Positions 1-64,000 of a stretch of DNA of 64,000 bases are shown here, one piece after another (position 1 is the first letter of the stretch; the number at the start of each line of letters is the position of its first letter). The stretch lies in the IMG/VR virus record IMGVR_UViG_3300027754_005988, positions 32,001-96,000 of that record. One strand, written 5' to 3'. The notes beneath the pieces are model-generated. The model searched no databases and was not told the origin of the DNA. It saw only the letters and a list, made by a program, of their open reading frames with translations. A program made the translations under genes and the position numbers. This stretch comes from a virus.

Positions 1-1
1 A

Positions 2-211
2 AATAATGGTTCAGCAACAACTACAACTACTAATAATAGTTTATGGGATGAATTAACTATTGTTGCATCAACCGCATCTCAAACATCTGCATTACCAGTA
101 TATGAAATACCCCTTAACTTTGCTTTACCTCCAAGTTATAGACTTTATGTTACACTTGGTACTAGTGGGGCTACTGGTTATGATGTTGTTACAATTGGTG
201 GTAAATATTAA
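2..211 (+). CDS. 3' end of a phage protein, probably virion-associated (truncated at window start; not in ORF track)
   Basis: Frame 2 is open from the window start: NNGSATTTTTNNSLWDELTIVASTASQTSALPVYEIPLNFALPPSYRLYVTLGTSGATGYDVVTIGGKY*, with TAA at 209-211, 8 nt before the next gene. Confidence 0.8.
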   Translation, partial: NNGSATTTTTNNSLWDELTIVASTASQTSALPVYEIPLNFALPPSYRLYVTLGTSGATGYDVVTIGGKY

Positions 212-219
212 TATTATTT

Positions 220-1149
220 ATGATAGATACGTTTCACATATTAGATAGTAATTTATATAACCAAACGTTTTATTATAACGGTATAACTAATTGGCAAGTA
301 TGGCAAAAACCACCTAATTGTAGTTTTGTTAACATATTTTTATTAGGTGGTGGTGCTGGTGGTCAAGGTGGTGAAATAGGTGCTGGTGGGGCTGGTGGTG
401 TTACTAGAGATGGTGGTAGAGGTGGTGGTTCATCATCTGTTACATATGCAACTTTCCCAGCTTTTGCAATTCCTGATACCTTATATATAGAAGTCGGTAA
501 GGGTGGTTTAGGTGGTGCACCAGCATTAAGTTCTGGTGTTAATGGTGAAGCTGGTGCATTATCTTATGTATCTGTATTACCAGATTCAAATTATACACCA
601 CAAAATATATTAATACCTAGTGGTAATGCAGCTGCGACATCATTAGGTGTTGGTGGCACAGCTATAGTACTTGCTCAAGTAATATTATCTCAAGTAACAT
701 TACTTTCATCATATCCTGGTCAAGATGGTGGTTCTGGTGGTGCTAGTTCAACACCTGCTACTAATTTAACACCTACAGTTATACCCCTTACAGGTGGTGC
801 TGGTGGTAGTGGTTGTAGTAGTGTTGGTACTTTGGGTGCAGCTGCTAGCATAAATGGATTTTTATCTTTCCCAACAATTCCAGCTGGTGTTAGTCGTGCA
901 ACACTTGGTGGTACTGATGGTGGTAGTGGGTACTCCACAAGAGAAAATTTTAATAATTTAAACTATAGATTACCATTATTCTTTACAGGTGGAGCTGGTG
1001 GTGGAGCTGGTGATACATCAACTGGTGGTAGAGGTGGAAATGGTGCATTTGGTTGTGGTGGCGGTGGTGGTGGTGCTGGTGTAACAAATAGCACTGGTGG
1101 TAATGGTGGTAATGGTGGTAATGGTTTAGTAATAATAACAGTTTCATAA
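220..1149 (+). CDS. Glycine-rich virion/tail-fibre-like protein, paralogue 1
   Basis: MIDTF...QTFY...WQVWQKP...FLLGGGAGG at the N-terminus and GGNGGNGGNGLVIIT at the C-terminus, typical of phage Gly-rich domains; lies upstream of the sheath gene. Confidence 0.7.
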   Translation: MIDTFHILDSNLYNQTFYYNGITNWQVWQKPPNCSFVNIFLLGGGAGGQGGEIGAGGAGGVTRDGGRGGGSSSVTYATFPAFAIPDTLYIEVGKGGLGGAPALSSGVNGEAGALSYVSVLPDSNYTPQNILIPSGNAAATSLGVGGTAIVLAQVILSQVTLLSSYPGQDGGSGGASSTPATNLTPTVIPLTGGAGGSGCSSVGTLGAAASINGFLSFPTIPAGVSRATLGGTDGGSGYSTRENFNNLNYRLPLFFTGGAGGGAGDTSTGGRGGNGAFGCGGGGGGAGVTNSTGGNGGNGGNGLVIITVS

Positions 1150-1161
1150 TAATAATAATAT

Positions 1162-2070
1162 ATGTTAGATTTATTTAATTTATCAGATAATACATGTAGT
1201 TTAAAAAGACAAGTATTTAACTGTAACGCTTCGACTGGTTCTACTTGGCAAACATGGGTTAAACCTAGAAATACTAAATTTGTTCACATATTTGCTATTG
1301 GTAGTGGTGGTGGTGGTGGTGGTGGTCAAACAAATCCTGCTGGTAACACTAGAAGAGGTGGTGGTAGTGGTGGTTCATCATCTGTTGCTACTGGGTTATT
1401 TATAGCTAGTTTAATTCCAGATATATTATATATACAAGTAGGGCCTGGTGGTGCTGGTGGTAGTGCTAATAATGCTGGTGGAACAGGTGATTTATCATAT
1501 GTTTCATTATATCCAGATACAACAATTAATCCAGGAAATATTATCTTACAAAGTGGTGATTCACCAGCTGGTGGTGCTGCCAGTATCGCTGCTGGTGGTA
1601 CTGCTGGTGCTGCTGGCGCAGCTTGGACTGGTACATTATTCGATAAAAATGGATTAGTTAGTGTATTTGATGGTCAGATAGGTGTTACTGGACCAACAGG
1701 TGCCGCAACTAGTAAAAGTATTAGTGGTCTTACATCAGCTGGGGCTTCTGGTGGTGGTGTTGCAACATCTACACCTTCTGCTGGTGGTAATATAACTGGT
1801 ATAGGTTTTATACCAACTATAAGTGGTGGTGTTGTAAGTGGTGGTACTGGTGGTCACGGTTATGCTAGTACTATACCATCTAATAATATGACATCTAGGT
1901 TACCAATGATTTTTACAGGTGGTGCTGGTGGTGGTGCATCAAATGCAACTGCTGGTGCTAACGGTGGAAATGGTAGTTATGGTTCTGGTGGTGGTGGTGG
2001 AGGTGGTGGAACCACTGGTGGTAATGGTGGTAATGGTGGTAATGGTGTTATTATAATAACTTCTTGGTAA
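1162..2070 (+). CDS. Glycine-rich virion/tail-fibre-like protein, paralogue 2
   Basis: Same architecture (WQTWVKP, GGGGGGG, PDILYIQVGPGG, GGNGGNGGNGVIIITSW). Confidence 0.7.
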   Translation: MLDLFNLSDNTCSLKRQVFNCNASTGSTWQTWVKPRNTKFVHIFAIGSGGGGGGGQTNPAGNTRRGGGSGGSSSVATGLFIASLIPDILYIQVGPGGAGGSANNAGGTGDLSYVSLYPDTTINPGNIILQSGDSPAGGAASIAAGGTAGAAGAAWTGTLFDKNGLVSVFDGQIGVTGPTGAATSKSISGLTSAGASGGGVATSTPSAGGNITGIGFIPTISGGVVSGGTGGHGYASTIPSNNMTSRLPMIFTGGAGGGASNATAGANGGNGSYGSGGGGGGGGTTGGNGGNGGNGVIIITSW

Positions 2071-2085
2071 AATATATAATATAAT

Positions 2086-3036
2086 ATGATAGATACTTTT
2101 AATATCCCAGATAATAGTTTAAATAATCAAATATTTTACTGCACATCTGGTACAACTTCATGGCAAACTTGGCAAAAACCTAATGGTGTTAGATTTATAT
2201 ACTTCTACTTAATTAGTGGTGGTGGTGGTGGTGGTGGTGGTCGTTATGGTGCTGGTTCAGGTGCTGGTGCTGGTGGAGGCGGTGGTGGTTCAACAATAAC
2301 AATAGGATTATTCCCAGCATGTTTATTACCAGATACATTATATATACAAGTAGGTAATGGTGGTTTAGGTGGTGCTGGTGGTAGTAATGGTGCTGCTACA
2401 TCTGGTGGTAATGGTGGTAATGGTGGATTATCATATGTTTCAATTAGTTCTACAACAACTACTAACGCTATTGTTATGCAAAGCGGTGATTCAGCACCAA
2501 CAGGTGGTGGTGGTAGTAGTGGTACTGGTGGTGGTGGTGCTGGTGGTGGTAGTAATTCTTGGTCATATACTAACAATATCTTCCCACAATTAGGTAATAT
2601 ATTTTCAGTAAACGGTGATTCTGGTAGTGGTGGTGGTCAGTCTTTAGTCTCAGTTGTAGACGTTGATATATCTATACCATTAACTGGTGGTGGTGGTGGT
2701 GGTGGGTCTGGTATTAATGGTAGAGGTGCCCATATTACCGATACATCTTTTTTATTAGATTTTGTACCAACAGTATCAGGAGGGACAAATGCTACTACAG
2801 TAGCTAGTAGTGGGTTTATTTCTAATATACCATCTACTAATTCATCAGCAAAACAAATGTTCTTAACTACAGGTGGTGGTGGTGGTTATGGTAGTAGTAC
2901 TTCTGATGGTGGTAATGGTGGTAATGGTGGTTATGGTTCTGGTGGTGGTGGTGGTGGTGGAGCATCAACTATTGGTCGTTCTGCTGGTAATGGTGGAAAA
3001 GGTGGAGATGGTTTAATAATGATTACATGTTGGTAA
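2086..3036 (+). CDS. Glycine-rich virion/tail-fibre-like protein, paralogue 3
   Basis: Same architecture (WQTWQKP, (GGT)8 run at 2218-2241, PDTLYIQVGNGG, GGKGGDGLIMITCW). Confidence 0.7.
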   Translation: MIDTFNIPDNSLNNQIFYCTSGTTSWQTWQKPNGVRFIYFYLISGGGGGGGGRYGAGSGAGAGGGGGGSTITIGLFPACLLPDTLYIQVGNGGLGGAGGSNGAATSGGNGGNGGLSYVSISSTTTTNAIVMQSGDSAPTGGGGSSGTGGGGAGGGSNSWSYTNNIFPQLGNIFSVNGDSGSGGGQSLVSVVDVDISIPLTGGGGGGGSGINGRGAHITDTSFLLDFVPTVSGGTNATTVASSGFISNIPSTNSSAKQMFLTTGGGGGYGSSTSDGGNGGNGGYGSGGGGGGGASTIGRSAGNGGKGGDGLIMITCW

Positions 3037-3189
3037 TTAATCCTCATCATATAACCCTTTTTTAGGTATACATTTTTCTTTTATTAATGTTTCTACGAAT
3101 TGAAACATTTTCAATCCTTTTTCTTCACAATACTTTTTAAGTATTTCGTGTGTTTTTGCTGTTATTTTTAAGTTTTTATCTCTTTTCAT
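3037..3189 (-). CDS. Small ribbon-helix-helix (CopG/Arc-like) DNA-binding protein, 50 aa (not in ORF track)
   Basis: Manual translation gives MKRDKNLKITAKTHEILKKYCEEKGLKMFQFVETLIKEKCIPKKGLYDED*. It shows an alternating beta-strand (NLKI) followed by two amphipathic helices joined by Gly. Confidence 0.7.
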   Translation of the reverse strand: MKRDKNLKITAKTHEILKKYCEEKGLKMFQFVETLIKEKCIPKKGLYDED

Positions 3190-3205
3190 GGCGTTTCATC
3201 TAATA

Positions 3206-3236
3206 AGTATGATAAAAGTATGTCAAAAATCATACT
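3206..3236. promoter_or_regulatory. Operator-like repeats AGTATGAT / AGTATG / ATCATACT upstream of the RHH-like gene
   Basis: AGTATGAT 3206-3213, AGTATG 3217-3222, inverted ATCATACT 3229-3236. On the minus strand a TATTTAT motif (3240-3246) lies immediately upstream. Confidence 0.5.
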
Positions 3237-3284
3237 AAAATAAATATATCTTTTTTTTAAACATTACTTTTGAAAAAAACCTAA

Positions 3285-3292
3285 TATTTATA
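3285..3292 (+). promoter_or_regulatory. Phage promoter motif TATTTATA (sheath gene)
   Basis: The same motif recurs in intergenic DNA before many gene starts. Confidence 0.55.
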
Positions 3293-3345
3293 ATAAACAA
3301 TCGAATAAAGTAAATAATAACAAAAACAAAACAAAAAAATTATCT

Positions 3346-6225
3346 ATGGACAACAATTTTATTAGAAAAAGCCCTGGTGTATACAGTACGGTGAAAGATA
3401 ACACTTTTACAACTGCTGGTGCTGGAGTATCATCAGTTGGTTTGGTTGGTGAAACCAAAATCGGACCAGCTTTTCAACCAATATTTATAAAAAGTTGGGA
3501 TGAGTTCACAAATTATTTTGGAGGAACCGACACAACTTTAGTGAAAGAAACTGGTTATCCACAATATGAATTACCTTATATTGCATTAAAATATTTTAAT
3601 ACTAACGTAGCTAGCGCATTATTCGTTACTAGAGTATTAGGTTTGTCTGGTTATGATGCTGGTTTAGCTTGGGGTTTAACTTTGGATTCAGCTTTGGATG
3701 ATTCAACAGTTGTAACAACAAATACTGGAACAACTCGTTCACCTTTAATAACCTATACCGCAACATCTGCTGGTACAATCGTAACTTTAGTTTCTACTGA
3801 TGCGGTAATACAAACACTTATTAATAATTCAGATAGTGACTTATTAGGTCAATTAGGCTTTTTAGGTTTAGCTAACACAGGTGATACAGCAAGTATTGAC
3901 CCAATATATTATAAGTCAGGTACCGTATTTAGTGGTGTTTCATTTAATTTAACTGTAACTACTAAAGGAACTGCTAATGCTGGTACTCTTGTAACTGGTG
4001 TAACAACTGGTGTTACTGTACAATACTCTGGAACAGTTTATTCTGAAATTGAAAATCAGTTGGTAGCGTTATTACGTTCTAGAGCTACTGTTAATTTAAC
4101 AACACAAGCACCAGTATTTGAATTATCAGCATCTACAAATCTTGGATTTAGTTCAACTGGTTCTACATCAGTAACTGACCCTAAAGGTACTTTTTATTTA
4201 ACTGGTACATCAACATCTCAAGGTGCTTTTAGTTACGCATTATCATTAAATTCAGCTTCACCAAACAATGATTATTTACCTTTAGCTTTAGGTAGAAATA
4301 ATGACGATAAAAGTACTGCAATATTTGTTGAAGAGTTTTTCCCTACTATGTTAAATTCTGCAATAGTTGCTAATAAAGTAAGAGGTATTAAACAATCATT
4401 GGTTAGTTATAGTGATTCATTTAAAGATTACTTACAACAATTCCAACCAGCAATAACTCCATGGGTTGTATCTGAATTACGTGGTAATAAAGTATTAAGA
4501 CTTTTTAGATTTGTAACCATTTCTGATGGTAATGCAGCTAACGAACAATTTAAAATATCTATTACCAATATTAAACCTGATGAAAAAACATTTAATGTAT
4601 TGGTTAGAAGATTTAATGATGCAGACGATAGTAAAGAAATAGAATCATACGGAAATTGTACAATGGATAAAACTTCCATTAATTATATTGGTAGAAAAAT
4701 TGGTACTATTGATGGTAATTTCCCTGCTGTTAGTAAATATATGCTTGTTGAACCTGATGAAACTTCTAATACTAATGACGCATTTCCAGCTGGTTTTGTT
4801 GGGTATCCTATTAGAGATTACCAATCTAATTCAAATACAACAGTTGCTAATCCAGATTTGATGTATAAACAAACATACAGCGCTACTGAAACCAAATCAA
4901 AAGTAACTTTAGGTATTTCTAAATCTGTTGGTGTTGATTCTGATTTCTTTGATTACAAAGGTGTTCCTCAAACTACATCACCAGATGTTTGGACAGGTAT
5001 GACAAATGGTTTCCACATGGATGTTAATGCTTCAGCGGTAACTATTGATAAAGTATATATTGTTATAAATGCTAGTGGTGGTACTTACAGTCCAATTTTC
5101 AAATTTGACACTGGTAATTGGCAGTTTAGAACAGATTCTGGTTTAATTGGTGGACCTTATGATAAACTAGACGCTAGAAAATTCACATTTGCACCTTACG
5201 GTGGATTTGATGGTTGGGATGAGCATAGAGATGGTAGAAGTAATACAGATAAATACACAGTAAATGGTACTTATGGTGTTGCTGGATTTAATAACGGAGA
5301 AACATTTAAAAAGATTACCTTATCTGATGGTAGTATTGGTTTAAATTCTGATTATTATGCATTTTTAGAAGCTATTTGGACATTTAAAAACCCAGAAGCA
5401 ACAAATATCAATGTATTTGCTACCCCAGGTATTGATTGTTTTAACCACACAAATTTAGTTGAAGCTACAATTGATATGGTTGAAAACGATAGAGCAGATT
5501 CATTATATGTAATGACAACACCAGATAATGTTGATGGTACTAACTTAACAGCTACAGAAGTTGTAAATCAAATTGACGGTTTATATGATAGTAGCTTTAC
5601 ATGTACTTACTGGCCATGGATTCAAATGGTTGATGAAGAGGCAAACAAACAAATTTGGCTTCCATCTACTTGTTATGTTATTGCTGATTTAGCTATAAAT
5701 GACTCTAATGGATATCCTTGGTATGCTGCTGCTGGTGTTAATCGCGGTAATATTGGTAACGCAGATGGACTTGTTATTCAAGCTAGAAAAGTTCTTACAC
5801 AAGGTGATAGAGATACATTATATGAAGGAAGAATTAATCCAATTGCAACATTTGAAGGTAATAGATACATTTGGGGTAATAAAACACTTCAAATAGCTGA
5901 TTCAGCTCTTAATAGAGTAAATGTTAGAAGACTTTTACTATACGCAATAAAAATGGTTACTGCTGTTGGTAGAAACCTATTGTTTGAGCAAAATGATGCA
6001 ATTGTTAGAAATCAATTCTTAAGTCAAGTTAATCCAATATTGGACAATATTAGAGCCAATAGAGGTCTATACGATTTCAAAGTTGTTCTTTCAAATAGTC
6101 CAGAAGATTTCGATAGAAATCAATTAACTGGTAAAATTTATTTGAAACCTACAAAAGTGTTAGAATTCATCGAAATGGAATTTAACGTAATGGGTTACGG
6201 TGCAAATTTGAATAGTAATCAATAA
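3346..6225 (+). CDS. Contractile tail sheath protein (T4 gp18-like)
   Basis: N-terminal SPGVYS..D motif. C-terminal sheath domain: INVFATPG, YWPW, PWYAAAG..RG, RINPI, WGNKTL, RVNVRRLL, LFEQND. Confidence 0.95.
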   Translation: MDNNFIRKSPGVYSTVKDNTFTTAGAGVSSVGLVGETKIGPAFQPIFIKSWDEFTNYFGGTDTTLVKETGYPQYELPYIALKYFNTNVASALFVTRVLGLSGYDAGLAWGLTLDSALDDSTVVTTNTGTTRSPLITYTATSAGTIVTLVSTDAVIQTLINNSDSDLLGQLGFLGLANTGDTASIDPIYYKSGTVFSGVSFNLTVTTKGTANAGTLVTGVTTGVTVQYSGTVYSEIENQLVALLRSRATVNLTTQAPVFELSASTNLGFSSTGSTSVTDPKGTFYLTGTSTSQGAFSYALSLNSASPNNDYLPLALGRNNDDKSTAIFVEEFFPTMLNSAIVANKVRGIKQSLVSYSDSFKDYLQQFQPAITPWVVSELRGNKVLRLFRFVTISDGNAANEQFKISITNIKPDEKTFNVLVRRFNDADDSKEIESYGNCTMDKTSINYIGRKIGTIDGNFPAVSKYMLVEPDETSNTNDAFPAGFVGYPIRDYQSNSNTTVANPDLMYKQTYSATETKSKVTLGISKSVGVDSDFFDYKGVPQTTSPDVWTGMTNGFHMDVNASAVTIDKVYIVINASGGTYSPIFKFDTGNWQFRTDSGLIGGPYDKLDARKFTFAPYGGFDGWDEHRDGRSNTDKYTVNGTYGVAGFNNGETFKKITLSDGSIGLNSDYYAFLEAIWTFKNPEATNINVFATPGIDCFNHTNLVEATIDMVENDRADSLYVMTTPDNVDGTNLTATEVVNQIDGLYDSSFTCTYWPWIQMVDEEANKQIWLPSTCYVIADLAINDSNGYPWYAAAGVNRGNIGNADGLVIQARKVLTQGDRDTLYEGRINPIATFEGNRYIWGNKTLQIADSALNRVNVRRLLLYAIKMVTAVGRNLLFEQNDAIVRNQFLSQVNPILDNIRANRGLYDFKVVLSNSPEDFDRNQLTGKIYLKPTKVLEFIEMEFNVMGYGANLNSNQ

Positions 6226-6244
6226 TAAATTACAAAATTAACTT

Positions 6245-6270
6245 AAAACCCCCAACATTGGGGGTTTTTT
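6245..6270. terminator. Intrinsic terminator, probably bidirectional
   Basis: AAAACCCCCAA-CA-TTGGGGGTTTTTT just after the sheath stop. Confidence 0.85.
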
Positions 6271-6281
6271 GTTTTTTGTAA

Positions 6282-6289
6282 TATTTATA
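6282..6289 (+). promoter_or_regulatory. Phage promoter motif TATTTATA
   Basis: Lies between the terminator and the ATG at 6299. Confidence 0.55.
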
Positions 6290-6298
6290 TATAAACAA

Positions 6299-6709
6299 AT
6301 GATTATGAAAAAAATTATAATAACATCATCTCAATATAATAAAATATTATTACATGAACAACATGCTCGTTTATCAAATAATATATTAAATGAAAATGTT
6401 AATGAAATACTTATGGGGTTTTCTAAATTAATAAAAATACCACTTACTGGTTTAAATAAAATAAAAAGTGAGTCTGATTTAAAAAATAAAGATGTAATAT
6501 TAAAAATAAAAAATACACTAGAAGATAAAAATAAATTAAAAGATTTAGTTAAATTATTATCTGATAAAAGTGGAAATGAAGAAATTAAAATTAAGTTAGC
6601 AAATAATGCTCAAACTATAATTGATGATTATAATTATTTAGCAACAAAAAATGGTTTAAAAGATATGTTAGGGTTAGATGCTTTAACTAATCTTAAGGAA
6701 TTAGTTTAA
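6299..6709 (+). CDS. Hypothetical protein with MKKIIIT..QY N-terminus (possible internal head protein)
   Basis: The ORF-track start at 6269 lies inside the terminator; the real start is more likely ATG 6299 or 6305. N-terminus resembles ORF 11388. Confidence 0.7.
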   Translation: MIMKKIIITSSQYNKILLHEQHARLSNNILNENVNEILMGFSKLIKIPLTGLNKIKSESDLKNKDVILKIKNTLEDKNKLKDLVKLLSDKSGNEEIKIKLANNAQTIIDDYNYLATKNGLKDMLGLDALTNLKELV

Positions 6710-8243
6710 TATATTTTATAGTACCGCAATCATATATTCTATATATACCCCTATCTAACATAATCTGATGTTCAGTTTTAGAATGGTCATATCCTTCTTT
6801 AACTAAAACATCTTTTCTATACTTATACCTATTTTCTCTTTTTATGTTATTTATATAAAAGTAATTAGGTTTGGTATTGTTATGTTTTTTAAATCCTAAT
6901 TTTTCATATAAATTACCTAGACTCCATCGTCTATCAGCATAACTAATTATTTCTTTAGGTTTATAGTCTTTAATAAAATTTTTTAATAATTTATCAGCAC
7001 CACCAATAACAGTAGTATTTAGTTTATTACAAAATCTAATTAACTCATACGAATCTTCTTTATGGTTTAACCCTAATGATTTCCTTAGACCACCAAACGT
7101 CATTAAACTAACCAATTCAGAACCATAATATAATCCTAATCTAATTGTTGAATTAACATTTCCTTGAATATGATTATTATCTAAAAATAATTTTGAATTT
7201 TTAGAAGATACTTCTTTAATTACACACTTTCTACCAAATATTTTATTTGAAGTTACACCTAAAATATTGCTTAATCTTGATTTAACAATATCTTTTTTAG
7301 TTAACCATTCATCTTCAAAAATGTGTATTAGTTGTATTCCTAATTTTTCACATTCATTTGTTTTATTTAAATGATATTTATCATCTTTATAAATTTCAGA
7401 ATGCCAATATAATCCATTATACTCAATAGCTAAATTATGTGATGGTAGGTATATATCTAATTCTTTACCATTAAGTATTTTTCTATTACTTTTAATAGTT
7501 ATAGTATTTAATGAATTAATAAACTCAATTATTTCATTTTCTGGATAACTTATATTGTTTTTTATATCAACACAGGTTTTACAAATTGGTATTTCATTTT
7601 TAAACCTATAGTTTAATTCATTATTGTTAAATTCACTTAATTCATTACATGTATTACATTTAACAGTATAAAATCCATTCTCATTATTTAATATATTTAT
7701 TTTAACATATTTTTCTTTATTTTCAATTCTAATTTTGCTAGATTTAGATTGTGCTGGATATTCGGTATTATATTTTTTAATTGAACCTTCTTTAAAGATA
7801 GCTTTAACTCTATCCAATTTCATAACATTATCAACACCATACCTAGCTATATTGGTTTTTATAGTCTTTAATTTAACTTCTTCCGAAAAAAATGGTGTAG
7901 CACCACCATATATGGTTTTATTTGTTTCTTTTACTTTTTCAATATGGTTATTATTTTTATTGGTACATTTTAATGAACAATATTTACCATAACCATTATT
8001 TAATGATTTACCAAATTTCAATAACTTATCACATTCTAAACATTTAGGTTGTATTGTTTCATTATTTATAAAAAACCATATTTTTTCTTTAAATGAATAG
8101 TTAGATAATGAATATTTTTCAGAATATTTAATAACTTCATTGAATATATCTATAAATTTATTTTTTAATTTATCTTCACAGGTTTTCCAACCAGATTTAT
8201 TATTATTTAAAAAAAAATCTTTATATTTTATATTATTTTCCAT
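6693..8243 (-). CDS. Free-standing homing-endonuclease-like protein: Zn-ribbon/repeat N-terminus + PD-(D/E)xK (Vsr/DUF559-like) nuclease + GNAT/Mom-like C-terminus
   Basis: CxxC pairs and KTNxxxYG repeats; ELDIYLPSHNLAIEYNGLYWHS; FLDNNHIQG...YELIRFC...IISYADRRWSLGNLYEKLGF. Antisense insertion between sheath and tube genes. Confidence 0.8.
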   Translation of the reverse strand: MENNIKYKDFFLNNNKSGWKTCEDKLKNKFIDIFNEVIKYSEKYSLSNYSFKEKIWFFINNETIQPKCLECDKLLKFGKSLNNGYGKYCSLKCTNKNNNHIEKVKETNKTIYGGATPFFSEEVKLKTIKTNIARYGVDNVMKLDRVKAIFKEGSIKKYNTEYPAQSKSSKIRIENKEKYVKINILNNENGFYTVKCNTCNELSEFNNNELNYRFKNEIPICKTCVDIKNNISYPENEIIEFINSLNTITIKSNRKILNGKELDIYLPSHNLAIEYNGLYWHSEIYKDDKYHLNKTNECEKLGIQLIHIFEDEWLTKKDIVKSRLSNILGVTSNKIFGRKCVIKEVSSKNSKLFLDNNHIQGNVNSTIRLGLYYGSELVSLMTFGGLRKSLGLNHKEDSYELIRFCNKLNTTVIGGADKLLKNFIKDYKPKEIISYADRRWSLGNLYEKLGFKKHNNTKPNYFYINNIKRENRYKYRKDVLVKEGYDHSKTEHQIMLDRGIYRIYDCGTIKYIKLIP

Positions 8244-8250
8244 TTATAGA

Positions 8251-8279
8251 TATTTATTAACAAAGATACTAATATTTAT
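8251..8279 (+). promoter_or_regulatory. Two TATTTAT motifs (8251-8257, 8273-8279) before the tail tube gene; a TAnnTTTG element on the minus strand (8261-8268) faces the endonuclease
   Basis: Read directly. CAAAGATA reverse-complements to TATCTTTG; no matching -33 TTG was found. Confidence 0.45.
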
Positions 8280-8323
8280 CTGTAAATAAAATAAAAATAA
8301 CACAAAATTAAAAAAATATCACA

Positions 8324-8812
8324 ATGGCTGACTTATTAATGAAAATGCCCTTACCATACGAACCTAAGAAAAAGAATCGTTGGTTACTTACATTCCCAGC
8401 TGACCTTGGTATCCAACAGTGGTGGTTATCATCAGCATCAAGACCTTCAATTTCACAACAAGAGGTTGAGATTCCGTTCTTAAATACATCTACATGGGTT
8501 ATTGGTAGATTTACATGGGAATCAATTGATGTAACATTCCGTGACCCAATTGGTCCTTCTGCTGCACAAGCAATTATGGAATGGGTACGTTTACATTCAG
8601 AATCAATTACAGGTCGTCAAGGATACGCAGCTGGTTACAAAAGACCTGTTGACCTTGAAATGCTTGACCCGACTGGTGTTGTTATTGAGAAATGGTTATT
8701 AGATGGAACTATGTTAACAAACGTATCATTTGGTGATTTATCAATGGATGATGATGGTATTGCTGAGATTACCGCAACATTAAGATTTGACAGAGCTATA
8801 TTGCTGTTTTAA
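8324..8812 (+). CDS. Tail tube protein (T4 gp19-like)
   Basis: YEPKKKNRW, ASRPSI, GRFTWESIDVTFRDPI, IMEWV, MLDPTGVVIEKW, ITATLRFD; 162 aa, downstream of sheath. Confidence 0.92.
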   Translation: MADLLMKMPLPYEPKKKNRWLLTFPADLGIQQWWLSSASRPSISQQEVEIPFLNTSTWVIGRFTWESIDVTFRDPIGPSAAQAIMEWVRLHSESITGRQGYAAGYKRPVDLEMLDPTGVVIEKWLLDGTMLTNVSFGDLSMDDDGIAEITATLRFDRAILLF

Positions 8813-8861
8813 TAACTATCTGATAATTAAACACTTATAAAGTTTAATAAAAAAAATAATT

Positions 8862-9620
8862 ATGAGAAGATTTGATAAAAAACACAATTTAGAAAAAGCT
8901 AATTTATTGGCTGAAGCAAGATATCTAGAATCTAAAGGATTGCTTAACGAATATGATAGGGGTCAATTTGATTCTAAGTATTATAATTTAGATAAAGAAA
9001 GAAAAGAAAAAATAATTGATTATTCTAAAGAAAGACAAATAAGAGATGGTTTAAAATTTAAAGGTTTAAATCAAAAACATGAATATTTTTTTTTAAAGGA
9101 TGATATTAACATATATTATTTTAAAGATAATGAAATAGAACCTCTAATAACAACAATGAAAAATTTAGGTGATTTTTTTAAAGAGTTTAACCCAAATCAT
9201 GGTGGCTCTAATTTATCATATCTTATTCAGAAATATAAAATAAGACATGAATTTGTTGATTTTGATAAAAAAAACTTAAAAGATTCTATAAAATTAACTG
9301 TTAGAGGTAGTATAAACAATGTATTAGCACCGTCTTTGTTCAATGATGGTGAATTAAGCTTTGATATTGATATGGTTGGTAATTTAAAAAAACAAAGTGA
9401 TAAATATACACCACCGTTTATTCTTGATATACCTACAATTCAAGTAAGGAGTATGTCTGGTGGTGACAGAGGTGTTATCATCCCTATCGATGCAAAGAAT
9501 GCTATTATGTTTAATAATATTATTAAAGACAAAATACTTGAAAGATACGGTAAATTTGATTTTAATAATCCTATTTTTATTAAAGATGTTAAAATCGATA
9601 GAAACGCAACAGTAAAATAG
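8862..9620 (+). CDS. Hypothetical protein (possible internal head protein)
   Basis: 252-aa ORF with N-terminal MRRFDKKHNLEKANLLAEARYLESKGLLNE. Confidence 0.7.
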   Translation: MRRFDKKHNLEKANLLAEARYLESKGLLNEYDRGQFDSKYYNLDKERKEKIIDYSKERQIRDGLKFKGLNQKHEYFFLKDDINIYYFKDNEIEPLITTMKNLGDFFKEFNPNHGGSNLSYLIQKYKIRHEFVDFDKKNLKDSIKLTVRGSINNVLAPSLFNDGELSFDIDMVGNLKKQSDKYTPPFILDIPTIQVRSMSGGDRGVIIPIDAKNAIMFNNIIKDKILERYGKFDFNNPIFIKDVKIDRNATVK

Positions 9621-9641
9621 TATAATAATATTTAAAATATT

Positions 9642-9676
9642 AACCATCCATAATTAATACTTATGGGTGGTTTTTT
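9642..9676 (+). terminator. Intrinsic terminator
   Basis: AACCATCCATAA-ttaatac-TTATGGGTGGTT followed by T-tract (one G-U pair). Confidence 0.8.
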
Positions 9677-9717
9677 ATTTTATATGCTTTCTATTTACAA
9701 AAAAACGTATTAATATA

Positions 9718-9724
9718 TATTTAT
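9718..9724 (+). promoter_or_regulatory. Phage promoter motif TATTTAT
   Basis: Lies after the terminator and about 40 nt before ATG 9763. Confidence 0.5.
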
Positions 9725-9762
9725 CTATAGTGTTATAATAAAAATAATTAATAAGTTTTAAT

Positions 9763-11070
9763 ATGGATAAAAAACCACAGGTATTCCCTACCCAAGAACA
9801 AATGAATGCACGTAAGTCTGAAGAAGCTAAAATAGCTGCTTTTGAAGCTGAAAAAGCACAAGCAACTAACGAGATATATCATTCAGCAGCCACACAACAA
9901 GATACACCAAAAGTACATTATGATGCTGTAGAAGCAATGAGGCTTAGAACAGAAAAACAATTATCTGATTTAAAAAATAATGGTACTGTAACTAACCCTT
10001 ATTTATTTGATAATAATGATATTAACTCAATAAATAATGAACAAATGAGACTTCGTGATGAACAGTTACGAAAGAATCAAGAAAACACTATTAAGTATCA
10101 ACAAATGGCTAACGAATCAGCGGCTAGAAACAATAATAATCAGAATACCAATTCTGGGTTTTATCAACCTAATACACAACAAAATATGAATCAAAATACA
10201 CAAAGTGTATCTAATAATTATAATGATAATTATATACCACCAACACCTCCATCAGTTCCTCCAACTAATAATTTTGAGAACTATGGTCAAAACCCTTCAA
10301 ATATAAACCCTTATATTGCTGAAATTAGTCAACCTAACTATAACGCACCATTTGATGTTATTCCATTACCATCACAAGGTAAATTATATCCTAGTAAAAA
10401 AGCTAACATCAAAATTGCTTATATGACAACAGCTGATGAAAATATTCTTAGTAGCCCTAATTTATTAGCAAGTGGTGAATTTTTAGAGATATTGATAAAT
10501 AGAAAGATACTAGAACCAAGTTTAAGATATAAAGATTTAACAGTTGGTGATAGAAATGCTATTATGATTTGGTTAAGAGCTACTGGTTATGGTGAAATGT
10601 ATCCAGTTACCATTTATGATGAAAATAGTAACCCTTTTGATACTGATATTAATTTACAAGACCTTAAAACAAAAAATCTTGGCGCTGAACCAGATGCTGA
10701 AGGATTGTTTGATTTTACACTTCCTTTATCCAAATCTAAAATTAAATTTAAATTTTTAACATGTGGTGATGTGGATAATATTGAAAGAATGGTTGAGGCT
10801 GATAAAGCAAATAACATTCCAGTTGATAGTTCTAGTACTTATACTTTAGAAAGAATGATTGTTGAAGTTAACGGTGATAGAAATAGACAAGTTATTAAAG
10901 ACTTTGCTAACTCAATTAGAGTTGGTGATGGAAAAGCAATAAGTGATTACTCATCACAAATAGAAAGTGGTGTTGATTTAAATATAACCGTTAAGACTCC
11001 TGGAGGTGGGTCTATTGCCACCTTTCTTCCGCTTAACATGCGATTTTTTTGGCCTAACATCAAATTATAA
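9763..11070 (+). CDS. Tail/baseplate hub assembly chaperone (T4 gp26-like) with Q/N-rich N-terminal extension
   Basis: DVIPLPSQGKLY, AYMTTADENIL, DLTVGDRNAIMIWLRATGYG, FTLPLSKSKIKFKFLT, RFFWP; located between tube and tape measure. Confidence 0.8.
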   Translation: MDKKPQVFPTQEQMNARKSEEAKIAAFEAEKAQATNEIYHSAATQQDTPKVHYDAVEAMRLRTEKQLSDLKNNGTVTNPYLFDNNDINSINNEQMRLRDEQLRKNQENTIKYQQMANESAARNNNNQNTNSGFYQPNTQQNMNQNTQSVSNNYNDNYIPPTPPSVPPTNNFENYGQNPSNINPYIAEISQPNYNAPFDVIPLPSQGKLYPSKKANIKIAYMTTADENILSSPNLLASGEFLEILINRKILEPSLRYKDLTVGDRNAIMIWLRATGYGEMYPVTIYDENSNPFDTDINLQDLKTKNLGAEPDAEGLFDFTLPLSKSKIKFKFLTCGDVDNIERMVEADKANNIPVDSSSTYTLERMIVEVNGDRNRQVIKDFANSIRVGDGKAISDYSSQIESGVDLNITVKTPGGGSIATFLPLNMRFFWPNIKL

Positions 11071-11329
11071 AATACCATTGTTGGAAGAAATCTGGATTTG
11101 TACTCAACATATGAAAAATATTAGTTATTCAGATGTTTTAGCAATGCCTACTTATGAACGAAGATATTTTTTAGGTTTATTAACTAAAGATTATAAACAA
11201 AAAGAAGAACAATTAGAAGAGATGAAAACAAAACAAACTACTTCTAATTCAAAAGGTAAACGAACAACAAGTGTTTCTGGTGACCAATTAAAAAATAAAA
11301 TGAAATCTGGTGAGATACCATTAAAATAA
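11006..11329 (+). CDS. gp51-like / GT-like chaperone C-terminal module, probably expressed as a frameshift fusion with the upstream ORF
   Basis: LLEEIWICTQHMKNISYSDVLAMPTYERRYFLGLL motif. The only upstream start is a GTG inside the previous gene; the first ATG falls within the motif region. Confidence 0.7.
   Translation: MGLLPPFFRLTCDFFGLTSNYKIPLLEEIWICTQHMKNISYSDVLAMPTYERRYFLGLLTKDYKQKEEQLEEMKTKQTTSNSKGKRTTSVSGDQLKNKMKSGEIPLK
11044..11050 (+). other. Putative programmed frameshift site (T7 run, CGA TTT TTT TGG)
   Basis: Frame 0 reads R-F-F-W-P; the overlapping frame reads D-F-F-G-L-T-S into the downstream ORF. Confidence 0.6.
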
Positions 11330-11330
11330 T

Positions 11331-11356
11331 AAAATCCCCAATTATTGGGGATTTTT
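11331..11356. terminator. Intrinsic terminator
   Basis: AAAATCCCCAAT-T-ATTGGGGATTTTT directly after the stop at 11329. Confidence 0.85.
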
Positions 11357-11367
11357 AGTTTAACAGA

Positions 11368-11375
11368 TATTTATA
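11368..11375 (+). promoter_or_regulatory. Phage promoter motif TATTTATA
   Basis: Lies between the terminator and ATG 11388. Confidence 0.55.
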
Positions 11376-11387
11376 AATAAAATTAAT

Positions 11388-12857
11388 ATGAAAAAAATAA
11401 TTTTAACAGAAAAACAATATAAAGCTTTAGAACAATATATTGAAGAGGCTAGACAAGAAAAGGCCCCTATATCTTTAAAACCGCTTTTTGATAAGAACCC
11501 TACAGCCAAATTTTTTAGTGTTGTACAAAGGTTAAAAACTGGTGGTGATGCTGATTACTATTTTGAACTTGTTGAACAAAATGGGTTTAAAATGGTTAAA
11601 GATATAAATAAAATGGGTAAAACAAAAAATTGTTTAGGTGATTTACATTTAGATACAATGTTATATGGTAACCAAGTTAAAATAGTTTTTAATCAATGTG
11701 GTGAAAGAACAATCAATAATGTTATCGCTGTTAATTTATATGCCACTATTGAAGACCTTAAAAGTGATAAAATATTAGATAAAAAAGAATTAGAACATGA
11801 ATTTGATACCACAGTTGGTGGATTAGCAAATATATATTATGACCGTTTAAAAGCAACACCTATTGATAAACACATTTATATTGATAGTAAAAACAAATGG
11901 GATGGTATTGTTACTAGAAAAACAGCAAATGAGATAGAAATAGAGCTGTTTAAGCATGGTATACCAATTAATGAGGCTGATGATTCAGAAATGTCTTGGA
12001 ACGTTAAACCAACGCAAGATAAAGAGGTAGAGAATAAACCAAAACCTAAACAAAAATCTATTATATTAACAATAGATTTATCAAGCAATCCATTTTATGA
12101 AGAAGATGGTCAATTAATGTTTAAAGGTGTTAGTTATGATAGAGCTACAGATAAAAAAACTGATTTTGTAATACCAGTTAAAAAATTTGATACCAATGTT
12201 GAACCACCAAAACAAAAAGAAGAACCAAAAGCTGATGGTGAAGAATTACCAGTTGGTGAAGAACCAGAAGAAGAAGAAAAAAAATCTGAGGAAGAAATAG
12301 CTGCTGATTTAAAAAGAACTTATGATTTAATTTTAAAAGACCCATTATTACAAAAAGCTTTTTATGATAAAAAGAGCCAAGGTGTTTTGAATTATTTTAT
12401 GGCTGCTCTTAAGGGTAAAAAAGCATATGGTAAAGGAATAATTCATACTTTAGATTTAATAAATGATTACAGTAGAAATAAAGTACAAAAAGATTTAAAC
12501 GCTGAATTTATAATGGGTAAAAAAGTATTTTTTGAACCTTATCAAAAACCTATTAGCATTACATATGATTCAAAATCATTTCAATTAGACACAGGTAAAA
12601 AATATTATGGTGTTGTTAGAAGATTTAAAACTGGTGATGAGCATTACATTATAGATAATAAAGCTGAAAAGTTTAAAGTAATTGTTAAATCTAAAACAAA
12701 TATTGAAGATGTTTATAAATGCAATGTAATAAAATATACTACAAAATCTGATGGTAAATTATCGAAAGAATATCCTAAAGAAGATGTGTTTATTAAATTA
12801 TATAAAGGAAATGAAAGTGATGGTTATAAACCAATAGAAAATAAAACAAAAAAATAA
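11388..12857 (+). CDS. Hypothetical protein with MKKIILTEKQY N-terminus (possible internal head protein)
   Basis: 489 aa, acidic EEPEEEE linker, N-terminus similar to ORF 6299. Confidence 0.75.
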   Translation: MKKIILTEKQYKALEQYIEEARQEKAPISLKPLFDKNPTAKFFSVVQRLKTGGDADYYFELVEQNGFKMVKDINKMGKTKNCLGDLHLDTMLYGNQVKIVFNQCGERTINNVIAVNLYATIEDLKSDKILDKKELEHEFDTTVGGLANIYYDRLKATPIDKHIYIDSKNKWDGIVTRKTANEIEIELFKHGIPINEADDSEMSWNVKPTQDKEVENKPKPKQKSIILTIDLSSNPFYEEDGQLMFKGVSYDRATDKKTDFVIPVKKFDTNVEPPKQKEEPKADGEELPVGEEPEEEEKKSEEEIAADLKRTYDLILKDPLLQKAFYDKKSQGVLNYFMAALKGKKAYGKGIIHTLDLINDYSRNKVQKDLNAEFIMGKKVFFEPYQKPISITYDSKSFQLDTGKKYYGVVRRFKTGDEHYIIDNKAEKFKVIVKSKTNIEDVYKCNVIKYTTKSDGKLSKEYPKEDVFIKLYKGNESDGYKPIENKTKK

Positions 12858-12866
12858 TTTAACTAT

Positions 12867-15305
12867 ATGGCATTGACACCAGATGAAATAGAAAAAGTCC
12901 TTAATTTATTAAAAAAGCAAGCTGAACAACAACAGGAAATCAACAGTGGGTTAGATGGTTATATAAAAGCATTAAAAACTGCTAATGATATAAATGAAAC
13001 CATTGCTCGTAATAGAAAGATTCAGGCAGAGTTACAACAAAATATCAATAAACTTCATGGCCAAGCTAAAATTGATGAACAAGATAAGTTAAATGCACTT
13101 AGGGAACAAACTCTTGAACTAGTTAGGCAAGGAAAAGTATTAAGAGATAATCTTAAAGACGCTAACAAATATAAGATGACATTTGGCGCTATGGGCGCTA
13201 GTATTGCTAAGGGATTTGGTTCATTACCTGGTCTTTTTCAAAATTCTTTTGGTAAATTAAAAGGTTATGGATTGTTTGAAATGGATAAAGCCATTAAACA
13301 ATCTGCCTTGGATATGGGATTGGTTGGTGCAAGAGCGAAGGGTTTATCCACATCTATTCGTGAATCAGCATTAACGACTACTAAATGGGGTATGGGTGTT
13401 AAAGAACTATCTAAATTACAATCATCATATAGTGAAGAATTAGGTAGAACAGTAATGATGGGTAATTCTGGTTTAGAAGCAATATCCGCAATGGGTGTTG
13501 CAACTGGATTAGGCGCTGAAGGTGCTGGTAAGTTAACAGCTGAAATGAATAATCAGGGCTTATCTGCTGAGCGTACAGCTAACTTCATGAAGCAAACCAT
13601 GAATGACTCCACTAAGATGGGTCTTAACACGTCTAAGGTCGTTAAAAACATTCAGAACAACATGAAGTTGTTGAATAAGTATGGTTTTAAGGGTGGTATT
13701 AAAGGATTAGCTAAAATGGCTCAAACAACATCTAAATTAGGTGTTGATATGAACTTTGTTGCTGGAATGGCTGAAAAGTTGTTTGATATTGAAGGTGCTG
13801 TTGATATGTCTGCACAATTGCAAGTTATGGGTGGCGAATGGGCTAAATTAGCTGACCCATTTAAGCTGATGTACATGGCTCGTAATGACATGGAAGGGTT
13901 AACTGAAGCAATGGGTCATGCAGCTGCTTCATCGGCTCATTTTAACTCTGAAACTAAAGAATTTGAAATATCAGCTTTAGAGATGCATAAGTTACGTAAA
14001 ATAGCTGAACAAACAGGTGTTTCATATGATGACTTGGCAAAAGCTGGTAAAAACGCTGCTAAATTTAGTAAAATAGAACAACAAATTGGTTTTAGTTTTG
14101 GTGGTGGTAAAGAAGGTAAAGAAATTAAAGACTTCTTAACTAGTACCGCTGAAATGGATGAAAAAGGAAAAGCATTTATCATTGATATGAAAGGTGATAA
14201 ACAATATCTTGATAAGGTTAGTAAAGATTTGATTAAAAATCAAATGATTGCAAAACAAGAATTGGCAGATAGAGCAAAAGCTTCTATTACTTTCGATGAA
14301 AAAGTAACCAATTTGATTAACATGATTAAGGTTACTATGATGCCTATTGTTGATGGTATTGATTCAGTGCTTGGACCATTGGTTGAACAATTTCATGATG
14401 AAAAATTCACTGGTGAATTAAAAGAGTTAGGTGTATCCATTGGCGAATTTGTTAAATTTGGTGCAGAGATGGTTAAGGGTGTTGGTGAGTTTGTATTAGC
14501 TATAGGTCCTAAGAGCGCATTAGCTTTATTTTTAACAGGTAAAGCTATTGGTTGGTTATTTGAAAAAGCTAGTTGGATTGCTAATGGATTGTTATTGTCT
14601 CAAGGATTTTTAGCTGGAACAAAATTAGGAGGGTTCATGCAAGGAGGTATGGGGGCTATGGCTAGTACTGCTGGAAAAACACTTGGCGCTGCTGGTGGAG
14701 CAATAACTGGTTTGGGAGTTGGTACGGCAATTGGTGGTGGTGGTAAAGGTGCTATGATTGGTTCTGCTATAGGTACTGGTGTTGGTGCTTTTGGTCAACT
14801 TATAGGTATACCTATGCCGATAGGAATGGCTTTAGGTGGTATGGCTGGTGGTTACCTTGGTGGTATGGCTGATGATTATAATAAACCTGCTAATGATGCT
14901 ATATTTAATTCACCTGTAAATGATGCTAAATTTAGTTTAAAACCTAATTTAGGTGGTGCTTTTTCAAAAGATAGAGCTTTAATGCAAGGTGGTAAGATAA
15001 CACCAATTGATAATAAAGATGATTTATTGGCAATGAAACCAGGTGGAGGTATTATGGACTTTTTAAGTAACATAGTTAGTACCAAAGATAATAATAAAGA
15101 AAACACAAATAAAACTAAAAACATTAAAATTGAATTTAGTCCGTTGATATTTAAATTTGAAGACCTGGTTGTTAAAACAAGTGATGGTCAAAGTACTATA
15201 ATTGCAAAAGAATTGTTAAATAATGAACATTTTAAGAGAGATATTGCAAGAACTGTCCATGTTCAAACACAAAAAGCAATTAATCAAGGAATTTTAAAAG
15301 GTTGA
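12867..15305 (+). CDS. Tape measure protein
   Basis: 812 aa, alpha-helical and Ala/Gly/Met-rich, with hydrophobic Gly-rich repeats near the C-terminus; downstream of tube and chaperone genes. Confidence 0.8.
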   Translation: MALTPDEIEKVLNLLKKQAEQQQEINSGLDGYIKALKTANDINETIARNRKIQAELQQNINKLHGQAKIDEQDKLNALREQTLELVRQGKVLRDNLKDANKYKMTFGAMGASIAKGFGSLPGLFQNSFGKLKGYGLFEMDKAIKQSALDMGLVGARAKGLSTSIRESALTTTKWGMGVKELSKLQSSYSEELGRTVMMGNSGLEAISAMGVATGLGAEGAGKLTAEMNNQGLSAERTANFMKQTMNDSTKMGLNTSKVVKNIQNNMKLLNKYGFKGGIKGLAKMAQTTSKLGVDMNFVAGMAEKLFDIEGAVDMSAQLQVMGGEWAKLADPFKLMYMARNDMEGLTEAMGHAAASSAHFNSETKEFEISALEMHKLRKIAEQTGVSYDDLAKAGKNAAKFSKIEQQIGFSFGGGKEGKEIKDFLTSTAEMDEKGKAFIIDMKGDKQYLDKVSKDLIKNQMIAKQELADRAKASITFDEKVTNLINMIKVTMMPIVDGIDSVLGPLVEQFHDEKFTGELKELGVSIGEFVKFGAEMVKGVGEFVLAIGPKSALALFLTGKAIGWLFEKASWIANGLLLSQGFLAGTKLGGFMQGGMGAMASTAGKTLGAAGGAITGLGVGTAIGGGGKGAMIGSAIGTGVGAFGQLIGIPMPIGMALGGMAGGYLGGMADDYNKPANDAIFNSPVNDAKFSLKPNLGGAFSKDRALMQGGKITPIDNKDDLLAMKPGGGIMDFLSNIVSTKDNNKENTNKTKNIKIEFSPLIFKFEDLVVKTSDGQSTIIAKELLNNEHFKRDIARTVHVQTQKAINQGILKG

Positions 15306-15362
15306 TAATTAATAACTTATTAAATAATTTAAATAATATTATTAAAAATATCATCATACTAC

Positions 15363-15393
15363 TTGACAATGTGGTTTAAAAACGGTTAATTTG
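15363..15393 (+). promoter_or_regulatory. Near-consensus Bacteroidota sigma promoter (TTG-N20-TTAATTTG)
   Basis: TTG at 15363-15365; the -7 element has one mismatch to TAnnTTTG. Confidence 0.45.
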
Positions 15394-15476
15394 CATTAAA
15401 TAAAAATAAAATATATATATAATATATAAATAATATTAATATATAAATAATAATTTAAAAGTATAAAGGGAAAATT

Positions 15477-16034
15477 ATGTTTACAAGAAAAAATCAAACA
15501 ATTTCAAATTTTATTGAATCAATTATTACAGAAGCACAAAGATTAGAGTCTGTATATTCACCACTAACAAATTACACACCTTCAAACTATGTTGGTGAAA
15601 CAAAGACAGAAAGTGGAGTTAATGAAGATGGTACTAAATGGTATAGAACAACATATTCAACAAAAGATGGTTCTTATACACAATCATCATATTTAACAAC
15701 AACAGGGTCTGATACCAATAATTGGTATACAACACCTTCTTTTGAAAAAACAAATACACCAACACAAAATACAACAAATACACCAACTTCTGAAACAACA
15801 TATAAAAAAGTTGATTCAACAATATATCAACTTAGAGAATCTCTAACCAAAGCTGTTGAAAATCAAAATTATGAAGAAGCTGTTAGATTAAGAGATGAAA
15901 TTACAACATACGAAAAAAATAGAGAAGAAATTACTAGTTTAAAACTTCAATTAGAAAAAGCTGTTTCAACACATAATTTTGAAGATGCTATCAAATTTAG
16001 AGATAAAATTAAAAAATTTGAATTTGTAAAATAA
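15477..16034 (+). CDS. Protein with two C-terminal UVR (UvrB/UvrC) coiled-coil motifs
   Basis: QLRESLTKAVENQNYEEAVRLRDEI and LKLQLEKAVSTHNFEDAIKFRDKIKK; Thr-rich linker before them. Confidence 0.8.
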   Translation: MFTRKNQTISNFIESIITEAQRLESVYSPLTNYTPSNYVGETKTESGVNEDGTKWYRTTYSTKDGSYTQSSYLTTTGSDTNNWYTTPSFEKTNTPTQNTTNTPTSETTYKKVDSTIYQLRESLTKAVENQNYEEAVRLRDEITTYEKNREEITSLKLQLEKAVSTHNFEDAIKFRDKIKKFEFVK

Positions 16035-16063
16035 TTAATATATTTTTATTTTAGAATTAATTT

Positions 16064-16087
16064 AAGACACCAATTGGTGTCTTTTTT
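16064..16087 (+). terminator. Intrinsic terminator
   Basis: Perfect 20-bp palindrome AAGACACCAATTGGTGTCTT followed by T-tract. Confidence 0.8.
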
Positions 16088-16145
16088 ATTATATACCAAT
16101 TTGTTTTAATAAGTATTTATTTTGTTAAAAATTACATTACACTAG

Positions 16146-16153
16146 TATTTATA
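16146..16153 (+). promoter_or_regulatory. Phage promoter motif TATTTATA
   Basis: 16 nt before ATG 16170; a second TATTTAT lies at 16114-16120. Confidence 0.55.
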
Positions 16154-16169
16154 TATAAATAAATTAATT

Positions 16170-19100
16170 ATGCCAAAAAATTTTCCTTTTTATGACACTA
16201 ATTCACCAACACCTAGTACTAAAAATACTATTACAAGTGTTGCTGCTGGTCCAACAGTAGGTCCAATAACAATTAATGGTATAAGCCCAGGTGGTATCAG
16301 AGATTATTTATTATATAGAAACATATTCCCTATAGATAGGAGTGAAATATATCAACAATTTTTTGATATTAATTCAAATGTTAATGGTAGTGCTTCAATT
16401 GGTGAGCCAGTACTTGATACAATAGTTAATGAAGGTGTTAATAGACTACCTACAAATAGTGATATTTTATTTTTTGGTAAATCATATAGAGATTTAAATA
16501 ATATAAAAAACAATCAATTTAGAAATGTTACTGATGATGATTTAAAGTCTATATCTTTTATTAGAAAAGATAATACCACTTCTATTAATAATAGTAATTT
16601 TACATTTAGTTTTGGTAATTCATATTTTCCTTTAAACTATACAATAACATATCCAAATAAACCAAATGAAACAATAGATGAATATGGTTTATTATCTAAA
16701 ACAACATCTGCTGGTTTTAAAGAAAAAGTAACAATTCAAAACTTATATAATGTTACTTCTGAACAAGTAGATATATCTAAATTCATTGATAACAAATATA
16801 CATCTGATAGTTTTTTAAAATCACATAGTAATGTTGTTAAAAATGAAGGATATCTAAATCAATTTGGTGGTTTAAATCAAGGTGGTGGTGCTGGAATACA
16901 AGCTGCTGATATTATTGGTAGTTTAGCTAATGGTCAAGGAATAGGTCTTGGAAGTCTTAATAATCCAAATCCAATACCAAATTTTGATATTAGAAGTTCA
17001 TTAGCTGGTAGAGTTCTTGGAGCAACTGGTGCTATTGCAGATACAAATCTAGGTATAATTGGTGGAAAACAATTAGCATTACTACTTGTAAATAACGCTG
17101 CGTTTAACGTACAGCAATCAATTCTAGGTAAGCTTAATATAAAAGAAAATATATTAAGTCTTGTAAAAGGAAATGGTTTAGCTGGGTTTAGACCTAATTA
17201 CTCAATTACAGTACCTGAAACTACTTTAGGTAAAACCCTTCAAAGTGTTGTTAACGTTTTAGGATTTACAATACCTAGAAGTTATTTACAACCTGAAGGT
17301 TCAATATTTTCAAGTGAAAGTGGTGACGTTGAAAATGTATCTAGAGCAAATTCAATGATTAAAAACACTGGTAAGGGTCAATTTGTATCATTAATAAAAC
17401 AAGCAACTACAAATCTAGGTGGAACTGGTGAATATGACAAACCAAATGTTACTTCATTTAGAAGTGGATATGCACCTGCTTATGCAAACGGAGATGATGC
17501 AACTGAAGTAGCTTATAATATATATGCATTTTCAAATGGGCAAGGTCATTTGATTGATTTATTAAAATCTGATGATAAAACAATACCAAATATGTCAATT
17601 GACAGGGATGGTAAACTTGCAGATTCTGGATTTGATAGTCAACCTAATGGATTTAAATGGAAAGGAAAAGCTGGCACAGTTAATGGCTATAATGGATATT
17701 TCAGACTCCTTGATGATTTTTTTGATGATGATGATAATAAAAAATCATTATTGGTAAAAACACAAAAACTATTTAATAGTGTTGGTATGAAGAATATAAT
17801 ATCAGCAAAGGGAGATGTTGTAGTAACTGATAGTCAAATACAAACAAGAAATGCTGGTGCTATTTCAAGAGGTAGTGCTGTTCTTGGTGGTTCAAATTTT
17901 AATATTGATAACGGAACTTATGTTGGAACAACAAACCCTAATCAATTTGGTAGAAGTTGGACACATTATGATAGATACGATACAGTAAAAAAATTAGTAA
18001 GAAATAAAGCTTTAGATTCCAAAATAGCATATAGAAATCATATTGAAGGTAGTATATTAGATGATAATGGTTATCCTAAAATAGCGCCATATGCAGATGA
18101 TATGCAAAAAGATGACCCTAAAAAATATATGTTTTCTATTGAGAATCTTGCATGGAATGATGAATATTTTAATTTATTACCTTGTGAAAGAGGACCTGGT
18201 GATTTGTTGACTGGTAAAAAAGGTAGGATAATGTGGTTTCCTCCATATGACATTCAATTTAGTGAATCTAATAGTGTTGAATGGGAATCAAATAAATTCA
18301 TAGGTAGAGGTGAATCAGTATACACATATAGTAATACTGAAAGAAGTGGTACGTTATCTTTTAAAGTTGTTGTCGACCATCCAAGTTATGCTAATTCATT
18401 TAGTAGTGCTTTAGGTGGAAATGGTTCATCACCAATAGATAATTATGTTGCTTCATTTTTTGCTGGTGAGTTAGACCCAACTACTGCATATAGTAATAAA
18501 TTAACAACTGTAGAGCTTACTGATGTAATTACTCAATATAAACCAACAGATAAAAGAAAATTAGCTGTAAATTCACAAACAAAACCTGCAAATACTGAGT
18601 TAAAAATTTATTTTCCTAATGATGTTTATACATATGTTCCAAAGTATGAAAATGGATTAGAAAACCCAGGAACCAAAAAAATAGAAAGTGGTAACGGATA
18701 TACTTTTGGTATTGGATATATGGCTGGTCAAGTTACTAGTAAGAAAACATATAATGATAAATATAATTTTGGGCTTAATAAAGAATTAACAATATATGGT
18801 AATTCATATAGTGGGATTACAGACCCTTCTTTTATTGAAAAATTAAAAACAGAATTAGGACCAGATGGTCAATGTCCAAATTGTACGATAACAATTAAAG
18901 GATATTCTAGTTCACAAGGAACAAATTCGGCTAATGAAGTTTTAGCTAAAAAGAGAGCAGAAACGGTTAAAGAATTACTTAATGGTGTTTTTACTACCGA
19001 TGATGATAGGAAAAAAAGACTTAAATCTGAAATAGGTGGCACTGAAAGTGTTCCTCAATGTGATGAAGATACTGATAACCAAGATGGTGATGAATGTAAA

Positions 19101-20312
19101 AAAGCTAGATTTGTATCTATTATTTTTGGTGTTGATTATAGTTTAAATAATGGTCCTCTTGATTCAGTAATCGTTAAAAAAACATTCACAACAACAACAA
19201 AAATAAATCCATTTTATGATGAGTGCACATATTTTCAAAAATTAACTGAAAATGATTATTTTGTTTTTGATTCATTTAGAGATAGGATAAAATATTTTCA
19301 TCCAGCATTCCATTCAACAACACCTGAAGGATTAAACTCTAGATTAACATTCTTATTACAATGTACAAGACAAGGTCCTACACTTGAAGACCAAGGAGCT
19401 AATAACTTAGCATTTGGTAGACCACCTGTTTGTATACTTAGGATTGGTGATTTTTATAATACTAAAATTGTTATTGATAATATAGGTATTGACTATGAAC
19501 CGTTGGTATGGGACCTTAATCCAGAAGGTATAGGTGTACAACCAATGATTGCAAATGTTAATATGTCATTTAAAATGATTGGTGGTTCAACATTAATGGG
19601 TCCAATAAATAAATTACAAAACGCATTATCGTTTAATTATTTTGCAAATACTCAAGTTTACGATGTTAGAGCTGATTATTTAACTAAGAAAGCAGTAACT
19701 AGTGATAAATTGGGTGGATATCAAATTGCTAATGATGCGACTAGTCAATACGGTGGTAATTTAAATAAAGGTGTTAAAACAACTATAGGTACACCATCTG
19801 TTTATGATTTCAACCAAATAAAGACTAGTTTAGATACAACATTTAAAATAGCTAAGTTTCCAAGTTCGACAGGAGCGGCAATAACTGGAATTACTGGTAT
19901 TAATAAAGTTGATATTAACACAATAAAGGTTAGTGATTCTGAAACTTCATACATAATAGGTGTTAAATTAGACCAAAAAAACATATTTGATACTAATGGA
20001 ACTATGTTGATGACAGAAGAACAATATAAAGAATTTATTAATAAGAATATAATAATAACAATAAAAGGTGTTGAAGATTCTACATATTACTTTGAATCAG
20101 CTATTGAATATGATAGCAAGTTTCAAAATAGTATAAACTTATTTTTTAACAACTATTATTTAGGTGAGCTTAAAACTAGTACTGGATTTCCATACATAAA
20201 ATATTGTAAAAGTGGCTCTTATTGTCTTAAACCAGGTAATTATACATTAACAGTAAGATATGCAGGTCTTGATATTTTTAGTAAACCTATAAATTTACCT
20301 GAAATCCAATAA
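16170..20312 (+). CDS. Large baseplate/tube-initiator-like virion protein with internal OmpA-like domain
   Basis: KYMFSIENLAW...GRIMWFPPYD...FIGRGE.VYTY.NTERSG.LSF and GRPPVCILRIGDFYNTKI resemble tube-initiator folds. The ITIKGYSS...NEVLAKKRAETV...ARFV segment is OmpA-like. Confidence 0.6.
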   Translation: MPKNFPFYDTNSPTPSTKNTITSVAAGPTVGPITINGISPGGIRDYLLYRNIFPIDRSEIYQQFFDINSNVNGSASIGEPVLDTIVNEGVNRLPTNSDILFFGKSYRDLNNIKNNQFRNVTDDDLKSISFIRKDNTTSINNSNFTFSFGNSYFPLNYTITYPNKPNETIDEYGLLSKTTSAGFKEKVTIQNLYNVTSEQVDISKFIDNKYTSDSFLKSHSNVVKNEGYLNQFGGLNQGGGAGIQAADIIGSLANGQGIGLGSLNNPNPIPNFDIRSSLAGRVLGATGAIADTNLGIIGGKQLALLLVNNAAFNVQQSILGKLNIKENILSLVKGNGLAGFRPNYSITVPETTLGKTLQSVVNVLGFTIPRSYLQPEGSIFSSESGDVENVSRANSMIKNTGKGQFVSLIKQATTNLGGTGEYDKPNVTSFRSGYAPAYANGDDATEVAYNIYAFSNGQGHLIDLLKSDDKTIPNMSIDRDGKLADSGFDSQPNGFKWKGKAGTVNGYNGYFRLLDDFFDDDDNKKSLLVKTQKLFNSVGMKNIISAKGDVVVTDSQIQTRNAGAISRGSAVLGGSNFNIDNGTYVGTTNPNQFGRSWTHYDRYDTVKKLVRNKALDSKIAYRNHIEGSILDDNGYPKIAPYADDMQKDDPKKYMFSIENLAWNDEYFNLLPCERGPGDLLTGKKGRIMWFPPYDIQFSESNSVEWESNKFIGRGESVYTYSNTERSGTLSFKVVVDHPSYANSFSSALGGNGSSPIDNYVASFFAGELDPTTAYSNKLTTVELTDVITQYKPTDKRKLAVNSQTKPANTELKIYFPNDVYTYVPKYENGLENPGTKKIESGNGYTFGIGYMAGQVTSKKTYNDKYNFGLNKELTIYGNSYSGITDPSFIEKLKTELGPDGQCPNCTITIKGYSSSQGTNSANEVLAKKRAETVKELLNGVFTTDDDRKKRLKSEIGGTESVPQCDEDTDNQDGDECKKARFVSIIFGVDYSLNNGPLDSVIVKKTFTTTTKINPFYDECTYFQKLTENDYFVFDSFRDRIKYFHPAFHSTTPEGLNSRLTFLLQCTRQGPTLEDQGANNLAFGRPPVCILRIGDFYNTKIVIDNIGIDYEPLVWDLNPEGIGVQPMIANVNMSFKMIGGSTLMGPINKLQNALSFNYFANTQVYDVRADYLTKKAVTSDKLGGYQIANDATSQYGGNLNKGVKTTIGTPSVYDFNQIKTSLDTTFKIAKFPSSTGAAITGITGINKVDINTIKVSDSETSYIIGVKLDQKNIFDTNGTMLMTEEQYKEFINKNIIITIKGVEDSTYYFESAIEYDSKFQNSINLFFNNYYLGELKTSTGFPYIKYCKSGSYCLKPGNYTLTVRYAGLDIFSKPINLPEIQ

Positions 20313-20338
20313 CATTAACTTAAATATATTAAAAAAAC

Positions 20339-20659
20339 ATGGCTAACTATTATGACCGTTACGGTAAATTTAGATATGACGCTAATATGAAACCAGTTAT
20401 TGGTATAACAATACCAGTATCCACATCAGATAAACAAGTAGTTTATAAACAAGGGTCAAGTAGACTTGACAAAATGAGTAATATGTATTATCTTAATCCG
20501 TATAGCGGATGGTTAATTATGTTAGCTAATCCACAATTTGGTGGTTTAGAATTTAATATACCAGATTTATCATTGATAAGAATACCTTATCCTTATGATA
20601 GTGCTATACAAAGATATATAATAGAATTAGATAATCATATAAAGCTTTATGGCGAATAG
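20339..20659 (+). CDS. LysM-like baseplate wedge protein (P2 gpX / T4 gp53-like)
   Basis: RLDKMSNMYYLNPYSGWLIMLANP...LIRIPYP; 106 aa, between large baseplate genes. Confidence 0.75.
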   Translation: MANYYDRYGKFRYDANMKPVIGITIPVSTSDKQVVYKQGSSRLDKMSNMYYLNPYSGWLIMLANPQFGGLEFNIPDLSLIRIPYPYDSAIQRYIIELDNHIKLYGE

Positions 20660-23600
20660 AATAGGATGTAGTGCTGGTAAAACAAGTTTAATAGACCCAA
20701 ATAATTTTTCTGGACAAGGTTCTTTTGATAATATATCAGTTCCTTTAGAAGATTTGAACATATCAGTACAATTAAAAACTTTTAAAAAAGGAAGAACAAT
20801 ATTAGCAGCTGAAGGGGAATCAAAAAATGTTGATAGTTCTAAAACAGTATCTGTTACTTTTATTGAAGGAAGTAATGTTGGTGGTAAAAAAGTATTAACA
20901 ACAAAATATACTGATTTAACCACTGTATTAGATAAAGGGGTTGGTGATAGTGAAAATTTAGGTATTACAAATATTGAAGTTGATTTTAACTCATCATTTG
21001 CACCGCTAATAACAATACAATTCATAGATGTTAGAGGTAGCAGTATTTTCCAAAATGAAACAGAATTAAATAATAAAGAAAATAAATATTCAGTATTTTT
21101 TCAATTACCTTATCCGTTATATGAATTAACAATAAAAGGTTATTATGGTCAACCTGTTAAGTATTGTTTACACATGACCAAATTCAATTCAAAATTTAAC
21201 TCGAAAACTGGTAATTTTGAGATTACAGCAAACTTTATTGGGTATACATATGCTATGTTATCTGATATGTTATTAGGTATACTTAAAGTTATTCCATACA
21301 CTGCTAGAGGAGCTGCAAAATACGATGAACTTATAAAACAAAATCCAAAATTATTAAACTTAAATGATTTAATGATTGAAATAAGTCAATTAGATAGTAA
21401 ATTAAAAAAAATAGGTGGTAATGACCCAAATGCAGCTAAGGTTAATACATTAAAACAAATACTTGGTGATTTGGATTCAATTAAAGGCCAAATAGAGAGA
21501 TTTGGTAGTGATATTGATGCGATTCCTGATAGAAATGGTTATGAACCATATAGATATATTGTATCAACTGATTATGAAGGTGAAAAAACTAGTAAAGATA
21601 CGTATATTGGAGGTGTTACATCTATAATAGATAGTTATAATAAAAAAGCTACTCCTCTCGGATTTGCATTAAACTTAACTGATTTTACTACCTTAGATAG
21701 AAACGCATATTTATTTAAATCGCTAAATGACACAACAACACCTAAACTTAGTGATGTTAGTGATAGAGTAGGTATTATAGGTGATACCATAACATTTTTT
21801 GTTTATAATATGAATAAGCAATATAATACTATTAATACAGTTGGTCAATCAATAACATTAGAAATAGGTAAAGCAGAAAACGAATTAGCAATATCAATTG
21901 GTAAAGTACTTAAAGAGGGGCTTGGATTTGAATCAACAGTAAGGAATATAGTTGAATGTTTTACAGTTGCTGTTGAAGTTTTATTATCAGTTATTTATGA
22001 TGTGTCAGTAGAAGCAGAAGAAAACAAAACAAGAAAAGAAGAATTAAAAACCGCTTTTAATAACCCAAAAAATTCTGATAAAAAAGCAAAAGTAAGTGAA
22101 AAATTTTACCCATGGCCAGATTATAGAGAAAAGGTTCAAAATGAAGGTTATAAAGAAAAATACTTAGGTTCTTATGGTGTATTAAAAACACCAAGTAACG
22201 TAACTGAATTGGCATTTATTGATGATTTATTAAACGCTTTTGTAAAGGCTAAAAAAGCTGAAAATGATGCGGCTTTAAATTTAAATGTTGAAAACAGTGT
22301 GTGGTTGCCAGTTAATGCATTTGATACTATTTTATTTGACAAAGTATCTCCATATTCTAGATTACCATCAAACGCAACTAATATTGATGTTATAAGATTG
22401 ATAGTTATAAGAGCTATGACTTTCTTAGGTTATACAAATGATAAAACTGTTTTGTCTAATAATGATTCTGCTGCAATAATAGCTATGGCAACAGCTGAGG
22501 CTAATGCTATAATAAATGATAAAAATTTAAAACAAGATGTAAAAAAAGCTGTTATAGAGTCATTTAAAAATCAGGCTGATAATGTATTTGCTGGAGTGGT
22601 TAGTGTTGAGGGAATTGCTAAAGATATTAGCAAAACCCCTACAACCCCTGAAACTATGAAGGTTCTTAGTGGTGAATATACATATGATTATATATTTAAT
22701 GATACAGTTGTAACAACACCTATTTTAGATAAGGCAGGTTTTATTATAGGTTATACATATACAGATAATCAAAGAAGGATAATACCAATAACAGAAAGTT
22801 TTCAGTTAGGTAATTGGAGTAGAAATATAACTGATTTAAAAAAAATTAGTGCTGGTGGTAATGTTTTTTTAACAAATTATGGAAGTGGGTATAAAGGTAA
22901 TCTATCTGGTGAAATAATCAAACCAGATGATGGTGGGTCATATGTTAAAATTTTAACTATGTCTAAATATAATGAATATAAAGATAGAAAATTATCAGAA
23001 AATAATATAGCAATTGAAAATATATTTAAAATTACTGACCTTACAAAAGGTACAGGGTATAATGTTTTTGGTGGTATATATGGTATTCAGGAATTTGTTA
23101 ATATGGATTATGAAGATACATCATTGGTTAATTTACCACTTAGGTTTGTGTTTTATTCTAATACAAATTTAAATAAAGATGAAAAAAATCAGAATTCAAA
23201 TTCATTAAGTTATAATAGAGCATATAGCAAATTAGATTTATTACCTATTGATATTGATTATCCTAATTTAACCGCAAGTCTAGCAGATTCAGATACTGAA
23301 TTAAAAAAAGTAAAAATTAATGGTGCTGATGTAAACATACATGATGGATATGGCTTCAATAGAAAATTTTTTAATTCAACATCAAATGGTGATACGAATA
23401 TAACATACCCATACATTGAAAACAGATTCAGATTAAAACAAGCTAGTGTTTTGGGTATTATAAACCCAAAAGAAACAAACATTAGTTTATTTGGTAGCAA
23501 ATTTTATTATAATAACGGAAATCCAGCAAAAGCTCTTTTATTTTTAAACACATTACCATTTAATGGTGAAACATTTGAAAAACCAGAAATAATCAATATG

Positions 23601-26135
23601 TTTAATAAAGTTGGTGGTTTTATTCATGCCCCAACACTTTGGTGCGCATATATTGGAGGATTATTATGGAGGGCTGATAATATAGACCCAACAACAAAAA
23701 AATGGAAAGATGTGATAAGATGGGATTTATCTTATACTAATGATAAAGGTGAAATAGAAACAATATATTATGAAGCAGCTACTGATGAGGCAGAAAGGGT
23801 TGAAACTTTTAAACTTATAGGTGCTAAATATGATGGTTACCCTAATGGGCCAGGTTCATTTAGTGATTGTTTATTGTATATGCCAGAACAGGCTAGAAAT
23901 GAATTTAAAATAATTTTTTTTGAGTTTTGTAATGGAAATATTTGGGCAAATATTAAAAATGGGTTAGAGATTTTTAAAGATGGTGTTGAATGTAGGAAAT
24001 TTATAGATGAATTTTATGAATCTTCTTTTAAAAAAAATGATAATAAAACTGTTTCAGCAAATATAATTAATAAAAATTTGTATAATAATTTATTAAATAC
24101 TGAAAAGTACAATTCAATATTGCCAGTGCAATATTTTTACCGCAAAAATTTCCTAAATCTTACTAGCTATAATGATGCTTTATTTTTAGAATTAAAAGGC
24201 GATTATGAATCAAATACAGCTATAAGAGCAATAATTAATGCCATGAAAGAGGAATCAATAATTGTTAATTCTGGTCCTAATATATGGAAAGAAAAACCAA
24301 CAAAATCTGGTGAAGATATTTATGTTGATACAACTACAACAAAAGAAACTTTAAATACTTATTTAAAAGCAATTAAAGATGTTTTTAAAAATAAACCTTT
24401 AGAGGAAGATATAAAAAGCAAAACTAAACAAGAAGTATTTGGAACTGATAGTGATGAGTTTATTAAATTTCAATTATATAGAAATTGTAAAAACATATAT
24501 GATAAATGGATTGGTGGTGCAAAAGATGGTAAAAATATAATGTTTCAATGTGGTTCTTTTGATGAAAAACCAGAACCAACAAGAAATGGTAAAGATATAA
24601 AATTAGCTAAAGAATATAGAAATACTATAACACCTAAACTTATTGATAGTTTTAGATTTGTAACTAGGTCATTTAAAGATATAGGTAGCGATTTCTATGT
24701 TGACCCTACACCAATAGGTACGTATTTAAAAGAAAACCCAAATTCAAGTTTTTATGATTGTGTTACAAACTTATTAGCATCAAATAATTTTGATTTTATA
24801 GCATTACCATCATTTATAAACTATAATGATAGAGAAGTTATGGAATCCTTATTCGAACCATATTCTTATAAAGATAGTATTGAAAATGGTATCTGTGGAC
24901 CTAGTTTTGTGTGTGTTTATGTTGGGCAAAAATCTAAACATTTAGATTTTAATGGTTCAGACTATGAAAACGATGGTTTCGATGTTCAATGTGGTAAAGA
25001 TGGTAACTTGTTAGGCTTACCAGGTGATTTTGCAGAAGAAAGCAAAGATTATGAAAATAATGTGGCGGTATTTAAAGTAGCGTATAGTCAACAAAATCAA
25101 AATATTTTTAAAGACATTATATTAGACCAAAGCGAATTCACGGAAACTGAAGAATCATTAAAAATAATTGATGATATATCTAAAACAGGCTCTGAAAATC
25201 AAAGACATTTTGGTGGTCAAAACTTATATAGTGTATACGGTGTTAGAAGTTACAAAGCACAAGTTGAAATGATGGGTAATGCCATGATTCAACCTATGAT
25301 GTATTTTCAGTTAGATAATATACCAATGTTTCATGGTGCTTATATGATAACACATGTAACACATAGTATAAAACCTAATAGTATGTCTACCAATTTCACT
25401 GGTGTTAGAATAAGAAACCCAGAAACACCAATATCAAAAGCTAGTGATTTATATATATCTTTATTAAGAACTATTGAAATTACCGCAACAGATACAACAC
25501 CTTTAGGTTGCCCACCTAATGGTGGTAGAGAACCAGATAAAACAAGTGGGTTTGGTTATAAAACAACGATAGAAAAACTATTAAATGGTACTGAAACAGA
25601 TGCTAATAAAATAGCTTCATTTGAAGGTTTTAAAACCGTAACATCTTTTTATGATTTTAAAACTAACAAATTAACAGAAACAGGTGTGCTAGCATTATCA
25701 CAAGGAATAGCTGAAGGGCTTGGGGTAAACACTTATAGTTGTTTTAACCCTGGTAATTTAGTTGGTGGCACTTGCGGTTCAAAAAAGAATTTCCAAAAAT
25801 TTGAAACATGGTCAGGTGGTTGGGAAAAATATGAAACATTATTGAAAGAAAAAACAGCATCATTAGGTGATTCACCATCAATTAATTACGCTAACTGTCA
25901 TACACTTGAAACCAATGCTGTATTAAAAGCTGCTGGTGTTAAATATAATGTTAGTGGACCATATAATTATGCTGGTGGTTCACCAACATTAAGACAATAT
26001 ATAAATGTTTATGCTCCATGGGGTGATGTTCCAAATAACCCAGCAAATTATATTGCAGATATAGCGGTTACTATGAAGATTAATGGATATGATATTAATG
26101 TTGATGAACCGATGAGTAACTATATTAAATTTTGA
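20649..26135 (+). CDS. Baseplate hub (gp27/gpD-like) fused to a C-terminal lysozyme-like domain
   Basis: N-terminal ITIQFIDVRG...LPYPLYELTIKGYYG; late YKAQVEMMGNAMIQPMMYF...GAYMITHVTHSI hub motif; C-terminal EG..NPGNL...F.T...YAP..NNPANY. Confidence 0.7.
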   Translation: MANRIGCSAGKTSLIDPNNFSGQGSFDNISVPLEDLNISVQLKTFKKGRTILAAEGESKNVDSSKTVSVTFIEGSNVGGKKVLTTKYTDLTTVLDKGVGDSENLGITNIEVDFNSSFAPLITIQFIDVRGSSIFQNETELNNKENKYSVFFQLPYPLYELTIKGYYGQPVKYCLHMTKFNSKFNSKTGNFEITANFIGYTYAMLSDMLLGILKVIPYTARGAAKYDELIKQNPKLLNLNDLMIEISQLDSKLKKIGGNDPNAAKVNTLKQILGDLDSIKGQIERFGSDIDAIPDRNGYEPYRYIVSTDYEGEKTSKDTYIGGVTSIIDSYNKKATPLGFALNLTDFTTLDRNAYLFKSLNDTTTPKLSDVSDRVGIIGDTITFFVYNMNKQYNTINTVGQSITLEIGKAENELAISIGKVLKEGLGFESTVRNIVECFTVAVEVLLSVIYDVSVEAEENKTRKEELKTAFNNPKNSDKKAKVSEKFYPWPDYREKVQNEGYKEKYLGSYGVLKTPSNVTELAFIDDLLNAFVKAKKAENDAALNLNVENSVWLPVNAFDTILFDKVSPYSRLPSNATNIDVIRLIVIRAMTFLGYTNDKTVLSNNDSAAIIAMATAEANAIINDKNLKQDVKKAVIESFKNQADNVFAGVVSVEGIAKDISKTPTTPETMKVLSGEYTYDYIFNDTVVTTPILDKAGFIIGYTYTDNQRRIIPITESFQLGNWSRNITDLKKISAGGNVFLTNYGSGYKGNLSGEIIKPDDGGSYVKILTMSKYNEYKDRKLSENNIAIENIFKITDLTKGTGYNVFGGIYGIQEFVNMDYEDTSLVNLPLRFVFYSNTNLNKDEKNQNSNSLSYNRAYSKLDLLPIDIDYPNLTASLADSDTELKKVKINGADVNIHDGYGFNRKFFNSTSNGDTNITYPYIENRFRLKQASVLGIINPKETNISLFGSKFYYNNGNPAKALLFLNTLPFNGETFEKPEIINMFNKVGGFIHAPTLWCAYIGGLLWRADNIDPTTKKWKDVIRWDLSYTNDKGEIETIYYEAATDEAERVETFKLIGAKYDGYPNGPGSFSDCLLYMPEQARNEFKIIFFEFCNGNIWANIKNGLEIFKDGVECRKFIDEFYESSFKKNDNKTVSANIINKNLYNNLLNTEKYNSILPVQYFYRKNFLNLTSYNDALFLELKGDYESNTAIRAIINAMKEESIIVNSGPNIWKEKPTKSGEDIYVDTTTTKETLNTYLKAIKDVFKNKPLEEDIKSKTKQEVFGTDSDEFIKFQLYRNCKNIYDKWIGGAKDGKNIMFQCGSFDEKPEPTRNGKDIKLAKEYRNTITPKLIDSFRFVTRSFKDIGSDFYVDPTPIGTYLKENPNSSFYDCVTNLLASNNFDFIALPSFINYNDREVMESLFEPYSYKDSIENGICGPSFVCVYVGQKSKHLDFNGSDYENDGFDVQCGKDGNLLGLPGDFAEESKDYENNVAVFKVAYSQQNQNIFKDIILDQSEFTETEESLKIIDDISKTGSENQRHFGGQNLYSVYGVRSYKAQVEMMGNAMIQPMMYFQLDNIPMFHGAYMITHVTHSIKPNSMSTNFTGVRIRNPETPISKASDLYISLLRTIEITATDTTPLGCPPNGGREPDKTSGFGYKTTIEKLLNGTETDANKIASFEGFKTVTSFYDFKTNKLTETGVLALSQGIAEGLGVNTYSCFNPGNLVGGTCGSKKNFQKFETWSGGWEKYETLLKEKTASLGDSPSINYANCHTLETNAVLKAAGVKYNVSGPYNYAGGSPTLRQYINVYAPWGDVPNNPANYIADIAVTMKINGYDINVDEPMSNYIKF

Positions 26136-26161
26136 TATTATAAATTAATTTAGTAGATTTG
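26132..26161 (+). promoter_or_regulatory. Bacteroidota sigma promoter (TTG-N19-TAGATTTG)
   Basis: Exact match to TTG-N19-TAnnTTTG; ATG follows 7 nt later. Confidence 0.65.
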
Positions 26162-26168
26162 CATAATT

Positions 26169-26795
26169 ATGGTAGCAAATATAGTTTCATTAAATAGTAT
26201 AGATGTTTCACAAGACTTTAATGTAGTGGATTCCATGGATAAAATAATTCATGGTCTCCCTACGCTAATAGTTGGATATAATTTAGTCGATAAAGCATAT
26301 CCAGATTTTGATATATTGGATATATGTGTTACTGAAAACATATATTGGACATTTAAGAAAACTGAAAAAAGAGATAAATTTACTGAAGATTTAGATTGGT
26401 TTATTACCAAAGTATATAATGATTTGGTTAAAGATATAAATTATGTATTTGTAGACCCAATACAATTTAGACCACATACAATCATAAAAATAATAAGAAA
26501 AATATATAATATTAAAAATATTATTACTTATATTAATGATGATATGGTATACATATATGGCGAAAAATTGATATTTGGGGTTGATTTAAGATTATTAAGG
26601 TTTATAGGTGTTGATACAGATAAACTAATAAACAAATTAAAACAAAAAAGTGCTGACTTTTTGATGGGTAAAGAGATACTTATAGAATATAAAAAAACTG
26701 TTGAAACGCTTGGTAACAAGGCGAGATACATACCTTATTTATTTTCTATAAGAAATGGAGAAAACAATACTACTAGCCTCGTTTATATTCCCTGA
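26169..26795 (+). CDS. Hypothetical protein
   Basis: 208-aa ORF with its own host-type promoter; no recognisable catalytic motif. Confidence 0.75.
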   Translation: MVANIVSLNSIDVSQDFNVVDSMDKIIHGLPTLIVGYNLVDKAYPDFDILDICVTENIYWTFKKTEKRDKFTEDLDWFITKVYNDLVKDINYVFVDPIQFRPHTIIKIIRKIYNIKNIITYINDDMVYIYGEKLIFGVDLRLLRFIGVDTDKLINKLKQKSADFLMGKEILIEYKKTVETLGNKARYIPYLFSIRNGENNTTSLVYIP

Positions 26796-27156
26796 AAGGG
26801 TTGAATGGTTCTTAAATTATCTTGAGAACAAATTTAGTATAACAAAAGATAAGGTATTTTGTTATAAGAATTTAGACGATGAATCTAAACATATCCTCAC
26901 TTTTAAATTAATAATTCCAGAAAACAAAAATTTAAACCTTAAAGATTTATTTCCAAGTGCGATACCAATACATAAAAAAGGTGATGCGTTATACACAATA
27001 AATGCTTTAAATATGATAATAGATTTAAAACATGGTGATAGTATAGGTAATGTTGAATATCGTTCTATTAAAATAGATTGGTCAGATTATCAAAACAAAT
27101 TAATCATCACAAAAGGAAAAGAACTGGTGTTTTTAAACATTAGTAGAGTTTTTTAA
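26755..27156 (+). CDS. Hypothetical phage protein
   Basis: 133-aa ORF overlapping the previous gene; IHKKGDALYTINALN segment. Confidence 0.7.
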   Translation: MEKTILLASFIFPERVEWFLNYLENKFSITKDKVFCYKNLDDESKHILTFKLIIPENKNLNLKDLFPSAIPIHKKGDALYTINALNMIIDLKHGDSIGNVEYRSIKIDWSDYQNKLIITKGKELVFLNISRVF

Positions 27157-27166
27157 TGTTTTATGA

Positions 27167-27173
27167 TATTTAT
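27167..27173 (+). promoter_or_regulatory. Phage promoter motif TATTTAT
   Basis: Intergenic, 32 nt before ATG 27206. Confidence 0.5.
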
Positions 27174-27205
27174 TATAAAATAACATTCAATTTAAACTAA
27201 TTGGT

Positions 27206-27406
27206 ATGAATAATTATAACGATAAACAAAACAAACCTAAAGATAAAAATCTAAACACTGCTTTAGAGGGTTATTTAGGTTCTGAAAACCAAGACCCTAA
27301 TATGGATTGTACTAGTGGTGTTTGTGTAATAAAAGGCGATAAAAGTCTAGTAGAAAGAATAAACAAAAAAATAATTACCGAAGACGGTAGACAATTATTA
27401 TTTTAA
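27206..27406 (+). CDS. Small hypothetical protein
   Basis: 66 aa, correct strand, tight spacing to the next gene. Confidence 0.7.
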   Translation: MNNYNDKQNKPKDKNLNTALEGYLGSENQDPNMDCTSGVCVIKGDKSLVERINKKIITEDGRQLLF

Positions 27407-27413
27407 GATATAA

Positions 27414-28145
27414 ATGAGAAAGAAAAATAAATTTAATCCAGAACTACTTAAAGAAGAACTTAATAGATTTAAACTATTAGAAAACTATAACTTCTATACT
27501 GGTAAACAAGAGGTTCCAGAATATCATGTACCAAATCCAGATGATAATGTTATCTTAGGTAATTTGGAAGAATTAGATGAAGCTGATGAAGAACCAACAG
27601 ATGATGAACTTGGAAATTTAGCTTCTGATTTAGGTGTTGATGCACCAGAAGATGAACAAGCACCAGAAGAACCTGCTGATGAAGAGCCAGCAATTGAAGA
27701 GCCAGCTATTGAAGAACCTGCTGGTGATGAAGTAGAAGTTGACGTTACTTCTTTAGTTAAGGGCTCTGAAGAGGCTAAAATGGCTGCTGATAAAGCAAGT
27801 CAAAATTCAGAAATGCTTTTACAAAAATTAACAGATTTAGAATCTAGGCTTTCTAGTATGGATGCCGTTACTAATAAAATTGCTGAATTAGAAAAAGAGA
27901 TAATTAAAAGAAATCCAACTCCAGTTGAAAAATTAGAAATGCGTTCTTTAAGTTCTTATCCTTATTCTCAAAAATTAACTGATTATTGGGCTGATAAAGA
28001 AGGTGCTTATGATGTTATGGATAAAGAGAAAGAAAAGAAAGAATATACTCTAACACAAAAAGATGTTGACACTAGTTATTCTGAACCTGATATTAAACAA
28101 AGTTTCAGCGTTAAAGAGGATGATTATACAGAAGAGGATATTTAA
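27414..28145 (+). CDS. Acidic protein, possible prohead core/scaffold-like
   Basis: LLKEELNRFKLL N-terminus, EEPA tandem repeats (about 27667-27723), coiled coil LLQKLTDLESRL. Confidence 0.55.
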   Translation: MRKKNKFNPELLKEELNRFKLLENYNFYTGKQEVPEYHVPNPDDNVILGNLEELDEADEEPTDDELGNLASDLGVDAPEDEQAPEEPADEEPAIEEPAIEEPAGDEVEVDVTSLVKGSEEAKMAADKASQNSEMLLQKLTDLESRLSSMDAVTNKIAELEKEIIKRNPTPVEKLEMRSLSSYPYSQKLTDYWADKEGAYDVMDKEKEKKEYTLTQKDVDTSYSEPDIKQSFSVKEDDYTEEDI

Positions 28146-28167
28146 TAAAAAATAAAAATGATTAATT

Positions 28168-28188
28168 AAAGGCCCTAGGGCCTTTTTT
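28168..28188. terminator. Intrinsic terminator
   Basis: Palindrome AAAGGCCCTAGGGCCTTT followed by T-tract. Confidence 0.8.
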
Positions 28189-28217
28189 ATTTTAATTACA
28201 TTTATTTTATTATTTAT

Positions 28218-28248
28218 TTGCTTCATAAATAAATTAAAAGTATATTTG
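28218..28248 (+). promoter_or_regulatory. Bacteroidota sigma promoter P1 of SSB (TTG-N20-TATATTTG)
   Basis: Exact consensus match. Confidence 0.65.
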
Positions 28249-28301
28249 TAAAAATATCTGTTAAATGCTATAAAAATACACAAAATAAATGCTGATATAG
28301 C

Positions 28302-28331
28302 TTGACTTTTGAGCAAAATTTAGTATATTTG
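28302..28331 (+). promoter_or_regulatory. Bacteroidota sigma promoter P2 of SSB (TTG-N19-TATATTTG)
   Basis: Exact consensus match. Confidence 0.7.
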
Positions 28332-28386
28332 TGTAACTAAAAAAGTAAATAAATAACATATATATAAACCTAAAAACAAAAACAAG

Positions 28387-29280
28387 ATGAGTGAATCAAA
28401 AAACCCACTAGCAGCAATGTTAGCGCAGTACGAGGCAAACAACAAACCTAAGTACACTAAATCAACTGAAGCCAAATCATATGATTTGAAAAACTATTTT
28501 AATACTTACATTAAAGAAGGTATTAAATCAGCAACAAAACAAATTCGTATATTACCTTCACAAGATGGAACTAGTCCATTTGTTGAAATGTATGCTCATA
28601 AAGTACAAATTGATGGTGATTGGAAAACATTACCATGTTTAAAACATGAAAAAGATGAGGCTTGTCCTTTTTGTGAGGCAAATGATGCTTTACGTGCAAC
28701 AGGTAAAGAGTCAGACAAAGAATTGGCTAAAAAATACAATGCTAAATTGTTTTACATTGTAAAAGTGATTGATAGAGAACATGAAGACGAAGGTGTTAAA
28801 TTTTGGAGATTTGCACATGATTGGACAAAAAGTGGAATCCTTGATAAAATCCAAGGTGTGTTATTAGCAACTAAAAAAGATTTTACACATCCAGCTACTG
28901 GTCGTGATTTGTCAATAACAATTAACAGAAATCAGTTAGGTAAGCCAACTGTATCTTCTGTATCTCATATGGACCCAACACCATTATCTGAAGATTCTGA
29001 TACCGCTAATGAATGGTTAGGTGATACAAGAACATGGGAAGATGTTTATGCTACTAAATCATATGATTTCATGGAAATCGTTGTTAAAGGTGGTGTTCCA
29101 GTATGGAATAAAGAAGAAAAAAGATTTGTTGATAAAGAATCAGTTAAAAATGATGGTGGAGATAACATCGAAGCTGAATTAACAATGGGTGTTGAAAACG
29201 TAAAAGCTAATATAAAACCAGCTACAGTAAAAGCACCAGTAAGCAATGATGATGATGATTCGGATGAATTACCATTTTAA
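28387..29280 (+). CDS. Single-stranded DNA-binding protein (T4 gp32-like)
   Basis: IRILP, Zn ligands H..C...CPFCE, YIVKVIDR, GRDLSI, acidic DDDDSDELPF tail. Confidence 0.9.
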   Translation: MSESKNPLAAMLAQYEANNKPKYTKSTEAKSYDLKNYFNTYIKEGIKSATKQIRILPSQDGTSPFVEMYAHKVQIDGDWKTLPCLKHEKDEACPFCEANDALRATGKESDKELAKKYNAKLFYIVKVIDREHEDEGVKFWRFAHDWTKSGILDKIQGVLLATKKDFTHPATGRDLSITINRNQLGKPTVSSVSHMDPTPLSEDSDTANEWLGDTRTWEDVYATKSYDFMEIVVKGGVPVWNKEEKRFVDKESVKNDGGDNIEAELTMGVENVKANIKPATVKAPVSNDDDDSDELPF

Positions 29281-29293
29281 TAATCAAATTTAT

Positions 29294-29328
29294 AAAAAGG
29301 TCTGAGCAATTAGACCTTTTTTTTTTTT
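29294..29328. terminator. Intrinsic terminator
   Basis: AAAAAGGTCT-gagcaatt-AGACCTTTTT followed by long T-tract. Confidence 0.85.
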
Positions 29329-29360
29329 CTAAAATAATAAAAATTAAATAATAATTAAAT

Positions 29361-30464
29361 ATGGCCAAAAAACCAGAGAAAAAATCGAATGAAAAAAAAG
29401 AATTTGACTTAGACGCATTTTTAGAATCTGAGAATATTAGTTCAGAACCAAAAGATAAAGAGTTATCATGGGTTCCATTATCAAAAGCATGGCATGATGC
29501 ATTAAAATTGCCAGGATTTCCTAGAGGTTTTGTATCACTTGTAAGGGGTTATTCTAACACTGGTAAATCAACAGCTTTTTATGAAGCAATTGTTGGTTGT
29601 CAAAAAATTGGTGATATGGCTATTGTTATTGAAACAGAAGGTAACTGGAATACAGAACATGCTAAACAAGTTGGTGTTAAATTTATTCAAGTAACTGATA
29701 AAGAAACTGGAAAAGTAACAGAAAAACCAGATGGTTTTATTTTGATGAAAAGCAAAGATTTATATAATAGATATAAAAACTACAATCATCAAGAAAGTAA
29801 AATGATGACAAAACCAACTAGGTTAGAACCAGTTATTGAAGATGTATCATTATTTATTAGTGAAATGATTCAAAAACAAGAGGATGGTATTATAAATAAA
29901 AATATGTGTTTTTTATGGGATTCTATTGGGACGCTTAATTGTTATAAATCTGCTTGTTCTAACACTAGTAATAATATGTGGAATGCAGGGGCTATGGGAG
30001 CTTTCCAAGCAATTGTTAACTTTAAAATACCTTCTAGTCGTTCTGAAGATAGTGAGTTTACAAATACAATGATTTGTGTTCAAAAGATTTGGTTAGATAA
30101 TATGAATGGAACCGTTGTTAAACATAAAGGTGGTGAGTTCATGTTCTTTAATTCTAGAATTATTGTACATATTGGTGGTATTTTAACACATGGTACTAAA
30201 AAATTAACAGCTAAAGCTTTGAATCAAGATTTTCAATATGGAACTGAAGCTAAAATTAGGTGTGAGAAGAACCATGTTACAGGCATTGAAAGAAATGGTA
30301 CTATTGCATCAACACCACATGGATATATCAACCCAGATGAGCTAGATGCTTATAAAACACAGAAAAGAAAATTCATACATGATGCATTAAATGTTAGTTA
30401 TGATACATCAATTGAATATGGTGAAGAAGATGGAACACTTGAAGGTGATGATATTAGAGAATAG
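29361..30464 (+). CDS. RecA/UvsX-like recombinase
   Basis: Walker A GYSNTGKST, IETEG, Walker B FLWDSIG, KGGEFMFFNS, KNHV. Confidence 0.9.
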   Translation: MAKKPEKKSNEKKEFDLDAFLESENISSEPKDKELSWVPLSKAWHDALKLPGFPRGFVSLVRGYSNTGKSTAFYEAIVGCQKIGDMAIVIETEGNWNTEHAKQVGVKFIQVTDKETGKVTEKPDGFILMKSKDLYNRYKNYNHQESKMMTKPTRLEPVIEDVSLFISEMIQKQEDGIINKNMCFLWDSIGTLNCYKSACSNTSNNMWNAGAMGAFQAIVNFKIPSSRSEDSEFTNTMICVQKIWLDNMNGTVVKHKGGEFMFFNSRIIVHIGGILTHGTKKLTAKALNQDFQYGTEAKIRCEKNHVTGIERNGTIASTPHGYINPDELDAYKTQKRKFIHDALNVSYDTSIEYGEEDGTLEGDDIRE

Positions 30465-30491
30465 ATTGTTTAACCCATTAAAAATGGAACT

Positions 30492-31529
30492 GTGAATAAA
30501 AGACCATCACGCAATGGTGAAATAATAGAAAAAAAACAAAATACACTTTTGGTAGACGGAAATGCCCTGTTTAAGACAGGCTTTTTCGGTGCCAAAAGCA
30601 TGTATAATTCAGAAGGTAAGCCAATAGGTGGTATTTATCAATTCCTTACAGTTATCCGTAAATTATTAACTGAAGACCTTTATCACAGAGTATATGTATT
30701 CTGGGATGGTAACTATAGTGGTAAATTAAGATATGAAATCTATAGTCCATACAAAAGTGGTAGGGGTAAAGACTATAAAAAAGGAACACAACCCACAGAT
30801 GAATCAGAGTTACAACAACGTAATAGAGTATGGGATTATTTAGCTGAAATGCACATCAGACAATTAAAACATGAAATCATCGAAAGTGATGATTTAATTG
30901 CTTATTATTGTTTAAATAAAAAACATAATGAAAAAATAACTATCGTAACAAACGATAGAGATATGGCACAATTAATAGATGATGAGATACAAATTTATTT
31001 TTGTGACCCAGCAATTAAAAATTATGTTGATAAATCAAATTTTTCTTCGTACTTTTGTTACCATCAAGAAAACGCAGCACTAATTAAAACAATGATTGGT
31101 GATAAAAGCGACACGATAAAAGGTATTAAAGGGTTAGGAGAGAAGAAATTGGTATCACTATTCCCGATGTTAAAAGAAAGTAAATTAACCTTAAACCAAA
31201 TAATAGATGAAGCTAAAAAACAAAAATTAGAAAGAATATCGGAAAAGAAACCTAATCTATTGATATTAGATAATATCATTAATGGTGTCACTGAAGGTGT
31301 TCAAGGTAAAGATATCTATGAAATAAATCATAAATTAGTTAACCTTAAAGAACCAATGATGACAGAAGATGGGATTAAACAATTACATGATTTGATAAAT
31401 GAACCATTAGAAAGAGGCGAATTTAGAAAAATATATGTTATGATGAAAAAAGATGGGTTAAATAAAGAAATGAGTGAATATAGATACGAAGATTTCTTAA
31501 TACCTTTTAAAAGTTTAATAACGAGATAA
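30492..31529 (+). CDS. 5'-3' exonuclease (T4 RNase H / Pol I 5'-nuclease family), GTG start
   Basis: LLVDGNALF, FWDG, YKSGR, ESDDLIA, TNDRDMAQL, GDKSDTIKGIKGLGEK (helix-hairpin-helix). Confidence 0.92.
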   Translation: MNKRPSRNGEIIEKKQNTLLVDGNALFKTGFFGAKSMYNSEGKPIGGIYQFLTVIRKLLTEDLYHRVYVFWDGNYSGKLRYEIYSPYKSGRGKDYKKGTQPTDESELQQRNRVWDYLAEMHIRQLKHEIIESDDLIAYYCLNKKHNEKITIVTNDRDMAQLIDDEIQIYFCDPAIKNYVDKSNFSSYFCYHQENAALIKTMIGDKSDTIKGIKGLGEKKLVSLFPMLKESKLTLNQIIDEAKKQKLERISEKKPNLLILDNIINGVTEGVQGKDIYEINHKLVNLKEPMMTEDGIKQLHDLINEPLERGEFRKIYVMMKKDGLNKEMSEYRYEDFLIPFKSLITR

Positions 31530-31553
31530 ATAATTAATTTAAAACAATAAAAA

Positions 31554-32048
31554 ATGGCAACATCAGAAACTAAAACAACAGAAGTAACAAACACAAATGA
31601 TTACGCAAAAAAAAATGAAGAAAGATTTGAATTTGTGTTATTTATAAATGACCACATTATATGTCAACGATATCTTAATATCAGAGATTACAATGAAGAT
31701 GCTATAAAATCATTAGAATTAAAAGACCTTGCAGATAGTATCGTAGGTGTTAATAATGGTTCATTTGGTGAAGTAGGTATTATACCTAAACATTTAAAGA
31801 ATAAAGCAATAGAATATTTGTGGAGTAATTATAACCCATATTATACTAAACCTGAAACAACAACTGATAAAATTGATAACTTTCAATTTGAAGTTAGAGT
31901 TGATAAAAAAGTGGTTTTAAGTTCTGGTTTTTCAGGTAATTTATTTCCTCCAAGAGTTAGATATGCTGTGGATATCAAAGAAATTATACCGTCTATTATG
32001 AGTGAGATTAGATATTATTTGAGTCAAAAAAATTATACTATTGTATAG
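31554..32048 (+). CDS. Hypothetical protein
   Basis: 164-aa ORF between exonuclease and helicase. Confidence 0.75.
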   Translation: MATSETKTTEVTNTNDYAKKNEERFEFVLFINDHIICQRYLNIRDYNEDAIKSLELKDLADSIVGVNNGSFGEVGIIPKHLKNKAIEYLWSNYNPYYTKPETTTDKIDNFQFEVRVDKKVVLSSGFSGNLFPPRVRYAVDIKEIIPSIMSEIRYYLSQKNYTIV

Positions 32049-32068
32049 TATAAGTTATCACTTTAATA

Positions 32069-32075
32069 TATTTAT
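32069..32075 (+). promoter_or_regulatory. Phage promoter motif TATTTAT (helicase/RNR operon)
   Basis: Intergenic, 34 nt before ATG 32110. Confidence 0.45.
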
Positions 32076-32109
32076 TAATACAGTAGTTTTAAAATTTAAA
32101 AACAAATAG

Positions 32110-33513
32110 ATGGCAAAAATAGACAAGGATACATTAGGATATTTAGGGATGGAGTACCAATTAAGATTATTGGCACAAATATTAACAGATAAAAGATTTG
32201 CTAACTCAATAATTGATATTGTTGACCCAAATTATTTTGAAGAACAATACTTAAGAATAATAGCCGCCACTATTAAAGATGCAAAAAATAAATCAGATAT
32301 AATACCAGATTTTGGTAGTATTGAGTTTAGATTGTTAGAAGAAATAAGCGATGTACAACAAAGGAAGTTTGTACTCGCTCAACTTCGCAAGATTAAAGAA
32401 GCTAATTTAAACGATACTGAAAAGATTCAAGAGATTGCCATGACTTTTTGTAAACAACAAGAGTTAAAGAAGTCAATAAAAGAAATACAAAAAATTATTG
32501 ACAAGGGTAATTTAGAGGATTATGAGAAATGTGAATCCATCCTTAGAAAAGCACTAGAACATGGTGATAACAAAGATGATGGTATGGATATCTTTGAAAG
32601 TATTAACACAGTATTAGATGAAGATTTTAGAAAACCTATTAAAACAGGTATCAAAGGTCTTGATGAAATAATGGATGGTGGGCTATCAAAAGGTGAATTG
32701 GCGGTTATATTAGCGCCATTTGGCGTTGGAAAAACCACAATGATGACTAAAATAGCTAATACAGCTATGCTTGATGGTCATAAAGTGTTACAAATATTTT
32801 TTGAAGATATGCCAAAAGTTATTCAAAGAAAACATTTAGCTTGTTGGTCTGGATATGATTTAAATAGTTTATCTTTACACAAAGATGAATTAATGCAAAT
32901 GTGTAAAGATATGGAAAATGGCACTAAAGGTAATAGCGGTGTTTTAAGGCTTAAAAAATTCCCAAGTGATGGAACAACAATACCTGTGATTAAACAATAC
33001 ATTAGAAAGCAAATTGCTGGTGGTTTTAGACCAGATATTATATTGTTAGACTATATTGATTGTGTTCAACCATCAAAACACCATGATGATGCTAATGTTG
33101 GAGAAGGTGCAGTTATGAGACAATTTGAAACAATGTTATCAGAATTAGATTTGGCTGGATGGACAGCTGTTCAAGGTAATAGAAGTTCAATATCTGCTGA
33201 AGTTGTTGAAGCCAATCAAATGGGTGGTTCAATTAAAAAAGGACAAATTGGTCACTTTATTGTTTCTATTGCTAAAACACTTGAACAAAAAGAAGAAGGT
33301 ACTGCAACACTTGCAATTCTTAAATCTAGATTTGGTAAAGATGGGGTTATATTCCCTAACGTAATTTTTGACAATGCTAGAATACAAATAGAGATGGGTC
33401 AGAATCAAACAGGTGGCAGTACAAGAAAAGAACACAAAAAAGATACTGATAATAGTAACCAAGAACGCCTTAATGCATTATTTGATGCAAGGAAAAAAGC
33501 AACAAACAATTAA
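32110..33513 (+). CDS. Replicative DNA helicase (DnaB / T4 gp41-like)
   Basis: TGIKGLD..MDGG, APFGVGKTT, FFED, LLDYID, WTAVQGNR, KSRFG. Confidence 0.92.
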   Translation: MAKIDKDTLGYLGMEYQLRLLAQILTDKRFANSIIDIVDPNYFEEQYLRIIAATIKDAKNKSDIIPDFGSIEFRLLEEISDVQQRKFVLAQLRKIKEANLNDTEKIQEIAMTFCKQQELKKSIKEIQKIIDKGNLEDYEKCESILRKALEHGDNKDDGMDIFESINTVLDEDFRKPIKTGIKGLDEIMDGGLSKGELAVILAPFGVGKTTMMTKIANTAMLDGHKVLQIFFEDMPKVIQRKHLACWSGYDLNSLSLHKDELMQMCKDMENGTKGNSGVLRLKKFPSDGTTIPVIKQYIRKQIAGGFRPDIILLDYIDCVQPSKHHDDANVGEGAVMRQFETMLSELDLAGWTAVQGNRSSISAEVVEANQMGGSIKKGQIGHFIVSIAKTLEQKEEGTATLAILKSRFGKDGVIFPNVIFDNARIQIEMGQNQTGGSTRKEHKKDTDNSNQERLNALFDARKKATNN

Positions 33514-33525
33514 TAATAAAATAAA

Positions 33526-34479
33526 ATGACAGAACCAATTTTAAAAAGCAATCCAGACAGATTTGTGTTATTTCCAATAGTACATCAAGATTTATGGGAT
33601 TATTATGAAACAGAGTTAGATGCAATGTGGACAGTTAAGGAAATTGACTTATCAAAAGACATTGACCATTGGAATAATAAATTAACAGATAATGAAAGAT
33701 TCTTCATTAAAAACGTATTAGCTTTTTTTGCAGCATCTGACGGTATTGTTAATGAAAATCTAGCGGAGAACTTTTTAAAAGAAGTTCAGTATACAGAAGC
33801 TAAATTCTTTTATGGTTTCCAAGTAATGATGGAAAATATACATAGTCATATGTATTCATTACTTATCGATACATACATAAAAGACGTTGAAGAACGCAAG
33901 AAATGTTTTAAAGCGATAGAATATATGCCACCAGTAAAGAAAAAGGCTGAGTGGGCTTTAAAATGGATTGAATCTAAATCATTTGCTGAAAGGCTTGTTG
34001 CATTTGCAGCTGTTGAAGGTGTTTTCTTTTCTGGTTCATTCTGTAGTATATTTTATTTGAAATCTAGAGGGTTAATGCCAGGGTTATGTGATACCAATGC
34101 ATTTATATCAAGAGATGAAGCTTTACATTGTGATTTTGCAATTCATTTATTTAATAATCATATTATAAATAAACCATCAAAGGATAGAATTCGTGAAATA
34201 CTGTTATCTGCATTAGATATCGAAAAAGAGTTTATTACTGAATCATTACCAGTATCTCTTATTGGCATGAATTCTGATTTAATGAAACAATATTTAGAAT
34301 TTGTCGTTGATGGTTTATTATCACAATTTAATTGTGAAAAAGAGTTCAATTCAAAGAACCCATTTGAGTTTATGAATCAAATAGCATTAAAAACAAAACA
34401 AAACTTTTTTGAGGGCCGTTCAACAGAATATAAATCAGCAGACTTAAGTGGTCCAATATCATTTGATGAAGAAATCTAA
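33526..34479 (+). CDS. nrdB: Ribonucleotide reductase class Ia small subunit
   Basis: [44 protein letters not shown]. Confidence 0.96.
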
Positions 34480-34491
34480 AAATTTAAAAAT

Positions 34492-37400
34492 ATGCAAGTA
34501 ATAAAAAGAAACGGAAATAAAATAGATTTTAATCCTAGTAGAATACTTACTAGGATTAAAAAACAAGCTGAAGGGTTAAAAGTTAATGCTGATGAAGTGT
34601 TTATTAAAGTAACACAAGGTTTGGCTGATAATATGACTACTAACCAATTAGATGATTTGATTTCAGTAGTTGCTGAATCATTGGCTATGAATCACCCAGA
34701 TTATTCTAAATTAGCGGCTAACATAGCAATTAGTAAGTTACATAAAGAAACTGAAGATAGTTTTATAAAAGCTACTAAAAAAATGTACAATAATGGTTTG
34801 TTAAGTGAAACATATTATAATAAAGTTAAAGAAAATATAGACATTATAGAATCTATTATTGATTATAGTAGAGATTATCAATTTGATTATTTTGGGTGGT
34901 GTTCATTAAAAGATATCTATCTATTGAAATTATCTAATGGTATGATAGTAGAAAGACCGCAACATATGTATATTAGAGTTGCGTTAATGATTACTAATAA
35001 TGAAGCAGACTTTAAAGAAAAATATAATGATTTAAGTAATCAAAAAGAAAGCCCAGCAACACCTATTAAAATTAATATTGGTACTAAAATTGGACAAATA
35101 GCTTCATGTTTTGATGAAAATACTGAAGTATATATTCATAATAAAGGTTTAATACCAATAAAAGATGTTAAAGTTGGTGATAAAACAATAACACATAAAA
35201 ATAATTTAAAAAATATTACTAATGTTTGGGTTAATGACGTAAACGATAGAGAAGTTGTTACATTTAAAACTTATAGAAGTAGACCAATAACTTGTACATC
35301 TAACCATGAATTTTATTCAATATCTAACGAACAATTAAAATGGGGTTTAAAACCAAGTTTTAATTCTATTGAATATTTAAGAGAAGGTGATTACATTAAA
35401 TTAGGTTATAATGTTGGTGAAACATCTGTTGAAGTAATTGATTTATTTAATATTTTAAAAGATGTTGATGGATATGAATTAACATGTGATAATGAATATA
35501 TTTATGGTGTTAAAAAATGGGAACAAACCGTTCATAATGTAAAAGATACAGTTGTAAATCATAAAAATTTAGATAAAATTAAAAGATTTTTGATAATTGA
35601 TGGTGATATGGCTAAATTTATTGGGCATTGGTATGGTGATGGTACGTTACTTAAACGAAATGGTAATATTAGAGGTATTTCTTTAGTAGCACATACGAAA
35701 CAAAAAGGTATTTGTGAATTTATAAGAAATATTATTACTAATAATATTGGATTACATTTTACTGATTATCTAAATAAACACAATAAAAATGATAGTGAAT
35801 GGTATAGTTTTTCAATAAACAATAATTTATTAGGGTTATGTTTTGAAAAACTATTTGGTAGTTATTTTGATGGTAAAAAAATAAATTCCTTTATGTATGA
35901 TTGGGATAAAAACTTAGTTGATAATTTTTTAATAGGGTTAATAAATTCTGATGGATGTGTCACCAATAAATTAGATGTTAATTTATCCATGAAAAATTTA
36001 GATTTAATAAAAAATCTTTCTATTATTTTAAAAAAACATGGGTATAATACTGGTTATTCAATGACTAAAAAAGGTCTATACCGATTAGATTTAGGTAAAA
36101 ATTTAGATTTAATAAAAATGGTTACCAAACATTATAATGACGATAGGTTAACTAGAGATTATAAATTAGTGAATAGTAGAAAATATGTTATTAAAATTAA
36201 CGGTGAAACATATTCTCAAATTATTAGTAAATCAATTATAAGTTATAATAAAACTAAAGTTTATAATTTGGAAGTAGAAGATGACCATTCATACAACGTT
36301 GAAGGTATTATAGCTAAAAATTGTAATTTGTCTATTATTCCTGATGATTCAACAGAAGGATTACTTAATATGCTTGGTAGAATATCTGTATCTTCTTCAA
36401 AAGCTGAAGGTATTGGTCTTGCTATATCAAACATTCGTTCTAAAGAAAGTAATGTTGGTAATTCAGATGGTAAAGCTGGTGGTATTTTAAAATACTTGAA
36501 AGTTGTTAATGAAGCATTAAGATATTGGAACCAAAGAGGTAAAAGACCAGGTTCATGTGCTGTTTATATCGAACCATGGCATAAAGATATTTATGATGTT
36601 TTAGATATTAGAAAGAAAACTGGTGATGAAACACTTAGAGCACGTGATTTGTTTTCAGCGCTATGGGTTCCAAATAACTTTATGAAAGCCGTTGAAACAA
36701 ATAGTGATTGGTATTTATTCTGTCCACACGATATTAAAAAAGCTGGTTTAAAACCATTTTATGAAATATATGGTGAAGAATATGAAACAGAATATAATAA
36801 AGCAGTAGAATTAGGTATTGGTACTAAAATTAAAGCACATGATTTATGGATAAAAATCATTGAATCACAAATTGAAAGCGGTATGCCATATATGTGTTTC
36901 AAAGACCACGCTAATGAAAAATCTAATCAAAAGAATTTTGGGGTTATTCATTCTAGTAATCTTTGTTCAGAAATTATGGAAGTGACTGATAGTCAGACAA
37001 CTGCAATATGTACACTTACATCAATACCAGTTCAAAAATTTGTTACGGATGGTAAATATGATTTTAATGAATTAGGCAGGGTTAGTCGTTCAATTACTAA
37101 ATCACTTAATATAGCTGTTGATGTTAATGAGTATTCAACTGTAGAGGGTAGAAAAGGTGGTTTAGAGCAAAGAGCATTAGGTATAGGCATTCAAGGTCTT
37201 GCTGATGTGTATGCTATTCTTAAATTAGCGTTTACATCACAGGAATCTAGAAAGTTAAATAAAGAGATATTTGAGACGATTTATTTTAATGCTTTAAGAC
37301 AATCATGTGATTTGGCTAAAGAAACTGGTTTAACTTATGACCATTATGAAGGTTCTCCAATTTCAAAGGGTATTTTTCAATGGGAAATGTGGGGATTAAA

Positions 37401-38019
37401 AGAAGAGGATTTAAGTGGTATGTATGATTGGAAACAATTAAGAGAAGATATCTTATTATATGGTGTTAGAAACTCTCTTGTTACAACATGTCCACCAACA
37501 GCTAGTTCGGCTCGTGTAATAGGTTCTAATGAAGCGTTTGAACCATTTACATCTAACTTATATGTTCGTAAGGTAACTGGTGGTGAATTTGCTATGGTAA
37601 ATAAACATTTGGTTAGAGATTTAGAAGAATTAGGATTATGGAATAGAGAAATTCTTAATGAATTGATTAAATATGAGGGTAGCCTTCAAAAAATACCAGT
37701 GATACCACAAGATATTAAAGATAGATATAGAACGGTATGGGAGATATCTCAAAAATCACTTATTGAAATGTCAGCAGACAGGGGTCCATTTATTGACCAA
37801 TCACAAAGTCTTAATATCTTTTTTGACACACCAACTGTTGCAAAATTAACAACAGCTCACACATTAGGGTGGAGGTTAGGGTTAAAGACTGGTCAATATT
37901 ACTTAAGGAGTCAACCAGTTGAAAATAAAGCAAAACATTTAGCTATTGATATGGTAAAACAAAACAAACCAGAAAAACCAATAGATAGTCAATTTGAATG
38001 CTTTGGATGTTCAAGTTAA
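34492..38019 (+). CDS. nrdA: Ribonucleotide reductase class Ia large subunit with ATP-cone and an intein
   Basis: VIKRNG ATP-cone, ERPQHM, EPWH, SSNLCSEI, PTAS, C-terminal CFGCSS. Confidence 0.96.
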   Translation: MQVIKRNGNKIDFNPSRILTRIKKQAEGLKVNADEVFIKVTQGLADNMTTNQLDDLISVVAESLAMNHPDYSKLAANIAISKLHKETEDSFIKATKKMYNNGLLSETYYNKVKENIDIIESIIDYSRDYQFDYFGWCSLKDIYLLKLSNGMIVERPQHMYIRVALMITNNEADFKEKYNDLSNQKESPATPIKINIGTKIGQIASCFDENTEVYIHNKGLIPIKDVKVGDKTITHKNNLKNITNVWVNDVNDREVVTFKTYRSRPITCTSNHEFYSISNEQLKWGLKPSFNSIEYLREGDYIKLGYNVGETSVEVIDLFNILKDVDGYELTCDNEYIYGVKKWEQTVHNVKDTVVNHKNLDKIKRFLIIDGDMAKFIGHWYGDGTLLKRNGNIRGISLVAHTKQKGICEFIRNIITNNIGLHFTDYLNKHNKNDSEWYSFSINNNLLGLCFEKLFGSYFDGKKINSFMYDWDKNLVDNFLIGLINSDGCVTNKLDVNLSMKNLDLIKNLSIILKKHGYNTGYSMTKKGLYRLDLGKNLDLIKMVTKHYNDDRLTRDYKLVNSRKYVIKINGETYSQIISKSIISYNKTKVYNLEVEDDHSYNVEGIIAKNCNLSIIPDDSTEGLLNMLGRISVSSSKAEGIGLAISNIRSKESNVGNSDGKAGGILKYLKVVNEALRYWNQRGKRPGSCAVYIEPWHKDIYDVLDIRKKTGDETLRARDLFSALWVPNNFMKAVETNSDWYLFCPHDIKKAGLKPFYEIYGEEYETEYNKAVELGIGTKIKAHDLWIKIIESQIESGMPYMCFKDHANEKSNQKNFGVIHSSNLCSEIMEVTDSQTTAICTLTSIPVQKFVTDGKYDFNELGRVSRSITKSLNIAVDVNEYSTVEGRKGGLEQRALGIGIQGLADVYAILKLAFTSQESRKLNKEIFETIYFNALRQSCDLAKETGLTYDHYEGSPISKGIFQWEMWGLKEEDLSGMYDWKQLREDILLYGVRNSLVTTCPPTASSARVIGSNEAFEPFTSNLYVRKVTGGEFAMVNKHLVRDLEELGLWNREILNELIKYEGSLQKIPVIPQDIKDRYRTVWEISQKSLIEMSADRGPFIDQSQSLNIFFDTPTVAKLTTAHTLGWRLGLKTGQYYLRSQPVENKAKHLAIDMVKQNKPEKPIDSQFECFGCSS
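35107..36321 (+). mobile_element. Intein (405 aa) with LAGLIDADG-type homing endonuclease in nrdA
   Basis: QIAS|CFDENT ... TSNH (block B) ... GHWYGDG, GLINSDG ... YNLEVEDDHSYNVEGIIAKN|CNL. Confidence 0.92.
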
Positions 38020-38022
38020 AAT

Positions 38023-38050
38023 AAAAAGGTCCTTTAAGGGCCTTTTTTTT
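38023..38050. terminator. Intrinsic terminator, probably bidirectional
   Basis: AAAAAGGTCCT-TTA-AGGGCCTTTTTTTT after the nrdA stop. Confidence 0.85.
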
Positions 38051-38087
38051 ATTTAACACATTTACTTATAAAAAATAAATATTATAA

Positions 38088-38094
38088 TATTTAT
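38088..38094 (+). promoter_or_regulatory. Phage promoter motif TATTTAT
   Basis: 18 nt before ATG 38113. Confidence 0.55.
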
Positions 38095-38112
38095 TAAAAA
38101 AGAAACTAAACA

Positions 38113-38499
38113 ATGGCTGAAGGACGTTATATAAACATAAATTACCCATTTAGGAATAGTCCAAATGGATTTTTCTTAGAAATGAATTCTGATGACAATT
38201 CAGCTATTAAAGCTGACCTTGTACATTTAATACTAACAAGAAAAGGTCAAAGACTTTATTTACCAGACTTTGGCACTGATTTAGTTAAATTCATATTTGA
38301 CCAAAATGATGACATCACATTAAGTTTAGTTAAAGAAGAAATAAAAACAGTTGTTAAAAAATACTTACCAAATCTAACGATAACAAATTTAACAGTTACT
38401 TATTCAGATGAAAGTGAATATGCTGCTGTTATTACTATAGAATATATAGTAACTGAAGGAGCATTTCAAACAAGTGACTCTGTAGTTATTAATCTTTAA
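38113..38499 (+). CDS. Baseplate wedge protein (T4 gp25 / GPW-like)
   Basis: IKADL..LILTRKGQRLYLPDFGTDL..IFD, KKYLPNL. Confidence 0.92.
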   Translation: MAEGRYININYPFRNSPNGFFLEMNSDDNSAIKADLVHLILTRKGQRLYLPDFGTDLVKFIFDQNDDITLSLVKEEIKTVVKKYLPNLTITNLTVTYSDESEYAAVITIEYIVTEGAFQTSDSVVINL

Positions 38500-40133
38500 C
38501 ATAATAAACTATATCTTTTATTACCAGAGTCATATATTCTATATATTCCTCTTGTTAACATAATAGAGTGTTCTGATTCATTTTCATCAAAACCTTGTTT
38601 AACTAGAATATCTTTCCTAAATTTGAAGCGATATTCTCTTTTTTTATTTAATATATAGTAATAATTAGGTATTGTATCGTATATAAATTTAAAACCTAAT
38701 TTCTCATATAAATCACCTAGTGACCATCTTCTATCGGCATAACTAATAATTTCGATAGGTTTATATGTTTTAATAAAGTGTTTTAATAATTTGTCAGCAC
38801 CGCCAATAACATTTGTGTTTAATTTATTACAAAATCTAACTAATTCATATAAACCTTCTGATGAATTATGACCCATTATCTTACGTAATTTACCAAATGT
38901 CATAATACTAACTAATTCATCATTATAATATAGTCCTAATTTTATTTTAGAATTAACATTACCCTGTAGATGATTTTTATTTAAAAATATTTTTGTTTCT
39001 TTAGAAGATACTTCTTTTATTTCTGTTTTTCTTCCATATATCTTATAATTGGTCATACCAAGTATATTACGTATTCTAGATTTAACGATATCTTGTTTAT
39101 GTACCCACTCATCTTCAAATATATGTACTAACTGTATACCTAATTGTTCACATTCATTTGTTTTATTTAAATGATAATCATTATTTAAGTATTCTTCTGA
39201 GTGCCAATAAAGACCATTAAATTCAACAGCTATTTTTTTAGAAGGTATGTATATATCTAATTCTTTACCATTAAGTATTGATTTATTGTTTTCAATCATA
39301 TCAATATTTAGTGACTTAATAAAATTAGTTACTTCTTTTTCATTATTAGAAACTCCGTTATTAGAACATTTAGCACAACCGTTACCATTTCTATGTGAAT
39401 CACAACGCTGTTCAAATTCACCATGTATAGGACATATTATTTTTACTTTATCTGTTATTTTATTATAATCGACAAAAGAATAATCATATTTATTATTATG
39501 TACAAAAGAACAAAAAGTATTAAATGTTTTAGTGTCATATATTTTTTCTAAACATTTAAAACAACCTTGTTGTTTTGATATATGGTTATTTGGTGTTTGT
39601 TCAAAAACACCGTGTTCTGGGCAAATAATTTTAATTTTATCGTGTGATGTATCATATTTCACTAAAGAATAATCGTATTTATTATCATGAATTTCTTTAG
39701 CTTTTAATATAAACATGTTAGTATCCATTTTACTAGTACCACCACAATACAAACACCCTCTACCATTTAAATGATTACTAGGTATTTGTTCAAAAATACC
39801 GTGCTCTCGACAAATGATTTTAATTTTTGTTTTTGAATTAATGTAGTTAACAATAGAATAATCGTATACATCACCATGAACTTTTTTTGCGTCTGAAATA
39901 AATACATCTATATTTTTTCTTTGTTTATTATGTAATATGGTAGTTGAACACTTAGGGCAATTTTGTTTTGCATTAACATGTTTACTTGGTGTCTGTTCAA
40001 AAACACCATGTATTGGACATATTATTTTAATCATTGAATCATTTTTAAAATATTCAACCAATGAATAATCATACCTATCACCATGAATTTTCTTTGCTGA
40101 TAAAATAAATTCTTTAGATGTTTTCTTTTTCAT
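38496..40133 (-). CDS. Second nuclease-GNAT(Mom-like) fusion, with four tandem C-x2-H...C-x2-C zinc-finger-like repeats
   Basis: Four copies of YDYS.V.Y...KIIC..HG.FEQ....H.....C..C; ELDIYIPSKKIAVEFNGLYWHS; IISYADRRWSLGDLYEKLGF. Antisense insertion between gp25- and gp6-like genes. Confidence 0.85.
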   Translation of the reverse strand: MKKKTSKEFILSAKKIHGDRYDYSLVEYFKNDSMIKIICPIHGVFEQTPSKHVNAKQNCPKCSTTILHNKQRKNIDVFISDAKKVHGDVYDYSIVNYINSKTKIKIICREHGIFEQIPSNHLNGRGCLYCGGTSKMDTNMFILKAKEIHDNKYDYSLVKYDTSHDKIKIICPEHGVFEQTPNNHISKQQGCFKCLEKIYDTKTFNTFCSFVHNNKYDYSFVDYNKITDKVKIICPIHGEFEQRCDSHRNGNGCAKCSNNGVSNNEKEVTNFIKSLNIDMIENNKSILNGKELDIYIPSKKIAVEFNGLYWHSEEYLNNDYHLNKTNECEQLGIQLVHIFEDEWVHKQDIVKSRIRNILGMTNYKIYGRKTEIKEVSSKETKIFLNKNHLQGNVNSKIKLGLYYNDELVSIMTFGKLRKIMGHNSSEGLYELVRFCNKLNTNVIGGADKLLKHFIKTYKPIEIISYADRRWSLGDLYEKLGFKFIYDTIPNYYYILNKKREYRFKFRKDILVKQGFDENESEHSIMLTRGIYRIYDSGNKRYSLLC

Positions 40134-40217
40134 ACCTTATGGTGTTTAATTATAACTATGTAAAGTTAGTAAAAAAAAATAATAAAAGAAATGTTTATTA
40201 TTTTTTTTTATTAGTTA

Positions 40218-40224
40218 TATTTAT
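40218..40224 (+). promoter_or_regulatory. Phage promoter motif TATTTAT
   Basis: 15 nt before ATG 40240. Confidence 0.55.
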
Positions 40225-40239
40225 TATTAAAAGAATAAT

Positions 40240-42060
40240 ATGGCAAATCAAGGGATTAATTATACTTCACGTAACTTCGCAGACATAAGGTCTGGGCTAA
40301 TAGATATGGTTAAACAATATTACCCAGACATCTTTAATGATTTTAATGATGCATCTGTTGGTATGATGTTACTAGAATTAAATGCAGCTGTTGGTGATAT
40401 GTTATCAGTCAATACTGATAGGATGTTTCAAGAAACACAAATAGATTACGCTAAAGAGTCAAAATCTGTTCGTTCATTAGCTAGGACATTTGGTTTAAAG
40501 ATACCAGGTAAACGACCAAGTATAACAATAGTTGATTTTAGTGTTAAAGTTCCAGTTTTTGGTGATACATATGATTCTTCATATGCTCCTATTATTAGAG
40601 CTGGTGCACAGGTAAATGGTGCAGGTAAGGTATTTGAAACAACAGGTGATATTGATTTTACTAATCCATTTACTGTTGGTGGTATACCAAATAGAAAAAT
40701 AATACCTAATTTTGATTCAAATGGTACTATTATTAACTATACTATTGTAAAAAGGGAAATTGTTATAAATGGTTTTACCAAAGTATTCAAAAGAATAATA
40801 ACAGCTAACGATGTTAAACCATTTTTAGAAGTTATATTACCAGATGACAATGTTTTATCTATAGATTCAATTATATCATTACAAGGTACTAATTTTTCAA
40901 CACAACCAAGCAATAGTCAATTCTTAGATATACAAAATAGATGGTTTGAAATGGATGCATTGGCTGAAGATAAAGTATTCATCGAAGATACTGCAAAGGT
41001 TTCAGATAATGCTGGTGTTAGACCAGGAAAATGGATAACAGTAACAAAAAAATTCATAAGAGAATATACTGATTTAGGTTTTACAAAACTAATATTTGGT
41101 GGTGGTACGCAAGACACTAGTAGCCTTTCTGATTTTGACACAAACAAAGCTTTGGTTAATCAAATAGGTGACTTTATAAATAATATGTCATTAGGTGTTA
41201 CACCAACAGCAAATACTACTATGTTTATTAAATATAGAGTTGGTGGTGGTACTGATACCAATTTGGGTGTTAATGTATTGACATCTGTTGGCTTGGCTGA
41301 TATTAGTGTAATAGGTAGTGATGCTCAAATAAATCAAGCTGTTAGAAATTCATTAACAGTTAATAATGCATTACCTGCTTTAGGTGGTAGAGATGTTCCT
41401 AGTGTTGAAGAAATAAGGAATATGGTTAGATATAATTTTGCCTCACAAAATAGAGCAGTAACTATTAAAGATTACCAAACAAGAATAACACAAATGCCAG
41501 GCAAATTTGGTGTTCCATTTAGATGTGGTGTTTTTGAAGAACAAAATAAAATCAATATATACGTATTAGGTTTAAATGGTAACGGTAATTTATCTAATTC
41601 ATCAACTAGCGCATTAAAAGATAATATAGCAACATATTTAGCTGATTATAGAATGCTAAATGATTATATTCAAATGACTGATGGTAGAATAATAAATTTA
41701 GCATTTGAAGTTGATTTATATACTGATAAAAAAATACCACAATCACAAGTTATTAGTGAAGTAATTAATAACATACAAACATATATGGATATTAATAATT
41801 TCCAAATGGGTGATAATATATACATATCTAATTTACTTAATAAAATAAATGATGTTGGTGGTGTTATAAACGTAATTGATTTGAGGATATATAATAAAGT
41901 TGGTGGAATATATAGTATTAATGAAATATCACAACCTTATTTAGATGCTGAAACAAGACAAATAGACCTATCAAGTGATTATACTTTATTTGGTGAACCT
42001 ACTAGTATGTTTGAAATATTACAACCAACTAAAGATATAATGGTTAGGGTTAAATCTTAG
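40240..42060 (+). CDS. Baseplate wedge protein (T4 gp6 / baseplate J-like)
   Basis: NYTSRNFADIR..L, DASVGMMLLEL, YRVGGG, GGRD, QNRAVTIKDY. Confidence 0.92.
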   Translation: MANQGINYTSRNFADIRSGLIDMVKQYYPDIFNDFNDASVGMMLLELNAAVGDMLSVNTDRMFQETQIDYAKESKSVRSLARTFGLKIPGKRPSITIVDFSVKVPVFGDTYDSSYAPIIRAGAQVNGAGKVFETTGDIDFTNPFTVGGIPNRKIIPNFDSNGTIINYTIVKREIVINGFTKVFKRIITANDVKPFLEVILPDDNVLSIDSIISLQGTNFSTQPSNSQFLDIQNRWFEMDALAEDKVFIEDTAKVSDNAGVRPGKWITVTKKFIREYTDLGFTKLIFGGGTQDTSSLSDFDTNKALVNQIGDFINNMSLGVTPTANTTMFIKYRVGGGTDTNLGVNVLTSVGLADISVIGSDAQINQAVRNSLTVNNALPALGGRDVPSVEEIRNMVRYNFASQNRAVTIKDYQTRITQMPGKFGVPFRCGVFEEQNKINIYVLGLNGNGNLSNSSTSALKDNIATYLADYRMLNDYIQMTDGRIINLAFEVDLYTDKKIPQSQVISEVINNIQTYMDINNFQMGDNIYISNLLNKINDVGGVINVIDLRIYNKVGGIYSINEISQPYLDAETRQIDLSSDYTLFGEPTSMFEILQPTKDIMVRVKS

Positions 42061-42122
42061 TATTTCCTTATTATATTAAAAATACTAAATTTAATAAAAT
42101 AACATTATTTAAAAATAAAAAT

Positions 42123-42482
42123 ATGAGTTGTAATTGTAAAAAAGAAAATAATAAAATAGAAAATAATGAAGAAACTAATATAATAACAACAATATTTAAA
42201 CACTTTTTAAATTTTTTTATTTTTGCTATTTCATTAATGTTTTCTCCTGTTGCATTGGTTGGATATGTGATAGTTATGTTTAGAGTTATCGTTTTGAATA
42301 AAAACGTTGATATCCTTAGTTTAACTACCAATTTTATTTCTAATTATAGGAAATATAAAGAAATTAAATCACTTGAAGATAGTGATGATGAAGATGATGA
42401 CTATGATTATTCTGAATTAGAGGTAGATGCTGATGATTACGAAATGGTTGATGTTGAAGTTATAACAAAAGAGACAAAATAA
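42123..42482 (+). CDS. Small membrane protein with acidic C-terminus
   Basis: MSCNCKK start, hydrophobic stretch FLNFFIFAISLMFSPVALVGYVIVMFRVIVL, D/E-rich tail. Confidence 0.7.
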   Translation: MSCNCKKENNKIENNEETNIITTIFKHFLNFFIFAISLMFSPVALVGYVIVMFRVIVLNKNVDILSLTTNFISNYRKYKEIKSLEDSDDEDDDYDYSELEVDADDYEMVDVEVITKETK

Positions 42483-42486
42483 ATAT

Positions 42487-45400
42487 ATGTCAAAAACAGT
42501 AAGAATTAGAACATCACCAAATGGTGATGACCAATATATTAAAGTTAAATTAGAACAAGATTTTGATTTTATTGAAATATTATCATTAAAGATTTCACAA
42601 GAAGATACATATCTTAAATTTTGTTCTGATTATGGTGTTGTTGTAGGAAGAGTTAATGTTAATGGTGGTTTTGGTGTTCCTAATGCTAAAGTTAGTGTTT
42701 TTATACCACTGGATGATAACGATAAAAATAATCCAGATATAAGCAATATATATCCGTATGAGATTATAACAGATAAAACTGATGAAGGTATTAGGTATAA
42801 TTTATTACCAAAAGATGGTAATCCAAATGATATATGCTCAACACCAGTAGGTACATTCCCAAATAAAAGAGAAGTACTGGATAACCCAACAATGTTGGAG
42901 ATTTATCAAAAATATTATAAATTCACAACTACAACAAATTTTGCTGGTGACTTTATGTTATTTGGTGTGCCACTTGGAACACATATAATACATGTTGATG
43001 CTGATTTATCTGATATTGGTTTGATATCACAAAAACCATATGATTTTATTGAGCAAGGTAGCCCAGAAAATTTGTTTGAAAGTCCTACCAAGTTTAAAAA
43101 AGATATTAATTTAGATAAATTACCACAGATAAAATCATTTAATATCGGTGTTAATGTTGAGCCTTTTTGGGGTGATGTTGATAATTGTGAAATAGGTATT
43201 ACTAGGTTAGACATACCATTAAATTATACAGTGGCCCCATCTGCAATCTTTATGGGTAATATTTTTGGTGACCAAGCGCAAAGTAAAGCTAAAATCAAAA
43301 GAAATTGTAAACCTAGTAATAAATTGGGGTATATATGTGACCAAGTAACCAATAGTGGTACTATTGAGATGATTAGAAAAACAATAACTGGAGATATTGA
43401 AAGATTCGATATTGGAAATGTTATTGATGAAGATGGTTCATGGGCTTGTCAAATACCAATGAATTTAGATTATGTTATAACTGATGAAACTGGTAAGTTC
43501 ATTTATTCACAAGACCCAAATATAGGCATTCCAACAAGAGCTAGTGTTAGATTTAGAATAGGTATGGATGACGCTGGTGGTTCAGCTAGATTAGCAACAA
43601 GGGCAAAATATTTGATACCTAATAATCCTTATAATAAAAATGAGATAGATTATAATTTTGGACCAGAAAGCAATGAATTTAAAGCAACAAAAGATTCTAG
43701 TTTTAAAGAATTATTCTGGAATAAAATATATACTGTTTCAAACTACATACCTAGATTTCAAAATAATTCAATAATAAAAAATGATTTTATTACTGGCATC
43801 AAAAATGTTGATGGTTGTGTAGGTGATAAAACACCATTCCCATATAATAGAGTTTCATCACAATATAACCTTTTATTTGTTTTCATTTGTTTTTTAGTGT
43901 TATTATTAGAAGCTTTAATTGGTGTCGTTAACCTTATAATTACTGCAATTAATGAAACCATTATATTTTATATTAATTTTGTTATAATTGGGTTTATAAA
44001 TTTAATTTTTTCGTTTATTTCTTTTCTTGGGGTACCAAAGATTGAAATCCCTCCAATACCTTATATATCTTGTATAAGTGTTAAATGTCCTAATGGAGAC
44101 CCAGATGCTTTGAATTGTGCTCCTGGATGTGTTCCTGGTAGTCATGGGTATAATAAATTAAAAGCAACGTTAGGTACCATAGCGACTACACCATCAGCAT
44201 TAAGTGATTGTATGGCTTTTCAATTGGCTAAATCATTTGGTGTATATGAGTTATCTTTTTATAATGACTGGGTAAACGGTAGTCTTTATAGTTTTTTATT
44301 ACAATACAAAAAAAGAAACTCATTAAAAAATAGATTAGGTTCTGAAACTTTTTGTGAATATGATTGTTCTGAATTTGTTAATGATGAAAATTACACAGGT
44401 GTTAAAGCTAATAAAAATGGACAACCAGATAACAAATGTTCATATAATTATTTAGCTGATACAATGTTAACAACCGACACAGAAACAATAGACGTACGAT
44501 TATCAGGTGAAACATCTGATGCAATTAGAGAAGGGTTAGTTAAAAAAGTTGGTAATGAGTATATTTATGCTGCAACAACACATGATGCTAAATATAAATT
44601 ATTTGCTACTGATATAGTATGTTTAGGTTCTATTTCTAATTATGATTGGCAAGGTATTCCAAAAATAAACGATTTATTGGTACCAACAACTTATAAAATT
44701 TCACCAGACGTTCCAGATATTATAGATGGTGTTACCGATGTGAGTGGCGTTGTTAATATAGTTAAAAATACTCAAATGTTTAGTGGTATACTTGGTGGTG
44801 GTGTAGACACTCCTTTTGTCTTTTTCGATATAAATTGTCTAGGTGTATTTATACCATATAAAGGTGGTTTAAATTTAAGGCATCAATGTGAATTTGGTGT
44901 TGATATTGACCAAACAACGCTAAAGTCAGATAACACAACACTACCACCAAATGGTATACTTGGTGCTGATGATATAGATGATGATAATGGTAAATATTTT
45001 AGAGACATTTTTCTTGTTTTAAATAGATTAAAAGATATTCCAAAACCATTTCCTATAATTAAAAGTGGTGGTCAATCAAGTATAACTAGTAATTTTAATT
45101 TAAACAATTCACCAACAGCTAACTTTACATCATATGCTGATAATGGTGTTGATTATATTAATTTTAGACATTATTCTGTAAATGGTGTATTAGTAGGTAG
45201 TGACAAATTTGGTCAGACACAACATTCATTTTATTTTTACTTTGGTGTTAAGCCAGGTAAAACAGCGTTAGATAAAATGAATTCAAAATACTTTACTAAG
45301 TGTATTAAAGAAAAAATAGATGAATTTACCATTCAAGCATCAACAACTCCAACTGCTAAAAACGCAAAGACTGGTACTATAATGTTTAATTTTATTGGTG

Positions 45401-46608
45401 GTGCATCTCCAATAAAATATACAGTAACTGGACCTAATACAGTAAAAAAAGGTGTTACACAACCAAACGCATCTATATTCATAGATTCATTAGGCGTTGG
45501 TGAATACAAAATAGAAGGTGTTGATTCACTTGGTGTTGTTGTTGTTAAAATTCTTAATATATATGGTCCAAACCCTTTATCTGCTTTAGTTCAAGTAACA
45601 TCAAATGCGTCAACTGTTGTTAGTTCGGATGGTGAGATAACAATAGAAGCAATATCTAATGGTGTTCAACCTTACACATATACACTTAAAAACTCTTCTG
45701 GTACTATAGTAGCAGGTCCTTCAACTGCAACACCTCCAGTAGTATTAGGTGGTTTGGTTAAAGATGCACCAATTGGTTATACTATGCAAATAAAAGATAG
45801 TGCTAATGAAACAATAACAATATCAAAATTGGTTTTAATTGGTATTTCAGAACAATTAAGCGCTAAAATTGATAAAAAGGATACAACATGTTACGATGGT
45901 AAAGATGGTACAATCACTATATCAAATAATGGCGGTAAACCACCATATACTTTCAAAACAGTTGGGCCAAATGGTTATGTTAATACTAGTAATCTATTAG
46001 AAGGTTTAGGTATAGGTACTTATACTACAACATTAACTGATAGTAGTAAAACTCCAGTAACTTTAGTGTACAATACAGTAATTAATTCAGTTAACCCAAA
46101 AATGACATTAAGAGCTGGTTCTACTGCTGAGTTGAAAAAACAATGTAGTAATACAATGCATAAGATAACTGTTTATTTAGAGTATTCATTTGGAGCTCCA
46201 AATGTGGCTAATTTAGAATACAGAACATCTAATGGTAGTTGGGTTACTTTACCGCCACTTACTTACGTTAATAAAGATACTAAGTTAGAATTTGACATAC
46301 CGTCAGTTTTGGTTAATAATGATTTAGTACTTAGGTCTAAAATGTATCCTCAATTATGCTATAGTAATGAATTATCAATAAACAAATCTAGCATTACATT
46401 ACCTACAGCTAATTTAACTGGTAATATAACCACAACAAATGGCACTGGAGCGTATAAAGGAAAATACAAACAGGATATTAGAGTAGTTGGTGGGTTTAGC
46501 TCATATACTGGAAGTCCATATGGGCCAGGTATTACATATACAGATGCTAAATCAATAACAACAACAATAACTGATAATGTTGGATGTACTGTAACACTTA
46601 AATCATAA
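42487..46608 (+). CDS. Large virion/baseplate protein with internal hydrophobic segment and C-terminal SprB-like repeats
   Basis: N-terminal YGVVVGRV..NGGFGVPNAKVSVF; GG..PY(T/K)(Y/F) beta-repeats (about 45340-46605). Confidence 0.65.
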   Translation: MSKTVRIRTSPNGDDQYIKVKLEQDFDFIEILSLKISQEDTYLKFCSDYGVVVGRVNVNGGFGVPNAKVSVFIPLDDNDKNNPDISNIYPYEIITDKTDEGIRYNLLPKDGNPNDICSTPVGTFPNKREVLDNPTMLEIYQKYYKFTTTTNFAGDFMLFGVPLGTHIIHVDADLSDIGLISQKPYDFIEQGSPENLFESPTKFKKDINLDKLPQIKSFNIGVNVEPFWGDVDNCEIGITRLDIPLNYTVAPSAIFMGNIFGDQAQSKAKIKRNCKPSNKLGYICDQVTNSGTIEMIRKTITGDIERFDIGNVIDEDGSWACQIPMNLDYVITDETGKFIYSQDPNIGIPTRASVRFRIGMDDAGGSARLATRAKYLIPNNPYNKNEIDYNFGPESNEFKATKDSSFKELFWNKIYTVSNYIPRFQNNSIIKNDFITGIKNVDGCVGDKTPFPYNRVSSQYNLLFVFICFLVLLLEALIGVVNLIITAINETIIFYINFVIIGFINLIFSFISFLGVPKIEIPPIPYISCISVKCPNGDPDALNCAPGCVPGSHGYNKLKATLGTIATTPSALSDCMAFQLAKSFGVYELSFYNDWVNGSLYSFLLQYKKRNSLKNRLGSETFCEYDCSEFVNDENYTGVKANKNGQPDNKCSYNYLADTMLTTDTETIDVRLSGETSDAIREGLVKKVGNEYIYAATTHDAKYKLFATDIVCLGSISNYDWQGIPKINDLLVPTTYKISPDVPDIIDGVTDVSGVVNIVKNTQMFSGILGGGVDTPFVFFDINCLGVFIPYKGGLNLRHQCEFGVDIDQTTLKSDNTTLPPNGILGADDIDDDNGKYFRDIFLVLNRLKDIPKPFPIIKSGGQSSITSNFNLNNSPTANFTSYADNGVDYINFRHYSVNGVLVGSDKFGQTQHSFYFYFGVKPGKTALDKMNSKYFTKCIKEKIDEFTIQASTTPTAKNAKTGTIMFNFIGGASPIKYTVTGPNTVKKGVTQPNASIFIDSLGVGEYKIEGVDSLGVVVVKILNIYGPNPLSALVQVTSNASTVVSSDGEITIEAISNGVQPYTYTLKNSSGTIVAGPSTATPPVVLGGLVKDAPIGYTMQIKDSANETITISKLVLIGISEQLSAKIDKKDTTCYDGKDGTITISNNGGKPPYTFKTVGPNGYVNTSNLLEGLGIGTYTTTLTDSSKTPVTLVYNTVINSVNPKMTLRAGSTAELKKQCSNTMHKITVYLEYSFGAPNVANLEYRTSNGSWVTLPPLTYVNKDTKLEFDIPSVLVNNDLVLRSKMYPQLCYSNELSINKSSITLPTANLTGNITTTNGTGAYKGKYKQDIRVVGGFSSYTGSPYGPGITYTDAKSITTTITDNVGCTVTLKS

Positions 46609-48392
46609 TGGCTACTTATAGAACTAAACAAAAATTAAATTCAGAGGTTTCTAAACAATCGGTAAATACTGATACATTTTTAAAAATTAAAATGGATGGT
46701 AAAGAAAAACTTTTGCCATACGATTCTATTAATGAAATTGTAAATGTAGGTGAACAATTTAATATTGAAAGACAAAACAGTAAATTTTATAGGATATTAG
46801 GAACTATTAATTTAACTGTTTCAAATGTATTATTTAATTTAAGTAATATAACTAATAGAAATTTTAGAACTTGGAGTGGGTTTAACGATATTCTTTTTTT
46901 AGATACAGATAAACCTAGAGATTATGCTACTACTAGTTCGACTGATTATAATTATAATGAATCAATTACTAACAACTTAAAAGAATTGAATGGTTGGTTT
47001 GGTTTTTATAATAATTTTTCATGGGAAACTATGGTTACCACATATGATAATGTGTTTTATGATATGGAACCACAAAGAAGTAGATTTTCATTCATACCAG
47101 ATAAAGCATCATTTAATAATAGTAAAACACCAGTTAAAAATTGGGAATTAACAATAACATACCCACATCATTCAGATAAAAATCATGAAATGGTTAAGGG
47201 TGGTTTATTAATAATAGACACATTACCAGCAATTGTTGCAACAAAATCTATGACTGCTTTCGGAATGGCTTGTTTACATAATTTATCTATAGGGGATACC
47301 ATTAAAATAACTGGAACAACTGGTTATGATGGAATACACACTGTAATTAGAACGGGTTTAGATGATGGTAGTTTTAAAGGTTATTATTTTGTATTGGATT
47401 TACCAACTACTGGTTTAATTGGTGGTACATCTAGAATTAAGAAAATAATAGCTGGTAATGAATCAGAATATTATTTTAGAGTGTTTAAAAAAATAAAAAC
47501 TAGGTCCGCTTCAACAATTGAAGTTGATGATTACGAAACATATAAATTAGCTTTTAGTGAAAACATATATGCTGATAATATTTGTCAATATGTTTTTAAT
47601 GAAGATATTGATGTAACTGATTTAGTTGATAATTTAGGTAGACCATTAAGTGAATTATACGTAACAAAGGTTAAAACTAGTAGTGATTCATTATTTAGAA
47701 AAGTATCTTCTGGTATTGAAACACCATTTATGGCTAGACTTAAAAAAAGCAAAACAATTCCATATCTTATAAATGTACCAGCTATTAATATGATACATAA
47801 TGGAGGTAACACCCCTTTCCCTACACATAAACCATTGGAGAGTCAATTAAATATTTATGGTGAATACTTTTATGGTGATTTGGTTGAGTATAATACGTAT
47901 GAAGTTAAGGAAACTATTTTAGCTAATATAGCGCATAGATTTAATACTGTAAACAGAGAATCTACATCTAGCTTAACTTACTTAGACACAAAAGGTTTTT
48001 CACCAACAACTAAAACAATCGATTTAGGACCAAGACAGGAAGGATATTTTTATTATCCGCATCAATTGGTTAGAATAAGAGAGTTTTCTTCTTATATTGA
48101 ACAAGGTGATGAAAAAACAGAAGGTGTACCTAGTTATGCTGTTAATATTGGTGACAATACATATTTATGGAGAGACTTATTGGACATAGGGTATAATCAA
48201 AGTGATGAAACCGCATTAAATTATCCATTTTTAAATGGGTGTCATTATATGTATCAGAATGAAAATTTTTTAGTTAGAAGACAAGACCCATTTAATAATT
48301 GGGAATTATATTATAATAAATTTCCATCTGACCCGATAGGTGATAGAATTTCAGATAAAAACTCATTTAATTCAGAAGAAGATGTTTGCTAA
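46608..48392 (+). CDS. Putative virion (baseplate/tail) protein
   Basis: TAATG-coupled to the previous gene; RQNSKFYRILG, DNLGRPLSELY, GCHY motifs. Confidence 0.6.
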   Translation: MATYRTKQKLNSEVSKQSVNTDTFLKIKMDGKEKLLPYDSINEIVNVGEQFNIERQNSKFYRILGTINLTVSNVLFNLSNITNRNFRTWSGFNDILFLDTDKPRDYATTSSTDYNYNESITNNLKELNGWFGFYNNFSWETMVTTYDNVFYDMEPQRSRFSFIPDKASFNNSKTPVKNWELTITYPHHSDKNHEMVKGGLLIIDTLPAIVATKSMTAFGMACLHNLSIGDTIKITGTTGYDGIHTVIRTGLDDGSFKGYYFVLDLPTTGLIGGTSRIKKIIAGNESEYYFRVFKKIKTRSASTIEVDDYETYKLAFSENIYADNICQYVFNEDIDVTDLVDNLGRPLSELYVTKVKTSSDSLFRKVSSGIETPFMARLKKSKTIPYLINVPAINMIHNGGNTPFPTHKPLESQLNIYGEYFYGDLVEYNTYEVKETILANIAHRFNTVNRESTSSLTYLDTKGFSPTTKTIDLGPRQEGYFYYPHQLVRIREFSSYIEQGDEKTEGVPSYAVNIGDNTYLWRDLLDIGYNQSDETALNYPFLNGCHYMYQNENFLVRRQDPFNNWELYYNKFPSDPIGDRISDKNSFNSEEDVC

Positions 48393-49197
48393 TCAAGTTC
48401 AAATAAATTTAACAACACTTGGTAGTGGTGCAACAGCTACTACAATAAACATACCTATCACAATGGAATACCAATTGGTTGACCAAACTGATATAATAAA
48501 TACTGTTTTTGTTGATAGTGAAGTTAAAAAAGCAATAAACCCAATAATTGATAATGAAAAAACTAGATTTTTACCTATAAACAAAATAGGTGAAACTATT
48601 AATAAAATAACATATCAATTGAACTTAAATGGTAAATTGACATATGCGGATATTGGATTCACTGATAATGATATAAAATTTAATGTTGAAAGTTTTAAAC
48701 AAACATTTCTTAATTTAGCTTTTTATGATTCAGATAATCAGTTAACACAAAATCTAATTAGCTTTATTACAATATATCCAACATTAACAAGTATGGATTT
48801 ATATCAAGCTGGTGAGAACGGTCCACTTGGACAACCAAAACCAGCAAGTCAAATATTTTTAACATTTGTTGTTGAGAACCCAATAATTAACCCAAGAGGT
48901 AATAGTCAAGGTTATCATATTTATGATTATAAAGATGATGTGACATTAAGTGGGGCCCCAAAAGAATTATATATGAGGGGCACATTTAAAAACGCTAAAA
49001 CAGGTAAATCAACTAATTTAATGGTTAATAATAAAGCATTACCTATAGATGATTTAATAAATAATTTACATACTAAGTATATATTGGTTAAAAAGAATAA
49101 TGGGTTTTATTATACTATTGATAATACTTATTCAAAAAACATATCATACATAACAAATAATGTAATTGTTAAATTATATGAAATATTAGCGCTATAA
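48382..49197 (+). CDS. Putative virion protein
   Basis: Probable start ATG 48382 (ORF track extends to 48340); FKQTFLNLAFYDS motif. Confidence 0.6.
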   Translation: MFANQVQINLTTLGSGATATTINIPITMEYQLVDQTDIINTVFVDSEVKKAINPIIDNEKTRFLPINKIGETINKITYQLNLNGKLTYADIGFTDNDIKFNVESFKQTFLNLAFYDSDNQLTQNLISFITIYPTLTSMDLYQAGENGPLGQPKPASQIFLTFVVENPIINPRGNSQGYHIYDYKDDVTLSGAPKELYMRGTFKNAKTGKSTNLMVNNKALPIDDLINNLHTKYILVKKNNGFYYTIDNTYSKNISYITNNVIVKLYEILAL

Positions 49198-50075
49198 TGG
49201 ATACAATAAATAGAAAAATATTACTAGAGGATAGTATTGACAGAACATATAATAGCCCAACATGGGGAACTATTACTGCAACTACATTTTATTTAAAAAT
49301 TAATATAAATCAAAATGTTGATGATATGGGAATGTTCACTAATATTGAATATTTTCCAGATAATAAAGTAACGTCAACTAAAGCTGATTATACTGTATTG
49401 GTTAATAAATTAAGCGCTAGTGGTATAACATTTCCATTTATGAATGGTGCAACGTCACCAACAATGACAGGTATAACTGGTACGACAAAACTTGTATTAA
49501 GAATGCCATCTAGCGTTGAGTCTGATTATTACGTCTTTGGAAATTTAGTTATAACTGGTTTCACTGATAGTAAAATAGAAGATGTTACATCATATAGTTC
49601 GATAAACACACATAGGATTGGTTTTAATACTAATACCGATACATATGTAAATTATTTAGGTAACACTATAAATGGTGTCGATAGGATTAAAAACACTAGT
49701 GAACCAACTGTTTATGTTTTTGATACACCTAACGATGTTAATTTAGGTACAAGCAATCAAAAATATGGGTTACAATATTCTGATTATACAGGAAAAACAA
49801 GAGTAGTTTTAATAGATAATGTTGAAACTTCAATACCAGAAACTGATTTTAGGTTTATCGGTGAAGGTTTTAATCAAACAAATGTGTCATTATCAGCATT
49901 AACAAAAGAAGAATATTTATTTGGTATAATTTCTTTACCAGAAGTAGAAAGTGACGTATTTATAGATAGAGGTTTAACAAGTGTTATGGATATGCATTTA
50001 AGGATGTCTGAAATAAAAAATTTAGATGAATTAGCTAAATACGGTAACGGATTCTATAATTTAAATAAACAATAA
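49197..50075 (+). CDS. Putative virion protein
   Basis: TAATG-coupled; C-terminal PEVESDVFIDRG..SV....LRMSEIKNLDEL.KYGNGFY. Confidence 0.6.
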   Translation: MDTINRKILLEDSIDRTYNSPTWGTITATTFYLKININQNVDDMGMFTNIEYFPDNKVTSTKADYTVLVNKLSASGITFPFMNGATSPTMTGITGTTKLVLRMPSSVESDYYVFGNLVITGFTDSKIEDVTSYSSINTHRIGFNTNTDTYVNYLGNTINGVDRIKNTSEPTVYVFDTPNDVNLGTSNQKYGLQYSDYTGKTRVVLIDNVETSIPETDFRFIGEGFNQTNVSLSALTKEEYLFGIISLPEVESDVFIDRGLTSVMDMHLRMSEIKNLDELAKYGNGFYNLNKQ

Positions 50076-50150
50076 AATATACTTTGTTAAAAATAAGGCT
50101 ATATTAATAAAAATAGACAATAACAATATAAAAATTAATAAACGAATAAA

Positions 50151-51074
50151 ATGGCAACTGGTACATATGGTGTAGTTCGTGGGGCAGATATTAGCCCAGA
50201 TGATGTAGAGATATTTTATCATTACACACCATCAAGAGATAAGGTAGGTAATAATACGTTAATAAAATTAGACCCTAATGAAGTATTAATAAAAATTGAT
50301 AACCCAAATAAAACACAATCTGGGGTGTCATCATTTGAGATATTTGGTGGGATGTATACGCTTAAATTACCTGTAGCTACTTTTGGTGTTAAAGGATTTT
50401 ATACTATAATGATAAAACCAGTTGAAATTAGAACAAAAATTGTTGATTGTGGTGTGCTTTCGGCATATCCAGATATCAAGGGTATTTTATTCGATATTTC
50501 AACAATACCTACTAATTTTACTAATAAATTTGAAAATAATGGATTGGTTGGATATAGAATTGAATATCTAAACAGTGAGGCAACTGCTACTGATGCTAAA
50601 ATTAATAATTTTTTTAGAATTATTACATCAAATAACAGAGCAGAACCAGTTAATGAAAATTTAACAAATAGCAATCAAAAATCTATTCGTTATAGATTTA
50701 ATGATAACTCATCACTTACCTATTGTACTGTATCGCCTAGTTCAGCCCCAAATGTTAAACCAAATGCTTTACCATTTATCGGTCAACCTAATCAACAAGT
50801 TATAATTACCAACACCTTTTTTAACCCAATAATGATTGAAGTTGAAATGGTACAATATGACGTTGAGACACTTGCATTTGGAATACTTGGAAATCAAACT
50901 AAATCAATTGAAGATGGTATTTATACAATATATAACTTTAATAATGATATTTATAAACAATATAACTTATACGAAATAAAAGACCAATTTACTGGTAAAC
51001 CATTATTCGAAGTTAGAGAAGAAAGAAATAGTATTGATTTTTCTAAAGCATTTACAAATATCACAAATATATAA
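50151..51074 (+). CDS. Putative baseplate structural protein
   Basis: MATGTYGVVRGADISPDDVEIFY..., 307 aa, in the structural cluster. Confidence 0.6.
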   Translation: MATGTYGVVRGADISPDDVEIFYHYTPSRDKVGNNTLIKLDPNEVLIKIDNPNKTQSGVSSFEIFGGMYTLKLPVATFGVKGFYTIMIKPVEIRTKIVDCGVLSAYPDIKGILFDISTIPTNFTNKFENNGLVGYRIEYLNSEATATDAKINNFFRIITSNNRAEPVNENLTNSNQKSIRYRFNDNSSLTYCTVSPSSAPNVKPNALPFIGQPNQQVIITNTFFNPIMIEVEMVQYDVETLAFGILGNQTKSIEDGIYTIYNFNNDIYKQYNLYEIKDQFTGKPLFEVREERNSIDFSKAFTNITNI

Positions 51075-51081
51075 TTAAAAA

Positions 51082-53781
51082 ATGGGTAATAAAATTAAAG
51101 TTGTTGGTTATTCAAAGAAAGAATTTTTTGGTAACGGTATAGAATACAGACCATTCTCACCAGATTTAGTTGGGTTACAATTATCTAGTCATGGTGGTAC
51201 ACCATTGTTTACAATGGGTAATTTTGCAATAACAACAAACATGGAACCAAAAAGTGATAAAACTTTTGTCACTACTAAGTTCTCTAATTTTATATCTTTA
51301 ACTGATTTAAATTTAACAGTAACAGAAACCCAAACTTTATTATCTAATAATGCTGGTGTTTATCTTAATTTAGATAAAAAGAATTTAAAAAACTATGCAT
51401 TATTTGGTTCATTAACCGAATTTGTTAGAGTTTCTTTAGAGGATATAATAACCAAATGGCCAGCTTCATTATATACAACAGCAAACAGTGTTGATAGTAA
51501 TGGAAATCAAATAACTGGTTATACTATTGAGAATTACACATATGATTCAGTAACTCAAGAAGCATCATTTAAATTAAATAATAGTTTTTTAATAAATAAA
51601 TTTCAAATAAACTATTTGAAAAATGGAACTATCTTAAACACATTTAACGAAAGTAATCCATTAAGAGATTTAACAAGTGGGTATTTATCGTATTCAATAA
51701 CAAACAATGGTGTTGAATATCCGTTAATTGACTTTACTGGTTCAACATATCAAGTTAATGATTATTTATACTTTAAAGTAAAAGGTAATGTGTTTAGTGG
51801 TGTAACCAATTCAAATATTTCTTACCATATTAAACCAAACAAAACGCAACAAGATACATTTTTTAATGCGTTACCAGAATTTGAGTATTACCTTTTAAAT
51901 AGAAAAGTAACACCAATTTATACATCAACATTTAATTACCCAATACTAGGTAGTAATGGTGCTATATTATATATCAGTGAATCAATAACATGGCCAGTAT
52001 CTGATGGTTATAACATAGATTTTGATACATCAGAATATTTTAATTACATCACTAAATTATTAGACATATCAAAAAGTAATGATACGAATTCTAGTGATTT
52101 GATAAATAGATTTTTAGTAACAGAATCAATCACTGCATTTGATACAGCACCTATAGTTATTGACCAAAGCCAAATTGACCAAACAGGTCAAAAAGTTAAT
52201 AAAACACTAAGAATATACGGTAGGGAATTTGATGATATAAATAAATTCATAAGTGGTATTGCTTTAGCTAATACAGTAACTTATGATAAAGAAGATAACA
52301 CACCAGATGCATATTTAAAAAATATAGCTAGAGTGTTAGGTTGGGAATTAATATCTTCAGTTATTGAAAATGATTTACTGTCTAATTACGTTAATTCAGC
52401 TGAATCAACATATTCAGGTGAAAGTGTTGGCTTAACACCAGCAGAGGCAGATATTGAATTATGGAGAAGATTAATATTAAACACACCATGGATTTGGAAA
52501 TCAAAAGGAGCTAGGAAATCTGTTGAGTTTTTACTTAAATTTATTGGCGCACCGCAAGGTCTAGTTAAATTTAACGAATATATCTATAAAGCAGATGCCC
52601 CTATAGATATTGAATTATTTAAACAAATATTAGCGTTAAATGGGTTAGATACTGACATATCAATATATCCAATGGATTCAGATGGTTACCCTAGACCTTT
52701 AGCAGATACAGCAGATATGTACTTCCAAAATAATGGTTTATGGTATAGACAAACTGGTGGATTAAATTCTGATTCTGATATATTAACAGGTAATAACCCA
52801 CATTTAGGTCCTTATGATGGCGGTTATAAATACATAAACCAATTTAGAAAATTAATAACTGATTTTTCAGCAGTTACACTTTCAAGTGTAACAATAACTA
52901 CAGGAACAACTAATTTATATACAAATAACCAATCAGGTACATTTGACCAAACATCTGCTTATACAACAGTAAACACAGTTGAAATAGCGGATGAAGATTT
53001 ATCAAGTTGTTATGTTGTTAAGGCAACTGTATTACCTGACCCATATAGTGGAGGTACAATACTTAATAATTGTGGGTGTCCATGTGAAGGTACTGATAAT
53101 GTATTAAGTGTATGTGTTGATAAAGCACCAGAAATTAAAAAAACACCATGTGGTCCAAATCTAATTTCAAAACCTACAGTAGATGCTGAAGATGGTCTTT
53201 ACTATTTTAGTTATTACCAGTATAATATGGACGGCAGTATTTATAAATATAATAATGTTATTGTACCATCAGTTACAAAGTATTCAACACAAGAATGCTG
53301 TAAAGCAAATAATGGCACACCGTTTTTATATGAAGAATTTGAGTTAATTGGTACTAATTATGTTACTTGGAATTCTGGTTATATTTGTTGTGATAAATCT
53401 GGTAAATGTGGTTGTACTTTAGGTTGTAAATGGACAACAAGTACAGATACATATACAATAACTAATAACACAGGCACAAGTCAATTTGGTTTTGATTCAT
53501 CTTCTAGCGCTGTTCAATATTTAATATTTAACAAACAGAACGGTGAAAAAGGTGTTGTTACTACAGATGGTTGTAATTGTATTGATAAATACACTATAAA
53601 AGTACCTAACATTGTTGACCCATATACAAATAAAGTTGGTGTTGGTTGTCAATTAACATCATTAGGGTTAAGAGATTTAAGTGAACCATCAACTAGTACA
53701 ATATTAAGCACGTATAAGGCTAGAAAAGATGGTGTAATAGGTTGTAGTGCAACATATAGAACTGTTGTGTCAAGTTGGTAA
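51082..53781 (+). CDS. Baseplate wedge/tail protein (P2 gpI / T4 gp7-like) with Cys-rich C-terminus
   Basis: LKNIARVLGWEL...ELWRRLILNTPWIWKSKGARKSVEFLL. Confidence 0.65.
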   Translation: MGNKIKVVGYSKKEFFGNGIEYRPFSPDLVGLQLSSHGGTPLFTMGNFAITTNMEPKSDKTFVTTKFSNFISLTDLNLTVTETQTLLSNNAGVYLNLDKKNLKNYALFGSLTEFVRVSLEDIITKWPASLYTTANSVDSNGNQITGYTIENYTYDSVTQEASFKLNNSFLINKFQINYLKNGTILNTFNESNPLRDLTSGYLSYSITNNGVEYPLIDFTGSTYQVNDYLYFKVKGNVFSGVTNSNISYHIKPNKTQQDTFFNALPEFEYYLLNRKVTPIYTSTFNYPILGSNGAILYISESITWPVSDGYNIDFDTSEYFNYITKLLDISKSNDTNSSDLINRFLVTESITAFDTAPIVIDQSQIDQTGQKVNKTLRIYGREFDDINKFISGIALANTVTYDKEDNTPDAYLKNIARVLGWELISSVIENDLLSNYVNSAESTYSGESVGLTPAEADIELWRRLILNTPWIWKSKGARKSVEFLLKFIGAPQGLVKFNEYIYKADAPIDIELFKQILALNGLDTDISIYPMDSDGYPRPLADTADMYFQNNGLWYRQTGGLNSDSDILTGNNPHLGPYDGGYKYINQFRKLITDFSAVTLSSVTITTGTTNLYTNNQSGTFDQTSAYTTVNTVEIADEDLSSCYVVKATVLPDPYSGGTILNNCGCPCEGTDNVLSVCVDKAPEIKKTPCGPNLISKPTVDAEDGLYYFSYYQYNMDGSIYKYNNVIVPSVTKYSTQECCKANNGTPFLYEEFELIGTNYVTWNSGYICCDKSGKCGCTLGCKWTTSTDTYTITNNTGTSQFGFDSSSSAVQYLIFNKQNGEKGVVTTDGCNCIDKYTIKVPNIVDPYTNKVGVGCQLTSLGLRDLSEPSTSTILSTYKARKDGVIGCSATYRTVVSSW

Positions 53782-53812
53782 TAAATAATTGAAAAAATAA
53801 AATATAGTGAAG

Positions 53813-53820
53813 TATTTATA
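53813..53820 (+). promoter_or_regulatory. Phage promoter motif TATTTATA
   Basis: 18 nt before ATG 53839. Confidence 0.55.
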
Positions 53821-53838
53821 TACAAAAGATAAAATATA

Positions 53839-56631
53839 ATGGGTTATTTTTACGGTAAAAAAGGATGTGTTAGCTTGGCTTCAATAACGAGAGCTAATGG
53901 CGTTGTTGTCAAGAATAATGATGGAACATTATCTGTTTATATTCCAAATAAAACAGGGATAATGGGTGCACCTATTTTATTAAACAAATTTTGTTGTGAA
54001 ATTTTAGGGAATCCAATAAATGAAACTTATACATACGATAATGACACACAAGAATGTAGATGGGCGGCCAAAAACACAGAAACTTGTAGTGTTGACCCAT
54101 TTAAAATAGCGCTAAACTCTAATGGCAATGATGGTTCAATATTTTATATTGATGGAAGTGATGAAACATGCTCATTGAATATTAATTTTGATTATTTGAT
54201 TAAACTAAATTGTGAAAAACTTAGTAATATATTAAATGGTGTTGCTAAAACACAAGAACAACTAGATGCAGAAGACCAAATTAGAACATTACAATTATTA
54301 ATTGATAAAAAAACAGTTGATTGTGGTAGTATAACAACTAGTATAAATCAATTAAATCAAAATATAAATAATACTAGTTATAGTATTACTTGTACTCAAA
54401 GTGCTTATTCAACACCACAAAATACAACAGTATCAACTTCTTCGATAATTCCTTTTAAGAATACGGGTTTTTATAACACATCATTATATGCGTTTAATAC
54501 TTATGAAGGTAAGGTTACTGGTCAAGTAACTGTTAATTATTGTTTAACAACTGCTGGTTTATCTGTATGGTCTTCTATTTTAGGTAGCAGGTATCAAGCC
54601 TTTTTAAATGGTGACCCTAATTCATATGGTTGTGTTCAAGTAAATGATATAGTAAACAGACACGTTTTAGCTGTTGAAAATGGTACCCCAGCATTGATAT
54701 TTGAATGTACAACACCTTTTGGTACAAAGTCTGCATTGATTAATCAATTGTCATTGTTAGAAGAACAACAAACAACATGTAACAATGAACTATCAGCTTT
54801 AAATAATCAACTTACAACGCTACAAACAACACAAAATGAATCATCAGCCCTAACTAAGTGTAAAACACCAGTAGAAGTGTTAGAAACGCTTGATATATCA
54901 TTAACATTAGATATTGTAGGTGCAGATAATAAATTAACAACGCTTGCAACATATCCTTTATTAGAACCAATTGGAGCTGGAAATCTTTATAACTATTTAA
55001 TTGAAAATAAAGAAAGTGGGTTATTAGTTTGTGGTGAATCAAATACTACTGAATTAGCGTATGGAATTACTGGTTGTACACCAATGTACTTAAACGTTGA
55101 ACAAACAACTGTTGGTTTAGAAGATTATCCTGTAAAATATAATGTTTATTCTTGTAATCAAGTAATGAATAGCATATTGAATGATTTATTTATAGAATCT
55201 GGATTGGATGGTACATCAAAAACAAATACTACATTTAAAGGTAATATAAATCCAGATGCGTTAGCTTCTAAGTGGCTACGTTATGAAACAGTAGTAACTG
55301 ATGCTACAATATTAGCAGCTATAAAAAATAAAAAGATTAAAATCACTCTTAAGATTAATAATTCTTGTTCTGATTTTTGTGTTTTATTAGATAACATAAA
55401 ACTTAATAAGGATTGTACTATTATAGCTGAGAATAAATTATTTATAACACAATCACCTGGTTTTGAATTAGAAAGATTGATTGATAATAAAAAATCATGG
55501 ATTGCTAATACAACACCACAAAATAGGTTTTTTTCTATTTTTAATAATGTTGCTGCAAATCCAATCAGACAGACAAATTATGATGTTAACGATGAGCGAT
55601 TGGTTATCAATACAAAAGAAATTGATTTAGATATAAGCATAGCATCAGCAATAGAAACAGATGTATGGGCATATGTTGTAGATAATCCTTGTTTATTAAC
55701 TGGTGATACATGTACAATTACGTATCCAATACAGACTACAGATTTTTATGATAATGCAATTGAATTACCAGAAAATGATACAGAACCATTTAGAGGTGAT
55801 ATTGAAGATTATTATACGTGTTATCGTGCATTTAGAGATGCTGAAAGAACTGCTTTTAAAGATGGTGATATGGGTACTTTTTTACCTTCTCAAATTAAAA
55901 TAGAAGATATAAATTGTGGTCGGTTATTTAAAATTATAACACCTGGTGATTGTGAATTTATTGTTTTAGAAAAACAAAATGGTTGTTTTGAATTTTATTA
56001 TAAGGACTATCTTGGTTGGGTAAAATTTGGTGACCCATTTGTTATTGAATTTGCAAATGGTTTTATAAATTCACATAATACTCTTTTGCTTGATTATGAT
56101 GTAAATAACGAATATAGTGAATATTATATTGGACCTGTTAAATCATGTGGTGACGGAACTGTTGATTATAGTAAATTATTAAGCCAACCAATATCAGACG
56201 TTAAAACAATTGAAGATTTTGAATATTATATGACTTCTGAGTTGATTGATGCTAAATCTAGAAAAACACTTTCTGGATATCCAACATTAAGAGGCGTATA
56301 TGATAGATATCTAAATAGTTCAATGTATTGCTCAACAGTTAGTTCAGCGTTTGATTATGAACAAATGGACCAATTTGCAAAATTAATTGATAGTTATTGG
56401 GTTGATATTGTTGAACAAGTAGTTCCAGCAACAACTATATGGGGAAGTGTAAAAATATATGGTAATACTATATTTGACGAACAAAAATTCACATATAGAA
56501 AAAGCTCACTATTTACCTGTGTTGATAGTGCAAATAAATGTTCTAGCAGTATTGAAAATTTAGAGTTTGTTAACAATTGTATTGGTAATATTCTTGATAA
56601 ATTTTATTTCAATAATTGTGGGCCAATATAA
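53839..56631 (+). CDS. Cys-rich putative virion protein
   Basis: 930 aa, coiled-coil segments, C-terminal YWVDIVEQVVPATTIWGS. Confidence 0.6.
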   Translation: MGYFYGKKGCVSLASITRANGVVVKNNDGTLSVYIPNKTGIMGAPILLNKFCCEILGNPINETYTYDNDTQECRWAAKNTETCSVDPFKIALNSNGNDGSIFYIDGSDETCSLNINFDYLIKLNCEKLSNILNGVAKTQEQLDAEDQIRTLQLLIDKKTVDCGSITTSINQLNQNINNTSYSITCTQSAYSTPQNTTVSTSSIIPFKNTGFYNTSLYAFNTYEGKVTGQVTVNYCLTTAGLSVWSSILGSRYQAFLNGDPNSYGCVQVNDIVNRHVLAVENGTPALIFECTTPFGTKSALINQLSLLEEQQTTCNNELSALNNQLTTLQTTQNESSALTKCKTPVEVLETLDISLTLDIVGADNKLTTLATYPLLEPIGAGNLYNYLIENKESGLLVCGESNTTELAYGITGCTPMYLNVEQTTVGLEDYPVKYNVYSCNQVMNSILNDLFIESGLDGTSKTNTTFKGNINPDALASKWLRYETVVTDATILAAIKNKKIKITLKINNSCSDFCVLLDNIKLNKDCTIIAENKLFITQSPGFELERLIDNKKSWIANTTPQNRFFSIFNNVAANPIRQTNYDVNDERLVINTKEIDLDISIASAIETDVWAYVVDNPCLLTGDTCTITYPIQTTDFYDNAIELPENDTEPFRGDIEDYYTCYRAFRDAERTAFKDGDMGTFLPSQIKIEDINCGRLFKIITPGDCEFIVLEKQNGCFEFYYKDYLGWVKFGDPFVIEFANGFINSHNTLLLDYDVNNEYSEYYIGPVKSCGDGTVDYSKLLSQPISDVKTIEDFEYYMTSELIDAKSRKTLSGYPTLRGVYDRYLNSSMYCSTVSSAFDYEQMDQFAKLIDSYWVDIVEQVVPATTIWGSVKIYGNTIFDEQKFTYRKSSLFTCVDSANKCSSSIENLEFVNNCIGNILDKFYFNNCGPI

Positions 56632-56664
56632 TTATAAATAATAAGATAACAAAAACTAATATAT

Positions 56665-57240
56665 ATGTATTTTTTTGACCCAAATGATTTTAATTGTAAT
56701 GAAATACCAACAGCTGAAAAATGGGCTGAGTATTGTGTTACGTTAAGAACATTATACACTAATTATAAAAATTGTTTCACAGATTGGTATCAATCACAAG
56801 ATAAAGATTCATTGGGTGAACCATGTAAAACTAAAATAACAGGACAATACAGTAGTTGGGGTAGTCTTACATATTCATTTAATGTTACTTTAAATAATTT
56901 AATAACTGAGATACAATCACTGTCTTCAGGAACGACATGTGGTTTTGATAAACAAGTATATATTAATTATGATATTGCTTATAACAACATGATTGAAAAA
57001 TCTGACGAAATAAGTTTAATGTTTACAACTGGATGTAAATTAGTTGGTTTTAATAGATATGTTGGTGTTGATACAACAGATATTACTGGTGATAATAAAA
57101 TGCAAAGATGTTCTGGAACATATATTAAACAAATAAACAATGGTTCTGAATTTATTGGAAGTATAAATGTTACTGGTGGTAATGATATAGCTAATAAAAG
57201 TGGTAATGGTTTAATAATAATAAGTGAAAATAGAACATAA
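56665..57240 (+). CDS. Hypothetical Cys-containing protein
   Basis: 191-aa ORF in the structural cluster. Confidence 0.6.
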   Translation: MYFFDPNDFNCNEIPTAEKWAEYCVTLRTLYTNYKNCFTDWYQSQDKDSLGEPCKTKITGQYSSWGSLTYSFNVTLNNLITEIQSLSSGTTCGFDKQVYINYDIAYNNMIEKSDEISLMFTTGCKLVGFNRYVGVDTTDITGDNKMQRCSGTYIKQINNGSEFIGSINVTGGNDIANKSGNGLIIISENRT

Positions 57241-57255
57241 ATTAATACAAGTTAA

Positions 57256-57263
57256 TATTTATA
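57256..57263 (+). promoter_or_regulatory. Phage promoter motif TATTTATA
   Basis: Only 3 nt before ATG 57267. Confidence 0.4.
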
Positions 57264-57266
57264 AAC

Positions 57267-57509
57267 ATGCCACAATTAATTAAATCAGTAGAAGGTATAA
57301 TACACTCAACACCTATATCTGAAGTTATATATGTTAAATCTGTAACTGGTGAGATACAAAGAGAAGATTATATAAATTTAAATGGCTTTGTTGCTTATTT
57401 ACAAAACTTTAGCAAAACCGAACTAACACAATTATTAACAAAACCAATAACATATGGTTTAGCTAATCAATATAATTTAGACATTGAAACAATAGAAATT
57501 AGTTACTAA
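57267..57509 (+). CDS. Small hypothetical protein
   Basis: 80 aa, TAATG-coupled to the next gene. Confidence 0.65.
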   Translation: MPQLIKSVEGIIHSTPISEVIYVKSVTGEIQREDYINLNGFVAYLQNFSKTELTQLLTKPITYGLANQYNLDIETIEISY

Positions 57510-58936
57510 TGAGATACCAAGAGAGAATATATATACAAAATGAAAATGGTGGTGTTAGGAATAGAGATATTTTAAATGTTAACATGAGTTCAGATATTTG
57601 TGTTTTTGAAAATCCATTATATAATCTTAGTGGTGCCTCAAAACTTGATTGTACTGGCTATACTGGTACAACATATGTTATTTCTACAGCTACCACAATA
57701 CCATTAACATTCCAATTTACTGCAAATACAAATTCATTCTCAGCTAATTCAGCATCATTTAGTTACGAAATATATAAATATGATACAGATGCTGGTGCTT
57801 TTTTCATTCCACCTGTTTATACTTCAGGCGTTATAGAGTATTCAGGATTTAGCGCTACTAGTAGCATTTATCAAGCAATACCTGTCAGTGGTCTATCAAT
57901 GGATGGTGAGTATCTTGTTAAAGGATATTTTGATTATACTGTATGTACTGAATACATGAGTAGATTAGGTAAGAAAATAGATACATTACTTTATAGAACT
58001 GGTACTGAATATGGGTTATATGATGGTAATGAAGATTATTTCTTTAGAGCAATAACAGAAGCAGCAGAACCAATATTTCAACCAATTGCAGGTAATGTAA
58101 TTACAGCAGCAGGGTTAAAACAAGTGGTTATATTACCAGAAGAAGGTATTACTGATGTAGTTATACCAACAACTATAATTGGTGCTATGGTATTAACACT
58201 TAACGGTTTAATATTAGCTGACGGTTATGATTATTCAGTTTCTGGAGGTGTTATTACATTATCATCGTCAACAATTTATGATGATATAATAACTATAATA
58301 TGTAATACAGAAGGTTCTAGTAGGACTATAGTAAGTGAAAATATAATAATATCTTCAGCAATTTCTAGCGGTACAACAGGTAATGAAGGAAGTAACATGG
58401 CTTACTTTAATACAACAACTGGTAAGTATGAAATATATACACAAGTAACGCCAAGCCAAAATGATGATGTATTGGTAATGCTTAATGGTGCGACATTAGC
58501 AATTAATGTTGATTATTATCCATCAATAACTAACCCAAAAAGAATGATACTTGAAGGTGATTTGCAAATTGGTGATATTTTAACTTTAATTTATTATGCT
58601 AAAACAAATATTGTTGGTGGTATATATGTAAATTATCCAACAGTAGGTTGGGGAGTAACACCAATACCAGAACTTGCAAATGGTGTGTTTTCATTGGAAG
58701 TGAGTACTGGTAACACATTTACTAGTTTTTATTACACTGGTACAACACCATATGTAGCTGGTCAGGATTTTTACACTGATGGTTTTACAGCTTCTGGAAC
58801 AATAGGTACTACTTTATATTATAGAGTTAAAAACACTAAAAATTACGAAACAATTTGTGGTGATATTGTTACTAGCACTGCGTATAGTGAAATAATACCT
58901 ATTGTTATTCAAAGTAATGCGATAAATTCGTATTAA
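57509..58936 (+). CDS. Putative tail fibre/baseplate protein
   Basis: Two internal repeats LTLNGLILADGYDY / VMLNGATLAINVDY; Thr/Ser/Gly-rich. Confidence 0.6.
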   Translation: MRYQERIYIQNENGGVRNRDILNVNMSSDICVFENPLYNLSGASKLDCTGYTGTTYVISTATTIPLTFQFTANTNSFSANSASFSYEIYKYDTDAGAFFIPPVYTSGVIEYSGFSATSSIYQAIPVSGLSMDGEYLVKGYFDYTVCTEYMSRLGKKIDTLLYRTGTEYGLYDGNEDYFFRAITEAAEPIFQPIAGNVITAAGLKQVVILPEEGITDVVIPTTIIGAMVLTLNGLILADGYDYSVSGGVITLSSSTIYDDIITIICNTEGSSRTIVSENIIISSAISSGTTGNEGSNMAYFNTTTGKYEIYTQVTPSQNDDVLVMLNGATLAINVDYYPSITNPKRMILEGDLQIGDILTLIYYAKTNIVGGIYVNYPTVGWGVTPIPELANGVFSLEVSTGNTFTSFYYTGTTPYVAGQDFYTDGFTASGTIGTTLYYRVKNTKNYETICGDIVTSTAYSEIIPIVIQSNAINSY

Positions 58937-58953
58937 TATTATTTACTATTGTA

Positions 58954-58989
58954 TATTTATAACTAAAATAAAAGAAAAACATATTTATA
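58954..58989 (+). promoter_or_regulatory. Two TATTTATA motifs (58954-58961, 58982-58989)
   Basis: Intergenic, before ATG 58994. Confidence 0.55.
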
Positions 58990-58993
58990 ACAT

Positions 58994-61141
58994 ATGAGCT
59001 ATATAATTAAAAACACAAACCCATTCGTTAGCATAAAATTAACAGAAAAAGGGAGAGAACAATTGGCACAAGGTAAACTAACCTTTTCTTATTGGGGCAT
59101 TGGTGATTCTGAACTTAATTACGACAGAGAAGCTATTGTTGATGCTGCAATATTGGCTAATGACACTACATTGAACGAAACAAGTAGGATAATGAGACCA
59201 TTTGACAGACAACCAAACTTTAAGTCTTATATCACACCAGATGGTGCAACAACTCCTTATCAAGACCTTACAGCTGGAAATATAAATGTAATAAAAGCTG
59301 TTGTTAATAATGCTGCAACTGAAAGAGGATTTTTTAGTGTATCTGGTAGTGTTTTTACAACACTTACAGGTCAAACTTATATATCATATAATAATATAAT
59401 AAGCAATACAAATTTCACTGGTGGAACGAAATTAAATATTAGTGGTACATCATGGGTGTCGGTTGGTGATTTAATATTAATTAAATTAACAAACAATACT
59501 ACTGGAAATATCATACAAAATGAAAATACTAGACCATTACCAAATTTGTGGTATAAAATCCAATCAATTGTTGATAGTAATAATGTAACGGTTGATAGGG
59601 ATTTACCTAATTTAGTAAGTAATACTGCAACATCACAAATATTTGTTTATAGAGGTGGTGAAGTATATGATACAATAGCTACTGGAAATACAACAGCATA
59701 TTGGGATACTGGAACTTTATCTTTTGATTCAGCATGTAATGTTTCTTGTTTTGATGTTCCAGTTTGGAATATGAATAATGTTTGGTGTGAAGATTTAGCT
59801 GGTGTAACTGGTTTAACAACAACAAAGCTTTATGAAAACTTTACAAAATATGGTTCATATACTTATTTAGGCGCTAAAAACCCTTATTTTGAATATCTTT
59901 GTCAGAGCACAGCAACAACAATATCTTTTAGTTGTAATGGTCCTGGATTAAGTTATCCAGATGATATTAGTAAATCAATATCTATTATACATTATACCAA
60001 TAATACTATATCAAATCTATATGGTGATTTCTTTTATGTTGATGCAACAAACAATAAAATTGTTTCATTAGATATACCAGACCTTATGTACCATAGAAGA
60101 GATTTTGGTACAGGAAGTGGTACAACTATGGGTATGAGATTCATAGCTAGTGGGGCAACAAAATATGTTGGTGTTAGTGATGTAGAGTACATTGATTTGA
60201 TTGAAGACTCAACATATATTTCAAGTAGTTTAACTCCGTTAACTATAGGTAGAGTTTATCCACAGTTAAAAACAATTGTAATACATGATGATGAAATTGT
60301 TGCTGCAATATCTTACAAATCAAATAGAAACTGGACACTTCCAGAACTATCTGCTAATCTTGCATCACCTAGTGGTGGAACATCAACTGGTGTTTTACCA
60401 GTAAATAATACAATATATTTAACTTATAGTTTACAAAATTCAGGCGCAACTGGTTTAACAACTAGTTTACCTTGTCAAAATTATGTGAAACTAACCAACG
60501 AAACAAATTCAGCTAAAGATGTTGCATTTAAAATAAATGAAACTGATTTATTACCTTATATGCGTAAGTCTGAATCTGCTTTATACGATGGATATGGTTT
60601 TTATGCTAATAGGTTTAAATTATTATATCAGATAGTTCAAGACCCAAGTGCTAGACCAGATGCTGGTTCATGGAAAGAATATGATTTCACATCTACAGTT
60701 ATTTCTAGTGTTGCTGGCCAAACAATCAACCCTAAATTACTAGAAATACAAACACCAACAACAACTGGATTTATATTAGATTTGATAAAAGATTCATCAG
60801 CTGTAACATTTAATCTTATTAATATATTAAATATGCCAGCAAATACAGCGCCAACAACATTACAGTTTGGTGATGAAAGATTCTTCTATGGTAATTTTAA
60901 CACATATATTGGTTCTACAATTTACAAAACAATATTTAACTTAAATGTTAATGCGGCAACATTTAATGCAACAACAAACCCAACTAGAAGTAAAGATTCT
61001 GCTACCAACCCACCAAACATTAAAATTAGTGAAGTTGGTATTTATGATTCAGATAAAAACCTAGTATGTATTGGTAAAGTTAGCACACCGATAACACTCG
61101 CATCAAACACAATAACAATAGAACTTAGTATGGATTTTTAA
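58994..61141 (+). CDS. Tail fibre attachment/collar-like protein (P2 gpH N-terminal / DUF3751-like), paralogue 1
   Basis: KLTEKGREQLAQG...GIGDSE at the N-terminus; ISEVGIYDSDKNLVCIGK at the C-terminus. Confidence 0.6.
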   Translation: MSYIIKNTNPFVSIKLTEKGREQLAQGKLTFSYWGIGDSELNYDREAIVDAAILANDTTLNETSRIMRPFDRQPNFKSYITPDGATTPYQDLTAGNINVIKAVVNNAATERGFFSVSGSVFTTLTGQTYISYNNIISNTNFTGGTKLNISGTSWVSVGDLILIKLTNNTTGNIIQNENTRPLPNLWYKIQSIVDSNNVTVDRDLPNLVSNTATSQIFVYRGGEVYDTIATGNTTAYWDTGTLSFDSACNVSCFDVPVWNMNNVWCEDLAGVTGLTTTKLYENFTKYGSYTYLGAKNPYFEYLCQSTATTISFSCNGPGLSYPDDISKSISIIHYTNNTISNLYGDFFYVDATNNKIVSLDIPDLMYHRRDFGTGSGTTMGMRFIASGATKYVGVSDVEYIDLIEDSTYISSSLTPLTIGRVYPQLKTIVIHDDEIVAAISYKSNRNWTLPELSANLASPSGGTSTGVLPVNNTIYLTYSLQNSGATGLTTSLPCQNYVKLTNETNSAKDVAFKINETDLLPYMRKSESALYDGYGFYANRFKLLYQIVQDPSARPDAGSWKEYDFTSTVISSVAGQTINPKLLEIQTPTTTGFILDLIKDSSAVTFNLINILNMPANTAPTTLQFGDERFFYGNFNTYIGSTIYKTIFNLNVNAATFNATTNPTRSKDSATNPPNIKISEVGIYDSDKNLVCIGKVSTPITLASNTITIELSMDF

Positions 61142-61143
61142 TC

Positions 61144-62364
61144 ATGGGATTTAATAGCACAGCTTCAACAATATCATTAACTGCAAAGTTAACACCAATA
61201 GGTAGACAATTACTAGTATCAAGTAATAACGCACTAATAACTAGTTTTAGTTTAGGTGATTCTGATGCTAATTATGATGTAACACCAACATTATCAACTG
61301 GGCAAGTGCCATCAGAAAGTGGTAGTGTAGGTCCTAACTCAACTGTTGGTAATGGGACAAGTCCAAATACAAATTTTAAAAGTGTATTGATAGTTACTAG
61401 CAATGGAATACTAACAAAACAAGTTGAATCACAATCAAGACAAATTATTGTTGAAACAGTTAGCAATGGTGTTACAACAGTTTCTGGTACTAGTTTAACA
61501 AGAAACTTAATAAATAGAAATAATTACACAACTGATTCATTAGTTAATTTATTTTATTCATTTGGTTTGTCATTAAACACTTTAACCGATGCTAACTATA
61601 CTGGAGTTACTTATGCGAATGGTGGTTATTCAGACACTGCTTTATCTGCTATAGCTAAATCAAATATATTTGTTATTGGTATTGATAACTCAAAATATGG
61701 TGAATCAATTGATGGTAAAACAATAAAACTAACATTACCAACAACTGGTGGTACATATGATATTTATAGCACATTCCAAAACAAAGGAGAATCAACGCAA
61801 ATTGAAGATGCAAATATTAATGATACATCAACAATAACTGAGTTTATCGGAAATGATATTGCATTCTTATTTTCAGATGGTATAAAAAGACCAAATGGTG
61901 GTGACGCATCACTTAGTTGGTCAACTGGTTATAATTTAGATAAACCATTCTCAATAAACGGAAAAGAACTATATAACTTACAAACAAATAGTAACGTTTC
62001 ACAAAGTGCTGATACTATAGTTGGTATTGCTTATTTAGCTAAAGGGTTCTTAGTTATAACAGACCCTACAATACTAGCAAATATTGGCCTTAGCTCAACA
62101 CTAACAACTGGTAGTACAACAGGTGCAACAGTAACATTTAATAACGTATCAACGTCAGTATATCAAAGTATTACATGTATTGCCGCTAGAGGTGAGTTTG
62201 GTGGTTCAACCAATCCATCATTTACTGGTAGTGATATACCTAGAATTACCGAAGTTGGATTATATGATACAAATGGTAATTTAATTGCAATGGCTAAAAC
62301 TGATAGACAGATTAGTAAAAATGTTAATGAATTCTTAGCATTATCAATAAAAATTACACTATAG
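61144..62364 (+). CDS. Tail fibre attachment/collar-like protein, paralogue 2
   Basis: KLTPIGRQLL...SLGDSDANY; ITEVGLYDTNGNLIAMAK. Confidence 0.6.
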   Translation: MGFNSTASTISLTAKLTPIGRQLLVSSNNALITSFSLGDSDANYDVTPTLSTGQVPSESGSVGPNSTVGNGTSPNTNFKSVLIVTSNGILTKQVESQSRQIIVETVSNGVTTVSGTSLTRNLINRNNYTTDSLVNLFYSFGLSLNTLTDANYTGVTYANGGYSDTALSAIAKSNIFVIGIDNSKYGESIDGKTIKLTLPTTGGTYDIYSTFQNKGESTQIEDANINDTSTITEFIGNDIAFLFSDGIKRPNGGDASLSWSTGYNLDKPFSINGKELYNLQTNSNVSQSADTIVGIAYLAKGFLVITDPTILANIGLSSTLTTGSTTGATVTFNNVSTSVYQSITCIAARGEFGGSTNPSFTGSDIPRITEVGLYDTNGNLIAMAKTDRQISKNVNEFLALSIKITL

Positions 62365-62412
62365 GCTTTATTTTTGTAAAAAGTTATTTAGATTAATAAA
62401 AAAATAATTTTT

Positions 62413-63063
62413 ATGTCAAAAGAACCAGAGTTTCTATTAGCGTTAGATGTATCAACTAGTACCATAGGTATAGCGTTATTTCAAGATATGGGAGAACATG
62501 GTGAACTAAAATTGCTTCACCATGTTAGTCCAAAAGTAAAACCACAACCAAGTAGTAAAATGGAAGAATTATTCCGTAAGGTTGAGATTTTTGAAAAAGA
62601 ATTTTTAGTAAATTATAGTGATTTTGGAATTACTAGAGTTGTTATTGAAGAACCCTTATTACAATCAAACAACGTATATACTATTGCAACATTATTACGA
62701 TTTAACGGTATGATATCTAAATCGGTATATGACACACTAGGAGTCGTTCCAGAGTTCATTTCATCATATGATGCTCGTAAGTATGCTTTCCCAGAATTAA
62801 TGGCTGTAAGACGCTTTAAAAAGGATGGGACACCATTAACTGAAAAAGCTATAGAAAAAAATACACCTGTATTATTCGGTGATTACCCTTTCGATATAGA
62901 TAAGAAAATGGTAATTTTTGAAAAAGTTTGTGATTTAGAACCACAAGTAGTTTGGTTTTATGATAAAAAATACAAACTAAAAAAAGAAACCTTTGATACT
63001 TCAGATGCATATGCGTGTGGTATTGGTTATATGAATAAAATAGGTGTTTGGCAAATTAAATAA
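62413..63063 (+). CDS. RuvC-like Holliday junction resolvase
   Basis: LLALDVSTSTIGIA, VVIEEP, D.SDAYACG acidic catalytic pattern. Confidence 0.8.
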   Translation: MSKEPEFLLALDVSTSTIGIALFQDMGEHGELKLLHHVSPKVKPQPSSKMEELFRKVEIFEKEFLVNYSDFGITRVVIEEPLLQSNNVYTIATLLRFNGMISKSVYDTLGVVPEFISSYDARKYAFPELMAVRRFKKDGTPLTEKAIEKNTPVLFGDYPFDIDKKMVIFEKVCDLEPQVVWFYDKKYKLKKETFDTSDAYACGIGYMNKIGVWQIK

Positions 63064-63071
63064 CCAAAAAT

Positions 63072-63102
63072 TTGTAAAATAGGAATTGGTTTAGTATATT
63101 TG
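63072..63102 (+). promoter_or_regulatory. Bacteroidota sigma promoter (TTG-N20-TATATTTG) of primase
   Basis: Exact consensus; ATG follows 4 nt later. Confidence 0.7.
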
Positions 63103-63106
63103 TGCC

Positions 63107-64000
63107 ATGTCACATTTATTAGTTAATATACTAGAATCGTTTTTAGGTGAACACCGCAAGTTGAATGAAGATACTGGACAAGTAGCATTCGATTGTCCTG
63201 CGTGTTCAGATGAGAAAGGATTGTCTGAAGGTGACGGTAAAGGTAATCTAGAAATAAACTACGATAAAAACATTTTTAAATGCTGGGTTTGCTGTGATAC
63301 CAATTACATGCATGGCCCAGTTACCAAATTAATCAAAAAATATGGTTCTAATAAAAATCTACGTGATTATTTATTGGTTAAACCAGATGCTAACGAATTT
63401 TCTAAAAAAGAACATGCTGAAATAATAGTTGAATTACCAGAAGGTTATAAAAAACTTTCTAATTGTACTTCTAAAGATTTCAAGTATGATTTGGCCATGA
63501 ACTATCTAAGAAAACGTGGCATTACTGATGAAATAATAAAATATTATGATATAGGTTATACAATTAAAGGACCTTTTTTTAATAGAATAATAATACCATC
63601 ATATGATAGTGATGGGAAGTTAAATTATTTTATTGCTAGATGGTTTGCTAATGAATATACAAAACTTAAATACGTAAATCCAATTGCTGAAAAGCAAGAA
63701 ATAGTCTTCAACGAATCAAAGATAAATTGGGATGCTACAATATATCTAGTAGAAGGTGTAACTGACCATATTGTTACACCAAACTCAATACCACTATTAG
63801 GTAAATTCATATCCCCAATGCTATTAGAAATGCTTCACGATAAAGCAGCTGCTAATGTAGTAGTTGTTTTAGATGATGATGCAACAAAAGATGCTATTAA
63901 TTTATATAAACAACTTAATTTTAGTGATTTATATAATAGAATAAGAATATGCATACCACCAAAAGATTATGACCCATCAAAGTTATTTGAAGAGTATGGT
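63107..64000 (+). CDS. DNA primase (Zn-finger + TOPRIM), truncated at window end; not in ORF track
   Basis: MSHLLVNILESFLGEH...FDCPAC...FKCWVC; YLRKRGI, RIIIPS, YLVEGVTD, VVLDDDA. Confidence 0.92.
   Translation, partial: MSHLLVNILESFLGEHRKLNEDTGQVAFDCPACSDEKGLSEGDGKGNLEINYDKNIFKCWVCCDTNYMHGPVTKLIKKYGSNKNLRDYLLVKPDANEFSKKEHAEIIVELPEGYKKLSNCTSKDFKYDLAMNYLRKRGITDEIIKYYDIGYTIKGPFFNRIIIPSYDSDGKLNYFIARWFANEYTKLKYVNPIAEKQEIVFNESKINWDATIYLVEGVTDHIVTPNSIPLLGKFISPMLLEMLHDKAAANVVVVLDDDATKDAINLYKQLNFSDLYNRIRICIPPKDYDPSKLFEEYG

Follow-up and report, generated by a model that had tools for sequence, protein, structure and literature searches.

Two overlapping open reading frames in the tail chaperone locus of an uncultured giant phage probably constitute one tail assembly chaperone gene that is decoded in two ways by a +1 ribosomal slip, as comparison of the locus with the sequences of its relatives suggests. 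The window that we analysed is a stretch of 64,000 nucleotides. The first frame, ORF1, is flanked by the tail tube gene on one side and the probable tape measure gene on the other, and the second, ORF2, overlaps the end of ORF1 in the +1 frame. The features of the locus are as follows.

8324 to 8812, plus strand: tail tube gene, 162 aa (phrog_4542 tail tube protein, E 6.6e-27).
9642 to 9672, plus strand: terminator-like hairpin, 12-pair stem followed by a T tract.
9763 to 11070, plus strand: ORF1 from the ORF list, 435 aa, encoding the tail assembly chaperone in its short form.
11002 to 11030, plus strand: possible upstream stimulator, the Shine-Dalgarno (SD)-like GGAGGTGGG (11002-11010) paired with ACCTTTCTTCC (11020-11030).
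11044 to 11055, plus strand: proposed shift site TTT TTT TGG CCT, including the T7 run (11044-11050).
11051 to 11329, plus strand: putative long-form extension in the +1 frame, 92 codons and a stop, resembling the C-terminal end of gp51 and without a start of its own.
11068 to 11070, plus strand: TAA stop of the short form, six codons past the second TTT (11047-11049), the assumed P-site codon.
11331 to 11355, no strand assigned: palindromic terminator hairpin directly 3' of the +1-frame stop, 11-pair stem, with a T tract on the plus strand.
12867 to 15305, plus strand: probable tape measure protein, 812 aa.

The hairpin at 9642 to 9672 closes the upstream unit, and the chaperone gene therefore forms a transcription unit of its own. 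The gene order of the cultured relatives is sheath, tube, gp26-like gene and tape measure, and the annotated tape measure gene of relatives comes straight after the chaperone gene. Two further ORFs (252 aa and 489 aa) are interposed in the window, whereas the relatives have tube, chaperone and tape measure without them. The 812-aa protein has a weak match (E 8e-6) to the large post-chaperone gene of Microcystis phage Mel-JY01. When the junction and ORF2 were searched with BLASTN and TBLASTN in 50,697 phage records, there was no match, and the distant cultured relatives were reached only through the gp26-like domain.

The initial annotation had proposed a programmed +1 or -2 frameshift at the end of ORF1, and we reproduced its description of the junction. 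ORF1 ends in CGA TTT TTT TGG CCT AAC ATC AAA TTA TAA (R-F-F-W-P-N-I-K-L and stop), with the T7 run at the position given above. The overlapping frame is shifted by +1 relative to ORF1, reads D-F-F-G-L-T-S and continues for 92 codons from GGC (11051) to TAA (11327-11329), with the terminator right after it. At the shift site, frame 0 encodes F-F-W-P and frame +1 encodes F-F-G-L, and the predicted fusion lengths of 521 aa (429 + 92) for a +1 shift and 522 aa for a -2 shift are correct. The -1 frame is closed a few codons past the site and the extension is in the +1 frame, so this is not a -1 shift on an X_XXY_YYZ heptamer, a feature that characterises the usual mechanism and not the family of proteins. 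The first ATG of the +1 frame is at 11111, within the conserved region, as had been noted. The GTG at 11006, which had been called the only upstream start, is also present, but the frame has further in-frame TTG codons at 11015, 11078 and 11081; none of these codons is kept in relatives. An SD-like GGAGG stands 8 nt before the TTG at 11015.

In the reading that we favour, the majority of ribosomes would translate TTT TTT TGG CCT through to TAA and produce the 435-aa short form. In a minority, peptidyl-tRNA(Phe) on the UUU before U (11044-11050) would slip forward by one base and re-pair with the overlapping UUU. The shifted ribosomes would then read GGC CTA ACA and so on for 92 more codons, giving a long form of about 521 aa (...NMRFF-GLTSNYK...) with the expected junction peptide ...NMRFFGLTSNYK. 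The C-terminal extension of the long form would be the counterpart of the domain that ends T4 gp51. If the two forms act as lambda gpG and gpGT do, each would use the part they have in common to coat the tape measure protein, and the extension would bring in the tail tube protein. The sequences show the layout of the locus, its conservation, the missing start, the change of the selected frame and the homology; from these we infer that ribosomes do the shifting, at which codon and how efficiently they do so, and what each form does.

ORF1 is a tail assembly chaperone of the T4 gp26 type (PF12322). Its N-terminal 190 aa or so are a Q/N/P-rich low-complexity extension, and its C-terminal part, a core of 245 aa, is the gp26-like domain. 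The PF12322 (T4_baseplate) profile matches aa 209-414 with 26.4 bits (cut-off 24.5, E 6.7e-6), and phrog_150 matches ORF1 with E 7e-8 and the read-through with E 1.4e-11, which bears out the gp26-like assignment made earlier. An AlphaFold2 model of the unshifted domain alone had a pLDDT of 89.7. Foldseek with this model and a sequence-profile search of the PDB gave no match. With VIA-align, where Z values below 8 are middling, the four best matches all fell on model residues 3-96, roughly the first 90 of the gp26-like region: 3fgx_B (an uncharacterised protein, Z 6.1), the tail assembly chaperones 3klu_A (YqbN, Z 5.5) and 2ob9_B (HK97, Z 5.2), and 5ir0_B (ORF19 of a Vibrio PICI-like element, Z 4.4). 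The next match had Z 3.9.

In order to assess the junction across relatives, we aligned it in three clades. Among close relatives, TTTTTTTGGCCT is found in 80 of 80, the site TTT TTT TGG CCT is identical in all, and the +1 frame is open for 89-98 codons at every locus not ended by a contig edge. The wider set consists of about 160 loci in two distant clades with only about 30% protein identity to the window. Here TTTTTTTGGCCT is present in 91 of 128 unique loci, the remaining ones have TTTCTTTGGCCT, TTTCTATGGCCT, CTTTTTTGGCCT, TTTTTTTACCCT or TTTTTTTTCCCT, and the +1 frame is open over 62-108 codons. Recurrence of the site together with the open +1 frame is far beyond chance. The alignment has FFWP in frame 0, FFGLT in the shifted frame and no conserved start, as the initial annotation had predicted. 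Site variants among the relatives include TTT CTT TGG, TTT CTA TGG and CTT TTT TGG, and every locus examined has a P-site codon able to re-pair in the +1 frame, UUU_U in the window and UUU_Y or CUU_U in general.

These variants also bear on the possibility that the RNA polymerase, rather than the ribosome, slips on the T7 run and drops one U, so that a U6 fraction of the mRNA encodes the fusion. Slippage of this kind would fit a T7 run that is invariant among the close relatives (80 of 80) and present in most of the distant ones, and rU:dA hybrids slip readily (reviewed in PMC5009743). However, it is impossible at the loci with TTTCTTT or TTTCTAT (31 of 188 unique) and in phages HSE3 and GXN1 (TTC TTT C), and yet all of these retain the +1 layout. 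The record also has runs of T7 to T9 at 22 other places in long open frames. Seven residues are short for bacterial polymerases, the known cases having nine or more. The TTT CTT T and TTT CTA T variants therefore rule out transcriptional slippage as a general mechanism and point to a +1 slip of the peptidyl-tRNA on UUU_Y or CUU_U; slippage is an unlikely source of the fusion. Of the earlier proposal that tRNA-Phe slips on the T7 run, the forward shift thus stands, with site and frame conserved, whereas the C-bearing variants show that the T7 run is not essential.

A -2 ribosomal frameshift, with tRNA(Phe) moving back two bases on T7, would arrive in the same frame and yield a 522-aa fusion with an extra Phe (...RFFFGLT..., expected junction peptide ...NMRFFFGLTSNYK). 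The tail chaperone gene of phage Mu uses a -2 shift. Every re-pairing on U7 would be perfect, and -2 shifts are known on U-rich heptamers (PMC3458567). The TTT CTT TGG and TTT CTA TGG variants, however, re-pair poorly at -2, and RNAalifold found no conserved downstream RNA structure in any clade, thus none of the kind that drives backward shifts. What TTT CTT TGG, TTT CTA TGG and CTT TTT TGG have in common is a slip codon of the form UUU_Y or CUU_U. This makes a -2 shift less likely than a +1 shift, and we consider it very unlikely.

ORF2 could instead be an independent small gene that starts at GTG 11006, TTG 11015 or ATG 11111, or by re-initiation past the ORF1 stop. Upstream GTG or TTG codons exist in the window and in the majority of relatives, one of those in the window is preceded by the GGAGG described above, and GenBank has small ORFs annotated here for Mel-JY01, immuto and HSE3. 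These annotated starts, however, vary between phages and cut into conserved sequence. Before the site, about a third of the unique loci in each clade (21/60, 16/62 and 26/66) lack any +1-frame ATG, GTG or TTG, the first +1-frame ATG is anywhere from codon 10 to codon 84, and 27 loci have no start up to codon +20, yet the +1 peptide is conserved from the site onward (FFGLT...). Between the three clades, HHalign aligned these peptides from their first residue on (E 1.6e-11, 5e-19 and 2e-42). Upstream of the site it is the third position of frame 0, not of frame +1, that is most variable (entropy 1.07 versus 0.58 and 0.42), whereas downstream it is that of the +1 frame (1.27 versus 0.85 and 0.62), and the switch from frame 0 to frame +1 falls exactly at the site. 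An independent gene is thus highly improbable.

At TGG CCT, each frame constrains the other: because frame 0 keeps its Pro, the GGC codon of the +1 frame cannot vary at its third base, and because the +1 frame keeps its Leu, the same holds for the third base of CCT in frame 0. Constraint in both frames fits two functional products. Conservation also extends to the short tail of frame 0 (WP[ND]...stop). The probability that the overlap is a homopolymer error of sequencing or assembly, or a decaying gene, and that the true gene is a single uninterrupted ORF is negligible: homopolymer runs are error-prone and the record is a metagenome assembly, but the same run length and frame relation recur in over 200 independent assemblies and cultured phage genomes, the frame relation holds also at loci without a homopolymer, the frame-0 tail is kept, and no in-frame fused homologue of ORF2 was found among longer proteins, which is weak evidence.

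We then compared the +1 extension with T4 gp51. The phrog_150 match of the unshifted product covers profile positions 19-215 (35.0 bits), and that of the +1 read-through covers 19-281 of 282 (45.4 bits) in one colinear stretch, a gain of 10 bits. T4 gp51 spans positions 13-280 of the same profile. It consists of a gp26-like domain and a C-terminal domain (PF12322 and PF28602), and the PF12322 border at its residue 201 (..VFK) corresponds in position to the shift site. The ORF2 profile matched the gp51 family at the expected place, with the +1 peptide aligned to gp51 residues 207-251, although this match is weak (P = 6e-4, HHalign probability 25-28%). Against the single T4 gp51 the profile also fell at the right place, with an E of 0.02-0.06 that is not significant. 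The claim that the +1 peptide is gp51-like is thus supported by a weak but colinear alignment with the C-terminal end of the family. The read-through had no significant BLASTP match to T4 gp51, no credible family in Pfam or PHROGs was found with ORF2 alone, and in Flavobacterium phage immuto the read-through gave no extension of the phrog_150 match.

Tail chaperone frameshifting is a textbook case of recoding. By its sequence features the locus is very probably a forward-slipping version of this device of long-tailed phages, and not a new kind of system. A frameshift conserved among tail chaperone genes is known from systems such as lambda gpG/gpGT and P2 gpE/E+E' (Levin 1993; Xu, Hendrix and Duda 2004; PMC5009743). 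As in those systems, the gene lies between the tube and tape measure genes, the shift site is a few codons ahead of the short-form stop, the extension has no start of its own, the two predicted products have a common N-terminal part, and the shared part may have a chaperone-type fold (the middling 2ob9_B and 3klu_A matches above). Unlike in lambda and P2, the direction is +1 and not -1, there is no X_XXY_YYZ heptamer, and the chaperone is much larger on account of its core and low-complexity extension. At the sequence level, no resemblance to lambda gpG could be detected.

T4 gp26 (208 aa) and gp51 (249 aa) are published tail assembly chaperones (Vladimirov, Gautam and Davidson 2022, Virology 566:9, as cited in PMC10885494 and PMC12846349). 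The link of gp26/gp51 to lambda G/GT made in the initial annotation therefore holds, but it is not novel, being the topic of that work according to the two citing papers, whose accounts of what it says on poly-T sites in T4-like chaperone genes differ. ORF1 belongs to PF12322/phrog_150, the family of both T4 proteins, and its shift site coincides with the gp51 domain border. In contrast, T4 has two divergently transcribed genes and no frameshift, whereas here we propose one gene with a +1 shift; similarity to the T4 proteins is also very low and not significant by BLASTP. T4 has long been quoted as the sole exception to tail chaperone frameshifting (PMC5009743). The locus and its over 200 relatives indicate, from sequence, that the T4-type chaperone family normally recodes, and in the uncommon forward direction.

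Forward shifts of this kind have precedents. Schwartz and Curran reportedly described, in 1997, +1 slips at UUU before a pyrimidine in E. coli. Fu and Parker 1994, listed in PMC5009743, is a further reference for such slips, and UUU and CUU before U were among the most +1-prone P-site codons at the RF2 site (Curran 1993, according to PMC10885494). As in prfB (RF2), where the site is CUU_UGA_C, the P-site codon is UUU or CUU before U or C and the peptidyl-tRNA would re-pair one base forward; the CUU_UGG of the immuto clade is one base away from the RF2 site. Unlike in RF2, the A site has a sense codon (UGG, UAC or UUC) in place of a stop, there is no Shine-Dalgarno 3 nt upstream, the SD-like motif being 25-38 nt off, and the purpose would be two structural products and not autoregulation. 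Other forward shifts are those of the archaeal myovirus HSTV-2 chaperone (likely +1) and of tail genes of Listeria phages PSA, A118 and A500 (PMC5009743). These likewise yield a C-terminally extended tail-related protein, although the PSA shift occurs on a proline codon by a stop codon or pseudoknot and the proteins are unrelated.

Finally, we looked for elements that could stimulate the slip. The A site has UGG in the window, whereas some relatives have UAC or UUC there; none of these is a slow or a stop codon, so the usual stimulator of a +1 shift is missing. The 127-kb record has up to three other long ORFs with a T7 or T8 run in the same phase, and thus the T run alone cannot be the whole signal. 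We considered a four-base-reading tRNA of the phage, and ARAGORN found no tRNA genes in the 127-kb record, which is about 36% of the genome. A pairing of TTTCTTC (11023-11029) with GAAGAAA (11084-11090) was rejected, as RNAalifold gave it only -2.6 kcal/mol and its arms flank the ribosome. Ribosome collision at the ORF1 stop was also rejected, since the distance from site to stop varies (3-7 codons past TGG) and is too short for stacking. The element at 11002 to 11030 has invariant synonymous sites in 57 unique relatives, and its GGAG is position-fixed in all three clades. A hairpin is predicted there in every sequence of the clade of the window (-6 to -15.5 kcal/mol, mean z -1.7), with its 3' edge 14 nt before the T run; no true covariation or compensatory changes were found in it, and it is unsupported in the other two clades. 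A role of this SD-like motif or hairpin, which ends 14 nt ahead of the T run, in stimulating the slip is speculative.

A broader reading, which we put forward only tentatively, is that the gp26/gp51-type chaperone of a very large and old myovirus group is made by a programmed +1 shift at UUU_Y that is ancestral, needs neither a stop nor a rare codon in the A site and is driven by a new upstream signal (the SD-like motif or hairpin about 14 nt before the site), and that the two genes of T4 are derived. The group would include freshwater giant phages and phages of Flavobacterium, Microcystis, Bacillus, Listeria, Streptococcus and Rhodothermus. If true, few natural +1 sites in bacteria would be as widespread as this one, and its stimulator would be of an undescribed type. 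The proposed recoding site is very simple, a UUU before a pyrimidine with no obvious pause signal, and as a deeply conserved natural +1 site with built-in sequence variants it is suited to a search for the stimulator. Annotations of several GenBank phages (Mel-JY01, immuto, LIS04, SP-15, HSE3, RM378 and GXN1) show a small ORF or a gap behind a "baseplate hub" gene, and these should be joined to that gene.

The source record (127 kb, completeness ~36% by CheckV, G+C of 29%), of which the window is G000:C1:32001-96000, has close relatives on contigs up to 362 kb, and the source is therefore taken to be an uncultured giant myovirus. The genes discussed below are arranged as follows.

Features around the chaperone gene of the window.
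8324-8812: tail tube gene, upstream of ORF1 (phrog_4542, E 6.6e-27)
9642-9672: terminator-like hairpin, upstream flank of ORF1
9763..11070, + strand: ORF1, 435 aa, gp26-like
11006..11329, + strand: ORF2, the overlapping ORF
11331-11355: palindromic hairpin with a T tract, downstream flank of ORF2
Downstream of a 489-aa ORF: probable tape measure protein, 812 aa, which weakly matches the large gene 3' of the chaperone in Microcystis phage Mel-JY01

The sequence elements described in the initial annotation are all present in the window. ORF1 ends with CGA TTT TTT TGG CCT AAC ATC AAA TTA TAA, where the T7 run occupies 11044-11050. ORF2 lies in the +1 frame relative to ORF1 (peptide ..D-F-F-G-L-T-S-N-Y-K..), and this frame has 92 codons, beginning with GGC (11051) and closed by TAA (11327-11329), with its first ATG at 11111. 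A GTG had been given as the only upstream start of this frame; in-frame TTGs at positions 11015, 11078 and 11081 had been missed, and none of these starts is conserved. As the sequence reads, the extension would be reachable solely by a +1 or -2 frame change. Recoding of some kind at this gene is very probable, and we consider it likely that a programmed +1 ribosomal frameshift gives rise to a tail assembly chaperone of 435 aa and a predicted long form of ~521 aa. The earlier interpretation as a chaperone frameshift was essentially right, and the finding is real.

Residues 209-414 of ORF1 match PF12322 (T4_baseplate), to which T4 gp26 belongs, with 26.4 bits against a curated cut-off of 24.5, and also match phrog_150 ("baseplate hub"). 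T4 gp51 matches both PF12322 (gp51 residues 1-201) and phrog_150, of which positions 13-280 of 282 span nearly the whole of gp51; database records of gp51 homologues have a second domain, PF28602, after PF12322. The AlphaFold2 model of the C-terminal 242 residues of ORF1 (51 sequences) was confident, with pLDDT 89.7 and pTM 0.84. Foldseek gave no match to this model in the PDB. In an exhaustive VIA-align search the top four hits were small proteins, all aligned to model residues 3-96: 3fgx_B (Z 6.1), YqbN of a B. subtilis prophage (3klu_A, Z 5.5), the HK97 tail assembly chaperone (2ob9_B, Z 5.2) and 5ir0_B (Z 4.4), the next row having Z 3.9. The scores are middling, and the agreement of the top structure hits together with the gene position supports a predicted role of ORF1 as tail assembly chaperone. 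The protein also carries an N-terminal extension of ~190 aa (9763-10330), a coiled-coil-like start followed by a Q/N/P-rich low-complexity stretch, that is absent from the chaperones of Flavobacterium phage immuto (246 aa) and Mel-JY01 (290 aa) and from T4 gp26 (208 aa). Frame 0 is open for 432-446 codons ahead of the site in the relatives listed, which suggests that the window's clade retains this extension.

Alignment of the junction across relatives, which the initial annotation had proposed as a check, showed that the site and the shifted-frame peptide are kept with no conserved start. All 80 loci of the close relatives (67-80% identity) have TTTTTTTGGCCT followed by A or G, and each locus not truncated by a contig end has 89-98 open codons in the +1 frame. 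The +1 peptide is kept from the site onward (FFGLTSxYKxPLLEEIxICTQ...MPTYERRFF...VSGDxLK), its first ATG varies in position between codons 10 and 84, and 21/60 unique close relatives have no ATG, GTG or TTG after the preceding +1-frame stop and before the site. In the window's clade, variability is highest at the third codon position, counted in frame 0 before the site and in frame +1 after it. At TGG CCT both frames are constrained, in keeping with two functional products: the third base of GGC (frame +1) is set by the conserved Pro of frame 0, and that of CCT (frame 0) by the conserved Leu read in frame +1. The two distant clades around immuto and Mel-JY01, ~30% identical to the window, have the same layout in all fetched loci with a complete ORF1 (157/160). 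Here 62-108 codons are open in frame +1, frame -1 usually closes within 12 codons, and a possible upstream start is absent from 16/62 and 26/66 unique loci. Across the three clades, the +1 peptides show homology starting at residue 1 (HHalign E 1.6e-11, 5e-19 and 2e-42).

In more distant cultured phages the layout persists with a different site sequence, namely GAR TTT TTT in LIS04 and SP-15, TTC TTT CGT CCC in HSE3 and GXN1, TTT TTT TGG AAT in RM378, and TTT CTA TTC CCT in LR756508; none of these six is annotated with a frameshift. The GenBank records of Mel-JY01, immuto, LIS04, HSE3 and RM378 have a small hypothetical ORF or a gap at the place of the +1 extension (L004 3740-3976, L005 3833-3943, L006 3741-3972, L250 2246-2416 and L251 2201-2377 in the fetched loci), and these are probably mis-annotations of the predicted long form.

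All loci share either UUU with a pyrimidine after it or CUU with U after it (UUU_Y or CUU_U), and a peptidyl-tRNA on such a codon could re-pair one base forward. A slip at either Phe codon of the window would give ...RFF-GLT...; in loci with TTT CTA TGG, slipping on the first UUU would yield F-Y-G-L-T, a conservative change. The A site holds a sense codon: UGG, replaced in a few loci by UAC or UUC. At the RF2 site, UUU and CUU ranked among the codons most prone to shift (Curran 1993, per the summary in PMC10885494). The initial annotation had left a +1 and a -2 slip side by side; +1 fits all loci, whereas a -2 shift on the T7 run fits the T7 loci and does not fit the TTT CTT T and TTT CTA T variants. 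Transcriptional slippage on the T run is disfavoured as a general mechanism, as the site is TTT CTT T or TTT CTA T rather than a homopolymer in 31/188 unique loci and TTC TTT C in HSE3 and GXN1, and T7-T9 runs occur at 22 other places in the record's long open frames.

With regard to possible stimulators of the predicted +1 shift, no conserved downstream RNA structure was found in the three clades. Upstream, GGAGGTGGG (11002-11010) and ACC TTT CTT CC (11020-11030) have conserved synonymous sites in the window's clade and are predicted to form a hairpin in every sequence of it. The 3' edge of this hairpin is 14 nt before the T run, about where the mRNA would exit a ribosome with its P site on the first UUU. 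GGAG or GAGG (11002-11030 in the window; same offsets in L008-L247) is the most position-fixed motif in 850 nt in each clade (-42, -30, and -32 or -28 from the site), and its codon phase and encoded amino acids differ between clades, which suggests an RNA-level signal. Pairing of this SD-like motif with a pyrimidine tract resembling the 16S rRNA 3' end is seen only in the window's clade. The hairpin has no support outside the window's clade and no compensatory change was found in either element; both may be stimulators and are leads only. ARAGORN found no tRNA genes in the 127-kb record, itself ~36% complete; their absence from 127 kb is unusual for a giant phage.

The second ORF had also been called gp51-like. 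Reading the window with a +1 step (TGGC=G, giving ...RFFGLT...) raises the phrog_150 score from 35.0 to 45.4 bits (E 1.4e-11), and the match then covers profile positions 19-281 of 282, in a single stretch, instead of 19-215. Read-through lengthens the Mel-JY01 match modestly (positions 7-233 to 7-274) and does not lengthen that of immuto, which stops early. Against a 31-member gp51 alignment the +1-peptide profile places ORF2 residues 14-53 on gp51 residues 207-251, the extreme C-end (P = 6e-4), and the read-through alignment spans the junction, FFGLT versus iFkLL (P = 3e-3); the single T4 gp51 sequence gives the same placement, which is not significant. A gp51-like nature of the extension is therefore weakly supported.

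In T4, 26 and 51 are two distinct genes with divergent transcription, whereas the window has one gene with a predicted +1 shift. Of two papers citing Vladimirov et al. 2022, PMC10885494 states that T4-likes do not frameshift but have one short gene and another that is longer and fused, and PMC12846349 refers to Vladimirov et al. for slippery poly-T sequences in TAC-N genes of T4-like phages. Since Vladimirov et al. 2022 treats it, per these citing papers, the conceptual link of gp26/gp51 to lambda G/GT is already published. PMC5009743, a review from 2016, lists +1 shifts for tail genes of Listeria phages and a likely +1 variant of the chaperone shift for the archaeal myovirus HSTV-2. The function and family are known, and what is uncommon is the shift direction and the site.

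Cultured relatives have the gene order sheath, tube, gp26-like "baseplate hub", short ORF or unannotated gap, and tape measure. Their chaperone and tape measure genes are adjacent, without the 489-aa ORF (11388-12857, no Pfam or PHROG match) that lies between the chaperone and probable tape measure genes of the window. Between the tail tube and chaperone genes there is a 252-aa ORF (8862-9620) with no family match and its own 3' terminator (9642-9672). Just upstream of the tail tube gene, on the - strand, lies a homing-endonuclease-like gene of 516 aa (6693-8243; phrog_3339, E 1e-128), whose Pfam hits, Mom-like and REase_MTES_1575, are both weak.
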